64,000 bases of DNA, taken from contig JAAPAO010000107.1 in assembly GCA_013115145.1 (NCBI GenBank), positions 11,953-75,952 on the forward strand, read 5' to 3'. Of this stretch, positions 1 through 64,000 are shown in pieces (position 1 is the stretch's first letter; the number at the start of each line of letters is the position of its first letter). The notes under the pieces were generated by a model, which did no database searches, was not told where the DNA came from, and saw only the letters and a program-made list of their open reading frames with translations. This DNA comes from Perkinsus chesapeaki ATCC PRA-425. Its lineage: Eukaryota > Protista > Perkinsozoa. The position numbers and the translations under genes were made by a program.

Positions 1-3000
1 TGCCTCTCGGAATACTTCCATGGCATCTGAGTACTCATTAAAAATGTTTCCCATCCCACCTTCGATCGTTCCCTCTCTAAGTGACCAACAACACCCAATG
101 CCTCCATAGCCTGTCTCGCTATCATCGGGTTATCATCTCTTACCAAATCCAATATATAATGTACCACCTACAAACACGTCTCTTTGGTAGGCTGTCACGC
201 CATCCCAGTTAATTAGCGCGGCAAATCATCTTTTCGCTTTCCGTAAAGCGAGCTCATCTTCCTAAGGTGGCAAGGAGCGGATATTCCCCTATTCTCTCCC
301 TGTACAATACGATAGACTTTCCGGATCCTAGAGGCTTCGAAAGCAGTCTTACCAGCAAACCTCGGCAGCGAAGCAAGTTTCCTACCCTACCTGTCCGTCT
401 TGGTCCTCAAGGACAACCTCAGCTGTCTCCGAGTTGGACAGGAGCACAGTGAAGGTCCACAAGAGCTGCAGTACCTGCTCCCGCTTCTTGATATTGACCA
501 TCCTCATATGTCAGGTAATACTATCTCATCGTCCTCCTGTTTAGCTGTGAGCAGGTCCACTAAGCGCCTCAAGAGCAAAGGACTCTCACACAGTCTGGTG
601 CCAACCTCGGTGTCCGAGGATGCCGCCACTACCTGATACTTCTAACTCAGCTTCATAGAAAATATCGAAAATGAAATGATTATTAGAAGTTAAGGGATTA
701 TAACAAATGAAATGATTATTAGAAATGATATTTATAAAGAAATTAGAGGACTATTGTGAGATATTATAGGAGGATGATTCGAAATAAAAAATCACTAGAT
801 CCGAAAGAATTATCAGAAACAAAAGAATCAATAGTCCCTCCCCTGCCTACCCCAGCCACCATAATGCTCTGCAGCAACACATCGTCGCCTGTGAATCCTG
901 GTATAAGTTGCTGGGTGAGCAAGTCCAATAGGAAGCCATTATCATCCATCGAGCAAAGCTCTCCCCAATCAACTGTACCGGGACATGTGAAGTTTGCCAA
1001 CATGCCGAGTATCTTGGGATTCTCAATCACGAGCTCGCCTCATACACGCGGGGCAAGAAATAAGCATGCAGGTTGTTGCTAACACCTTCTAGTAGTCAGC
1101 AAGAGCTCTCGCAGCGAGTTTGACAATGTAATATATCACACCAGCTGCGTCTATCATATATTCCTACTTCCACAACTATTTCAGCGGCTCCATCGGCCTT
1201 CTCCTCCTTCCCTCCTGCCTTGCCACAACGACGCGCCATCCTAACCAACTCCGCTGCCCAATGAGATAAAGCCGTGCTGTTCATCACCTGCCAACCCCAT
1301 CAGTGATTTACCTTAGTTCCCCTTACATCACAGAAACGCTCTTGGAGCTCCTGCCCGTGGCTGCTCACATTTCGCATCACTTTCAGCACGAGAGGGTCAC
1401 GGAACTTGATAGCCCTGTGAACCTACCATGGGCCGGTATCATATCATTTCATATGTTCTTGCTTTACAGCGTTATATTATATATAATTATAACGTTACAG
1501 TATAATATTAATTAGATGTCGAAAGCACTTGGACAGCAAGTGAGTGCCTAGCTATCTCTTGTGGTGTATAAGGAGCACGAAACTCCTTACGATAGCGGAT
1601 TGGTTCGAACTACGTTCAACTATGCCGTAACGTTAATGTACGTTAACTTCTACATTAACCCATTCATTGATTATAACAACTACTGAGGATAATCGGTCAA
1701 CGGTTCCTCGATTCCTTCAACCCTATCAGCGATATCTGCTTACCAAATCTGGCCACAGGCCCGAGTCAAGCATAAGCCGTGAGCTTCTTTGATGCACTGA
1801 TAGATTCACCATGACCTACATCATCACTCACCGACCTCTATTCGCTAGCCAAACGCCTACTGCCATGAGATCGAGACCAACTCTCGGTTCGGGGAAGCCA
1901 ACTACGAGCTGGATTAGCATCGGTATGAAGTCTTGGCAGAAACACAGTTGGGATTTGCACCGATCATCGAACGAAAATTGATATCTGTCGATTTCGAAGT
2001 CGAGCAACAGTAGTGCCGGTGGCGGTACAGCAATCGAAGGACTAGCTGACGGCAGTTGGGCTGCTCTCTGAGGACGGTCACCAAAGTAGTAATAACGCCG
2101 CTCTCTGATAGGGCATCACGAACACCAGGATCGAAGGAGAGGTTATATAAAACCTAGGAAGAGGCAAATGAGTAGGGCCGAGAGGGCCTGTAGTGTGTAG
2201 TTTAACAATAAGAACCCATTAGGTGCGTGTAGTCTAACAATAAGAACCCGTTAGGTGCGTGTAGTTTAACAATAAGAACTCGTTAGGTGCGTGTAGTTTA
2301 ACAATAAGAACTCGTTATCCCCTGAATTTAGCCTTGTATTATAGAATCATTGCGGTGAGGTTGGTAATGCCTACATGAAGAGCCAACACGCCAACGGGGC
2401 TAGACTTGTACTGCAGCACACAGTTTGCTACCAATGGCCGAAGCACCTAAACACAACAACAACAACGAAGTGATGCTCCTTATCAGGATGAATAGTAATA
2501 GATAGGCCACCATTACTGTATCAGCAACACATCGTATAGATTAGGCTTCTACCAACCTAATCTATACGATGAGGAACCTCTACTATGACATAGGTAGCTG
2601 CCCAAGCAGATCAATACAGATATAAAGCCAATTACTTCCCCATACACTCACCCCAGCCTCGACCATTTGATCCTTAGCTTCACGGAATACCGACAGTTTC
2701 TTCATGAACACCAGACACACTTTAAGGAGTGGCTCCCAGGTCCGGTCCAAGAGACGGACTATCAACGATGGCAGCTTGCCATTAACCATTTTACCTGAGA
2801 ACCTGCAAGAATGACATCGGCGACCACTAGTGAAATATTCGCCGGCCCTCCTTCCTTCCACCATACAGAGTCGTCTTAATAAGGTGAGAGACATCGATTC
2901 TTTGCCTGTCCAAGGCGTACTTGGGCCCACGTAATATTTGACTCACGCTGTTCTACCGAACTACTCCTGATGTGAACCTGGTTATTGACTAAGATAATAT

Positions 3001-6000
3001 TAAAGTCGATATATAACAGTTATATAGATCATAACAATGTATAGAAAGTTGAACGAAGACGGAAGAAGACAGAAGGTATCTTCCCTTCATCCCCCCGTTT
3101 ACGAATACCCTTCCAACTCCCCCCCAGTAGCCCCACGTTCAACAGTGGCATCCTCAGCGAGATGCAATAAAGTTAACAATGCTATCCTCAGCAGCTTGTT
3201 TTGTTTCATAACCTTTCGCTCCTCTCTCGCAAGACCTGCTTGGTCTTGTGCTGCCCGGCATTCCTCTACCTAAGGACAAGGGGTCAATACATTACCAATG
3301 CGCCGTATAGGTAACAAAAATTCGCCCAGTTTCACCACTTTGTACGCACGTGGTCGCCTAGGACTGCTAAAAATTCTCCCGGAAACTAAACAGGATTCCG
3401 GTCAATTTTTACACTCCCAGCACTCTCAAACAATGTAGTTGATACGTGAGGGAATTCTATAGCACAACCGAGGCAGGCGGTCGAGAGGTATTCCAGTTTG
3501 AAATGTTGTCAGCTACCTTCCTGATCACCGCAATTTCCAACACCGCAGAGCAATACTATTCCCCTTCAGGAAGTCATCTAGTAGCATCACAGAAATGTGT
3601 TCCCGAGGGAGCAAAAACTTTTATTGCTGAAACACAGTAAGAATTCAGCTGTTGAATATTTTCATAAAGTTTAATATTTAAATATGCTCACAGACAGAAC
3701 GACCGCTACCCTCCCCCACCGTACCCCCTGCCTCAGGACCCTAGCCCTCTCCTGTACTTCATGGTCAACCAACTTGAGCGTAACTCCTCCACACTGTGAT
3801 GCTGACATTAATGGATGGAGGGACGTACAAGTGGACATACAGAGGAAGCAGGAACCTGAACTTCCCTAAAGCACCCTTCAACCTAAGATACGCTACTAAT
3901 TGCCGTGGGCAGATCAAAGAGCCCCATCGACTCCTCTCGTAACACCCTCGCCAGAACGGAAAGCCACGTGCCTGAAATGGATGCCCGCTTCCACGGCGGG
4001 CAAAGAAGCGATGTGAGCTCCTCGTCAAACGTCGAGCACTACAAGTTGCAGCCGCCAACGACAGTCATGAGCCTCTAATACAATTTCCAGTAGCCAGTGG
4101 TGAGTGGTAGATGCTGGACTACCGTAGGTAGTCTACCGTGGGAGCTTATACGAGAGCAATATCATCCGGGAGCCTCGGAGCCGGAGACTCGCTGATGAAG
4201 AACGGGCCATCTCGAGCTCACTCGATGGACCGTATGAATACGCATTTCACCACAATGCTGTCCCATTCAACGCGCGCTCAACTGCAACAAGCGGTATCCT
4301 ACTCTCCATCCCGCCAGCGTCAGCCCTATTGCCTCACGTCTACATCTTAAAAAGCTTTTTATAAGATCTACGATTGGATACATATTCGTAGAACACAATT
4401 TGTCTCGCATAAGAATATGTGTTATTCAATTTTGAAGCATTTCGAAAAGTCCCACTAAATAAAAGCCCAGTCACACTAAGCTAAAAATACTCGATCAAAT
4501 ATTGCTGAGTCGTTAGTCGTTACGCTACAAATACTAAATCAATTTGAGTCCCAATACCCTTAACACTCCCATTAAGACACACACATGACTCCGAATATTA
4601 TACCGACATTCCCTCCTTCCCCCGCCGCCGCCCCCGAGTAGTACAGTTGAATCCACCTTGCTCCCCTCCTGTAGCCATCGCCTCCTTACAAACATAGTCA
4701 AACGTCCGTGGATCTACACACAGCCTGACATACACGAAGATGCCACCGCCGTCGCCGGTGTTCCTGCTTCGTGGGGATGAGCACGTGCTAGTGAGGAGAC
4801 CGAAAGTCAACAGCAATCACAACTTGTACACAAAATTCAGCTCCCTCTAGTAGAGTACTGTACCGAATCACTGAGACTAGTCCAACTAGATGAACAATTC
4901 AGAACAAACCTCCTCGCCAGCGGCGGCTACGGCCCTGCTGCTGCTGCTTTACCGTAAAAAGCATCGTGCCCCTATGAGCTTCTCCTCAGGTGCATCCTCG
5001 TAAAGCATATCCTTATACCTAGTAAGACTCCCATCTGCAGCAGCTGCAGAGAGCTGAACTACTTCTCTGTGGCGTTCGGGCTCACGTCTGCTGGCAAGAG
5101 ACTGAATATCTGAAACGGCTACATTTAGATGACAGTCTTATACAAACGCAATAGTTAAGACATGAGCATTATGATAGAAGCTTCAACCTACTTGATAGCG
5201 TACAGGTTATACAAGCATGATAACATAACATGGTATAGAGTAAAAAAGAAAAATATGCTGAAAGTTCCAAGTCTCAGTCAGATGCCCCCGGAAGAATACG
5301 CGACAGGGTAACGATATCTCAACAAACACGGCGAGCAGAATACAAAAGCCGATAGCTCCGCAGCTTGACAGTTAGTTCACACGAAACCATAGCACCGCAG
5401 CCCTGCCACAGGAGTACCGTCAAAGTTACAAATAAACGGCTTTTTCCTGAAGTCCCGAACTTCGACTCGATTATTCTTTTTATTGTTTGAGCCCCACCGC
5501 GTTACTCTACAATGACAACTTTCCCGACACAATCCTCCTGTCCCCTCCCGAGAACTACAGCTTCATAATAACTCTTCGGAGATTCCTCCGCCAAACTCCT
5601 ATCCTGTCTACGAACACTTGACGGCCTTCTTGTCGTGCTCCTAGGCCTATCCAACGCAGATTGATGAGCCTTCAATGCAGTTAGTAGCCTAATGAGCTCA
5701 TCTCGCTGCTTTGGCAGTATGTACCTGAATCGCGGAGGCAACAGGGAGGCACCGGTAGCCGGGATACTTGTTCTCCATTAAGCAGTCGCCGAGTCAAAAT
5801 AGAACAAGTGATATTCAAACAACACAATGCTCTGAAACACCCCCAGGAACGGCGAAATCAAGGCAATCATTCTACATCCAAATGCTTCCACGAGATGGAC
5901 CAGATCACTTCAAAAACAGCAGACCAAGCAGACTCGATCAGCGATTGCCACCGACCCCTCAGCCATGGTGGCATCAGTAATGAAGACAAGCGTACGAGAG

Positions 6001-6480
6001 TGGTAATCCACCAGTACTCTCGGCACAAGGTATAAATATATTCACCCAAAAAGATCCAAAATCCCACTAAAAGAAATGCTTCTCCTTAAGAAATAAATGC
6101 ATTTGCGCTTGTGTCCCTAGTCTCTACTGAATATAGCACCATGATCACATCAACCTTCCGTAAATCTCTCCTACTTATTTGCCGCTTGCATCACTTGATC
6201 AGCTTTACCTTCGACGTTCGTCCCAACCTCCCGAAGCCGTACTGTCTTTTTACCTTTCAACAACGACGGCTTACAGAATCCCAAGTTCGAAATTCAACAC
6301 TTTTTCGAGACCGTTCTTTTTTGGAAAGTGATATGCCCTACCAGGTTGGCTCTCTACTGAGGTGACCCTATCCTGGTCGTCCATTGTAGAGACTTCTTGA
6401 GTGTAGTTAATAATAATTGTGCCTTCCTCTAGATTTGCCTCCAGCCCATTCGGGCGTATCTTTCGTACCGTTCGTGACAT
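1..6480 (-). CDS. KAP3: Kinesin-associated protein 3 (kinesin-II non-motor ARM-repeat subunit), multi-exon; 3' end runs off the window
   Basis: Minus-strand exon translations match KAP3 motifs in the expected order: MSRTVRKIRPNGLEANLEEGTIIINY (start 6480), YKDMLYED, LARVLREE, KQNKLLRIALLTLLHLAED, VFMKKLSVFREAKDQMVE, DDRCKSQ, RAIKFRDPLVLKVMRNVSSH, LGMLANFT, LLTAKQEDDEIV, YILDLVRDDNP. Matched from memory of the family. Confidence 0.85.
2195..2317. repeat. 32-bp tandem minisatellite (about 3.8 copies) in a KAP3 intron
   Basis: Unit gtgtagtttaacaataagaacYcRttaggtgc starts at 2195, 2227, 2259 and 2291, head-to-tail with no spacers. Confidence 0.95.
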
Positions 6481-6989
6481 TCCAACCTCAAATGAATTAC
6501 CCTTGTTTACTCAACACAACATCTGTCTCCTCCAAAGATATTCTGGCCGTTCTACGGGAAGAAAAGCAGAACTCGAGTACTTTGTAAAGGAAACCGACTC
6601 GTCTGGGATATCATCCAAACAAATCGAGCCTCGAATCTCATACCACACTTCCCTCAAATCTTCTGCACAGCAGAGAGACTTCAGGGAAGGTGTCCGATGA
6701 TAAAATTTCCCCAACATAAGCTTCCGCCGAGTAACGTGACGACAATAATTGATAGAGCAAACAATGGCGCCTTTACGGCCGCAAACGGACAACCGGCCCA
6801 GCAGCCACAGCGAGAAAATCATCCCTCAACGGATATAAATCCATAATGAGGAATTATGCCGTAGTTGCCCATAGCCGACTGTCCCAACTGAATCTGGATA
6901 TATATATAATTCGCCTCCGACTCACAGAGGCAATAGGAGATGGTAGGCCTGTTAAAAGTGGTGGGGCTCAGAGCAGATAGTAAAATTGT

Positions 6990-7859
6990 CTAGAGCGAAA
7001 TAACCATCGTGTTGTCGACGTCGCCGTCACCTCCTGGCAGCCTTTCCAATGTGCCGTCATCGAACGACTGCTGTGATGTCGAGTCGCTCGGGTCCTCCAT
7101 GGCGGGAATGTCGAAGGCGGCATTGACTCTAGATATAGTTCTAGCTGTGACCGGGCTTCCCTGGCTTGCGGAGTCGTCGACATTAGTAGTGGTGGATTGT
7201 GGTGGTGCTGGTGTTGTTGTTGTGGATATACCTTCCTCAATATCATGTTCTTCTTCAACATCAGTCATTTGTGAACGACATAATGGACATCTTAAAGATG
7301 ATAATACATCATCTCTCGATAATATTGGTAATCCTAAATAATTTGGTGCATACATTTTATCATAAGCAGTATCAATAACAGAATCAATACATTTCTCATG
7401 GAATATATGACCACATCGAAGTGTAATAAGTGATTCACCCATATCCTCTTCATCTAGACATATCGGACACAAATCCTCAGCGCCCGTCATCGTCGCCAAA
7501 GTGACCATAGAAGAGCTCTTCGCCACCGCCAAGAATGACTGCTTATCTTCAGGAGTCGGCACCCTCGATGACGCTGCCATAACCTCATCCGCCTCCTCGC
7601 CCGTCAGACCGAAATTCAGGTTGTGCATCGCTTGTTTAAAGCCGTACCTCCGAACCAACGTTCCGAAGAGGATGCCAAGTGGCAGCAAAATCCATATCAG
7701 ACCAACCGCAAAGATAATAATGAGGTCCGGAAAGGTCTTGTGGAGAACTGCAAATACAATAAAGGCAATTCCGACCACCACAAGACCCGCTATCCACACC
7801 CATTTGAATCTTCTTGGGAGTGCTAAGTCGATAAGAGTAGCATTACTTCTCTCTGTCAT
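6990..7859 (-). CDS. 2-TM RING-H2 E3 ubiquitin ligase-like protein (paralog 1)
   Basis: 289-aa intronless ORF with two N-terminal hydrophobic helices, then CPIC...CGHIFHEKC...CPLC (C3H2C3). Confidence 0.85.
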   Translation of the reverse strand: MTERSNATLIDLALPRRFKWVWIAGLVVVGIAFIVFAVLHKTFPDLIIIFAVGLIWILLPLGILFGTLVRRYGFKQAMHNLNFGLTGEEADEVMAASSRVPTPEDKQSFLAVAKSSSMVTLATMTGAEDLCPICLDEEDMGESLITLRCGHIFHEKCIDSVIDTAYDKMYAPNYLGLPILSRDDVLSSLRCPLCRSQMTDVEEEHDIEEGISTTTTPAPPQSTTTNVDDSASQGSPVTARTISRVNAAFDIPAMEDPSDSTSQQSFDDGTLERLPGGDGDVDNTMVISL

Positions 7860-8103
7860 TCACTAGTAAGCTTGTCAGTAGTACAATAGTAACAACAAAT
7901 CGCCTGCCAAACGACCTCAACAACAACCGAATGCATCTCGTTGCGAAACAGAGCCCAATTCCCCATCTGCCTTTCCCTTCCATGTCCACTCAAGAGAATC
8001 GGCACATGCAGTCTCCCGGAGTTCACGGAATATTTTTCCCGAACGCAGTGACCAACTTCCATGTCCATGAAGGCCCGCAACACGTTTTAACGATGTGAAG
8101 CAC

Positions 8104-8663
8104 TCAGAAATGTTTTCCCTTGCCCTTATTGAGACCAGGATTACACTGCGCACGCTCAAGCGAATATGCTGCGAAATTCCGGTCATTCCCTGTCCTCCCA
8201 AGAAGCATAAATATATGAGTAAAATGCATCAGGAAATTCAAGTTCACCGACGAAGCTAGACTAAAGAGCAGCATAAATCCATCCGCCCCCCGGGGCAACA
8301 ACAACATTACGACGTCTTGGAAAGTAACTTTGAGGAATTCACTAACGTAGACACAAATAGTAACGACGATGGCTTCCTTGTTGCCGGGGAACCAAGTTTC
8401 ATCGGTCCCTCGGGCCATCATCAGCAACAGCAAAGGTACTGCCTTCGCTAAGGTATAGCGAACAGAGTGGTACGACCGAGAGCTGTTCGAGCTGTGGTGC
8501 GACCTTCTACACTAAAGAGACGGGAATGTAGAACAGGTGGCCACGATATAATCGACTGGAAGAGTACAGGACAGTATATATAGGCAAGATGGCCTGTGAT
8601 GGAAATACAGAAGTATAGAATAATAACAGATAAGACCAACTTGGTAGCAGCATCTTTGCTCAC
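8104..8663 (-). pseudogene. Possible frameshifted or decaying multi-TM membrane protein
   Basis: Two hydrophobic ORFs (8448-8663, 8104-8433) abut in different frames. No family recognised. Confidence 0.25.
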
Positions 8664-8816
8664 TAATAAGGGAAAGACACTCCTTTAATATGGCCTTCGG
8701 TATGGCAGCGCCAATTCCAGCAGCAAACCCCCGATCTTCAGGGAATCGCCACGACGGGCTGCTGCATCAATACCTCAGGCCAACAACTAGAAATTGCTGA
8801 GGGCCAACTACATTGT

Positions 8817-9620
8817 CTAGAGAGCGACAACAGGCTCCCGACGAGGAGGGGCTTCGCCCACTCTCTCACCAGAAAGATAGAATGCAGGAGGAACTCTGGC
8901 GAGCGGCGGACTGCTGTACACTTCAGCGGGTATATCATCGACATTGGTAGTGGTGGATTGTGGTGCTGGTGGTGTTGTTGTTGTGGATATACCTTCCTCA
9001 ATATCATGTTCTTCTTTAACATCAGTCATTTGTGAACGACATAATGGACATCTTAAAGATGATAATACATCATCTCTCGATAATATTGGTAATCCTAAAT
9101 AATTTGGTGCATACATTTTATCATAAGCAGTATCAATAACAGAATCAATACATTTCTCATGGAATATATGACCACATCGAAGTGTAATAAGTGATTCACC
9201 CATATCCTCTTCATCTAGACATATCGGACACAAATCCTCAGGAGCTGTAGAGGTATCCAAGGTAACCCTAGAGGCGCTCTTAGCTGCCGCCAAGAACGCC
9301 TTCTTGTCCTCTTCAGTGGGAGTCTGACAGGCATCAGTCCTCGGTTCAATCCTGGGACCCACTCGGAGCTTCCTCATTCCCTCACGGAGCCCATACTTCC
9401 TCGTCATCTTCACCAGCAGAACTGCCAACGGCATTAGGATCCACAACAGGGCCACCGCGAAGGCAATAATGAGACCGGGGAAGGTTTGGTGCATTGCAGC
9501 GAGGACAATGAAGGCCATAGTGATGACGAACACACCGGCAAGCCAGACCCAACGGAAATGCCTAGGCAGCGATACTTCCATTATTGTATCGTCTTCAGCT
9601 GGTTGACGGTTTTCGGACAT
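8817..9620 (-). CDS. 2-TM RING-H2 E3 ubiquitin ligase-like protein (paralog 2)
   Basis: 267-aa ORF with the same architecture. The RING region is nearly identical in DNA to paralog 1. Confidence 0.85.
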   Translation of the reverse strand: MSENRQPAEDDTIMEVSLPRHFRWVWLAGVFVITMAFIVLAAMHQTFPGLIIAFAVALLWILMPLAVLLVKMTRKYGLREGMRKLRVGPRIEPRTDACQTPTEEDKKAFLAAAKSASRVTLDTSTAPEDLCPICLDEEDMGESLITLRCGHIFHEKCIDSVIDTAYDKMYAPNYLGLPILSRDDVLSSLRCPLCRSQMTDVKEEHDIEEGISTTTTPPAPQSTTTNVDDIPAEVYSSPPLARVPPAFYLSGERVGEAPPRREPVVAL

Positions 9621-10145
9621 GAGAGATTTAACCTATTGAGAACAGAACACAACTGCTGAGGAAAGCCAGTGACGAGAATTCCGCTAAAAGCCACCTTGCG
9701 GCTTCAATGCATTACTGTAAACGAAGAACTCAAGACTAAATGGATGGGGGAGAGACCGAATGAAAATCACATCCCAGAAGCATCATAAGTGAACGCTAGG
9801 ATGTGAATGCTGCTATGGCGAGCTCCGTCAAGACCAAGCTTCATCGGTCCAGACAGGAGGAGAGGGCCAAATGCAGTACAGAAGTTAGGTAACCCCGTTT
9901 TTGGTTATGTTCTATTTTCAGAAGCTCACAGGGCGGGAACTATCATCACCCTGTGGTGAATGACTAGTATCGAAAGTGTATCAGTAGACGAGGATGACGA
10001 CAAGGGGAATACGGGTACAATAGTTCACAACTGTATATAAAAGGTCGGAACTATCATCACCTTCTATACCCAAATAGATGGGGAAATACAACTAGGGAAG
10101 AGAAAACAGGTAGAATTAGAGACCAGAGATTTACCTACTCAAAGT

Positions 10146-10856
10146 CTAACAAACGCTCGTCGCCGGCGCCGATTCTTCGCACTGGACCACCGGCTGCCGA
10201 CACAAGGGACACTTGATAGAGCCCAATAGCTTGTCAACGCACTCGGAAGATTCTTGGCTGCGAGCCTGTTCATAGGCCCGACCAACCAAGCAGTCCATGC
10301 ATCTTTCATGGAACACATGACCGCACTGCAAAGTGCATAGAGAATCGCCGAGGTCGTGCTCGTCTAGACATATCGGGCAGAGGTCGTCGTAGCTGCCTTG
10401 GATACTGTCAGCTGTGGAGACGCTCATTGAGGACTCGTTCTTGACCATGCTAACGAAGGAACTAATCTCTTCAGGAGTAGCTGGCGTGAGATCCTTAGGA
10501 CCTTCGCCAAGCTCGAGGTCGAGGGTGTTATCCTCTTCACGAAGACTTTGTCGGTAGAATAGGATTCCGACAGGCACGATGATCCAAAGCACAGTGATGG
10601 CAATGCAAACCTGCAGTGTCCATCTAGGAAGGCTTATAGCGGCCACCAGAGCACAGGCGAGGCCGCATAGGACCAGACCACCGAGCCAGATACCACGGTC
10701 TTTCCTGCTGAGGACCATAATGTTGGATTCGGAGAGTGACATCGCTAACGGTAATGCCAAGGCAAACGGAACGCTAACAAACAGATGAAGGATATCTTTA
10801 CAGGAAGAAATGAGCTCAGATTTTAAAAGGTGACTTGAGGATTTCAGATCGTCCAT
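10146..10856 (-). CDS. TM RING-H2 E3 ubiquitin ligase-like protein (paralog 3)
   Basis: 236-aa ORF with hydrophobic helices, then DLCPICLDE...CGHVFHERC...CPLC. Confidence 0.85.
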   Translation of the reverse strand: MDDLKSSSHLLKSELISSCKDILHLFVSVPFALALPLAMSLSESNIMVLSRKDRGIWLGGLVLCGLACALVAAISLPRWTLQVCIAITVLWIIVPVGILFYRQSLREEDNTLDLELGEGPKDLTPATPEEISSFVSMVKNESSMSVSTADSIQGSYDDLCPICLDEHDLGDSLCTLQCGHVFHERCMDCLVGRAYEQARSQESSECVDKLLGSIKCPLCRQPVVQCEESAPATSVC

Positions 10857-11500
10857 ATATTAGTCGCTATAATGGTTGCGTTCGATGACGACGACAACGA
10901 GCAGCTCGACGACGCAATGAAAACATTTAATGCAGTTGCAAGAAATTTTCTTTTGGCGCATAAAGGAAAAGCAGCATTTTTGATCGGTTTTAAATACTGG
11001 AAGTGGAGTTATTGAACGTTATGGAGAGATATTGCTGACGTTCACTCCAAATTCGTTCCGAAATGGGACCTATTCCGTTAGGATATCCGTGAGCCGTTTT
11101 TTCAAATTTTCAAGACCCGTGGAGCAGTTGTAATTGTAACAACCGTAGTGGGGAATCTAAGTCTCACCTGGAGAGGGTTTACGGAGTCTGCTGAATAAAT
11201 GCTCCCTCGATTAAACATTTGGAGCCATGTGAAGGGTCCTTCACAGTAAGACATCAATTTGGGGCCCTCCGACCGGCTTGAAGACCCGTACTAAACAGCT
11301 TTTCCTCGACCTGTCGTATTTGCTCTATATAAGCCGAAAGCGGTGAATGCTCTGCGGGCTTGAATTTAACGGTGAATATCTTAAGAAATCTCATAAATGC
11401 TCACGAGACCCACCTCGCTTTGTGGTGCTTACCATATCCGGGCTACTTATTTCGTATCCAATCATACCGTTTGACAGCAGGAGCTCTCCTATTTTAATTA

Positions 11501-13105
11501 ATGTCGGAAAAAATAGAAGATGACTTATTCTCTGACCGCGCTCTCAGAGTCCTGCCATCGCCCCTACAGGAGGAAGAAAGCCGCCAGGTCACTCGGATAC
11601 AGGACTACTTTAATCGATACGATTTGGAGAATCTTTTAACCGAACTTATGGTGGAGCTCGGCAGCCGTATGCCTGATGATCCGACTTTGTTTATGTGTAC
11701 GTATATCCAAGAATGGTTCAAATGCGTTGGAGAGACTTCGCTTAAACGCAAGGCGGCTCGTCGAGCTTCAACGGGGAGCTTTCCGGAGAGCAGCTCTGCT
11801 GGCGGCACACCAGGGCGGAGCTTGCATGAGCACAAGGCGTCCAGTCCCTGTTTAAGTTCGCTAGCTCATGATTTCTCTAATGCGGCGCTGAAGAATATGG
11901 TGATGGCTCGAGTGACCTTGGAGCTTCAGGCCGAGCCGAATTCTATCAACAGTTTTGTGAAGGAATGGATGGAAGATCCCGCCGGCAAAGTGTCCAGACG
12001 GCCGAGCTTGGCTCCTAGCAGTGTTGGAAGGAGGCGGCTCAGCACTGATAATAGCATTCGCAGTATAAATGATATGTTCGCCAGCAATTGCCCTATGGAC
12101 ACCGAGGAGTTCCCGTACCCGCAAGAAGTCTGCTGTCAAACACTGGAGGAGCTCACGTCGTGGGATCTCGATTGTCTGGCTCTGACGGAGAAGGAGCTCG
12201 CTCGGAATGCGTTCAATCTTTTCCACTGTTGGGGATGCTTTAATGAGAGTTTGGCGGGCGAGAATGTGATCCAGTTCGCGAAAGTGCAAAGTTTCCTCCT
12301 CTCTGTGGTGGCCAATTACAACGTCAACAATCCCTATCACAATTTTAAACATGCCTACTCGGTCCTGGCCGCAGTGGCACGAATTCTGAGGGTGTCCGGT
12401 GCAGATGTCTTCTGTTCGCCGATAGACGAGGTCGCCTTGCTGATCGGGGCGCTCACTCATGACGTCGGGCATCAGGGCTTCAACAACGACTACTACATAA
12501 AGAGCCGACATGCATTGGCGATTCGGTATAACGATATTGCCGTACTGGAAAATATGCATGCGGCGAAGACCTTCGAGCTGCTGCTGGATGAGGCTAACAA
12601 CTTTGTGTCGGACTGGTCAGACGAGCAGTTCGCGGAGTTCCGCAAGACCACTATTAATGCCATCTTAGCGACCGATATGAAGGTTCATTTCGACCTTACT
12701 ACGAAGCTACAGGAGCTGGGGACATCTCTTGGCGAGGTCGATTACGAGAGCCAAGAAAACCGGGTTTTGGTGCACAAATGCGTTGTCCATGCCGCCGATA
12801 TCAGCAACCCTGTGCTGCCGACGAAGCAGTATAGGGACTGGTCGTACAGGGTTATGCTGGAGTTCTATAGGCAGGCCGAGACAGAGAAGAGTCAAGGCCT
12901 TCCTTTCGCACCGTTCATGCAGCACCATCCCGATAATGAGCTGGAGTTCGCCAAGTTGCAACTTGGATTTATTAGCTTTGTGGCAGCTCCGTTGTGGAAT
13001 GCCATGGCTAATATATGGGATGATTTAAAGGGCAGAAGAGAGCAAATGGACGAGAATGAAAGATACTTTAAAAAGCTGAAGGAGGATGCTGAAGGAAGAT
13101 GCTGA
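11501..13105 (+). CDS. Class I 3',5'-cyclic nucleotide phosphodiesterase with an N-terminal RIIa/Dpy-30-like docking domain
   Basis: 534-aa ORF with YHNFKHA, HDVGHQGFNN, LENMHA, ATDMKVH, HAADISNP and Q(LGFI) PDE motifs. Confidence 0.92.
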   Translation: MSEKIEDDLFSDRALRVLPSPLQEEESRQVTRIQDYFNRYDLENLLTELMVELGSRMPDDPTLFMCTYIQEWFKCVGETSLKRKAARRASTGSFPESSSAGGTPGRSLHEHKASSPCLSSLAHDFSNAALKNMVMARVTLELQAEPNSINSFVKEWMEDPAGKVSRRPSLAPSSVGRRRLSTDNSIRSINDMFASNCPMDTEEFPYPQEVCCQTLEELTSWDLDCLALTEKELARNAFNLFHCWGCFNESLAGENVIQFAKVQSFLLSVVANYNVNNPYHNFKHAYSVLAAVARILRVSGADVFCSPIDEVALLIGALTHDVGHQGFNNDYYIKSRHALAIRYNDIAVLENMHAAKTFELLLDEANNFVSDWSDEQFAEFRKTTINAILATDMKVHFDLTTKLQELGTSLGEVDYESQENRVLVHKCVVHAADISNPVLPTKQYRDWSYRVMLEFYRQAETEKSQGLPFAPFMQHHPDNELEFAKLQLGFISFVAAPLWNAMANIWDDLKGRREQMDENERYFKKLKEDAEGRC

Positions 13106-13385
13106 ATCTTGATACCCACATCCACAGCAGCAGCTGTAGCCACACTGTCTAAAGTGATAAGTTTGCCTCACTATATAACAGCGCCGCCGCCTCAAGCGTC
13201 ATTTCTGCTCCTTGTTGTACATATATTATTTCCCTAGTGTTAGTAACGTCACACTGCCTGATGACGGCGACGTCAATAGCAATCTGCTGTTAACAGATTT
13301 GACTTGAGTTCCCGATGGGAAAAGATTCTTTGGAGGTTGATTGGTGACCCGTGGAGATTTGGAGTGATCGGTTTCATTCATTTTA

Positions 13386-14492
13386 ATGATTCACTCCAGC
13401 CGCTTCCAATCATCTTTGGATCTTCCGCGGCTTCAGCCCAAGGGTTGGGAGAGCAAGATGGCCCTATTGCAGAGGCAATTGGATTCATTGGAGAGGGGCA
13501 TGCAGTACCTTACGGACAGGCGGAGATTTACTCAGGAAATGTACTCTAGCGGGTGGAGGCCAGCGTCGATCAATCGAGAGGTCCCGAGTTCGATTCTCGC
13601 GCAGAGCGCCTATACCAGCGACTCCGTGAGCAGCTGGTCAAGTGGGGCATCTTGCGTGAGCGGTGTGACAACTGGGGTGACACGAGAGGATCGAACGGCC
13701 GAATATAAAATAGCTAATGTGATGGAAAGACCTCTGCCGAAAGCCATGGGTGAAAAAGCGGTACAAGCCGTTGTGGTAAATGAGGGTAGAAAGGCAGGAC
13801 ACGCGCCGCAGGGAAAGGAGGAGAATGAATGGCAAACAGCAGCACGGGAGTATCGGGAGAATAGGGCTTCCAGTAACGGGGAGGTTACGTTTAGACCGAT
13901 TAATAACGGTGATCACAAAGGAGAGCAGAAAGCTGTGATTGAAGAAGAACATAGGTCTTTTGCGGACATTTTAAGAGAGAAAATTGGAGGCTCCGATGAG
14001 CCTTTGGCGAATTTCGGGAAAGATGCAACACTTGTAGGCGGAGCGAAGCAGGAATTGAAGCCTATCAAAGCGGTGAGGGTGATGGTAGAGGGTGGAAGAT
14101 TCGAGTGTACAGTTGTTGGAGATAGAGGAGAGAAGGAGAATTATGAACTTATGGTAGGAATGGGAACGTCGATGTCCACGAGAATATCGTCCTCTAGCCT
14201 ATACGGACATATCCCAAATAGCCTTCTAATGCCCAGTATAGGGCAGTATCTATTCCGGTTCTGCAAGGGTCTATTCCAACTGTTCGGTATCCTGGCTGGG
14301 ATCGGAAAGTGTCATGATACTGAAATGTATTCCCACAAGTTATTAAAAGTTAAATTCTGAGTCTCCATGAAATTCTGTCGTGAAGTTATATTTTTCGGGT
14401 ATTTCATTATTAAGTTGCGGCGCTGTTGTCAGGTTCGCTACGTAGATGGCTCCACTGAGTGGGTGAGCATGAAAGAACTGTGGTTCCCATGA
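13386..14492 (+). CDS. Hypothetical protein with an N-terminal coiled coil and a C-terminal Tudor/Agenet-like barrel; two exons
   Basis: ORF 13386-14153, GT-AG intron 14154-14432, then in-frame exon VRYVDGSTEWVSMKELWFP* (14433-14492). The start may be 13458. Confidence 0.5.
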
Positions 14493-15115
14493 TGGAGTTG
14501 GCAAGATGTGTTGAGTTGGAGTTAGCAGGGCGCTTGGATTCTCAAGGGGGCATCAAACTGAGCTATTTTGAATCTTTTGGAAGTTATTTTGTATTTGAGG
14601 CAACCCCTCATAGCGAAAACGGATTGCGCAAGTTTCTTAATGAGCAAGCTGCAGGAGGCACAATCTGGGGATAGCGAGGTAGGAATCCTATGTGGTGCAA
14701 AAGATACGTTATAGCTCCTAGAAAGTTGGAATTTGGATCACTTCCAAAAACGTCTAGAATCTGTTGGAGTGTCAAAGATACATTATAGGTCAAGTTAGGT
14801 ATGATCCACCTAAAATACGATTCACCGTCCCTTTGAAATCACTTGAGAGTATGCGGAACGTTATACAACTACACTTTAGCGTTGGTATACTGTAGACTCT
14901 CAAGTTGAGAGCTCATGTGAGGTGAAGAGTCAGAAGTGATGTAGATAATAGAACCCGGGCGTGTACTTGTAGAAATATGAAAGAACGCGTCGATCCCCCT
15001 CGCTGGAGGATCCGGCTGTCCTGCCTCCTCGCTGCGGTATTATTCTGCCATTACCTTCTCTTTGTCTATTTAGATAACAGAGGCTCCTGCCCGTCTCCTG
15101 CAGCACCTGGTAGCG

Positions 15116-18100
15116 ATGCCCGATACTTCGGATGCCAGCAATTCAAGGCCGACTGTTGCCGCAGCGGCTCTGACATCCTCGGAGAGCAACATGGCTGATG
15201 ATGCTGAAAAGGAGGCGATAGTCTTGTATGATATGGCATCGAAGCAACTGGTCTCGAGGTAAAACAGTCGCAGTGTCGAAAAGAAACTGTTCGAGAGATA
15301 CAACTTCTAATATTGAACGTCCCATGTATAGAAGGGGCTTTTTATGACTTAACGTTGAACCTTTTTAAGATGCTACTACAGCGGCTTTTGATCGGCAGTG
15401 AATGACTGCTTATATCAGGTCTCTGCCGAGTGGGTTCCCCTCCGCTGATGAAGGGGATGCAGAGGGCGCTAGAGAGCACAGCTTCTCCAATAGTGGAGGG
15501 GCCATGATGAGCAATATTGCTGGCCACTGTCCTTTATGCAACCAGCGTATTACCCACACTCAATCACAGTAGTATCTTTGGCAGTATCCTCGTGAGGTAG
15601 TAGGTGTCAGATATGTGGTCCAGAACTACTTTAAAATGCTGCAATTGCTTTATCGGGCAGTGAAGTCGTCGCGGCCAGCAGCGGACTATCCGTCATCAGA
15701 GGAGGCAGACGACAGTTCAATGGGGGAGAGCTCGGAGGAAGTAGTAGGGCATCTCCCTAGTAAGAGAAATAGACGTCATAGGCATATGACCATGGTAATA
15801 AGGGTGGGTAAAGGAGGCGGGTGCCAGCTGATGATGACGGGAATGCTATTATTATTAGCATTGCTATATTATCTTCCCTCTGGTGCGCATCTTAAAATGC
15901 GAGGAAACTTGGTCCGTGACCGTCGAATATACATTTCTACGTATCGTGTTGATGGATTGTCGAAATGCACTCTGACGCCACTAGCACGCCAGTGCGGAAA
16001 AGCGCCTCTTTCTTCTATAAAACTACTTATTCGTTTTGGAGAATCGGCTACCATTTTCTCAATTTCAATATTGTTCAGGACCCCAAAGATTTCATGGCCC
16101 AAGCACCCGAGGAAATACCCTTGCGAAGAGCTAGCGGCAGAGCATCATCCGGTAGAAGTCCTACTGGAGGGTCGTCATCCTCGTCTGGATCCAACAACCC
16201 ATTTGTGAGGGCTGAGTCTGAGCTGAAGGATATACCTGTGGGGATGCTTAATAATGGATATTATGAGAGATTCTTCAAGGTGGGGAGGTACCTTGTCTTA
16301 ATAAAGAGTTCAATAGTTGTGCTGAAATATCATATTTTTATAACGGTTATTTACTACCGGTGCTCTCATACTTAAGGTTTATTGCTACACCATGCTTCAA
16401 TATATTTATCATTGGTATACTATACTTAATATTTTATATCTATACCAGCACATATTGGGCATTATATTGAGTAGACCTCATTAGTCAGACCGTAGGAACT
16501 AATAGCGAATGAGGGTAGGTAGGTTTGTGCTGGTGAGAGATAATTTCACCACGTTTCTATATCGTACCTGCTATACTTGTGTCTCTATATGACTTTAATG
16601 TTTCTCAGGAATCCCCTCAACGACTCGGTGCTGGCTCCTTCGGAACTGTATATCATTGCGAGCACGTTATCGATGGGGTAATATTTTTCTACCCCTGTAG
16701 GAATCTAATTTCCTGTTATAGGTCATGCTCGGGGATTACGCTGTAAAGAAGGTGCCAGTGGGTGATAATAGAATATGGCTGAGGAAGGTGGTTAGAGAGG
16801 TGAGAAGGGGAAGGAGGGGTAAGTAGTGGAAAAGATGAATGTGGTCGCCATGGGAAGGAAATCTTCAAGGGACTTCGCCAAATTCCGTCCGAATTTACCA
16901 CATTTTCAAAGGGTGTATTCTAGTGAGCAATTTACGGTTTTGGGCCTAGTGAAGTCCGCAGATATTCGATTACGAGATTGCTCACTTCCGTTGGGACATG
17001 TCCGTGTAGTGGTTACTTGAATCAACCCGCTTGATATATTGCTATAATACCTAGCACTGTATTTGGTAACCATTATCGAGTCACATCTGACTTGTGTCTC
17101 TGATAGTTGTATGGTCTTTACCATGAGAATACTATTCTCCGTATCATTAGCCATTGACTTGCCAGCGCTCCCCCGGGAAGCAATTGAGGGGAATCTTTTT
17201 CCTAGGTAAAGACCTTGGAAAGGATCGCTGCCCATCCAAACATAGTATCATATAAGCATAGCTGGTAGGATGGCGGCGGTATTTTGGTTATCACCGCTTG
17301 CTGGTGTTCAGGTTGGAGCTACATAGATCTAATGAGTTCTGCCCCTATGTACCACATCTCTTCATTCTTATGTCATACTGCGATGGTGGATCTTTGGCTG
17401 ATAAGATCTTTGGGTAAGAATGACTTGACTTGCTTTCTTTACGAGCTCGTCGTGTAACTGCATGCGGACATAGTTATACAGCCATCCTATCATATCCAGT
17501 TCGATTGATAATACTGATAATAGCCGTTCCATTATGTGTCCTGCTGAGCTACGTAGGCATCAGTTAATTGTATGTAAATATATCCAACTGCATACTACTA
17601 CCGTCTGTATCATAAAGTGGGGCGAGGGGAAGCTGCTGGGTATTGAAGATCTGGTACTTTTTTCGATTCAGAGCACCCGCGGAGCCGCTCCCTACAGTTG
17701 AAGCGGTGAGACTGAGGCGTCGAGGCTTGCTCAAGTTGGAAAGCGGACATGGAGGAGATTCTAACACCAATGGGAGCGGCAGCAGCCAGCAGCAGTACAA
17801 CGATCCTCATAGACTGTCTGATGGGCAGATCTGGCAATGGTTCATTGATATTACTAGAGGTCTGCAGCATCTACATCATTTAGGTGGGAACAGAAGGGGG
17901 GGGAATTTTTGTGTAACACGGCAAAGTGAAGAAGTTGGATAGCATTGTTCATCCGTAGGCCGTAAACCGTAACTCGCTGGAACTCAGAACAGTCTCTAGT
18001 AAAACCGTCATAAGGAAAGATTAACGTCTTTAAGCCTATGATACGAGACCTTCGCGCGCTCCGAGCGACTTTCGGGCTTAGGGCCTGGGTCTAAACTTTA

Positions 18101-20157
18101 GGCGCAGTTTGTCTAATAGCCTCCCTGTAACCTTCCCTGGAGGCAGCGGCCAGATCACCGATAACTGCTGGGCCGTCAAGTGAGGGCGAAGGTCGTCCGT
18201 GACGGCCTCAACCCTCAATTCAAGCACCTGCCTGGTACAGGCTGTACCGCTTTTATACCAACTGTCATTAAACATCCGAGATAGTATATCACCTATGGCT
18301 CACCCTGTTGAAGATGACGAGTGGGTCTTGACTACTCGATCCCGGGTGGAAGCTGCGACGGATCCGACCTCTGGGCCAGACTCTGGCCGCCAGAGGCTCT
18401 GTCTTAGGAAGTGAACTGGCTGCGGTTGGTGAAAGCCTCGACCTTGATTGCGTAAAGCTCGGCAGAGAATGTCGCGTTCCGAAATGAAAGTACTCTGATG
18501 GGCAATTCGCCGTTGACTCTTGATATTCTCTGACCCAAATGACCCAGTTCGCTTTGCATTCCCTTGTTGATGCATCATCTGAACTACGTTCATGGCTCTA
18601 ACTGACGAAGATATCCAACAAATCAAGGATGCTACTTTCCCGGCACCTGTCCATCATGTACAAGCTAGCTGCCTTGACAGCGACCCCTCATCTTGAGACG
18701 CTGTCTTCATCTACCTTAACGCCATGGCTGAGATCCGGCCATTCACTACGGCTAATTAGTCCAGACACTTAGTCGGGAACTAAGTTTCCTGTTGGGTTCC
18801 GAGCAGATACGATCGATCACCCAAGATCGGTGCGATCTTGCTCACTCATAGACTTAACACATTCACAGCCTAAGTCTATCAGACGCAAAATTCGTGCGGT
18901 TGTAGGGTTTTTTGGGCGCATGAGAATTTGTACTGTAAGTTTGATTTAGTTTCATACGTTCAGGAGTGCTCCATAGGGATATAAAGCCTACTAATATTCT
19001 GCTCACCTCCGATCCCGATCGTGCTGCTCGTATGGATGGTTCCCATTACACTTTAAATGGTGGATGCAAAGGCCTTCGAGCTATGGTTAGCGACTTCGGT
19101 ACGGCTGAGCTGGCTGGAGGAGGAGGGGATGCTTCGGAGTCCCATACGGGCTTTACTGGTAAGTCACATTAAATGATTCGGCTCCTGTGTTGTCGGAGTA
19201 CATGCCTAACAGTATACTTATTTAGTATTACTAAAGTATGCGTACTCGATATTGTAACTCTCACGTCCCTGGTAGCACACCACATTACAACTTGGCGATT
19301 GGAAAGAATATCATTGGATTTAAGTGGCCTTCCGTCAGGCACAGTTGAGTTCACCGCACCCGAAGTCCTTCGGGCAGCCTTCCTCGATCCTAAGAGCGTT
19401 GCTTATGATGAGCGGTGTGATATGTGGTCACTCGGTATTGTCCTCTATGCCATGTGCTACAATCGGGTAAGATCCCATTTTGCAGATGGTATCTTATATA
19501 TTCCCACTCGGCGATACCCTTCTTGGGGCCATAATTTCATACTGTAACTGTTGGACGTTCCAGGGCTTCCAGGGCTGAGGAATGGTAGCGATCTCACTAC
19601 TGTTCAGGTGCCAGTATATGACAGTGATCCTCAGAAATGTGCCGAGTTGATAAGAGATTGTGTAAGTGTTATTCTAGGCAATGACCACTATTAAAATACC
19701 CCGTAGGAGGACCTTCGTTAATACATTTAAATTTACCATACAATTGTATCATTAAAATGGTCGTTATGCAAACACTTGTGAACTTCGAACTCAGCCTAAT
19801 GTGCAGAAATACTCGGAGTAAAATGCGAGAAAGTGCACCATGCTTAATATCCGAATGGATGGTAGTTGAACTGAAAAATGCTTTTTCCCTCTGAAAAAAG
19901 CTGTTTTTTGAGCTTTCTTTCCCCCTCAGCACACTGCTTTAACCGGCCCTTCTAACCATGCTTCACGGGGTGATTTGCCAATGATGATCCAGGCCTTAAC
20001 GCAGGTAAGTTTGTAGTGTTGCAAGGTTGAAATACTTACCGAATGAACTCGGAATTTTCAGCCTGATCCCCGTCGGCGCCCGAACTGTGATGACGTGCTT
20101 GGCCAGCCGCTGGTGAAGGCTATTGCAGAGCAGGTGGCGCATCTAGCGTTCAACTGA
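15116..20157 (+). CDS. IKS1-like Ser/Thr protein kinase, multi-exon
   Basis: Exons give AIVLYD, QNYFKML, NNGYYERFF, LGAGSFGTV, YAVKKVPVGD..WLRKV, HPNIVSYKHSW, YCDGGSL, LHRDIKPTNILL, SDFG, GTVEFTAPE, DMWSLGIVLY and PRRRP. Confidence 0.85.
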
Positions 20158-20711
20158 AGAAGCTGGTTTTTTATTACAATAACATCGCCGTGTTGATCGA
20201 TTGACCGCGAATGTACTCTGATTTTCTCGTATGATCTCTCCGAGTGTATAATTATGTGAGCCGGAAGAGTTTAGTCGCCTGTTGTTGTTGACGGCGATAT
20301 TTTGAGTCTGATACCATTGGTTGATATTGCATCCTTGGAGGTCTCTCCTGTGTATACATTGTCGTTTTTTACTCAAGGATAACAAGGTCGTGTTTGCAAG
20401 CAGCTCTGGCCGGACTTAGCTATTATTTTACATAGAGCTATGACATCTATAACATTTCGATAACCGATTCACAGGCGATCGGACTTTTCTATGGCATATG
20501 AGGTATGTTATTCAACAGCCCTATCGGCAATGCACTCATACGTACCCGTACGTTGCAATCACTTGCATGAAAGGCTACCTACCACAATGCCACTCTATCC
20601 TCCGCACTGCTTATTATACGATCGCTTGGAATACAACTACTCATGTTGGGGTAATGCCGGTTGTCCCTTTTTCTGTGAGGGGATTAAAAAGCGTAGTTTT
20701 CTTTTTGTTAT

Positions 20712-21905
20712 ATGAGTCAACAAGGGGCGGAGAGTCAGGCTCGGGGATTGCTGAAGGACCTGCAGCCTTCAAGAGCAGTCCAACGCATATTGGATGGTCT
20801 TGGAGATGACGAGATCGATGCTGACTTGGTGGGAAGGGTATGCGCGAAGCTACGGCGGGAGGAAGATAGCAGAGTGCAGTGCGTTGGAGTGGGGCATATA
20901 CTCAGGATGGTTGCCAGTGACCACAAGCCTATTATTGGAAACGTTGGTGTAGGATACAGGGATCGAACCTGCGACCTCTACGATTGGCACTTTCAGTACC
21001 TATTGCCGCCGCTGTTGAAGACAGTAACCGATCCCTCCCTCACCGATGAAGTGGGCGAAGCTGTGAAGTAACAAGCTATTCCTTCTGCGTGAAATGACAG
21101 CTTCCTGGGGGGGTTTAGGTTTGATGCCTTTCGCAGCATGGAAAAGTTGCTGCAACTAGCATTACGAGCTGAACTGGAGCGCTTTGAGGTAAGTCTCGAA
21201 GACGGTAAGACATTTTGATCTGTTGTGAGTGGGCTGTCAGGTCCCTTTGATTGACGCGCTACACAACCGCACGAGCCCGTTGATCACCGGAGACTCTCCC
21301 AGTGTTATAGAAATCGCACAAGCTAGGAGCTACTGTCGATGTAGGCCGGGAAAATATCTTTTGGTCTGAGCTCCTCCTGGTCATTTCTTTCAGGTCTGAC
21401 GTCCTTGGCAGTTAGACTTCCTTCATCTCGAGAGGCTACGACAAGTCGGCTGCTGCAGTATATATCTCTGGCTCGTCCAGGAGTCATCGACGAGACTTGC
21501 GTTGATTTGGAAGCTTTGATGGCGGCGGATAAGGACGCCAGAGGCCGGCATCTCACCCGTTGGATGATATTGTGTCTTTCGCAAGTGGAGATCGCTAAGG
21601 ACCGCGAAGACTGTGATTTGGCATTGCATATTTTGTTGAAGCTGACGGAGCCTTGTGTGCGAACTAGGATAGAGTTTTACTTGGATGACATTGTGTTGCG
21701 GCTGTTGATCTCTTTTTGTCGGTTCGGTTCCACTCCCACGCTCACGCGGTGCTTGGAGGAACTGAGGGCAGCCTCGGATGAAAAGGTCTGGCACGACGCG
21801 GTCACGGATGTCCTCGAGCGATATGGCGATGAGTATGAGCGAGTTGGTGATTTTGCCGCTTTAATTCGAGCTATTCCTTCTCCAACTATCACACTTGTTT
21901 CCTGA
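20712..21905 (+). CDS. Helical-repeat (HEAT/ARM-like) hypothetical protein, weakly reminiscent of TTI2; multi-exon
   Basis: ORFs 20712-21071 and 21405-21905 are linked by short GT-AG introns and are Leu-rich and helical. The family call is uncertain. Confidence 0.4.
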
Positions 21906-22434
21906 GCCTATCGGCTCTGCGTTGAGTAGTAGCGCCTTTGGATATAATAGACAGCTGCTCGTCCTGGCAGGATGGTCCTACAAACGGTTCCTCACTTGTT
22001 GGTGACGAGTTGTTGGAAATAGGGCCAGGCGCCGTTGGATAACTTTACATCATCAGAACTCGTTTGTAGAGTGCTTCTCCATGTGAAGCTGTAGTTATAG
22101 GTCTATACTGTAATGAAACTGAACGATTAGTTTAGTTGAAATTAAACTACTAATGTATGTATTTTGTAAACATTTATACATGAAGTCACAGCGGCTTATC
22201 ACCTACATAGTGTGTGAAGGGTTAAGACCGAGGAAGATAGGATAGTTGTCTCGGATGAAGGCGTCCATAAAACAATTATTCAATCGTCATTTGTGGCGTA
22301 TGGTGTTCGGGTATTGTTTTGTGTACCCAAGTTTTAATGGGTCTCGTTTGCAGTGCACCGAGCGGCCCCGTTAGAGAACTCGCTCGTTTTATTGTAGAGT
22401 TGAATGAGCCGTGCGTCCGATTAGTTTTTAGAGT

Positions 22435-23963
22435 ATGTCTGACCGTGAAGGCGGAGGGCCCTCGGACCATGCCAGATCTTCTGACGCTCTCCTGGGAGGC
22501 TCGTCAACGGCTGCTGTCCACCACCGTCACCTAGAGCACAACCCGCCGGCTACCATTCTCCGAACCCTTTCCCAAGCTTTTACCGGTCACGCCCATCACC
22601 CCGCTGGATCGGGTCGAAATGTAAGATTTTCTTCATTATTTCATTGCATTATCATCCTCAGACGCCTGCTGTGTCCCGTGAAGGCACAGCGTCATTAGGT
22701 TCCCCACCGGACCCTAACCGTCTTACACGGTATTTCCACGCGATATCTTCTTCTGCAATATGATCACATTTCAGGAGGGAACGACAGCGGCTGGTGCGTG
22801 GCAATTTGGCGGAAGCGTTAGCGACATCTTGTACGGTGTTGGTGACAGTAAGTGTAGTTAGTCCGCCGCTACTAGTTTTTACGATGCTTAATCTTTCAGG
22901 TCGCTGTCTTTGTCCTTGTCGTTGTGTATGCGATGTACCTTTACCTCTGGGCTTGGGCTATCTGGATAGTCCTCACAAATGACAGGAAAGTACGTTACGT
23001 AACAGAACGGAGCTTCCGTTCTTCGCCTCCTATCAGCTGCTATCGGCTGCTCTTTTGTAGCTGGAGTGTGACGTGCCCTTGATGATGTGGTTGGAAGTGT
23101 ACATGCTGACCTCCTTATTTCGAGGTGTGTTACAGCGCATGGTCGAGACAGCGTATCTGAGGATCTCCTACGGCCAAGACTGGCAGCTCCATGGTGAGCC
23201 GGTCTCCATCTTAACCTTCATATCCTCACTCAGCAAACGATGATCCTGTGAAGCTCGTATTGCTCAAGGGTTTCTTGAACCTCTTTTTTCCGGCCTGGCT
23301 GATCTACGGTCAAACTCTGATAGCGACTTCTCACACATGCTCCTCTACGGACTCTTCGTTGTAATTGCCACTGTTGTATATAGCTCCATCCGCTTGATTT
23401 AAAGGTACACGTGTTCAGCCTGGTTCATCGCAGTGGGCCTTACGATATGGTGCGGATTCGGGATCGTTGCATTGTTTGGTGCGACTTTTCTACTGTGGAT
23501 GGTAGGCATACGTTTGCTCAACGGTATCCCAGATTAGTTGTACGTGTTGTGTGATCAGGTCCGTACGGGACGGTTGCGTGTGAAACAAGGAGCGTCGGCA
23601 GACGTGATTGATAAAATCCCAAGTGTTCAGTAAGCCCACAACATTTTTCCACTCCCTAGGAAATTGCGCAGGTACGATCCGAATCTTTTCACTGATGATC
23701 AAAATGCTTTGGACGCCGACCATCCACTGAATGAATGCTCCATTTGTTTTCAGAACTACTCGGACTCTTCTGATGAGATCAAGCGTAGGCTAACCCTCCA
23801 TCATCCCCAGGCAATTTGCTGTGTTTCAGATACGCCGTGTAACCATTATTTTCATAAAGATTGTCTGTCCCATTGGCTGAATACAGCTACGACATGTCCA
23901 CTTTGCCGGTTTGACTTGGAAGACCATTACCATGGCGTCCATCCAGGTCCAGATAATGTATAG
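22435..23963 (+). CDS. Multi-TM RING-H2 E3 ubiquitin ligase, multi-exon
   Basis: TM exons (CDVPLMMWL, FFPAWLIYGQ), GASADVIDKIP, then CSICFQNY...PCNHYFHKDCLSHWL...TCPLCR. Confidence 0.8.
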
Positions 23964-24630
23964 CTGCTACCCTGCTTCTAGTAACGGTTGTAACCTTTAT
24001 GCTAACAGTCACTCTCATCTACAGTCTTCTGAGCTCCAACAGAGTGTAGTGCTTGTCAATTAGCCTTATATCCTCAAATACATGGCAACGACGTAGCCAC
24101 TGAGGTTATCCCTTTGAGATACCGAGGTTGCATGCTGAAAGCGAGCATTCGCCTGAGTGATTGTTGGCCTTGCATCAAAATCCCAGTACATCGTATTCAC
24201 GAGTTCTCTGATTCACGAGTTCCCTGAAGTTAGGCTAGAACAGGTACTCCTGTACGCGGGCTCAATGCGACAGGTAAAACTATCAGCCAGAAGCCACGGT
24301 TGAGCGCATCCAGTTACTTCGCGCAGTTACCATGGCCACTCTCGCTAAAGACTATTTGTTCAGTCACAGTACCGCGCGGGAGACCGGCGTTAAGGCTCAT
24401 CTAACCTGACCTATTTGTGGCCCGTCGCCGCCCCAATTTGTTGGCCTTGAATGTGTTATAACTAACAACTACTAACCAAACAACTCGACTTCAGTGTACC
24501 CTGAACTCACTGAGCGAAACGATTCAGACACATGAGTTATCATATTGAAACTGTTCGCCTGAAAAGGTGCACCATCGATGAAGGAAATTCATAAATAAAT
24601 GACTAAGGAGCACTCCTTGAAATAATAGAA

Positions 24631-25647
24631 CTATCTTGATAACACCTTCTCCACAGCCGCGCCAGCATCAATCAATCCAAATGGAAGGGTAACTCTCGGA
24701 GTGAGTTGAATACCCTTCCTAGAGGTACTCTTGATGATTTGTTTGACTTCAACGGGAGACAGATTAGGGTTGAGACTGTAAAGCATTGCAGCCACACCCA
24801 CAACGATGGCAGATGCTGCTGAAGTCTTATAGGCGACACCATAGTGCATAACATCGTTGTTGTATGTAGTAAAAATTTTGTCACCTGGTGCAGCAATGTC
24901 CACGCAATCTCCAAAGTTCGAGAACCCTTCCAACTTCATTTCAGTCCTTTCTGTCGCAGCCACACATAACATTCCACGTAGTCGCTCAGTTAGAGCGCAT
25001 GGATATCTCTTATCTTCGGTGATATTAGTCGCATTATTTCCAGCGGTCACGATAACGAGCATTCCTGCTGCTATCGCTTGCTCAATCTTTTCTGCTAACT
25101 GTGGTAACGGTTCAGTGCCAGAAAAGGGCAAATGGATCACTTTAATATTACTTGCATCCTTCTTGTTAATGGCGTATTCTACCGCGTTGGCATAGACCCC
25201 ATCAGTCCATTGGTCTTCCATGGAGATCGGCATAATGTTAACAAGGTTCGTGACACCAGCAATACCGATAGAATTATTGGTAGTAGCGCCAAATATACCG
25301 GCCATCGACGTACCATGCCCATGCTTGTCAGGAGTATTGGTAGTTTTGTCAATGACATTATAACCCTTGACAAGACTTCCGACTAGGTCGGGATGGTCTG
25401 GTTTAACTCCGGTATCTAATGAGGCTACTGTAACTCTCTTCCGTGATGGGACCGATGCCATGCGCCTCCACGCTGACGGTATACCAACAAAATTAAAGTA
25501 TGGTTCCTGATCGTCGTAGAAGGGGTCGTTTACAGGGGGACCATTTTCGATACCGACTCCAACTCCCCGTGCTTGTCGAATAGCCACTATTGTGGAGAAG
25601 GGGTACACCAGGAAGAATAAGCGGGAGCGTAAATTTAGCCCATTCAT
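24631..25647 (-). CDS. Secreted subtilisin-like S8 protease (copy 1)
   Basis: Signal peptide, PVNDP, LDTG, HGHGT, TAGN, DIAAPG, KTSAASA. Likely start is MNGLNL at 25647; the ORF track starts at 25716. Confidence 0.9.
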   Translation of the reverse strand: MNGLNLRSRLFFLVYPFSTIVAIRQARGVGVGIENGPPVNDPFYDDQEPYFNFVGIPSAWRRMASVPSRKRVTVASLDTGVKPDHPDLVGSLVKGYNVIDKTTNTPDKHGHGTSMAGIFGATTNNSIGIAGVTNLVNIMPISMEDQWTDGVYANAVEYAINKKDASNIKVIHLPFSGTEPLPQLAEKIEQAIAAGMLVIVTAGNNATNITEDKRYPCALTERLRGMLCVAATERTEMKLEGFSNFGDCVDIAAPGDKIFTTYNNDVMHYGVAYKTSAASAIVVGVAAMLYSLNPNLSPVEVKQIIKSTSRKGIQLTPRVTLPFGLIDAGAAVEKVLSR

Positions 25648-25840
25648 GGCAACTAGAATTATGTGTAAATTATGCGAGTTATTATGAGGCCTTAGCCGTG
25701 ACGCTCCACGCGCCATGCTGTCTATTTGATCTATTTAAGCATAGCCCGTCCATTCCCCTGATGCTACTCTTTGATATCGTTTCATCCCATCCCTCGGAAA
25801 TAAACCCTAGACTATTGCGTTCGTCAACCCATGTCCTACA

Positions 25841-25870
25841 ATCTGGTAGCAGCTCCTTGCTATGGTCGAC
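25841..25870 (+). mobile_element. Orphan primer-binding-site/leader relic related to the LTR element at 53763
   Basis: 17-nt exact match atctggtagcagctcct to 53915-53931, preceded by TACA and followed by a similar tatg(g)tcgac. Confidence 0.45.
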
Positions 25871-27947
25871 GCTCCCTCACGATATACTTCACTATCTGCC
25901 CGGTTAGGTTGTACGCGCAGTTGAACGTATCGACAACGCAATAGTGTCTTTTATTCTTCTCAAGCAGTAACCGTATCCGGGCATCTTCCGGGCGGCATAG
26001 GGTGGGCGGGATAAACCGAGAGCACGGTGCAACTAGGGCGAGTCTCTCACGCAGATGACCGGCCCCTCTAGTAGACTTGTTGTAGGATTCTGCGCAGTCT
26101 ATGTGCATGTGTGCTATAATAATCTATAGCTAAGCGGCCGGCGCGGTTGGGTATCGCCTGCCCTTGGTGTGTTCTTGGTTATCACTCCTATCTCTAGCGT
26201 GAGCTAACTATCCCTCAAGGTCCCTCCTGTTGTGTTAACGAATCTGAGCCTCTAGTTCTACATCAACTAACTAGTTCACCGAACCCAATAACAGACTCTT
26301 CGAAACCGTAAGCGCATCACGTTCGCACAACACATAAAATCTCCTCAACGTATGCGCCAGAACCGCTAGAAACAATGGGCGAGTTGCGAGGACCGACGGA
26401 TCGCTAATGGAGGTAGAAGCAGAAAGCTTCGCCGACAACCCCCAACGTCGTAGTGATCCAACGGCGCGTCGCAACTCCCCATGTTTCGCTCAGTCGAGGG
26501 TAGCTCGGGTTGATGCTTAAAATATACGGCAAGCCTTGCCGGGCGAGGCAAGACTTAGTTCGCTGCTTTATTACGACTCGGCTACAGTTCAGCTGCGAGC
26601 AATGCTGGGTTTAGCGAATTACCGCAATTTAGTTGATAATCGTATTTTCCTCTTCCTGACATGGACCGAGTTATAATATATGGCTTTGCCGCGGTTCAGC
26701 GACGTTTTTTAGATTGCGGTGTAGGTTTTGATGGGCCAGGGGCCCTGGCCCAGGGCCATGGACCAAGGCCGTACTATTGTATAATCTGTACACGATGATT
26801 GTATGATCGATGAGGCGCCGTTCAGTAGCAACCGCTTTTCCCGTAGACTGAGGCTCGATCACGTGAGAAGTGGTTAGTCACTCAACTGCTTGGGAAGTAC
26901 TATTTCCATAACAGACGCATAGAGCAGCATCACCCTAAGAGAGGCTCGTATGGTACAGCTTATTCCTGGTAAAATGCGAATTTAGCGTTAGTGCTCTGTA
27001 GGACTTGTTTGGGTACAAGTTTACGCGCCGAATTTGATCGCCTGGGGATCATCGCCGATCTCCTCAGTTGAGTGTCATTGTTCTTTGAACGACGTCGAGA
27101 CCCACACATTTTTTCGTATGCTGTCCTCAGTAGTTGACATTAGACTTGCTTACCAGCTGGCTGGTGATATTAGAGCTTAGATACAATCGAGGTAATCGTT
27201 GAGATATTCTGCGGATTGGACATGTTTCAACAATGGGAAAATCCAAGAAGAGGAAATGATACGCTGTGGTGATACATTGCCTGCCTAAGAACATCTGAGC
27301 ACAACTCGCACGCTTGAAGAGGTGACATCATTTCATGGCAGAGGAGCTCGAAACGCCGGCAAGCGAGAATTCAAGCGATCGGACTGGAGCATCTTAACAC
27401 GGGATCAAATTCAGAATCTTGTCGGATTGGGGTAGGCAAAATGCTCCAACGCGTATGCTCGATGCGAAAGGCTATGAAGCTCTCAGCGGCACTCTCTGGG
27501 AAGCTTCTTCAGCAATATGAACAGCTTCCGCAGGTTTCTCAGGTACGATGCTAGTTTTTCAGTGTATGACGTACGACAGATAAGTTTCTGCATTGCTCCA
27601 TCATCAACGCCTAAGCCATCAATTCAAGAAGAACGGCGGATAAGTTTGGTTGACAGAGAGATAGTGCGCTTCCCTGCTCTGTCGCATACGAACTAGCTCC
27701 ACTGGAGTTAGGACACATGCCCTCGTAGGGAGCGCGAGTGACTTTCGCGTTCCCCTACGTTTCTAGGAATAACCACGGGGAGGTCTCTGAGCGCTATTCC
27801 CGTACTTCTTGATTAATTCTATACGGCCCTGAACTCGCTCCATGACTGGACCTACACGGAGGCTGGAAATATTCCCTCGCAGGAAGCCCGGCGAGCTCCG
27901 TGGGAGTGTCTAATCTCAACGTGTAGTCACCTTCGGAAACAGACCTT

Positions 27948-28426
27948 TTATCTCTGTGGTGGATGGCGTAGTCTACGCTGTCGCACAAGACTTGCTCAAA
28001 AATTTCAAGTTCCACAGCAATAGGCATGATGTTGACGAGGTCCATGACACCTGCAACACCGAGAGAGTTGTTAATAGTAGCACCAATAACACCAGACATT
28101 CTTGTACCATGTCCAAACTTGTCAGCGGTATTAGTGGTCTTAGTAACCATATTATAGCCCGGAATAAGATTGACCAGGTCGGGATGGTCTGGTCTAACTC
28201 CAGTATCGACCAGGGCTACAGTAACCTTACTTCTTTTCGCTGGGGCCGAAGCCATACGCTCCCACGCTGTCGGTACGCCAGTGAAACCGAGGTAATATTG
28301 CTGAAGATGATAAAGAGGGTCGTTCACAGGAAAGTCCTCTGCGAGATCGACCACATCTCGCCCGAACAGTCTAGAAGTTACTATTCTGCTGATGACGCAA
28401 ACGGCAGTGAGAAGGCGGTTACACAT
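27948..28426 (-). pseudogene. 3'-truncated subtilisin (copy 2)
   Basis: Signal peptide, PVNDP, DTG and HGT are present. Homology stops after DYAIHHRDK, so the oxyanion Asn and catalytic Ser are missing. Confidence 0.85.
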
Positions 28427-29472
28427 GTTTTGAACAAGGAACCAGCTATTTGGGTTTACACTACGTCTCGCTTGTCATGTGAGGGAGCCCCTGTGACGCT
28501 CCATTACTGGTGAAGGATCCATCGATAGGATGCTGTTTGCGATTTGCCTAAAAGAGTAGGATGTCTGTAGCTGTGCGCCACAAACACACCAATGCTGTTC
28601 TTGTTCAACCGGCATACCATGCCTGACAAGTCAGCTTATGTGGTACGGAAAATGTTTGTTGGTCGCGAAGTACGTTGCCACACGAGGTCACCTGCATTTA
28701 CGAAATTCGCTACTCCAGCGGCTGTTCACGTGGCTTTTTTTATAAATTTCAGTTCAAAGATCATCGATCGTGGTCATCCGATTTTGTTCATCCAAGAGGC
28801 TAGGATAAAGGCCAGAAAGCAAAGCCTTAGCGGCTCAACTACTTGACGGTGCATCTGCGTTGCGGAGGGTGAAGTCGCCGATATGGTATCATATGGAGCG
28901 TCTCCATGAATTCGGATTCCTCAGATACGTCGTATCACTCTACCGTGCATGCTTAACGCGATAGGAGGTCGGGTTTCTAGAGCATGAGAATCAGAGACTA
29001 AACGATCGTTGACGCAGGACGCGAGTTGTCTCACCGCTCTGTGAGCATAACAGAGGAGACTCCACGTGAGCCAGTCGTGGAGGACACGGGGACAGAACAG
29101 GCTCGACTGGTGACAGGACTACTGCTCAGTTAATGGTGGTAGGACAATGGACGAGTTTCCTATCACCAATGGTACACGAACAAGAGAGTATTTCTCACCA
29201 GCCTCGTGACAATCATCAAGTACTCTCCGAGACAATCATCTCCCGCTTCCGCGTTACCGACGGATCTGTCTAGTATCTGAGTGGCCAAAAGAGACATGCT
29301 AACACCAATAAAAGCAGTCAAAGCCACCAGCAGTACAGCAATCATTGAGATACGTTATGTAGTACTCTCTGTACATCGCGATTAACGATTGGAAACGGTC
29401 GCATGCCATTAGAACGAGTCCGCCGCTTGCACCCCCAAGACTTGGCGATAGGAAGTTGTTGGGGTTTCTGTG

Positions 29473-29780
29473 AGGCACAGTTGAGTTCATCCCACCCGAA
29501 GTTCTCTGAGCAGCCGTCCTCGATCCTAAGAGCGTTGCTTATCATGAACGATGTGACATGTGGTTACTCGGTATTGTTATCTATGCCTTGTGCTACAATC
29601 GGGTAAGATCTTGTTTCTCAAATGGGCCATTCGAAATGGCATCTAATGTATCTCGACGCAGCAAATCGCTGCCAGCAATACGGCTTCATAGTCTCGTAAT
29701 GAAATTATTGGCTTCAAGGTTTTTAGCTGAGCAAGGACAACGCTCTCAGTACCCTTCACGTGCCGGTATATAATGATCTA
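29473..29780 (+). pseudogene. Degenerate duplicated exon fragment of the IKS1-like kinase
   Basis: DNA aligns with 19337-19490. It translates GTVEFIPPEVL*AAVLDPKSVAYHERCDMWLLGIVIYALCYNR, with an in-frame TGA and the same gtaaga donor. Confidence 0.85.
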
Positions 29781-30272
29781 GGCATAATTCAGACTAGCCA
29801 AAGAGCTCCAACGTGCATGTTTGACACGACAGAAGGTAAGACTCTCAGCTCTACCACTTTAGGAAGACTTTCTACGAGAGAACCTCAAGATATAATGGTA
29901 TACAGCCTGTAAAATACAGGGCCAGTTGCAGTGGGACACTGACATAATAATAATCTCGTGGTCGTGGCCGCGACTCAATTCGATCGAGCTTGGTTATAAA
30001 AATTGACCTGAGCGACAACTCGGTAAGTTCGGACCGGGTCTTGCGGGCTATGGAACTTGTCGACGTTAGGTGTAGAGGCGATGACTAGAAAGAACACTAC
30101 ACTTGCAGTCTAACCGGAAACTAAAGCCCTTTACTATGTGGGCGAGCGTTCCACGGACAGCGCGATTGACGCATTATCATGTTGGCTTTTGCCGAAGATA
30201 AAAGAAATTCATCGAAGAGAATTATCAATGAAGATTTAAAAAGTGACTTCCCTCCAAATAGTAAAGATATGT

Positions 30273-31265
30273 TCATAACAGCTTCGCCACAGCCGCGTCG
30301 GCATAGACCAACCCGAATTCCAGTGGGATACCAGGAAAAAGCTTTATACCCTTTTTAGAGGTATCCTTGAGGAGTTCCTTCGCTTCAATAGGAGATAGAT
30401 TCGAGTTGATGCTGAAAAGGATTGCCGCAACACCAGCAACGATGGCAGATGCCGCTGAAGTTCCAGAAAACTCACCGTAAGGCTGACTCAGCAGAGTCGT
30501 TTTGATAGACTTACCAGGCGCAGCAATGTCAACATAATTTCCGTAGTTGGAGAAGGCCGCCAATGTCATGTCAGTGCTGTCTGTCGCAGCAACACATAAC
30601 ATTCCTGGCACCCGCCTAGTTAGAGAGCACGGATACCTTCGGGCTCTCGTGATATTCTCGGCATCATTCCCAGCGGTGACGATAACAAGTATCCCCGCCG
30701 CTACCGCTTCTTGGATCTTTTCCTCTACCTTCATTCTCAACACTAGGCCAGAAATAGGCATAAGGATTACTTTGATATTCATTGCATCCTTGTGGCGAAT
30801 GGCGTAATCAATGCTATCAGCTTCGGCCTTTTCATCGAAGTGTTTTTCCAAAGAAATGGGCATGATGTTGACAAGGTCTGCGACACTAGCAATACCGATA
30901 GAGTTATTGATAGTAGCACCGACGACACCCGCCATCATTGTACCGTGTCCACTCTTGTCAGATGTATCCGTAGTTTTCTTAATAACATTATAACCGGGAA
31001 CAACATTTCCAACTAGGTCAGGATGGTCTCGTTCAACTCCGCTATCGATAAGAGCTACCGTAACCTTCCTTCTTGCTACTGTGGCCGAAGCCATACGCTC
31101 CCACGCTGCCGGTACACCAGCTAATTTTAAGTAGGGTCTCTGTTGGCTGTATAAAGGGTCGTTTACAGGCAGATCATTTGCTTTACCGGCTACACTCCCT
31201 TCAGCCTGCCTTACAATTACCCCTGAACAGATGAGAGTCAGCACGGTGAGGAGTCGGTGGCACAT
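30273..31265 (-). CDS. Secreted subtilisin-like S8 protease (copy 3)
   Basis: 330 aa with signal peptide, DSG, GHGT, TAGN and GTSAASA. Confidence 0.92.
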   Translation of the reverse strand: MCHRLLTVLTLICSGVIVRQAEGSVAGKANDLPVNDPLYSQQRPYLKLAGVPAAWERMASATVARRKVTVALIDSGVERDHPDLVGNVVPGYNVIKKTTDTSDKSGHGTMMAGVVGATINNSIGIASVADLVNIMPISLEKHFDEKAEADSIDYAIRHKDAMNIKVILMPISGLVLRMKVEEKIQEAVAAGILVIVTAGNDAENITRARRYPCSLTRRVPGMLCVAATDSTDMTLAAFSNYGNYVDIAAPGKSIKTTLLSQPYGEFSGTSAASAIVAGVAAILFSINSNLSPIEAKELLKDTSKKGIKLFPGIPLEFGLVYADAAVAKLL

Positions 31266-32345
31266 AATCGAACGAGGAATCGTTTACCTGGTTTCACTGC
31301 GTCTCCCTTGTCCCATGATGGAGCTTCCTGTGGCGCTCCACCGTTGGCGGAGGCTCTATGAGTTGAATCCTACTATGATGCGGTACATTTGCTGGACGTC
31401 AGTTACTTGTGGCTTACGCGCACCCCACTGCGGTTCAAGTATAAGTTTTCGCGTCTTACACTGCTACTCAGCCTATCCTGCCGGCTGGAAAGTGTTTCGC
31501 AGTTGCAGACAGGAGGATCTTGCCACACGAAGTCACTCACATTGACGAAGTTCGCTACTCTCGAAGCTGGTCACCTGGCTTCATCATGTTTGTTCACAGA
31601 TCATCGATCGTGTTTGCCTCATTTTAGTGATTCACGGGGCTAAGAGGAACCTTATTCGAGAAGTCCTTGAGAGGCCGAGAGGCAAAGCCATAGTGGCTTA
31701 ACTGCTGTGTAGCTAAATTGGGGAAGGATCGCCCAAATGGTATCCTACGGAGGGTCTCTATGATGTTGGATACGCCGAGTTTTCTTAACATGCATTTTTA
31801 ACGCGATAAAGGGTAGTGTTCCAGGAGCACGAGAATCGTAGGTTGATCAAGCAAGTTGTGAGGACCATGACTAGAACGACCACGTTCTCTCGTCGCCTTA
31901 TGAGTATACCAAAGAAGGCTCCACGTGAGCCAGTCATGGAGCCTTATGGGGACAGGACAGGCTCGACTGGTGACAGGACTTCCATCCACTAAACGCCGGA
32001 AGGACAGCAAGTAATAGTTTTGTCTTCTTCTATATACACAGAGATGAGTGGTCACGTCCTAATGATGCAGATTGCTTCTGTCGAGGAGTTCTCGAAGCGA
32101 TCATCCCTCGATGGTCGGTTCTCGTTGCTTCGTTCTCTCTTTGAAGGTTGGTCCCTATGTTTCTACAGTACACATACACCGCAATATATATGTTAGCCTT
32201 TCACGTTTGCAACCGTTCTACTAAGAGTCCTTCCAATCTACACTTTGTGAGACTTCATGACTTGCCGAGCATTTAATTGATCATCCGAGCCTTATTTCTG
32301 AGTCAGTTGAGAAATTAAGGTTCCTCGAAGATTTATTCAATTTTT

Positions 32346-33366
32346 GTGGATGTGCCAGATTTCTTCAATCGCCCGCCTATGGACTTCCAAACGCAGCTCG
32401 CGCGCTTAAAGTCTATCCGAGAGGCCCTCGAGGCGCCGGAACGTAAAGCCTCTGCAGCTACCCGACTGGACCCTGCAGCATTATTACAGGAAGAATGGGA
32501 TCGTATTAAGGCTCTCCATCAACTTGGACTAGCGAAAGTGCTTGAAAACGCCTGTTCAACGCGAAAGGGGAGAGAACGCTTGGACCACGAAAGACATGAA
32601 TCAAACAAGGAAAATGCTGTGCCGCCGCTCTCTGAAGAGAGTATCCCAAAGAAGAGTCCTCTCCGCGAGCTAGTAGTGAATGCTCCGAGACTACCAGCAA
32701 AATGGGGGCAGGACAGGCCTCTCTCTTCCGAGCCAATGTGGCGAGACACCGACGACATTGTCCTGGACTCAGATGCCATGAGAATTCTCATACCTGCAGA
32801 GTATCATGTGGCAATTGGCGTGAATGAGTACAATGAATGCTTTAAAGATGTTAATGAGAGATGTGAGTTCACTAGCTGGCACACTACGATTTATTATGGG
32901 AGATAATTGCGTTGGTGTGGCGACGACCAGGAATGCTTCCATGTTTCAGTGAGACACATAGAAGAGAGGCTATTCGACGCTTCACGGAACCATGACGTGC
33001 ATAGCCCTTGGAAACAAGCGGGTCCCGGCACGACCTTACTATCTCAGGATGAGCGTACGGAACCAAATTCTAATTACTAGCTTCAGTGTCTCTGTGCAGA
33101 TAATGCCGATGAAGAAGCGCACAGTCATAGTCACCAATTGCCGGTTGAAGGTGCGAATGCACAGATACGGCAGAGTGTGCTCACTGAAGTATCGAAGACA
33201 TATGTTTCTATTGTATAGGTCTAAGGCTGATTCCGGCTTCTCAGGTATCGCCAGTTTCATCCATCAGATCGCCATCCTTGCTTCACCGCATGGGGGAGCT
33301 GGAGGCAGAGATGATAAACGCTCAGCACAGCCTCGAGCATTTGAGAAATCTGATTCCTTCGGATAA
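32346..33366 (+). CDS. Hypothetical protein, probably multi-exon
   Basis: 186-aa ORF with charged helical segments and a KEN motif, followed by further exon-like segments. No family recognised. Confidence 0.35.
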
Positions 33367-34800
33367 TGAGAAGGACTCGCAGGTTCACGAGGAGCTCGGA
33401 CAGGTCAGTTTTCATTAGGGAGCCTAGACTGGGTCTCACGTCATTGGCGAATACATGGGTTTCCATTGAGGGTGCTCCTAGGCACTCAGAAGCGGTATGC
33501 CTAGCGTTTCGGAAAATGCTTTCTGAAGGATAAGCGAGTGAGTCTGTGTGAGTTTATGCCCCATCGCCAATGGCTTGGTTAGACTGTTCATTCTCTATGC
33601 AACGGCCTCCGAGGTGTGAGCCGTTATCATATTGATGGTCCCGATTTGGGACTAACGATCGCCTTCTTCTCAGCATCTCAACATCGCTAGGGGAAGGCAT
33701 CGCGCAGAGCCACGTATTTACTCTGAGAGACTGCGCTATCGCTCAAGTACTGATACTGCTATACTCCGAGTTCCTTCTGACATGTCTGTAACACTACAGC
33801 GATTTCGAGCTCGCATAAGGCGCAAGAGAGCAAAATGAATGTGTAATCATCCTTATGGATGATTTTTGAACGTACAAGGTTGCTAATTGTTGCGTTCGCG
33901 GGCGAGAATGAGAATCCATGAGCTCTTTCTAGGGGCCTCCAAGTCTCTAGTACCAACTCACTGGTACTACCCCAAGGGAAGAATGGAAAGGAACTCCTTC
34001 TAGGCAGAACTCCCTCCGCGGCTGCTGTTCAGCCAGCGAGCTAGTAGACCTGAGGGCCTCTGGTACGGGCATGCCCAATCAGTTGAGACACACCGGGTCC
34101 AGGTCACCGACTCAATGCAGCTTGTGTATTAAGCCTAGGCATATGCAGGGAATTATTGGTGCTGCATGAAAGTATTGATCTCGGTGGAGTACTTACAGGC
34201 TGTAAATTCTCCAGCTAACCCTGTAGGTTACAGATTTGGTTCGAAGTTGAACTATGCATATACGCTCACAAGTTGGTATCTGCGCAATCGCGTATGAACA
34301 AGGCGTAACAACAGTGTGCTGGAAGATAGTCATTTTAGTCCTACTGCGGAACCTTGAGAACGTTTCTTTGAAAAGGCAGCACGAAATCGTGTTTATTCGC
34401 AATTGACATGTCCAGTCTGCATGGAGCTAGGTCATAAGTACGGATTATGGTTCGTCGTGGAATCAATTGAGGATTCCTCATCGAAGAGCGGCCCACTTAG
34501 TTCCACCACTTAGGGCTTATTACGGTTAGACTCTTTCAATGGTAGCCGGCCCGGTGGATCCCCTAGAAGTGCATGGGCTGCCGCAGTGGGCCTGGAACAA
34601 CCTCAATGAGGCCTTGGATACTCTCGGGAGCAAAGTGAGGAGATATTTCTCAACTCGCATGGCGCAACTTTTTCGTAGGAAGAAGACGCTCATCTCTCGC
34701 CGATAATGTTTTCCATCCGTACTCGCCTCATTGAATGTGACACAAAGACTCAAGTACAGATCGGCCAGAGTATTAGTCATCCAACGGTGAGCTGCAGTAG

Positions 34801-37550
34801 CCCGTCCGGCCCCGCTGTTCCACTTCCCGAGGAACGTACAAAAAGTACGCACGTATTGGAGTAGAAAAATTAGCTCTGGCTCGACGCTCAGCACCGAGCT
34901 TGTCCTTGAAAGATGTCCTTATTGTGGTGGCATGCAGTCTACCATTTTATCTATCGATCATATGCCCGGAGTGGTACATAGATGAGCTCTTCGCCATTAC
35001 CAGGAATGAGGTTCGTGAAATACGTTAGGCAAATGGCCAATCCCATCACAGGACGCCCGAGGCGAGACGCCGATTCTAGAAATACTTCAGCACGACTTCT
35101 GGGGCAATCATATGTGGTCAGAAGGTCACTGGACCCACAAAAGCTATAGACCGATCGTCACAATATCTTACTGGTAATCAACTTATGCTAGGTTCAGTTC
35201 TGGGCCAGAACTTCTGGCTCCTCGGTTTAGGTTGCAGTATTGGTTTAATGGATACCTCATCAAGCCTCAGCCGTTGCGTGTATTCTCTTGTCTACTCAAC
35301 ACGACCACTGCGCTGCTGCTCGCCCTTGTTCTCTGCAGAGTGTATAATGTGAAAGGCAGAATAGCAGCAGTCTGCGCTGGTATCTTTGCTGCTCACCCGA
35401 TTCATACGGTAACGATTCTACCTCGGTAGAAGATTATCCATTTTTCGCGTCAGGAGAACGTCGTCTACCTTGTTGGTCGTGCTGATATTTTCGCTACAGC
35501 TTTTTGGCTTATTGCTGTGCTCGTTCATTTCGAGGTAGCCCTGCTCGTACTACGCTTACTCAAGTGGAGCTTTCAGTTGACCGAACGCCGTTTTTCCTCC
35601 TTCCCTTCAAAAGCAACAATGCCTCTGTTCGCTCTAATTATCTTACTTGCATGCCTCAGTGGATTTAGGTGAGTCCCTTGGGAGCCGCGGCGAATTCGCC
35701 ATGCTACTGAGACCGCGAACCTATGAGTGTTTTTGACAGCAAGGAGCCCGGTTTCACGGTCCTTGTCTTCCTAGCGCTCACGCAAGTATTGAAGCGACAG
35801 GGGTAAGCAGTTGTGGACGGAATGTCCGATGGGCACCTTTCATCGAGATTCCTGCCAGACCATCTCGGTGGAAGCTAGCTGCTTGCCTGCTCGCATCCTT
35901 CGGGGTTATTTTCAAGTTTAGATCATGGCTGGTCGGCGGCACGAAGGTCAGCTCAGTTACGACTCAGGGTTTGGCAGTAAACGGTCTCGTCAGGTCGACT
36001 TTTCCTATGTCGATACCCCCATACCGTATCAGTCTGACATCTCGACCCGCACACTATCATACCTCCACGTTCACGCAGTCTATGCCCAGCTAATCCTTTT
36101 ACCCATCAATCAATCCTGGGACTACAGCTACAATGCTATCCCCGTCGTAAGTGGCCTTCCTTCAATAGAGCCGTCAGACCGAGGGTTTGTTCAGATTAAA
36201 TCACTAGAGGACTATCGTGTACTCGGTATTTTGGCTTGCTATACTGCCCTTCTTTGCCTGGGGAACTCGGCCATCCGCAAAGTAAATGTAACGCTCCCGG
36301 ACTACACCGCAAACGTACTTCAGAGCAGGTACGCGAATCTGATGATCCTCGTCCGCTGCTCTCCATAGCAGCTGTCCTTTTCCCATTCGTTCCTGCTTCC
36401 AACCTGTTCTTCGTTGTTGGTACGGTTGTAGGAGAGCGCCTATTGTGAGTTCACTTGGTGAGACAGGCACGTTAGGAGAATTTCCTTTCGAGGTATATTT
36501 CGACGATCGGCTTAAGTATCGGTCTCGCAACCACTGTGCGATCAACCGACAGTAAAGGTGAACACGACTACTTTCTGGCTCGTCATGTCCACCATTCAGT
36601 TCCAAGAAGACTTAAACTGTTACTCTTCGCATATATTGGCTTGTCCATCCGTCGCACACGCCACTGGGGATCTCGGGTTTCCTTATTCGGGCAGGACGCT
36701 GTGAATTGGCCTCGCAGCGCGAAGACTCTGCATCAGTTCGCGACCACATTGCACAGGTGCACTCCTGGCGCTGCCTAAAACGAGTATCATTTGTGCCAGG
36801 GCCGATCATTTGGAGGAAGCTCGGGAGCTCTATCTCGCTTCGCTATCAATATTTGATGATAACGCCCTTACTGACTACTGCATAGCTCAGATTGATATTG
36901 AGACTAATCGGTTCAATGAGGTTTGTTCCAGAAATGAGCTCCAGCGGAAGCTTGCCACAGGCACATGATCGTTTCCTGAAAATTCTTGCGGGCCATGGAA
37001 TAGGTTTCGGTAGCTTCAACAGGTTCCTGATCATGGTGGACTTTGGATTCACTTTGACAGCAATGCGCAAGTACCACAGTAGGCCTTGTCACCGGCTGTA
37101 AACTCATAAGAGCAGATACGATGAAGCAGTTCCCGTTCTGAAAGAAGGCCTGACGCTGAATGAAGACGTGCCTCATGCCCTCAACGCACTGGGAATATGT
37201 TATCTCCAACTGGGCGACATAGCGAAGGGCGTCGAGGCATTTCGGCGTGGTATCCATTACGACCCTGAAAATCCCTGGCTGTGGAGCAACTTAGCAGCAG
37301 CGCTGCTCATCGGTGACAGCTAGTTACAGAAAGGTGTGTGACGAGGCTCCTCACAGGTGAAGGCGCTGATTCGGCTGGTGAAGCTCAGAGATGCGCGGCT
37401 TTCGCTGTTGAGAAGTCAACAGAAGCTATGGGATTTATTCATCCCAAGTTTACTTTGAATTACGAGCTAGCCACGGCGAAGGTCGAAAGCATGATAGATA
37501 TATCTGATTCCCAGCCTCAGCTGGAATTCTTCTTTCATAGACTATTGTAA
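34801..37550 (+). CDS. TMTC-family protein O-mannosyltransferase (TM plus TPR repeats), multi-exon; 5' end uncertain
   Basis: Exons give YIDELFAITRN, HDFWG...HKSYRP, FAAHPIHTE, VGRAD, KEPG, SWDYS, PFVPASNLFFVVGTVVGERLLY and C-terminal TPRs (ALNALGICY, LWSNLAAAL). Confidence 0.85.
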
Positions 37551-38256
37551 ATAGGCGATAGGTTTAACGTGTTCTCCCATACAACATTACTGCCTTGCGT
37601 ACGCTCACTCCAATCCAGTAAAGGTGTCAGACCCAGCTAAATCCAGATAGAGTCTTCTGCTCGAGTCCGTCGCCTCATCGGGAGGAAGTTTTCTTTGAGG
37701 AGATTTCCGGCAGTACTGATAACATCTCTTCAAGTACGGATGTATAACTCGCCACGTTGATAATTGGAGGCTACCAATGAAATACTTAATACCGAAAACC
37801 TGCTGCAGCTTGAATGGATTTAGGGTACATCAAGGCGGGAGCGGCCACGAAGTTGGTTTTGAGTCGACAGTCGCACGCACACGCTGGTCACTGCGCGCGC
37901 CTTGATCTCGATATCTTCTGGTGCTCATATAATAGGCACAATGTGACTGAGTATGCAACTCTTTTGTGCCGTTTGTGTAAAGTGCTTCAATGAGTGATGC
38001 AAATCTATGCTCAGCCCTTTTGGTCTCGTCATATTGGCAATTTGCTTTTGAAGTCATGTCTCCCGCCAATCACATCTCGAAGGGGCCAATGAAAGTTGAG
38101 AGGTAGGGTGCTGCAATATGCCAGGCTCTTCCATACTTTATCGGATAGGAGATCTCACCGTCTAATGTTCAGGTTGACAGGAATAGCGCAAGACTGCGTT
38201 GTATCGGCAGTATTGTTCATCGCATTTTGCTACTGCTGGGGGGTGGGTGATGGAAG

Positions 38257-40116
38257 GTGGGTGAACAGGTAGAGTCCCTCAATGTCACGTCACTGGCTCC
38301 CAGGAGTTTCGCTGAGACCATCGACAATGTTGTCCATCTAACGTTATGGTTTTTACCTCGTAATTTAGCCGTAGGGGCACACTGGGTAAGATCACGTAAA
38401 CGACTTCATTATATATCATCATTTCTAGGTCTTCTCTTTGGTCGCCATCATCGGCTCCATTTGTCTTGCCGTCTCTCCGATACCTGGTCTGGGTAACAGG
38501 AAGGTTGTGAAGGCGGCCTCGTTCTGCATCACACTCGCCGCGGCCTATCAGTTTATCATGCGATGTCTCACTTCTGGTTTGTCCTCAGTGCTTTCTGCTG
38601 TGTCAATTTGACTCTGTACAGGTCCATGGTGTATTCGTTCGGTAGTCTGCGTAATCATACCGGTTGCTATGTCGATGTATTCTCCTCGAACCAAGGCAGT
38701 CGATGGTTTATCTCAATTCTCGGCTTGGGTATCTCAGCTATGCCTACGGTTAAGACATCTCTGTCGTGCTAGGTTGTCTCCCTCCGTATTCCACCGTTTG
38801 CTGCTCTCATCGCTCCGGTTTCTATAAGCCTTATCACTATGGAATCCTTGGGAGCGTCAATAATAAGTGCCGAGAAGGCTAATGCTGCGGTTAGCTCCGA
38901 ACTATCTAGTGCGCTGTTAGATGCTGCATTAGGTTTTCGCCCTGTGCCTCTTGCAGGCCGCCGCTAACCAGATTAACTCGGTCGCGGATTTCTATAACGG
39001 TATTGATGATGTTCAGACTGCGTCTGACAGGAGCTTAGTAGACGGAATACTCACACCGAAGTCCATGGTGAATCTTCCTTTATCGGTATCCTCTCAAAAA
39101 CATGTTCAGATATGGTCAGCCGTGTGTCTGACCAGCATATCAGCCGTTCTCCTGCTATCCACCTTGGTTGGTCTTGACTATTCCTATTGGGCATACGCAG
39201 TCGCCGTTTGGACTTTTGAAGCATCGCTGGCGGTAGTGATTGCTCACTCCATGGAATACGGCAGCAGTTTGTTTTCCAGGTGTTTTACACTTACGGTCCA
39301 TTCCCACTAAAATACTATGCTATGGGCGACTTGATCATGTACGTGTATATTCTGGCGCCTTTATCGAATTTCGCGTGGTCTCTCCCAGATTCCTTTTCTT
39401 TGGTCCTGGTGTGTGCGCCATGCTCGCCCTATGGACTGCCGATCCTACCGTATCCCTCTCTATTATTCCAGTGGTTTTCCTCTTTGTATTGCCGAGTCTC
39501 CTTGTTACCATTGGTGTAAGAGTTCGTCCGGCTCTCCCTGCACCGATGTAGCTCTCAGATACTCAACGCTAACAACATTCGTGATCTAGATTCTGACACT
39601 GAGGCTGGTATATATACGGTTGCTAACCTGCTAGGTCACAAAAGAAGTCGCATGTATGTTAGCGTGTACCCTCCTTATAGCGACGAGTTTGCAGTTACTT
39701 CACCGTCCTTCAATTGGCACCACATCTACTGTCACTTCTCATCGCTTATTTCTATCACTGCTATGGCATACTCTTTTCATTAGCTATCATGCCTCGATCT
39801 CTCTCTACAGTGTGAGTATACCTATCATTTGCTCCTTTATTCTCGAGGCTTGATTCAGTACCCACGTCTGTTTGGGCGCCCAGGATGATCCCCAATATAA
39901 GATGGTTGTCAAGTACGCCTCGCATACTACGCTCATGTATGGCCTTATTACGGCAATGGGCATAGCCACTGCTCCGATGGGGGCTGGTCTTGGTGAGGTA
40001 ACTCTTTGAATACCTCAGATTTCTAAACAATTCCCCTGTTTCAACTTTTTCAGGTCAGTCTCGGAGGAGTCTTCGTGTCCTCAGCTGTATGTGCATTCCT
40101 GTACCGCGTTGGCTAA
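38257..40116 (+). CDS. UbiA-family prenyltransferase, MenA/UBIAD1-like, multi-exon; start uncertain
   Basis: QAAANQINSVADFYNGIDD...DRSLVDG, YTYGPFPLKYYAMGDL, NNIRDLDSDTEAGIYTVANLLG. Confidence 0.85.
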
Positions 40117-41789
40117 ATAGTTCGCACGGAATAGGCTCAGGCTCATTTTTCGCGAATGTGGAATTTTATTTTCGTAGAGTGACTATTGACGATCTTTTCT
40201 CTAATTGCCAAGTGTAGGCACATACCATCTCTCCTTAATCGCTGATTGGTGACTGCGCCCTGCGCGCAAGACGTCCTTGCTACACTCATTACTGTCTCAT
40301 CATCATGTTAGACGAGATTTCGAGTTGGCTGGAATGTTTTTTGTTCAATTTTCAAAGTGATTGGTCAAATACACATAGGCCAGACAAGGGACTGGGATGC
40401 CTCGACACGCACTAATTTCCCGAGTACATTTCAATGCTTCAGCATTTTTAGACTCCCATAGTGTATAGCCTATCACGCAACCGCGACCAATTGTTGAGTA
40501 ACAGCGGTTAAGTTCGGGCTCTGTGGGGTTAGTATGCAAAGCTTGAGGCTCTGCATGATTCTAGGGCAGTAATCATAATAAGACTAGCGAGGCTCTTAAC
40601 AGTCTGCGTATCTAATGAACGCTGGCAATGTGACAGGCCTGACGATCCCTGTCACTTGTTCTCTACCATTAGGTATTTCTCCACGTCGTTTCACGGACGT
40701 CGCGGTGCCTAGTTGCCAAGGCATTTGCGTTAAATCAGCTTTCTTCTCGAGCCGTACGGAAGATACCGCGTCCTGCTGTGTTGTTCTCCTTCTACCAGTG
40801 GAAAATGCCAACGAACCAATTTTCGAATTCCACGTAAGGCTTAGCCGGCTTGCAACCGAGTAGTCCATATCAAACTTGAGCCGCTTGGGTGCAGTCCTTC
40901 ATTCCAAAAGTAAACCGACTGGGAATCTGAGAAAGTGTAGCCATTTTGAATCGGAGTGTCCGGCATTGAACCACGCCAAACAGGTAGGTGTCTATGAAGG
41001 AGTTCGGCATACCGCCTCATTGCTCCTCCACATGTGTCACGAATGCGCATACCAATCTCGACTCAGTTTACCTTGTTCGGACATAATAGTCTGCATAGTT
41101 CCGACCTTCTATTAGGCCTGAGAATGACTAGGGTATCGTGAGGTAGCCTTGTGGTGCCTCGACATAACATAAAGCAATTTCTACGGATAGCTCCACGGTG
41201 AGGTATCCATTGCAGCACAATGTACGCGCCCATGGGACAAAGAATGCACCGCAAAGACTAATGACCCAGCTTGACACTGGAAGATCAGTGGGCTTATATT
41301 CATGATCTGTTGACCGGAAGATCTCATTCCTTTATATAATTTAACTCGTGTCGTCATCCTCAGTTATTTCGCTGTGGCACTATTCATTAGGCACAGCAGC
41401 GAAAACACAACCCGCACGATTGAACTATGTGTTCGAAGGTGAACACAAGGAGCTCCTGCAGTGTAGGACCTACACCAGCACAAACCGCCTCATTTGGAAG
41501 GGTGACTTCGTAACAAGGCTTGCAGCTGTGGTCCCGCACTAGACGAACTCGGAGGCCATACATTCTACACATGTTGCTTTTTTCCTGGGCGAACGAGCCC
41601 CGCAACAACCCAATATAACGTGAGGTGGTGTCTACGGGAGGCGCCATAGTTAAACCTCCATTACAGCGCAAGGCGCGCACCCATGACGAAAAAGAAAACA
41701 CAACGAAGCCTACTGACCAAGCTTGACAATGGAATAATTGTGGGTTCATATCCGTAAGTTGTTCAACAGAAGGTATTCTCTTTTCATAT

Positions 41790-42788
41790 ATGTTCCGTCT
41801 TCTCGTCAACCTCGGCTATTTCGCTGGTGCTCTGGCCATCAGACATACCGGAGAAAACATTAGCGGTATGGCAAACGGCCCCCCAGTGAACGACCCCCTC
41901 TATAAGAATCAGGCATCGTATTTAGAAGCGATTAACGTTCCCGCAGCGTGGAAGCGCTTGGCCTCGACCAAGGTGGCGAGAACGAGGGTCACAGTGGCTC
42001 TCATCGATACCGGTGTGAAACCAGACCATCCTGACCTAATTGCTAACCTTGTCAAGGGCTACAATGTTTATGATCATAGTGATAATACTGGCGACCAGGA
42101 AGGACATGGTACCGAAATGGCTGGGATACTCGGTGCTACTATCAACAATAGAGAGGGAATAGCTGGCGTGATGGATCTTGTCAACATCTTTCCAATATAT
42201 GAAGGTATAACTGACACACCTCCAACTACCATAGCTGCCATAGACTATGTAATTCGTAACAGGAAATCCAAAGGCATCACCTTTATACTGATGGCGTCTT
42301 CGGATGAGACGATTGAACCGGCGGTAGTAAGCAAGATTAAAGAAGCTGATAAAGCAGGAATACTTATGATTGTCACTGCCGGAAATAAGGGCAAGAATAT
42401 TACCACCGAGAAAACCTTCCCATGCTCTCTAACTGAGCAACTGAGTGGAGTGTTGTGTGTGGCGGCCACAGAGCAGTCGAAAATGCAGCTGCCTTACTTC
42501 TCGAACTTCGCTAGCTACGTTGACATTGCTGCACCTGGTGTTAATATTATGACTACTGGCAACGACGTCAATTACAAAACTATGCCAGGCACATCTCCAG
42601 CGGCTGGAATTGTTGCCGGTGTGGCTGCTATGCTCTACAGCGTTGCTCCTAAGCTAACCCCTGCTGATGTTGAGAAGATTCTTAAGGACACTTCGCGAAA
42701 AGGTCTCAAAGATTCCAAAGGGAAGACGACTCTTGCATTTGGACGAGTTGACGCCGACAAGGCCGTAGCGAAGCTGATTCCTAGATAG
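41790..42788 (+). CDS. Secreted subtilisin-like S8 protease (copy 4)
   Basis: 332 aa with signal peptide, DTG, GHGT, TAGN and GTSPAAG. Confidence 0.92.
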   Translation: MFRLLVNLGYFAGALAIRHTGENISGMANGPPVNDPLYKNQASYLEAINVPAAWKRLASTKVARTRVTVALIDTGVKPDHPDLIANLVKGYNVYDHSDNTGDQEGHGTEMAGILGATINNREGIAGVMDLVNIFPIYEGITDTPPTTIAAIDYVIRNRKSKGITFILMASSDETIEPAVVSKIKEADKAGILMIVTAGNKGKNITTEKTFPCSLTEQLSGVLCVAATEQSKMQLPYFSNFASYVDIAAPGVNIMTTGNDVNYKTMPGTSPAAGIVAGVAAMLYSVAPKLTPADVEKILKDTSRKGLKDSKGKTTLAFGRVDADKAVAKLIPR

Positions 42789-44272
42789 TTCTGACATCTG
42801 TGAGATGATGCTATATATCGGTATTGAAAGCTATCACATCTTGATGACACTTGGGTGTTCTTTAGTCTAAGCTCTTGGATTGTATCTTGGGCTTCATAAA
42901 CTTTTCGTTCGGTTCGCGCCTTGTTGATCTTGTATATCTTTCGAAAGTTTTGTTATATCACAGCAGAGCCGAGTTCATCACAAGTATTCATTATGGGCGA
43001 TTCATCTTGCTGAGGAAGAGATGCAGTTCAATACTACTCGCGCTCGAGGACTAACCTTTTCATCCCTCTTGGATTCAGCATAGAGTGCTGTTCAGCATTC
43101 TTGTGGCTAACACGTTCCATGCGATCTCCTTAGGCGGAGACTCGGAGTTATATTGGTGAAACACATGAGAAACGTGCCCGAAGCTTATCACGTTTGAAAG
43201 GCATCATGAATAGTTCTATACCTTCGTAGGCATTGTAAAATAGGATAGGATCGAATTGACTAGCCAGTCAATGCGCGTTTGCCGACTGGCATTCACTGAG
43301 AGGGTTCTGTCCTAACACCGCATTCGTTACTTTATGTCACGTTGCTGTGGACAAGTGCGACCATGACATCGTGTAGAGGGAGCACTTGTGGACGGAGGGG
43401 AGGCATGACATCAGGATACATGGCAATCTGGCATCGCGGCTTGTCCGGAGACAGTCGAACACAATTTGTGTCAGGCAGAGCGAGAGGCTAGGCACTTTAC
43501 AAGTGACGTTTCTATCACAGACTATCGCTGGGATAAGAAGAAAGTCACATTAGTGACGAGGTTGCCGACAATACCTCCTCGTGTGTGTGTTTATAGTCCA
43601 ATGGCGAAGAGGGCTTAGTTAGACTATCCATACTATGTGCAGATTCCGAACAAGAGCTCAATACCTATACTAATCACTGTATGGTTCACTCAAAGGACTG
43701 CAACTAGTATCAACTTGACACTGTCAAGAGACCCTACTACCTCTGCGGAGGCGCCCAAGTCGCGCCGTCTGTTCAAGGTTCCTCGCGGCTTCTTCCACCT
43801 TTTAGACGCTTCACCACTTGGGACCGAGCCCGAAAACATCTTGCCCTATCTTGGAGTGTCTGACGGTAAGCGCATGAACTCTTCACAGTCGCATTATCAG
43901 GGCCACCCGAGTCATCATCTGTCATTACTCGACGCATAGATGACGGCTACGTCTCCTTCTTTGGAATCTTCTTCCACCGCGCGCCGAACGGGACACGTTA
44001 CCCGGGGCAGTGCCTTTTATCATGCAGAATATGTGACGGGTGTAGCCGGGCAAGTTACGGCATTTCTTATATGTTATCCAGCTTCGTACGCTCTTGTACC
44101 GACATGACGTAATTAATGCAGAAAAGATGGTAGTTACGCCACTTCCTACGGGAAGTTACTCTCCCCTAAAATGCCATCCAAGGAGCACCATCAATGTGAC
44201 GCCCTCCACTGCCGATAAGCACTGACAATCAACGCAGCTCTGCGAGCCCTTCCACCTCTCCGGCTACATAAT

Positions 44273-45292
44273 ATGCATCGACGCTTGACACTTCTCTTAT
44301 TCGTCAGGTCGATGATGACGACTAGAACCCCAAGCGAAGATCAGAGCGGCACAGCAGGCGGCCCTCCTGTGACTGACCCTTTTTATTTCGAGCAGGCGCC
44401 ATACTTGAAGCCCATTAATGTTCCGGGTGCGTGGGAACTTCTTACTTCTACTAGAGTGAAGAGAAAGAGGGTCACAGTCGCTCATATCGATACCGGAGTG
44501 AAGATTCCGGTGCATCCTGACCTGCGTACAAACCTTGTTACGGGTTATAATGTTATCGATCATAGCACCAACACCGCTGACAAGGTTGGGCATGGTACGC
44601 GTATGGCTGGTATACTTGGTGCTACTATTAACAACTCTGTCGGTATAGCTGGTGTGATGGACCTTGTCAACATCATGCCCATTTCTCTCGAAGATCAATA
44701 TGAGGCACGTCGCCAATCTGAGGCCATCGATTATATTATTAGGAACAAAGAATCGAAGAACATCAAAGTAATTCTTATGCCCATCTCATTCAGCATCACC
44801 ACTCAGGAGTTGGCGAACAAGGTCAACGAGGCCGCTCAGGCAGGAATACTCATGGTCTTCACCGCTGGAAACCAAGGCAGAAATATCACTGAAGCGGGGA
44901 TGTACCCGTGCTCTTACACTCAGTCGGTGGAAGGTATTCTATGCGTTGCTGCAACGGGGCGGTCGAATATGAATTTGATCCGCGACTCAAACTTCGCTGA
45001 CTATGTGGACATCGCTGCGCCTGGTACTGATATAGCAACTACGGGCTTCTTGCGTCCTTACGAAGCATCGGAGGGAACTTCTCCAGCATCTGCTATCATT
45101 GCTGGTGTAGCTGCTATGCTCTACAGTCTTGCCCCTGATCTAACTCCTGTCGATGTCAAGAAGATCATCAAGGATACTTCTAAAAAAGGCGTCAAAAATG
45201 CTCAGGGAAAGCCCGTTCGGTTCGGGCGAGTCGATGCCGCCAAGGCTGTAGCTAAGCTGATCCCGAAACGCGCAAGGGCCGTTGCACACTAA
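44273..45292 (+). CDS. Secreted subtilisin-like S8 protease (copy 5)
   Basis: 339 aa with DTG, GHGT, TAGN and GTSPASA. Confidence 0.92.
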   Translation: MHRRLTLLLFVRSMMTTRTPSEDQSGTAGGPPVTDPFYFEQAPYLKPINVPGAWELLTSTRVKRKRVTVAHIDTGVKIPVHPDLRTNLVTGYNVIDHSTNTADKVGHGTRMAGILGATINNSVGIAGVMDLVNIMPISLEDQYEARRQSEAIDYIIRNKESKNIKVILMPISFSITTQELANKVNEAAQAGILMVFTAGNQGRNITEAGMYPCSYTQSVEGILCVAATGRSNMNLIRDSNFADYVDIAAPGTDIATTGFLRPYEASEGTSPASAIIAGVAAMLYSLAPDLTPVDVKKIIKDTSKKGVKNAQGKPVRFGRVDAAKAVAKLIPKRARAVAH

Positions 45293-46359
45293 ATCATCAG
45301 TGCAGGCGGTCGTGGTGAAAGTTTTTCAGCCAACAAGCCTCAGCTCTTCACCGAGGTTCTTCTACAATTCTTTCGACGTGACAGTGACACGTCATTCGCT
45401 GCCAGCGAGTCGCTGGAAGTGACCTTCGGTAGGGGTTATGTTATTAATGCTCCGAGATTGAGGCTCATCAGGCGTTTAGTTCCGTCTCTCGTTGTCCTAT
45501 ATCAAGCTCGTCCTCTAATGAATGTTGAGTTGCACTCCAATGCGATCTAGAGCTAAGTTAACCACGTACTTCGGCAAAGCCAAATGGCAGATCTGACTGA
45601 CAGATGAGACTTAACTCAATGAGACTCTCAAACTAACTGAATTGAGACTTAACTGAATCGATGGTAGTGGTATTCACGATCTCTGCGACGTTGGGCTAGT
45701 CAACGTGCTCCAACCCGCACGATAAATGATAAGCGCCAGTAGATAAAGCCTTCCGCTCCACCTTGCCGTGAGACAAAACTGCTACTTGAGGATACGAGAT
45801 CAATCATCATTGAACACCCTCAAAAAAGCAACTTCTCTCGAGCGAAGTTCCTCGTAAGCTAAGTTCGTTGGTAAGTGTATCATCATTTATTGTACGGTTC
45901 AATTTGTACCACATGTCTGTACTATAGTACTATGTAAGTTCATTCGAGGCATTAAATGATGCGTCACTGCGAACTCAGTTCATCAAGATAGCGATACGGC
46001 ATTAAAGCCGCCGTGAAATATCTAAGTTATCGCCGCTCCTCGGCTGAGCGTGTTTACCTTGGACGTATGGGCTATACACCCAAGATCAACAATACTGTAA
46101 TACAGTATAGCAGTTGGTAACTAATGACAAAACTTTTCATGGACTTTTCGTATAGCTCAAACACTTCCGTCAGGACGCTTCAGATACAAGTTGTATCATA
46201 CAACCTGCTCGGTGCATCACCGGACTGAAGTTGCCACCGAAGACACACCAGCAGTCGATAAAAACGGCTGAAAAATAAATGGAAAATACCGAAATAGGAT
46301 ACCACTATGTTTTGCTCAAGTAGGTTATCACTCGATATATTATTATGCAGATAATAGAG

Positions 46360-47358
46360 CTATCTTGATAGCAGCTTCGCCACAGCCGCGTCAGCATCAA
46401 CCAAGCCGAATTTTAGAGTGTCCTTTGGAGTGCGTTTGATACCCTGTCTGGAAGTATCCTTGATAATTCTCTCCACAGCAACAGGAGATAGATATGGGTT
46501 AAAGCTGTAGAGCATTGCAGCCACGCCAGCAATGATAGCGGATGCTGGTGACGTTCCATAACAGCTGCCATACCGCATAGGAAGCAAAGTTGTTGCAACT
46601 GCTGCACCAGGTGCTGCAATGTCCACGTAATCTGCATAGTTAGAAAACGATGCCAGCTTCATCTCAGTGTTCTCTGTCGCGGCAACACACAACATTCCCG
46701 GTAGTCGCTTTGTGAGAGCGCACGGGTATTTTTTATTTCTCGTGATATCCTCGCCTCCATTTCCTGCAGTTACGATGACGAGCATTCCCGCTGCTACGGC
46801 TTGCTTGATTTTTTCCTGCACCTTTTGTTTCCGATTGAAGCCGGAAATAGCCATTAGAATTATTCTGATGCCCTTTGCATTCTTGTTGCGAATGGCGTAA
46901 TCTATGCCGTTGGCTTCGGTTTCTTCAGTGAAGGTTTCTTCCAAACAGACAGGCATGATGTTGATAAGGTCCGTAACACCAGCAATACCGATAGAGTTAT
47001 TAGTAGTAGCACCCAAGACGCCAGCCATAAGTGTACCATGCCCATGCTTGTCAGCTGTCTTAGTAGTATTCCTTATGACATTATAACCCTCGATAAGATT
47101 GCCGACTAGGTCAGGATGGTCCGGTTCAACTCCTGTATCGACAAGAGCTACGGTAACCTTTCTCCGTACCACTGGGGCCGAAGCCATACGCCGCCATGCT
47201 GCTGGTACACCAGCGAATTCTAAGTATGGTTCTTGAAGCCTGTAGTGAGGGTCATTTACGGGAGGGTCATTCCCGATTTCTGCTGCATCCCCCTCTGCTT
47301 GCCTAATAGTCACCGTTGGGGAGATTAAGTAGACCACGATGAGGGAGCAAGGCCGCAT
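46360..47358 (-). CDS. Secreted subtilisin-like S8 protease (copy 6)
   Basis: Likely start MRPCSLIVVY at 47358, with DTG, HGHGT, TAGN and GTSPASA. Confidence 0.92.
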   Translation of the reverse strand: MRPCSLIVVYLISPTVTIRQAEGDAAEIGNDPPVNDPHYRLQEPYLEFAGVPAAWRRMASAPVVRRKVTVALVDTGVEPDHPDLVGNLIEGYNVIRNTTKTADKHGHGTLMAGVLGATTNNSIGIAGVTDLINIMPVCLEETFTEETEANGIDYAIRNKNAKGIRIILMAISGFNRKQKVQEKIKQAVAAGMLVIVTAGNGGEDITRNKKYPCALTKRLPGMLCVAATENTEMKLASFSNYADYVDIAAPGAAVATTLLPMRYGSCYGTSPASAIIAGVAAMLYSFNPYLSPVAVERIIKDTSRQGIKRTPKDTLKFGLVDADAAVAKLLSR

Positions 47359-49103
47359 AATGAAGGAAGTGATCAAGGTGGGCCAATATGTCCTCTTCGC
47401 CCCATGATGGAGCTCCCGCGGTGGAGACCGGGGCCGGTAAATCGCATTGTGGTGAAGGTAAATCTCTAGGATAGCAGCTGTGAGGACGATGCGTGGTATG
47501 CACCTGCAAACCTTTGCATCCTACTAGCAGTCACTCCACTATGGAGCTGTCATACAAGTGTTCTCATCTATAGTGATGAGAACTGCTTTAATATGTCCCG
47601 GTTTCATCGTGTTGTTAGACCAGTTTATTTGCGCTGATGGAAGTCTTTATGCTCCAGCGGGATTTACCAGCTCAGTTCTACCGTAATTGACTCGAATATT
47701 GTTGATTGTGCACGCCTTTTGTCGGCCGTCCGTCCGCGGCAGGGTGAGCTCTTCCCGATAAGCACTTTGCGGCACTCGCGAAGCCGAAGATCAAAGCCTC
47801 TGTGGCCGACTAACTAGATGACGTATTCAGGGAGCAGAATCGTGCGAAGGATCTGCACAACATAGGTCTAAGCAAAGTACATCAATAACGGTTGAGTTAA
47901 CCGTGTTGTTGACCATCCAGATGCCTTTGCGGTTGACTTGTATAGAACGAGCGTCGAGTTTTTTACAAGTCCTCATTACCAGTGAGCTAATAACAGTGAC
48001 GCATCTGGCCCAGGAGGAGACGGTGCAGTTCTACTGGTGCTTCATAACTAACCTTCTGATCGCTCCAAGAATCAGCGCAGAACACCTTGAAGCACTAACT
48101 AGCATGCTTATGGCTCGCAGGACATCTTTTTTGAATTCCATAGGCAAATAACCGAAATTTAAATTGTTCACGCACTTGTTTCGGTCCATCGGAAACGTAG
48201 AGGAAACGGATGTGAGGCGTACACGCCACGTACTACGTGAAGGCATTCACCGGTTCGAATAGAACGGAACCGTGAATGCTATGCTTAAGCAAGGATACCA
48301 GTGCCTCCATCTGAAGAGTGATTAACGTGTGATCTACTGTACCATGGCATAGATTGATCTAGCTTTTCGTTACAATGATGCACTCTCTAGCGAAGAGCTC
48401 TCCCAAAGAGCCACGTACGAATGAAACTCCGCAGCAGGTAGGCTCAGAAGATAGTTTGTCAGTGTTCTATGGCAGATCAGGTATCCTCCACCACATCCAA
48501 TGAACCTCACTCCTGGCTTTCCTTGGCTATACTACTTTGGCTCGATCATGCCTACACGGGCATTTATGCGGTTGCTACTGGATGCCTCCTTGTTTACAAA
48601 AAAATCGACCGCGAGTAATTCATGATCCCGTCGTGGCGGCCTTGGAGCCTTGATGCTTGCTGCCAGGTCTCCGAACGATGGGACCTTCTTTCTTGAACTA
48701 ATTCTGGCCCTAGTGGTGTATCCTGCCACGGAGCTTCTTCGGCTCCACTGGGGTAAGCGAGCGTTAACTGGTAAATAGAAGAAGCTTCAGCTAGAAGCAC
48801 TTTCTGGTCATGAGTCCTTCTATACCGGCGGTTTTGACGGGTCTCTCTTCATCGCGGCCTTTTAGGTTCTGTTGCCAACCTCATCGAATCTCCATTTACA
48901 ACATGCACAGCTAATCTATGTGGTGTAGTTACAAGCTTGGTAGTTGGATACTTTATAAGGCACCAATTCTTTATGTGAGGAAAATGCTCGCCGGGTTCAC
49001 TGTCATTGCGCAAGCCGTAGAAGCTTACCTAGCTCAATGCCGGCTTTGAGAAATTCAATCGCGGCGCTGTAGGCGATCACGCTGATCGGTTTATGTAATC
49101 GTA

Positions 49104-49379
49104 ATGCGTTCGTTACAAGCCAGGTTTGACTCTCTCAGATTGGACGTGGATGTTATCCTAGGCTCGATAGCTTTAAGCTTAGCTGCAGCTGAGCTGCTCT
49201 TGGCCGTAATCACTGGATTCATCTTTTCTACGGTGCACTACAGCGAGTACTCCGAACTGCTTTCTCCATTTTCAAACTTCTTCCTCAGGTATGGGAAGAC
49301 TGGACCGATCCTCGTGACCCTTTCGGCAGCCCTCATGCTTGGCGCCATGATTGTGATTGTATCTTTTGGTTCTGACTAA
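49104..49379 (+). CDS. Small 2-TM hypothetical protein or fragment
   Basis: 91-aa ORF with two hydrophobic segments. No family recognised. Confidence 0.25.
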   Translation: MRSLQARFDSLRLDVDVILGSIALSLAAAELLLAVITGFIFSTVHYSEYSELLSPFSNFFLRYGKTGPILVTLSAALMLGAMIVIVSFGSD

Positions 49380-49693
49380 CTTTATTCCTCTTGTGTTAGT
49401 TATGAGTTCTCTGGGCACCAAACGCTAAGTCTGATAGTCGCACAGAGGCCTTCAGTTCTGTTAGCGGATCCTGCCTGCAGTAGGATCTCTTGACACTGGC
49501 TATAACCCCTTCGGTGAACAGTATAGTGGCAATCGCAGTATCAGTGTAAATCACTGTCGGCGAGCACACACAGATTGGTGAATCCAAGCAAGTTAATTTG
49601 TTTTATGAGCTCCCAAGCACGTTCAACCTGATAGTCGTTATATCTCTGCCGCCGCACTGCAATACTCAATAATAGCAACTCAAAAAGAAACCT

Positions 49694-50902
49694 TCATCCA
49701 TTCGCGTCGTCACGGCGGTGCTGGAGTTCCAGTAAAGCATCTTTCCTGCACCGCGCGCATCTGCAAATGAAACCGTAGGCCTTCTTCAACTTGGATTGCC
49801 GCACGGCAAGCGGCAGGTGTTCGTCAATGTAGCTCTGGAGTACCTCTTCGCCTGCTCGGAGTTCGGCCAGTGCCGTCACTTGCAGAGCCCTCGAGCTTCC
49901 AAAAGATGCCTCGGCATTCGGCGAGCAAGAATGATTAGTTAGCGCCACGCCCCGGTACAGACCGGAGCCGAGGAACTCGGGGAATGGTGTGAGGCTAGGA
50001 GCGTTCTCGTCGTCGTAGGGAACCAGCCTTCGTACTAAGTTCACAAGCCGGGACCACTCTGAGCTTTGTTGAAGAGCTTGGCCGTGTGGACACTGACCTG
50101 CTACTCGAAGTAGGTGAAGTGAGAAATGGTCATAGTTAATGAGCATGTCGTTAACTTCGAAGACTCTTAGCAATCGAGCGTACTGGTCAATCGTAAATTC
50201 ATCGCGCAACTCAGCTAGTTCCGTCTCTGGTATAAGCTTCAAAATGAGCTCATGAGACCGCCGGATGCCCTCATCGATTTCGCCTCGCACGGGGCCAATA
50301 GCAAAGCAAATGAACTCTGAAAGGGCCCGTTCAGCCGTCCAGCTAAACGTCTGCATTCGGTCTGCCATTACAGAGACCGCTTTCGCAGCCAACAAGAAGA
50401 ACTCGTTGTGTTCCAATGCCAAAGTTTGTAGTTCATGACGGACCTTCGGATTGGAGCATAGTCGACCATGTGCTGGTTGGTCTAACCGCTGACAGTCTTC
50501 ACTGCAGTACTGTGATTGGCCACACTTGCAGGGTAAGCCTGTGGGGTTTTGCTGCAAAGAGTCCAGCCAGACGATGTCGGGCACTATAGCGGGAAAGTCC
50601 TCCGCGAGCGACATGTCCTTCAGATCCAGAACGTGGTCAAAAGCATCGGCAAGGCCCCCAACGCTACAGAGGCAGTGCTCACAGCAGATCGCTCCACTGT
50701 AACGAGAGTAAGCAAACTGCATGGCCACGAGGGGATAGCTGTCCTCGTAGATGATGTCTCCCTTAGCGACCTCAGTTCGTGTGAAGATGCCTAGGCCGTG
50801 ACAAACGGTTGATGTGCCGAGTGAAAGAGGTTCGTAGCTTTTAGGATGTTTTCTTTGCCACTCTTTGAAAAGATCGGACAGATCTTCGTGCTTCATCATC
50901 AA
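49694..50902 (-). CDS. SET/MYND (SMYD-like) lysine methyltransferase
   Basis: GLGIF, CEHC..C.C..YCSEDCQ..H..LC, NHSCSPNA, GEEVLQSYID and post-SET FICRCARC. Confidence 0.9.
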   Translation of the reverse strand: MMMKHEDLSDLFKEWQRKHPKSYEPLSLGTSTVCHGLGIFTRTEVAKGDIIYEDSYPLVAMQFAYSRYSGAICCEHCLCSVGGLADAFDHVLDLKDMSLAEDFPAIVPDIVWLDSLQQNPTGLPCKCGQSQYCSEDCQRLDQPAHGRLCSNPKVRHELQTLALEHNEFFLLAAKAVSVMADRMQTFSWTAERALSEFICFAIGPVRGEIDEGIRRSHELILKLIPETELAELRDEFTIDQYARLLRVFEVNDMLINYDHFSLHLLRVAGQCPHGQALQQSSEWSRLVNLVRRLVPYDDENAPSLTPFPEFLGSGLYRGVALTNHSCSPNAEASFGSSRALQVTALAELRAGEEVLQSYIDEHLPLAVRQSKLKKAYGFICRCARCRKDALLELQHRRDDANG

Positions 50903-52344
50903 TCAACTGTCGATGAACCTCATCAGGGAGACTAGTGGAACCCAACATACGAGAACAATACAACAGCCAATAATGCATGAACAGCTGAGAGGATATTCAC
51001 TAATACAAATCCGAAAAATCTAAGCTCCAAGCGCGACTGTGACGTCCACGCTTGGTGCCGATCTGCTGCATTAGAAGTAATGCCTTCTACTGCCACCCGA
51101 TGCCGCTCCGAAAGACGTGTATCTGTCCAGGAACTACCAGCCTTTAAGCAATACTAACATACTGTGTATAATGCCCAGGCCCGGGGGTGACCTTCATATC
51201 GGTTGACTTGCCAGTACTGAAACAAGCGACGCTCTAAATCTTAGCAGTGCGAGTCTCCCACTGAGTGTTAAGGTAGCTCGCCTTGAGCGCTCCAAACCTC
51301 AGCTTCCGCAGTACCTGTGAAGTTTGTATCGATTATCCTACCGAAGTCTTCCTACCGTTTCTTGCTCTTGTGTACCAAAGCGGAAGTCTGGTGCTGAACT
51401 TAGGATATTGCGAGATGTTTGCACGACATCTTTGCTATCGCCGATCTACACAAGACGACGTTCCTCGGCATTTACCACTAGAAGCTGTACTCTGTTCTGT
51501 GCGTTCATTCCAGGGTTGAACTCTTGCGGTGTTCGGTACCGACCAGGCCCCGGCTGCTTGTTCTGGCGAGTAAGAACTTGCACCTGCCACCTGTCCATAT
51601 CGATGGATTTCGCAAACGTACGCCAATTTCCCATAGCAAACGAATTTCACGAGTTAGGCCTCAGAAATAGACAGAATTCCGGATCACTGTGTCCAGTCTT
51701 CACAGAGATCCAAATCGTGGGTAACACATGAGTAAATCAACCACTTCCTCACCCATGTGTCTCGATATCCTCCTCCTGTAGTATACTTTGTATTCTGTAA
51801 ATGGTAGCCTGGTTTTTCCTGAGGCACATGTACGTCTAGTAAATTTCCCCATTTTTCCATCAGAACGGGCCTCTCCTGACTAACCTTATTAGAAGCATGT
51901 TTCGCTCCTCGTCCAACAGTAAACCGCGGCCCAGAGGTCAGAGTGAGAGCGTTTGCGTGCCAGCCTGCCTTCCAATCGCTCGACGGTGTAGAGTATGAGC
52001 GTCGCATTCAAAACGGGTTCTCTAAAAACAGCAGCTGGGACAAGTTGCAAGAAAATTGCAAAACGTGCACCGATTCGTCAGCGGAGCGAAACATTTATCC
52101 GCGCGCGCCCAAAAAATTTTCAAAGTGCGTTGTAGGGAGCCTTCGAGTGTTACTGTGAGTGAAACGAATGGAATATGGTTACTCAGAGCACATTCCCCTC
52201 GTAGATAAAACACAGTCTAAAGATGTCCAGGTTTCGACGCGAAACCATCCGGTTAGACGGCGTTTTCGTCTATTTAGGTGTTTTTGGCTAACGAAACCGC
52301 CCGTTGCTGTTAACAATCTACACCTTTTCAATATCTAGTTAGTC

Positions 52345-52535
52345 CTTGGGAACATCAATTTCGTGGCGGCGAGCGGAGTTGAAGGTCCGAATCCGAAATA
52401 GAGAGATCTTGTTCGCGCTTGGGACATTCAGTTTCGTCTTTGAACTTTCAATTTCGTCCGGACCCAGGAGGTGCCTTCAAGTTCGCTCACTTGAGAAAAT
52501 CAATTTCGTTTTCCGAACGATCAATTTCATCCTAG
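52345..52535. repeat. Degenerate ~72-bp tandem repeat with recurring TCAATTTCG
   Basis: cttg(g/a)g...tcaRtttcg recurs at 52345, 52418 and 52490, with extra tcaatttc copies at 52448 and 52521. Confidence 0.5.
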
Positions 52536-53762
52536 TCTACGTGGTTATGAGTTAAACTATGAACGACTCAACTCTACAGAACTTCTGTTTGCTCAGAAGT
52601 AGATCGACCGGAAGTCTGTGTACCTGGCAGGCAGAAAACTACCTTAAACAATTGAATTGCAAGTGGCAGGAAAACCGCACATCTTAGATTTGAACGCGCG
52701 GGTCATCACTGACGCAACCACGACACAATACTACTGAGAAGGAAACCGATCCGAAATCGGTACCTCACCAAAAGAGAAGATGATTACACGTGAGGAGATC
52801 CTACACAGTAGGATTCATAGCTATAGTGTAAGCTCCAAATTGTGGGTCTTCAGCCGGTTGTTTGCATGTGTGCTGCGATTCGTAGTCCGCTACTTGTGAG
52901 TTTATATGACCTTTCATTCGTATGAGGGTCCTTTGCTGTGACACCAGCGCGGTTGTGACCGTTTAGTTGTCGCTGTTCGGTGGTATCATATAAATGCACG
53001 CATACGCAGTATGCTGTATGCGCGCGGTCTGCCAATGTATTGAACTGGCTGTGCTTGTAGTAATGGTTGTAGTAGACTACTACACTACTACCACTACTAC
53101 TAGTAGTGGTTATAGTAAGTCGATTAGACCGCCCTTGATACTATATGTAATTATCATTCGGGGTATATGGCAGGTGGCGAGGCTAAGATACCTCCAAAAT
53201 ATGAACAGCGATTTCCTGGTTGTACGCGTCCCACTTGACGCAATGTAGCGAGCATCGACACATAACCTTATTTACTGTAGGCCCTTAATGAGGGTCGTAA
53301 CTACTTATCCCCAAGAACTTCTGAATAGCCCCCGGTGGGTTGCCACCGCTCATATCGTCTTTATGGCTTATCATGTATTAGAGCACGTAGTAGGAATGAG
53401 TACCCGATTGGGGTTCTCACACCGCACGTGTACCACCACCAGTGGAGCGCGCCCCTTCCTAATCACTTGAGCGCGGGGCCTCTCCATAAGCTACGCGGAA
53501 CTCGTGAAACCTGATCAATTGTGCTTGATAGTCGAGTCCTGGCTTCCAGTCCGGGCAGAGGGTTTTCTTAGGTTTTGTTGATAGTGGATCGTGAGGTTTC
53601 TTCTTATCCTTAGTTGTCTCGTCTCTCACTTGTGTTTGAGACGTGGCTCTTATCATCCCCAAACTGAAACTCCATCTTCTTTAACCAAGTCTGACACGGT
53701 GGCTAGAACAATAGTACTCTTTTCGGAGGCTTTTCATGAGTTCGGTCGAATAGGCGTAGGTG

Positions 53763-53915
53763 TGTGAAGAGTTGTGTATTGCTGTCTCCCATTAAATTGT
53801 GTAGTGTCCCTTAGCTGATATTTTAGCTATGACAATATCGATCAACTAAGCCCTCCAGTTCATATATCTGTATATATACTTATCTCCTTAAACCCTTTGT
53901 CTAGAGTTATTTACA
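53763..53915 (+). repeat. 5' LTR (153 bp)
   Basis: TGTGAAG...TTTACA; identical by eye to 58537-58689. Confidence 0.97.
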
Positions 53916-53917
53916 TC

Positions 53918-53927
53918 TGGTAGCAGC
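53918..53927 (+). promoter_or_regulatory. Primer-binding site, probably initiator tRNA-Met
   Basis: TGGTAGCAGC lies 2 nt after the LTR and is complementary to a tRNA 3' end ...CUGCUACCA, as in eukaryotic tRNA-iMet. Confidence 0.8.
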
Positions 53928-53933
53928 TCCTCT

Positions 53934-54767
53934 ATGTCGACCTCTTCAACAACCCGTGGTGTACTGCATCCTCCAACTTATGAATTTGGTGAAGACTTTT
54001 CTATATGGGCTGAGCGTTTCAAGCTAATTCTGAAGGTGAATAACTTTGATGAGGCTAAAGGCATAAAGTTGTTACCTTTATATTTGGACCCAACTACTTA
54101 TTCTATTTATAGAGAGTTAGCTGGTTCTGGCGAACCTCAAAGTCTTGGGGAAGCTATCAAAGGACTTTCGATAGCTTTGAGACCAAGAACAGCAACTACA
54201 TGGTTATCCTTCACACACCAGAAAATGCACCCTAAGGAACATCCTATGGACTTTGCTACTCGACTTCGACATATGGCGACTGACCTGATGCCTGGTTTAA
54301 ACAGCACCGAGCGTGACGAACTATGTACTCATCAATTTTTGGCCGGTATCCCCGCTGACTATGCGCGTGTCTTGAGTAACGAAACTTCACAGTTGAAGCT
54401 CTTTGATGCTGCACAGCGAGTACAACAACTCCTTGGTCTAGATGAAGCTAGACTACGTGCTGATTCAACACCAAATGCTGCGGAGCTCCTTGGTTTGCCG
54501 AATACAGAGGAGGCTGATCCTATGTTATCAGAAAATGATCTGGCAGCAATGTCCGAACCGCCAGCCACTGTATCTATGATTAAGTCTGATGGTAATTCCC
54601 ATTTGAACTCTGTTATATGTCATCGGTGCGGTCGCCCAGGTCATTATGCACGAGACTGCCGTATGGATAGGTCTATTGTATGCCGGAAATGTGGTAAAAG
54701 AGGCCATGTTAGCCGAGCTTGCCGTTCTCTCAATAAACAGGGAAACGGACGAGGGGAGGCTCAGTAG
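53934..54767 (+). CDS. gag: Gag with two CX2CX4HX4C zinc knuckles
   Basis: 277 aa with CHRCGRPGHYARDC and CRKCGKRGHVSRAC. Confidence 0.92.
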   Translation: MSTSSTTRGVLHPPTYEFGEDFSIWAERFKLILKVNNFDEAKGIKLLPLYLDPTTYSIYRELAGSGEPQSLGEAIKGLSIALRPRTATTWLSFTHQKMHPKEHPMDFATRLRHMATDLMPGLNSTERDELCTHQFLAGIPADYARVLSNETSQLKLFDAAQRVQQLLGLDEARLRADSTPNAAELLGLPNTEEADPMLSENDLAAMSEPPATVSMIKSDGNSHLNSVICHRCGRPGHYARDCRMDRSIVCRKCGKRGHVSRACRSLNKQGNGRGEAQ

Positions 54768-56773
54768 GCTGTGAAGCTCTCCCCGTTACTTCATTATCTT
54801 GTTGTTTTGCAAGTTATACAGCCTTATTACCACATATTCAAGTACAGATATCTTCTCATATATTGGTGGCACTGGTAGATTCTGGTTCGGTAGTTTCACT
54901 ACTATTAGAGGATGTCTTCTTGAAGAACTATCCGAATGTTTCTCTATGTCCTTCTCCACAACAATTGGTAACTGCAGATGGTCAACAGTTCAAGACATTA
55001 GGAACTGTTAGTCTACCTATAGAAATTGGTAATGATAGTTACTCCTTACGGTTCTATGTAGTTCCAGAACTCCCAGCAAAAGTCATTCTTGGAGCAGATT
55101 TCCTTCGACTGTCAAGATCGTCCCTTGACTTTTCGAAGTCAACATTAACTACTGGTTGTCGGTCTTGTCTACACTTTGTCCCTGACGGTCAAGTCGAAGT
55201 CCAGAATAAAGTCCTAAATGTAATTGATGAAACACAGAAGTCCATATATGATGATCGTCAAATATCTGTCTATCGAGAATCGTCTGGCCGATTCTCTGTC
55301 TCCTGGCATTGGTCTTGTACACCCCCTACGTCACAAGCTAGTCCTGAACCTTTCCTGTCACGATTGGATTCTCAACATCAACAATTCTTTCACGATCAAG
55401 TAGAGTACTACATTAAGCACGGCATCATCGAGGAGATTTCCCCGACAACATTAACATCATATGGTTCTGATTGCAACTTCTTAAAATGGTTTGGAGTTGC
55501 CCAAAAGTCGTCGTCTACACCTTCTCGTCCGATTTGGGATTTTCGTCCTATAAATGAATGTATCTACCATGGCCCTATGAAACAACAATTACTTAGTCAA
55601 CTCCAACAACAACTACGACTTGGCTCTACAATTATAGCTATTGATATATCCAAAGCTTTTTTGGCTATATCTCTACAACCCTCTTTACGACGGTATACCC
55701 TATTCAGGTACAAATCACGGATATACCAACATAAAAGATTAGGCTTTGGAGCCTCTTGTGCTCCACACGCACTAGAAGTGTGTTTTCGCTTACTATTTCA
55801 AGAAGTTGGTTTACATGAACGCCTACGAGAAGGAGGATGGCAACTCATTCAATACATGGATGATCTATTTCTAGTTACACTGGTACCTTGTCCTTCTATG
55901 TCCCCGTCTACTGCTACAAATTTGGTCCTTTCAGTTCTAGCAAAAGCTTTATTCGAAGCACAACCTAAGAAGACTTCGTTCTTAACAGCTACGAAGACTA
56001 AGTGTTTGGTACTTCAAGGCAAGGAGGAGATAGTAGCAAAAGAACAAGCTCAAATGGTTGGTGTGTTTTATAACAAGAAGGATGGTATCGTCTATTATCC
56101 AGCTGTGACTCTGAGAAGGTTTGACTCATCTAAAGACCAACTTACTCGTAGAAAGCTTCTGGGAGTAGTATCCAAGTTGCGTGATCCTCTATTGATACGA
56201 CCACTTTGTAATGTTGTAACTAATTACTTAAAGCATTTAATTGGTTCTATTAACTATGATTGGGATACTATATTTACAGTAGAAGAGTCAAAGCTATGGT
56301 CTGACCGCTTAGAACGACTTCAGCAGATAAATGAAGTGGCATCTTCCACTGCATTGGGATGTCTTCCGCATTCAGGAATTTTGGTTATATATGTTGATGC
56401 GTCTACTAGTGGATTCTCTTGGTTAGCTTATGCTGGTACTAACCCTTCGGATCTATCTTATATAGGAGGAGAGTATGGTATATGGCCTGCTAAACATCAA
56501 GGTAAACACATAAATTACCTTGAGCTTTTAGCATCAGTTCGAGCTTGTAATTATGCTGATAGTCATTATGTTCAAACCTTTTATCCGTCATCTATTTATC
56601 ATGTTGTAGATTCGCAGACTTGCTATCGACAACTTATTTCTGGACGAGCCCATCAAGCTTCTCATAGTGCAGCACTTTGTCAACGACAACTAAGTTATTA
56701 TAGTGAACTTGTATCCGACCCTCATTGGCGACTTTATAACATTGTATTGGTGCCTACTAAAGATAATATATGA
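54737..56773 (+). CDS. pol: Pol, first part: aspartic protease, reverse transcriptase, RNase H
   Basis: ALVDSGS, ILGADFL, RPIWDFRPIN, DISKAF, QYMDD, RRKLLGVVSKLRDPL, YVDAS, ELLA, VDS; ends at an in-frame TGA. Confidence 0.92.
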   Translation, partial: TGKRTRGGSVGCEALPVTSLSCCFASYTALLPHIQVQISSHILVALVDSGSVVSLLLEDVFLKNYPNVSLCPSPQQLVTADGQQFKTLGTVSLPIEIGNDSYSLRFYVVPELPAKVILGADFLRLSRSSLDFSKSTLTTGCRSCLHFVPDGQVEVQNKVLNVIDETQKSIYDDRQISVYRESSGRFSVSWHWSCTPPTSQASPEPFLSRLDSQHQQFFHDQVEYYIKHGIIEEISPTTLTSYGSDCNFLKWFGVAQKSSSTPSRPIWDFRPINECIYHGPMKQQLLSQLQQQLRLGSTIIAIDISKAFLAISLQPSLRRYTLFRYKSRIYQHKRLGFGASCAPHALEVCFRLLFQEVGLHERLREGGWQLIQYMDDLFLVTLVPCPSMSPSTATNLVLSVLAKALFEAQPKKTSFLTATKTKCLVLQGKEEIVAKEQAQMVGVFYNKKDGIVYYPAVTLRRFDSSKDQLTRRKLLGVVSKLRDPLLIRPLCNVVTNYLKHLIGSINYDWDTIFTVEESKLWSDRLERLQQINEVASSTALGCLPHSGILVIYVDASTSGFSWLAYAGTNPSDLSYIGGEYGIWPAKHQGKHINYLELLASVRACNYADSHYVQTFYPSSIYHVVDSQTCYRQLISGRAHQASHSAALCQRQLSYYSELVSDPHWRLYNIVLVPTKDNI
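54740..54784 (+). promoter_or_regulatory. -1 ribosomal frameshift signal (G GGA AAC plus stem-loop)
   Basis: The slippery heptamer is in the gag frame and is followed by a 6-nt spacer and a hairpin ggggag...ctcccc. The pol frame is -1 and open from 54737. Confidence 0.8.
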
Positions 56774-58588
56774 GACCGAGGAACTCGACTAGACCCAATA
56801 ATACAGTATCTTCTAATTGGTAAATCTACTCTTAAAATTGATGATATCTTGTATTATACAGCCCCTGATGTACTTTCAGTTCAACAATTTCGAGAAGTTC
56901 AACAACTATTAGATGCTGGGTCTTCTAAAGAAGTTACATCAGAAGTGACAGAAAGCCCTTCTATAAAACTATGTAATGATAGCACAAAATCTACTAATTG
57001 TGGGAAATTGAGTGGTGTCATATCATTTATTGGTAGTGACCAGCCAGTTACATTGGAAGCTATTAAACAATCCCAAAGAGAAGATCCAGTATGTTCGGTA
57101 TTATACCAAAAAGTTGAAGGTCAAAAACCCTGGGTATTACAAGATGCAGCTCCTGAGGAACTACAGAAATATGCAAAATATCAAACAGATATTAAGTTAT
57201 CCAGTGGTTTGTTGGTACGACATTATGCACCTTATCCCTATTTTGAACCAATCGATATTCCCATGATACCCTTGTCATTAAGACAGAGATTATTATCCAG
57301 TGTACATAATGATGGTCACTTCAGTGGAGATACCCTCTATGACACATTGGTGAAGTTATGTTTTTGGCCAACACTGAGATCTGATTGTATATTGTTTGTT
57401 AAGAAATGTCCAGCATGCACATTGAGAAAAAGATCAGTTTCCCCGGCACCTCTTTATATACATTATGCGACAAGACCTTGGCAAGTGGTTTCTGTTGACT
57501 TTCTTACTATAGATGGGAAGAAACTGCTAACGATGTGCTGTCATTTCAGCAAATGGGCAGTGGCAGTTATGGTCCCTGATGAGACATCTACTACTACTCT
57601 TGGTACTATATCTCGTATCTTTTATGCTTATGGAGTGCCAGATACAATGGTTAGTGACCGTGGTAAGAGTTTTGATAATGATATGTATCGAGAACAGTTA
57701 AATCAGTATGGTGTAATAGCAAGATATTCTTCTGTTGCACATCCAGCAAGTAACGGTCAAGTAGAAAGGTTCCATCGAGTCCTATTGGATCGTATTGAAT
57801 CATACTTGATTATGACTACCAATGGAAATTGGACTCAAGCTTTACCGAAGTTGGTTTATCAGTATAATATTGCTAAGCAGAGCTCCATTGGTATAACGCC
57901 TTTCGAGGCTATGTTTGGAAGACGCCCTCATTATCCTTATCTTCAATTACCACAACGGATGCATAATACTGGACCACACGATGAAGTACATGCAACTATT
58001 ATAGATTATGTTAATGGTCAGTTAGTGAAGGCAAAATCTGCTTATCAAAGGCAGTTTAATAAGAAGACTAAAGTTCCCCAAGATATACCACAAGGCTCTC
58101 CGGTTTTGGTGTATTTCGATTCTATACGTTCTAAGCTACTAACTCATTGGAGAAGAGGATTTACATGTTTGAAGAAACTCGGCCCGGTAACTTATAGTAT
58201 ATGTGTGAATCAAACTGGTCATACTTTTACGTGTCACGTGAATCGTCTACGATTAGATGAAGCTGATTTGTCACTGATTCCTACAAGCTGTAGACGTCAA
58301 CCACTACGAGCACATACATGTATGTCTACCTCAACCACAAAGCCTACTCCAGAGAAGTGGTTTCCTATATCTGATGAAGTTGATAATGATGATTTTAATA
58401 CTGTTCAAGACGGTCAACAACATCGTGTTCAAGTAAATGAAGATATGCGTCGTATATCAACTAGATATGGAAGAACCATCCGTAAACCTAATCGCTATGG
58501 TTACGATAATACTTCACCTCTCAAGGAGGGGAAAATTGTGAAGAGTTGTGTATTGCTGTCTCCCATTAAATTGTGTAGTGTCCCTTAG
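56774..58588 (+). CDS. pol: Pol, second part: integrase, in the same frame after a single TGA
   Basis: HNDGH...CPAC zinc motif, SVDFL, VSDRG, SNGQVERF, TPFEAMFGR, LGPVTY...HVNRL. Confidence 0.9.
   Translation, partial: DRGTRLDPIIQYLLIGKSTLKIDDILYYTAPDVLSVQQFREVQQLLDAGSSKEVTSEVTESPSIKLCNDSTKSTNCGKLSGVISFIGSDQPVTLEAIKQSQREDPVCSVLYQKVEGQKPWVLQDAAPEELQKYAKYQTDIKLSSGLLVRHYAPYPYFEPIDIPMIPLSLRQRLLSSVHNDGHFSGDTLYDTLVKLCFWPTLRSDCILFVKKCPACTLRKRSVSPAPLYIHYATRPWQVVSVDFLTIDGKKLLTMCCHFSKWAVAVMVPDETSTTTLGTISRIFYAYGVPDTMVSDRGKSFDNDMYREQLNQYGVIARYSSVAHPASNGQVERFHRVLLDRIESYLIMTTNGNWTQALPKLVYQYNIAKQSSIGITPFEAMFGRRPHYPYLQLPQRMHNTGPHDEVHATIIDYVNGQLVKAKSAYQRQFNKKTKVPQDIPQGSPVLVYFDSIRSKLLTHWRRGFTCLKKLGPVTYSICVNQTGHTFTCHVNRLRLDEADLSLIPTSCRRQPLRAHTCMSTSTTKPTPEKWFPISDEVDNDDFNTVQDGQQHRVQVNEDMRRISTRYGRTIRKPNRYGYDNTSPLKEGKIVKSCVLLSPIKLCSVP
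58523..58535 (+). promoter_or_regulatory. Polypurine tract
   Basis: AAGGAGGGGAAAA lies 1 nt before the 3' LTR. Confidence 0.9.
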
Positions 58589-58689
58589 CTGATATTTTAG
58601 CTATGACAATATCGATCAACTAAGCCCTCCAGTTCATATATCTGTATATATACTTATCTCCTTAAACCCTTTGTCTAGAGTTATTTACA
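58537..58689 (+). repeat. 3' LTR (153 bp)
   Basis: Identical to the 5' LTR and followed by the TSD GGTG. Confidence 0.97.
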
Positions 58690-58732
58690 GGTGTATTTTT
58701 GCCTGATGATTGATGATTTATTTCAGCTTTCG

Positions 58733-59847
58733 ATGAGGTTCTTTGTATTATGTCTGGTGGCTTTGTCCAACCTCCTTCTATCAGCTGTCAGAGTCCCAAC
58801 AGCCAAGCTAAATCAGTATGTTGATAAAGTCCATCAGGCTTGGATAGACACCTATAAGAAGCAGAACCCTAGAAACCCTCAGCGTATAAAACTAGAGCTG
58901 AAGAATACTAGAGGCCAAGTGAAGTGGGTGAATCCAGGGGATACTGTCTCAGGTTACAGTCCCACTGGAAAGAGGATTGACCTTGTTCAAGTAAGCCACA
59001 CCCGGTATGAACCCCGTATTTTTCCGGTCAGACGAAGGGATCAGCTTTACCCGCTCAATTTAAAGAAGCTATTGAAAATACTGGCCGCCTTCTGTACATG
59101 GTCATGCGTCAACCTACTGCAGAAGTGAGTCGTGATTTTTTCTGACCCCCTGAAACTACTTAGACTTCATTCGCCAGTAGTTCGTAGAGCAACCAGGAGC
59201 AAAAATCATCACGATCTGCTTTCTTCCTCCCGGTGGTTCAAGATGCTGTTCATTTCCCTGTGCAGGTGTATGCTAACCTGATGCATGAAAGACGGCTGAG
59301 AAATAACCCTGGGCTCAAGACAACCCAACCCAGGCTCTTCGTGAACTATGAGAAGCTCACCGAGAAGCAGAAGATAGAAGCTCGCAGCCTTGTCACTGCG
59401 CGCGTGCGTGCCGCTCTCGCACGTCAACCTATTGCAGAAGTAAGACGTCGTGTATTTCTCGCAGCCTCTGGAACGACTTGAGAGATGAGCTTCAACCAAC
59501 CTAGAGTTCTTTTTACAACAAGAGGGTAAATCTATCACGATGTGTGAAGATTTCTCCTGAGTATTGTTATCACGGATGTGATATAGCGTGTAGTTGACGA
59601 AGTTTACGCCTTCTCCAGTCGGGCTGGATTAGAGGAGTGTGATCTGTTTGATCTCTTGGTGGTTTGAGATGATCTTTATTTCCCTTTGCAGGTTTATGCC
59701 AGCCTAGTTCATGAAAGATGGATGAGAGCGAATCCTTGGATGCACCAATCTCAACCTGAACTCTTCGTGGACTATGAGAAACTCACCGAGTTGGAGAAGG
59801 ATAAAGATCGTCATTTTGTTGATGTCGCTAAAGCCTTATTCAAGTAG
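58733..59847 (+). CDS. Secreted ~226-aa protein with RyR-like repeats, four exons
   Basis: Exons 58733-58990, 59032-59124, 59266-59439 and 59692-59847 all join in phase 0. Signal peptide MRFFVLCLVALSNLLLSA; repeats VH..W...P.LFV.YEKL.E.EK..DR. Confidence 0.7.
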
Positions 59848-60931
59848 ACACTTCGCGCTTGTTATATAGGCTAGTGGCTAATCTTGGTAACGATTCTTGA
59901 GTAATCATGAATCGATTACAGTAGAAGATGCGTTTGATTATTTCAACGCAACTTGCGTTACGCAAGTCACGCCATGGTTAGTCGGGATCTTGAAGTTACC
60001 CGAGTCCATGATGTTGATAATACTCTTAAGCTTTTTTGAGGACTTTTGTAACGACCTCTACTTGCTTTTCTTCCCCGATCATCGGTTTTGGGTTCTCTGA
60101 GTATTTCATCACACTATCGGAGCGAGACTACTTTACTGCTAAATTAGCAGTGCTAATAGACTATTGGCAGTAGTGCAACACATCATTACACCGTCCGGTA
60201 ATGAGAAGTAGTGCAAGACCATCCATGTCGCCGAAACCTTCTCATGTTGGAGGTTAAAATTTAACCGTTACATGAGAGTCTCAACTTGCGACGTTCGCTC
60301 TCGCCTTTCTTACGTTTTGTCAAGTCTTGCAGTGAGGCGCCCTTATAGAGCATTCTTCAGGAAAACGAGGTGAAAGGCCCTGGCCTCTTCGACCTATGAT
60401 GAAGGAAATAGGAGTACGCTTTGGGAAGCTTCACTCTCACGGGATCTTCGTACCCGCTGGTCGATTTGACGGTCTCTCGTAGCATTTTATATGGAGAATG
60501 TTGGAGAAGGAACCAGCCCGAAGGATGGCATATCTTTGGCTGTTCAATTGCTAGGTACGGATAGTGACTATCCGATAGTCTTATTAAAAGAAGGAGTCTG
60601 CTTTAATTGGCACCAGGAGTGACAAGAAGTAAGCCACGGTCGTCGAACGCCAGTATGACGTAGTGCTGATTCTCAGGTATTTTACCCGCATACAATGAAA
60701 CATGTGGCCTAGTGCATGACTGGTCGGAGGTTCTTCAAGTTTGATATTTTCAGATAAGATTCACTAGTTTCCGAATCCTGAATGGGTTCCAATCGTATGG
60801 AAACTTGTTAAACAAAACAGACTTGAACGATCAAGACATCGCGTGAATGCGAATGTCAGGCCTAAAAATGCCGAATGATTCGACAAGGACCGTGGAATAA
60901 TCAACATTCTCAGATCGACCTACGACTCATG

Positions 60932-61402
60932 TCAGCACGGGAATGGCTCATCGATCTTGCCAGTGAAGGGCGAGAGCGCCATGTTCCCCGAAGGGCCACC
61001 AAAAATCAGCTTACCACTTGCATCGTCGCAGAAGAATATGGCGCTTGGTTCACCAGACTGAACAAACTCGATATCGTAGAGATCTTTCAGGACGCGCAGG
61101 ATCTGGAGCCCTTTAATCTCGCAACCTACAGTAATATACCCTTCCTTGTCGACAGTAAAGCGAACGTCATTAGCCCAGTTGAAGATCCCTTTGCTACCAG
61201 ACCTTACGGTGACGTTGAACGTCTGATTGTTCACAGGGTACATGGCGACGCTCATCATGAAGTACGAGTCATCATAGGGCCAAACCTCACTATCACTCTC
61301 TCCGCAAAAGACAATCTTTTCAGGAGGCGAGAACGGGTTATAGGGTACACCGAGCGATTCGTTGAACAACAGCAAAATAGCAGATAACTTGAGAGACATC
61401 AT
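60932..61402 (-). CDS. Small secreted hypothetical protein (156 aa)
   Basis: MMSLKLSAILLLFNESLG is signal-like, followed by a beta-rich body with three Cys. Intronless. Confidence 0.5.
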   Translation of the reverse strand: MMSLKLSAILLLFNESLGVPYNPFSPPEKIVFCGESDSEVWPYDDSYFMMSVAMYPVNNQTFNVTVRSGSKGIFNWANDVRFTVDKEGYITVGCEIKGLQILRVLKDLYDIEFVQSGEPSAIFFCDDASGKLIFGGPSGNMALSPFTGKIDEPFPC

Positions 61403-62554
61403 ATTGCTCCAACTTGGAGGGGGCTGAGGTGGAAACTTAACTGCTGAAAACACATCAGGAATATTGACGCTATAGGCGTGAGAGCAAGCCACAAGTTGGG
61501 CTACCATTTCACTCGACAAAGGCTTCTTATACGGGCTCTATGAGAGCGCAAACCATCAAGTTGGCTCAGCAGAGCTCATACCAGACATTTAGGATCGTTG
61601 TTGTCACTCAGCGGCTTCCCCTCACAAATACACTGTGGTGCTAAGCTTTGTTACGGATGTGCAACTTTTCTCGTCCGCCCGTGACTGTCTACATGAAGGT
61701 AACGTCGTGCAAACCACATAAGTTCGATGTATCCGTAATGCGCGGATTCACTTTGTTGCCCACCAGGGATTCCGCTTGACGGCACTAGAACGCGAGATAT
61801 GAAAAGGAGGAAGCAAAAACGCTTACAATCGTTACTACACTAATTCGCCAATGCTCGATATATCCGAGACATTGTATCCAGATCACTTGTAGGTTTAGGT
61901 CTGCCGCCGTCTATCATTCAGATTCTTAACCCGTAACTCAGTATTCTCGTATTTACAACTCAACTCTGGTTCGGTTAGTCCTGTCCTGATATAGTCTCCA
62001 GGACACAACAGTCTGGGCAGTCATTGCCCCCTACAAGTAGACAAGTAGACAGCTATGCTGTCACACTTCTGTACGGCGTACAGTTGCGTGTAAGAGGGTA
62101 GTAACCCAACATTTAATGTTGAACATTAGTCTCCACACATCGGTGTGAGAGGTATCTGTCGTCTACTTATCTCGACTCTTTACATCCGATCTTCCCTTGC
62201 GTTATACCAGTACTGGGATAGTCGCGTAATATGTGTATCATGACTGCTGTTTGAGTACTTTCCCGTGAGCTTCCACCTCAAACCAGAACCTATGCCGCAG
62301 CGTACTCCTCCCGGAGGAGTCCTCCGGAGTTTTTGCCACCCAGCGGTTTTTCATTGCTAAGACGTGTGAGGCCACCAATTGCAACGCCCAGTAGCATTTT
62401 AACTCTCCATCCGTAGCACGCCGCATGGACTTGGTTTTGTCTACAGTGGGCACAAGGAGGCTACAAATAACTACGAGTAGGCGCGAGTAGGCACTACTCG
62501 CGTGGTAGCCTAGGTGTGCTGCGGCCGCAGCAACTGCCTTTTAAAATTTTTCGA

Positions 62555-63149
62555 GTGTACGGAATGAAAGTGTACGAAATATGCTTGTGTGAAAAAAGTG
62601 TGGATTGAGATTTTGGTGTATGAGATTGGGGTGAACGGAATGAAAGTGTACGAACTTTTAGTGTACTGAATGCAAGTGTACCGAGCTCTGAATAGGAGCG
62701 AACGAGCTGATTGTGTACGTGTTTCAAGCAATCGAGTTGAGTATGAACGTGATTTATGGAGATTGAACATTAAGTGTACGTGTTTTATGTGTACCAATCG
62801 TTAACATCCCAAGTTTGCCAGTTATGTCGCCTCTGGGAATTGAACGCTCAACCTTTGGATTAACGAACTAGTGATCTCCCTACTGAACTGGAAAAAATGC
62901 GCATGAGTGTACGAGCCATCGGGTGTACGAGTTCGAGGATTACGAAACCAAACTGAACCAAATCTTCGTGTACGACACTCATATGAACGAAATTTTTGTG
63001 TACTACTTGGCCCTGAACCTATTCTTGATGTATCACATTTTGTCGACAGAGATTTGAGTGTACGGGAATTTGGTGTACCAGTTGAAGCCTTCAACTTGAA
63101 GGTCAAAAATCCCGTGTACGAGTATCATGTGTACGTAATTTATGTGTAC
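62555..63149. repeat. Degenerate 15-bp-period array built on GTGTAC
   Basis: GTGTAC occurs at 62555, 62570, 62646, 62661, 62676, 62713, 62774, 62789, 62907, 62923, 62968, 62998, 63058, 63073, 63114, 63129 and 63144. Variants (gtgaac, atgaac, ctgaac) fill the 15-bp grid. Confidence 0.85.
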
Positions 63150-63624
63150 CAATCGTTATACACCCCGGTCTGACACCTCTAGCCTCACAGACTCACCCCT
63201 CCGCACAGACCAGAACAAGAGAAGTCATAGGCGGGATCTAGACAGCTTCGCTCTCGGACTGAACGGCAAGCTAATCCGGGTCCCTCAGGACATGCCCGAG
63301 CCCGAATTGAACCTCATCCTCACACTAACCGTTTGAAAAAGAGGGAGAAACTGTTGTGTTAATACATGCGTTGTCCCGCTCACATGCAAAGGAATTATCA
63401 ATTTTCTCACTCTAAAAATGCAGCTACATACAAAGAACATCCAATATTTGTGCAGTCGCACGTTGCCGGCTGGAAGTCCGTGAAGTACTTTGCCTTCAGC
63501 ATTTAAAGTCCTGAAACGGCCGCTGGCGCGTGCAAACTTTCATATTAGAAGGAACCCGGCGTTTCCCTCAGAAATTAGGAGTGTTGGTGGTTTTTGACAG
63601 GAAAAAGCCCTTGCAAACCTTAAG

Positions 63625-63766
63625 TTACAATCCTACTCCCGTTACAATCGAACCCCCGTTACAATCCACACCCAGCTTAAAATCCACACCCCGTTTACAA
63701 TCCACACCCGGCTTAAAATCCACACCCCGCTTACAATCCACACTCCCGTTACAATCCAATTCCCAA
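63625..63766. repeat. 17/18-bp tandem repeat (8 copies, ttaMaatccacaccc..)
   Basis: Units start at 63625, 63642, 63659, 63677, 63695, 63713, 63731 and 63749. Confidence 0.9.
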
Positions 63767-63780
63767 AGCCAAGAAAAAAA

Positions 63781-63860
63781 CCCCGATTGCCCGATAATAA
63801 CCCTGATTGCCCGATAATAACCCTGATTGCCCGATAATAACCCTGATTGCCCGATAATAA
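63781..63860. repeat. 20-bp tandem repeat, 4 copies (ccctgattgcccgataataa)
   Basis: Direct reading; one substitution in copy 1. Confidence 0.95.
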
Positions 63861-63882
63861 CCTCGATACAGGTAACCCCCGA

Positions 63883-64000
63883 ACACCCGAACTGTTATAA
63901 AGGTAAACCCGAAACCCGAACTGTTATAAAGGTAAACCAGAAACCCGAACTGTTATAAAGGTAAACCAGAAACCCGAACTGTTATAAAGGTAAACCAGAA
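63883..64000. repeat. 29-bp tandem repeat, at least 4 copies (aaacccgaactgttataaaggtaaaccag), runs off the window
   Basis: Units start at 63883, 63912, 63941 and 63970. Confidence 0.95.

Follow-up and report, generated by a model that had tools for sequence, protein, structure and literature searches.

The 64-kb window analysed here, a stretch of 64,000 nucleotides of Perkinsus chesapeaki DNA, contains a nearly intact LTR retrotransposon of 4.9 kb at positions 53763-58689, with the domain order protease (PR), reverse transcriptase (RT), RNase H (RH), and integrase (IN) (Table 1). Everything generically expected of an LTR retrotransposon is present: direct LTRs with TG..CA ends, a short target site duplication (TSD), a TGG-type primer-binding site, a polypurine tract, and gag plus pol with PR, RT, RH, and IN. 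The first-pass annotation had reported identical LTRs and an intact 4-bp TSD, and both were borne out. Very recent activity, which it also claimed, is plausible yet only loosely constrained, since the LTRs are short, 0 differences over 153 nt bound their divergence only to < ~2%, and pol carries one in-frame stop. The GC content of the element is 39.8% versus 47.6% in its surroundings. No tRNA genes were found in the window. Positions 43934-64000 match the end of P. chesapeaki contig JAAPAO010000107.1 at 100% identity; this host, which parasitizes oysters and clams, belongs to the alveolates and not to the animals.

Table 1. Features of the retrotransposon, in positions of the window.
Feature	Position	Strand	Evidence or remark
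Left TSD, GGTG	53759..53762	.	same 4 bases directly outside both LTRs
5' LTR, 153 nt, TG..CA	53763..53915	+	100% identical to 3' LTR
Putative primer-binding site, TGG start 2 bases past 5' LTR	53918..53933	+	sequence reading; length uncertain
gag, 277 aa, intact	53934..54767	+	translation; zf-CCHC
Two CCHC knuckles (CX2CX4HX4C)	~54615-54725	+	Pfam zf-CCHC x2, 44 bits
Slippery heptamer GGGAAAC, in gag frame, within the 31-nt gag/pol overlap	54740..54746	+	proposed -1 frameshift site
pol (PR-RT-connection/RNase H-IN), -1 frame relative to gag	54740..58588	+	ends 52 nt inside 3' LTR
Stem-loop, 6 nt 3' of heptamer	54748..54787	+	-17.4 kcal/mol, z only -1.0; weak evidence
Aspartic protease, DSG	54863..55207	+	gag-asp_proteas 21.5 bits, below cut-off; PDB DDI1 retropepsin 1.7e-3
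Reverse transcriptase, YMDD	55340..56062	+	RVT_1 3e-13
RT connection and RNase H, PF05380 type (approximate bounds)	56063..56860	+	PF05380 24.2 bits
Integrase	57251..58288	+	Integrase_H2C2 4.5e-12, rve 2.6e-11, Integrase_p58_C weak
IN, H2C2 finger	57266-57433	+	
IN, DDE core	57470-57745	+	
IN, C-terminal SH3-like/GPY-type part	~58169-58252	+	
Polypurine tract AAGGAGGGGAAAA, 1 base 5' of 3' LTR	58523..58535	+	read from sequence
3' LTR, 153 nt, TG..CA	58537..58689	+	100% identical to 5' LTR
Right TSD, GGTG	58690..58693	.	4-bp duplication matching left flank

From the reading frames we propose that gag and pol are joined by a predicted -1 ribosomal frameshift at GGGAAAC, conserved across Perkinsus species. 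The same heptamer is present at 1256-1262 of a related element on P. olseni contig JABANM010026882.1 (L001), in the same register, and there too the pol frame opens just upstream. The RNA of this relative folds into a corresponding stem in which one pair is compensatory; this is weak evidence. Compared with its P. olseni siblings, pol shows no frameshift and no large indel; because of its in-frame stop, however, this copy is not fully intact and would not by itself yield full-length Pol. The mechanism is that of an ordinary mobile element. By analogy with other LTR retrotransposons, transcription would start at the 5' LTR, Gag would be translated directly, and Gag-Pol would be made through the frameshift. 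Reverse transcription is expected to be primed at the TGG-type site and at the polypurine tract, and the DDE integrase would insert the copy and thereby generate the 4-bp duplication.

The motifs quoted in the first-pass annotation (the knuckles, LVDSGS, ILGADFL, the RT/RH strings, YMDD, the integrase strings, and a GPxxY-like tail) are all present in the translations. They had been read as a chimera, with BEL/Pao-like RT-RNase H and gypsy-like Gag, PR, and IN. We compared the domains by hhalign with profiles of BEL/Pao, of gypsy, and of a third, unnamed group, compact LTR elements of ~5 kb with Pfam DUF7047 (PF23088) in their Pol, here called the DUF7047 group. Members include a protein of the sponge Sycon ciliatum (XP_065182549.1, P0099) and elements L003 and L004 from environmental-eukaryote ENA assemblies; a literature search found no paper on this group. 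As a baseline, leave-one-out or held-out members were scored against their own class and against the other classes. True members scored 240-680 against their own class, with lower values for PR, and ~10-260, mostly <130, against other classes. The best per-domain scores of the window element were 78-276, which places it in none of the three classes.

The mixed similarity is real, and the polymerase region leans towards BEL/Pao. RT scored 160 against BEL/Pao, 120 against the DUF7047 group, and 97 against gypsy, on a scale where BEL/Pao members reach 306-460 and held-out gypsy members 239-431. The corresponding RH scores were 105, 76, and 28, the last not significant. A profile of the whole Perkinsus family (see below) gave the same order, with 167 versus 133 for RT and 119 versus 89 for RH against BEL/Pao and the DUF7047 group, respectively. 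Support from PF05380 is marginal: with a cut-off of 22.3 bits and true members at 111-162, the whole stretch scored 21.3 and the segment alone 24.2. The gypsy RNase H models PF17917/PF17919 had no match to the connection/RNase H segment at E<=1. DUF7047 itself had no Pfam match in the window.

The remaining domains lean elsewhere, and the gypsy-type reading of PR and IN held, with the DUF7047 group alongside. PR scored 78 against the DUF7047 group (94 with the family profile) and 69 against gypsy. Against the BEL/Pao profile it scored a non-significant 24-25, whereas BEL/Pao members score 148-247, and an iterated search seeded with the window PR recruited gypsy and DUF7047-group proteases but no BEL/Pao protease. 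IN scored 276 against gypsy, over 320 columns, 233 against the DUF7047 group (range 233-321), and 60 against BEL/Pao. Held-out gypsy members reach 321-527 and BEL/Pao members 493-685 against their own class, and the BEL/Pao value lies at the cross-class baseline (57-107 for gypsy integrases against BEL/Pao). The best solved relative of IN is Ty3 Gag-Pol (PDB 7q5b, 1.1e-22); at E<=0.01, neither the RT-RH stretch nor the corresponding family profile recovered it. The zinc-binding H2C2 finger is not specific to gypsy elements; true BEL/Pao references have it too. A gypsy-like Gag did not hold up. CCHC knuckles are generic, Pfam matched neither Retrotrans_gag (gypsy-type) nor DUF1759 (BEL/Pao-type) in gag, and by hhalign the gag body matched DUF7047-group gag alone (E 1.4e-11), with no significant match to BEL/Pao gag or gypsy gag.

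In overall design the window element resembles the DUF7047 group in the PR-RT-RH-IN order, in significantly similar gag body, PR, and IN, in a length of ~5 kb, and in TG..CA ends and a 4-bp TSD (L003). The connection domain of that group also starts like PF05380. The group differs in RT and RH, where its members score 344-585, in a single fused gag-pol ORF instead of a -1 frameshift, and in LTRs of 400-700 nt. The 4-bp TSD had been held against a BEL assignment, but TSD length is not diagnostic. In the Wicker classification, all LTR superfamilies are described as making TSDs of 4-6 bp. Ty3/gypsy elements have the same domain order, an IN with H2C2, DDE core, and GPY/F-type C-terminus, for which the window scores near member level, and a similar retropepsin, but the window element lacks the gypsy-type RNase H and gag domains and its RT falls far below the gypsy range. 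The domain order and the H2C2 finger are common to Ty3/gypsy and BEL/Pao. BEL/Pao is the top-scoring class for RT and connection/RNase H, but its members score 306-562 in these domains, far above the window. The BEL/Pao hallmarks DUF1759 gag (4/5 references), BEL/Pao-type PR, and DUF5641 integrase tail (5/5 references) are missing, the last without a Pfam match in the window. BEL/Pao has been reported from metazoans only, whereas the present host is an alveolate, and the LTRs lie below the 0.2-1.2 kb quoted for BEL/Pao (PMC3118150).

A search for siblings with the same mosaic was successful. Copies were found in P. olseni (KAF4695770.1, P0254; KAF4676739.1, P0251; KAF4696219.1, P0252; and L001), and a fragment in P. 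chesapeaki (KAF4648008.1, P0017). They are collinear, with gag, PR, RT, PF05380-type RH, and IN, at 44-75% identity across the family, and belong to other subfamilies than the window element. L001 lacks ~240 aa of connection/RNase H and shows no similarity to the window element at the DNA level. The gag is 65-75% identical to P. olseni gag, and proteins of P. olseni with 52-75% identity show the gag, PR-RT-RH, and RH-IN linkages again. Since copies this diverged share the same domain combination, the mosaic is old, and the claim of a young chimera fell; judged from the sequences, the mixed look appears to be an old lineage trait of a Perkinsus-wide family. PF05380 reached 35.7 bits in P0017, 23.5 in P0254, and 20.8 and 18.3 in other siblings. 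P0017 also has a weak DUF7047 match on the same residues, which indicates that DUF7047 represents the first part of a connection domain of this kind. Four independent family members repeated the leaning of RT-RH towards BEL/Pao.

These siblings bear on the idea of a true BEL/Pao element acquired horizontally from a mollusc host. Perkinsus lives inside bivalves, PR-RT-RH finds its top match outside Perkinsus in a genuine BEL/Pao protein, and the element is poorer in GC than its surroundings. However, identity to any BEL/Pao protein is just ~25-27%, the BEL/Pao hallmarks are missing, the family has diversified inside Perkinsus, and BEL/Pao forms a monophyletic clade (99-100%) to which the Perkinsus family does not belong. 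We consider such a transfer highly improbable and close to refuted.

Separate domain trees, suggested earlier as a check, were made by neighbour-joining on saturated distances, with reference sets picked by similarity to the query. IN of the Perkinsus family grouped with a DUF7047 subgroup of six members in 80-84% of bootstraps and joined BEL/Pao in 0%, and gypsy and DUF7047 groups were intermixed in this tree. RT alone grouped with BEL/Pao in 65-70% of bootstraps and with gypsy in only 1-10%. With siblings added, RT-RH was nearly tied between BEL/Pao (50-54%) and the DUF7047 group (46%), the group to which gag, PR, and IN already point, so that recombination is not required. A position as sister to BEL/Pao was recovered in 50-70%, depending on the data set.

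On another reading, the Perkinsus family would be an unusual clade of Ty3/gypsy in the wide sense, as would the DUF7047 group, with the BEL/Pao leaning as noise from weak, saturated similarity. The intermixing in the IN tree, the IN score just under that of held-out gypsy members, Ty3 as best solved relative of IN, and the marginal PF05380 match fit this reading. It is unlikely, given the rarity of RT grouping with gypsy, the failure of gypsy RNase H models and profile alike, the passing of the PF05380 cut-off by the window segment, P0017, and P0254, and the recurrence of the leaning among the four family members.

An ancient modular recombinant would instead have taken its RT-connection-RNase H block from a BEL/Pao-related lineage and kept the gag, PR, and IN of a DUF7047/gypsy-like one; template switching between co-packaged RNAs would be one route. 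The different placements in the RT and IN trees point in this direction, as do RT and RH scores best against BEL/Pao at ~2x the cross-class baseline, gag, PR, and IN scores best against the gypsy/DUF7047 groups, an IN at baseline against BEL/Pao, and the detection of Ty3 Gag-Pol by IN but not by RT-RH. On the other hand, the near tie of RT-RH weakens the contrast, and in IN, PR, and gag the great length of the BEL/Pao branch could hide a sister relation. No donor lineage was found, the best BEL/Pao match being just 26% identical, and any such event predates the split of subfamilies common to P. chesapeaki and P. olseni. We regard this recombination as possible but rather doubtful; of the chimera claim, the mixed similarity stands and the need for recombination does not.

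The best explanation, to which we give about an even chance, is that the element is a recently inserted copy of a Perkinsus-specific, deep-branching family outside BEL/Pao and crown Ty3/gypsy, and that the mosaic reflects unequal divergence. This agrees with the deep-branching LTR lineage offered as an alternative in the first-pass annotation. The family would be a deep branch of compact LTR elements among PR-RT-RH-IN retroelements, with the DUF7047 group as nearest overall relatives, sharing with them gag, PR, IN, and the 4-bp TSD. The PF05380-type connection/RNase H would be common to the family, the DUF7047 group, and BEL/Pao. The mosaic of best matches may then have arisen because BEL/Pao has strongly altered its gag, PR, and IN and gypsy has a different type of RNase H region, with no need for a recent module swap. 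Against unequal divergence stands the fact that, with the window and the family profile alike, BEL/Pao consistently outscores the DUF7047 group in RT and RH. Taken at face value, the difference between RT-RH and IN would be a true signal of incongruence. Tentatively, the Perkinsus family and the DUF7047 group could form a non-animal sister lineage of BEL/Pao that kept ancestral gypsy-like gag, PR, and IN beside a BEL/Pao-type RT-RNase H; in a variant, the block would have been exchanged long ago between lineages in parasite and invertebrate hosts. If the sister relation is true, the BEL/Pao polymerase module predates animals, and a superfamily regarded as 'metazoan-only' has protist relatives.

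The classification of LTR retrotransposons (copia, gypsy, BEL/Pao, retroviruses) has been built mainly on animal, plant, and fungal elements. With a position between gypsy and BEL/Pao, this well-preserved family of Perkinsozoa provides an anchor for rooting BEL/Pao, and allows asking whether the PF05380 connection/RNase H, DUF1759 gag, and DUF5641 tail were acquired stepwise or by module exchange. In GenBank the siblings are annotated as hypothetical proteins only, and the element is mis-annotated as spliced host genes, so that a repeat library covering this family is needed for Perkinsus genomes, the genes of which are investigated as parasite factors in diseases of shellfish.

The element is 4927 bp long, with GGTG directly adjoining both LTRs as a 4-bp target site duplication (TSD). 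Its GC content is 39.8%, and that of its LTR 34.6%, compared to 47.6% in the rest of the window. The motifs quoted in the first-pass annotation are visible in its translations, where all catalytic motifs searched for are present. A single in-frame stop codon breaks pol, which is otherwise free of frameshifts and, compared with the P. olseni sibling copies, of large insertions or deletions. Since the siblings are open across the homologous region, the stop is a lesion of this copy or an assembly error rather than a conserved signal. The absence of differences over 153 nt of LTR places divergence below about 2% at 95%; the element is likely young, as had been proposed, although the LTR comparison does not bound its age tightly. 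No tRNA genes were found in the window, and no conservation of the primer-binding site was seen in a sibling locus on P. olseni contig JABANM010026882.1 (L001), whose 5' end appears different or truncated.

Features of the element, in window coordinates
Feature	Position	Description	Remark
5' LTR	53763-53915	153-nt direct repeat, TG start, CA end	100% identical to 3' LTR
Primer-binding site	starts two bases 3' of 5' LTR	putative, TGG-type	read from sequence
gag ORF	between LTRs	277 aa, two CCHC knuckles	intact
Heptamer GGGAAAC	54740-54746 (+)	gag register	within 31-nt gag/pol overlap
pol frame	between LTRs	protease (DSG), reverse transcriptase (YMDD), connection/RNase H, integrase (H2C2 finger and DDE core)	
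Purine tract	one base 5' of 3' LTR	13-nt	read from sequence
3' LTR	58537-58689	153-nt direct repeat, TG start, CA end	100% identical to 5' LTR

The pol frame lies at -1 relative to gag and opens 31 nt upstream of the gag stop, and Gag-Pol would be made by -1 ribosomal frameshifting at the GGGAAAC heptamer. L001, which lacks overall DNA-level similarity to the element, carries the identical heptamer in the identical register, with its pol frame likewise opening just upstream. A stem-loop begins 6 nt past the heptamer in the element, and a similarly placed stem in L001 shows one compensatory pair. These stems are no better than shuffled sequence (z of -1.0 in the element and -0.2 in L001), so the case rests on the heptamer and its conservation, and the stem-loop is retained as a feature because of its position and the compensatory pair only.

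When all 1.84 billion representatives were scanned by HMMER using the upstream open part of pol as query, only three matches fell below 1e-30, two of which were traced to Perkinsus. The others trailed off at identities of about 25-27%, headed by a genuine BEL/Pao protein (PF05380 at 292 bits, plus DUF1759) and continuing with proteins bearing Pfam DUF7047 (PF23088); gypsy and DIRS proteins were also present. Cluster look-up yielded three P. olseni proteins with 52-75% identity to the element: P0254 (KAF4695770.1) carries gag and protease (PR), reverse transcriptase (RT) and RNase H (RH); P0251 (KAF4676739.1) joins RH and integrase (IN) in a single protein; and P0252 (KAF4696219.1) carries gag and RT-RH. 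On the sibling search suggested by the first-pass annotation, the combination of modules is thus present in diverged copies of two species. L001 has one continuous 991-aa pol ORF (1391-4366) without about 240 aa of connection/RNase H, and is an internally deleted yet open copy. A word-limited search with the IN region of this ORF returned only gypsy-type proteins.

To place each domain, full-length reference proteins were taken from the search matches (17 BEL/Pao, 18 gypsy, and 11 from the group of ∼5-kb LTR elements with DUF7047 in Pol), and their PR, RT, RT-to-IN, and IN regions were excised. The element's domains, with its open pol stretches kept separate, were scored with hhalign against each class profile.

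Scores (hhalign) of the element's domains against the three class profiles
Domain	BEL/Pao	gypsy	DUF7047 group
PR	24	69	78
RT	160	97	120
Connection/RNase H	105	28	76
IN	60	276	233

The mosaic of similarities is real, with RT-RH leaning by score toward BEL/Pao and PR and IN toward gypsy/DUF7047-type elements. Scoring with a family profile, made from three or four members, left the order of the classes unchanged, and RH leans alike in other members of the family; a P. chesapeaki fragment (P0017, KAF4648008.1) scored 119 against BEL/Pao, 17 against gypsy, and 65 against the DUF7047 group. For the gag body without its knuckles, DUF7047-group gag was the sole match (E 1.4e-11). In calibration, held-out or leave-one-out members scored 240-680 against their own class, with lower values for PR, and cross-class scores ranged between about 10 and 260, in most cases under 130, the top being DUF7047-group IN against the gypsy profile. 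By this measure the element falls outside all three classes. Its RT-RH stands about twofold over the cross-class baseline toward BEL/Pao; its IN comes close to the scores of gypsy and DUF7047-group members and, against BEL/Pao, stays at baseline.

Pfam and PDB comparisons gave a similar division. As the first-pass annotation had advised, RH was compared with PF05380 and gypsy RNase H models: the connection/RNase H segment passed PF05380 marginally (24.2 bits, cut-off 22.3) and matched no gypsy RNase H model at E≤1, while P0017 passed PF05380 clearly (35.7 bits). BEL/Pao references, in contrast to the element with its marginal PF05380 alone, reach 111-162 bits for PF05380 and carry DUF5641 (5/5) and DUF1759 (4/5). 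The H2C2 finger is common to BEL/Pao references and the element, and so is not gypsy-specific. IN matches Ty3 Gag-Pol (7q5b) at 1.1e-22; neither the RT-RH stretch nor the RT-RH family profile matched a solved structure at E≤0.01. Residues 86-137 of P0017 are matched both by DUF7047, weakly, and by the first ∼50 positions of PF05380. This overlap suggests that DUF7047 is the N-terminal part of the connection domain that Pfam names 'Pao retrotransposon peptidase', and the DUF7047 group thus appears to have a PF05380-type start of that domain.

Neighbour-joining trees were built under two distance measures and bootstrapped 200-300 times; being coarse, and given saturated distances and references chosen by similarity, they are indicative only. 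They recover BEL/Pao as monophyletic at 99-100% and leave the Perkinsus family outside it. Recent horizontal transfer from an animal is rejected on this position and on a protein identity to BEL/Pao of only about 25-27%. Of the separate trees that had been proposed, IN never joined the family to BEL/Pao, and a six-member DUF7047 subgroup joined it in 80-84%. RT alone placed the family with BEL/Pao in 65-70% of bootstraps, but RT plus RH with siblings included was split between BEL/Pao (50-54%) and the DUF7047 group (46%), with gypsy at 1-4%.

The most economical reading makes the family a third lineage, placed deep between gypsy and BEL/Pao. Gag, PR, and IN point to the DUF7047 group, with which RT-RH is compatible almost as often as with BEL/Pao. 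Ancient module exchange producing the mosaic remains a serious rival because RT and RH scores consistently favour BEL/Pao. Under either account, deep lineage or exchange, the mosaic is an old trait, and the reading of the element as a young chimera of BEL/Pao-like RT-RNase H with gypsy-like Gag, protease, and integrase overreaches. BEL/Pao has been described as confined to metazoans (PMC3118150). In the searchable part of the literature we found nothing on Perkinsus LTR elements, DUF7047, or BEL/Pao outside animals, which does not prove novelty.

The 4-bp TSD, previously taken as an argument against BEL, is non-discriminating. In the Wicker classification, TSDs of 4-6 bp are typical of all LTR superfamilies, and a DUF7047-group element (L003 2566-7727, eukaryote assembly ERZ26858995) also has 4 bp (GGAC). 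This element, with 400-nt LTRs that are 100% identical and have TG..CA ends, and with a single 1393-aa gag-pol ORF, seems no older than the Perkinsus copy. The P. chesapeaki genome also contains a second deep LTR lineage, represented by P0023 (KAF4672182.1, 1717 aa), with a CCCH finger, borderline gypsy RNase H matches, and gypsy-like IN; in RT-RH trees it is often, at 26-59% of bootstraps, the closest single neighbour of the Perkinsus family.

Positions 43934-64000 of the window match the final 20 kb of P. chesapeaki contig JAAPAO010000107.1 (GCA_013115145.1) at 100% identity. The element's neighbours are genes for subtilase, SET-MYND, phosphodiesterase, and RING proteins, all poor in introns. 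Host contamination is rejected: the element lies within a 76-kb Perkinsus contig with Perkinsus-type genes on both sides, and has relatives in several Perkinsus assemblies. In GenBank it is concealed by P0012, a spliced model labelled 'hypothetical protein'; the gene model FOL47_000442 (522 aa, window 53934-59847) begins at the gag ATG, is spliced across the element, and extends beyond the 3' LTR, and is a retrotransposon wrongly annotated as a host gene. Elsewhere in the window, the parasite has a cluster of protease genes at 24600-47400, comprising six or more subtilase (Peptidase_S8) paralogues that are poor in introns, lie on both strands, and share 65-83% DNA identity. RING-finger ORFs 6990-7859 and 8817-9620 have a 300-nt stretch in common that is 98% identical, indicating recent local duplication. 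Three adjoining minisatellites, with periods of 18/54, 20, and 29, occupy the very end of the contig (63625-64000).
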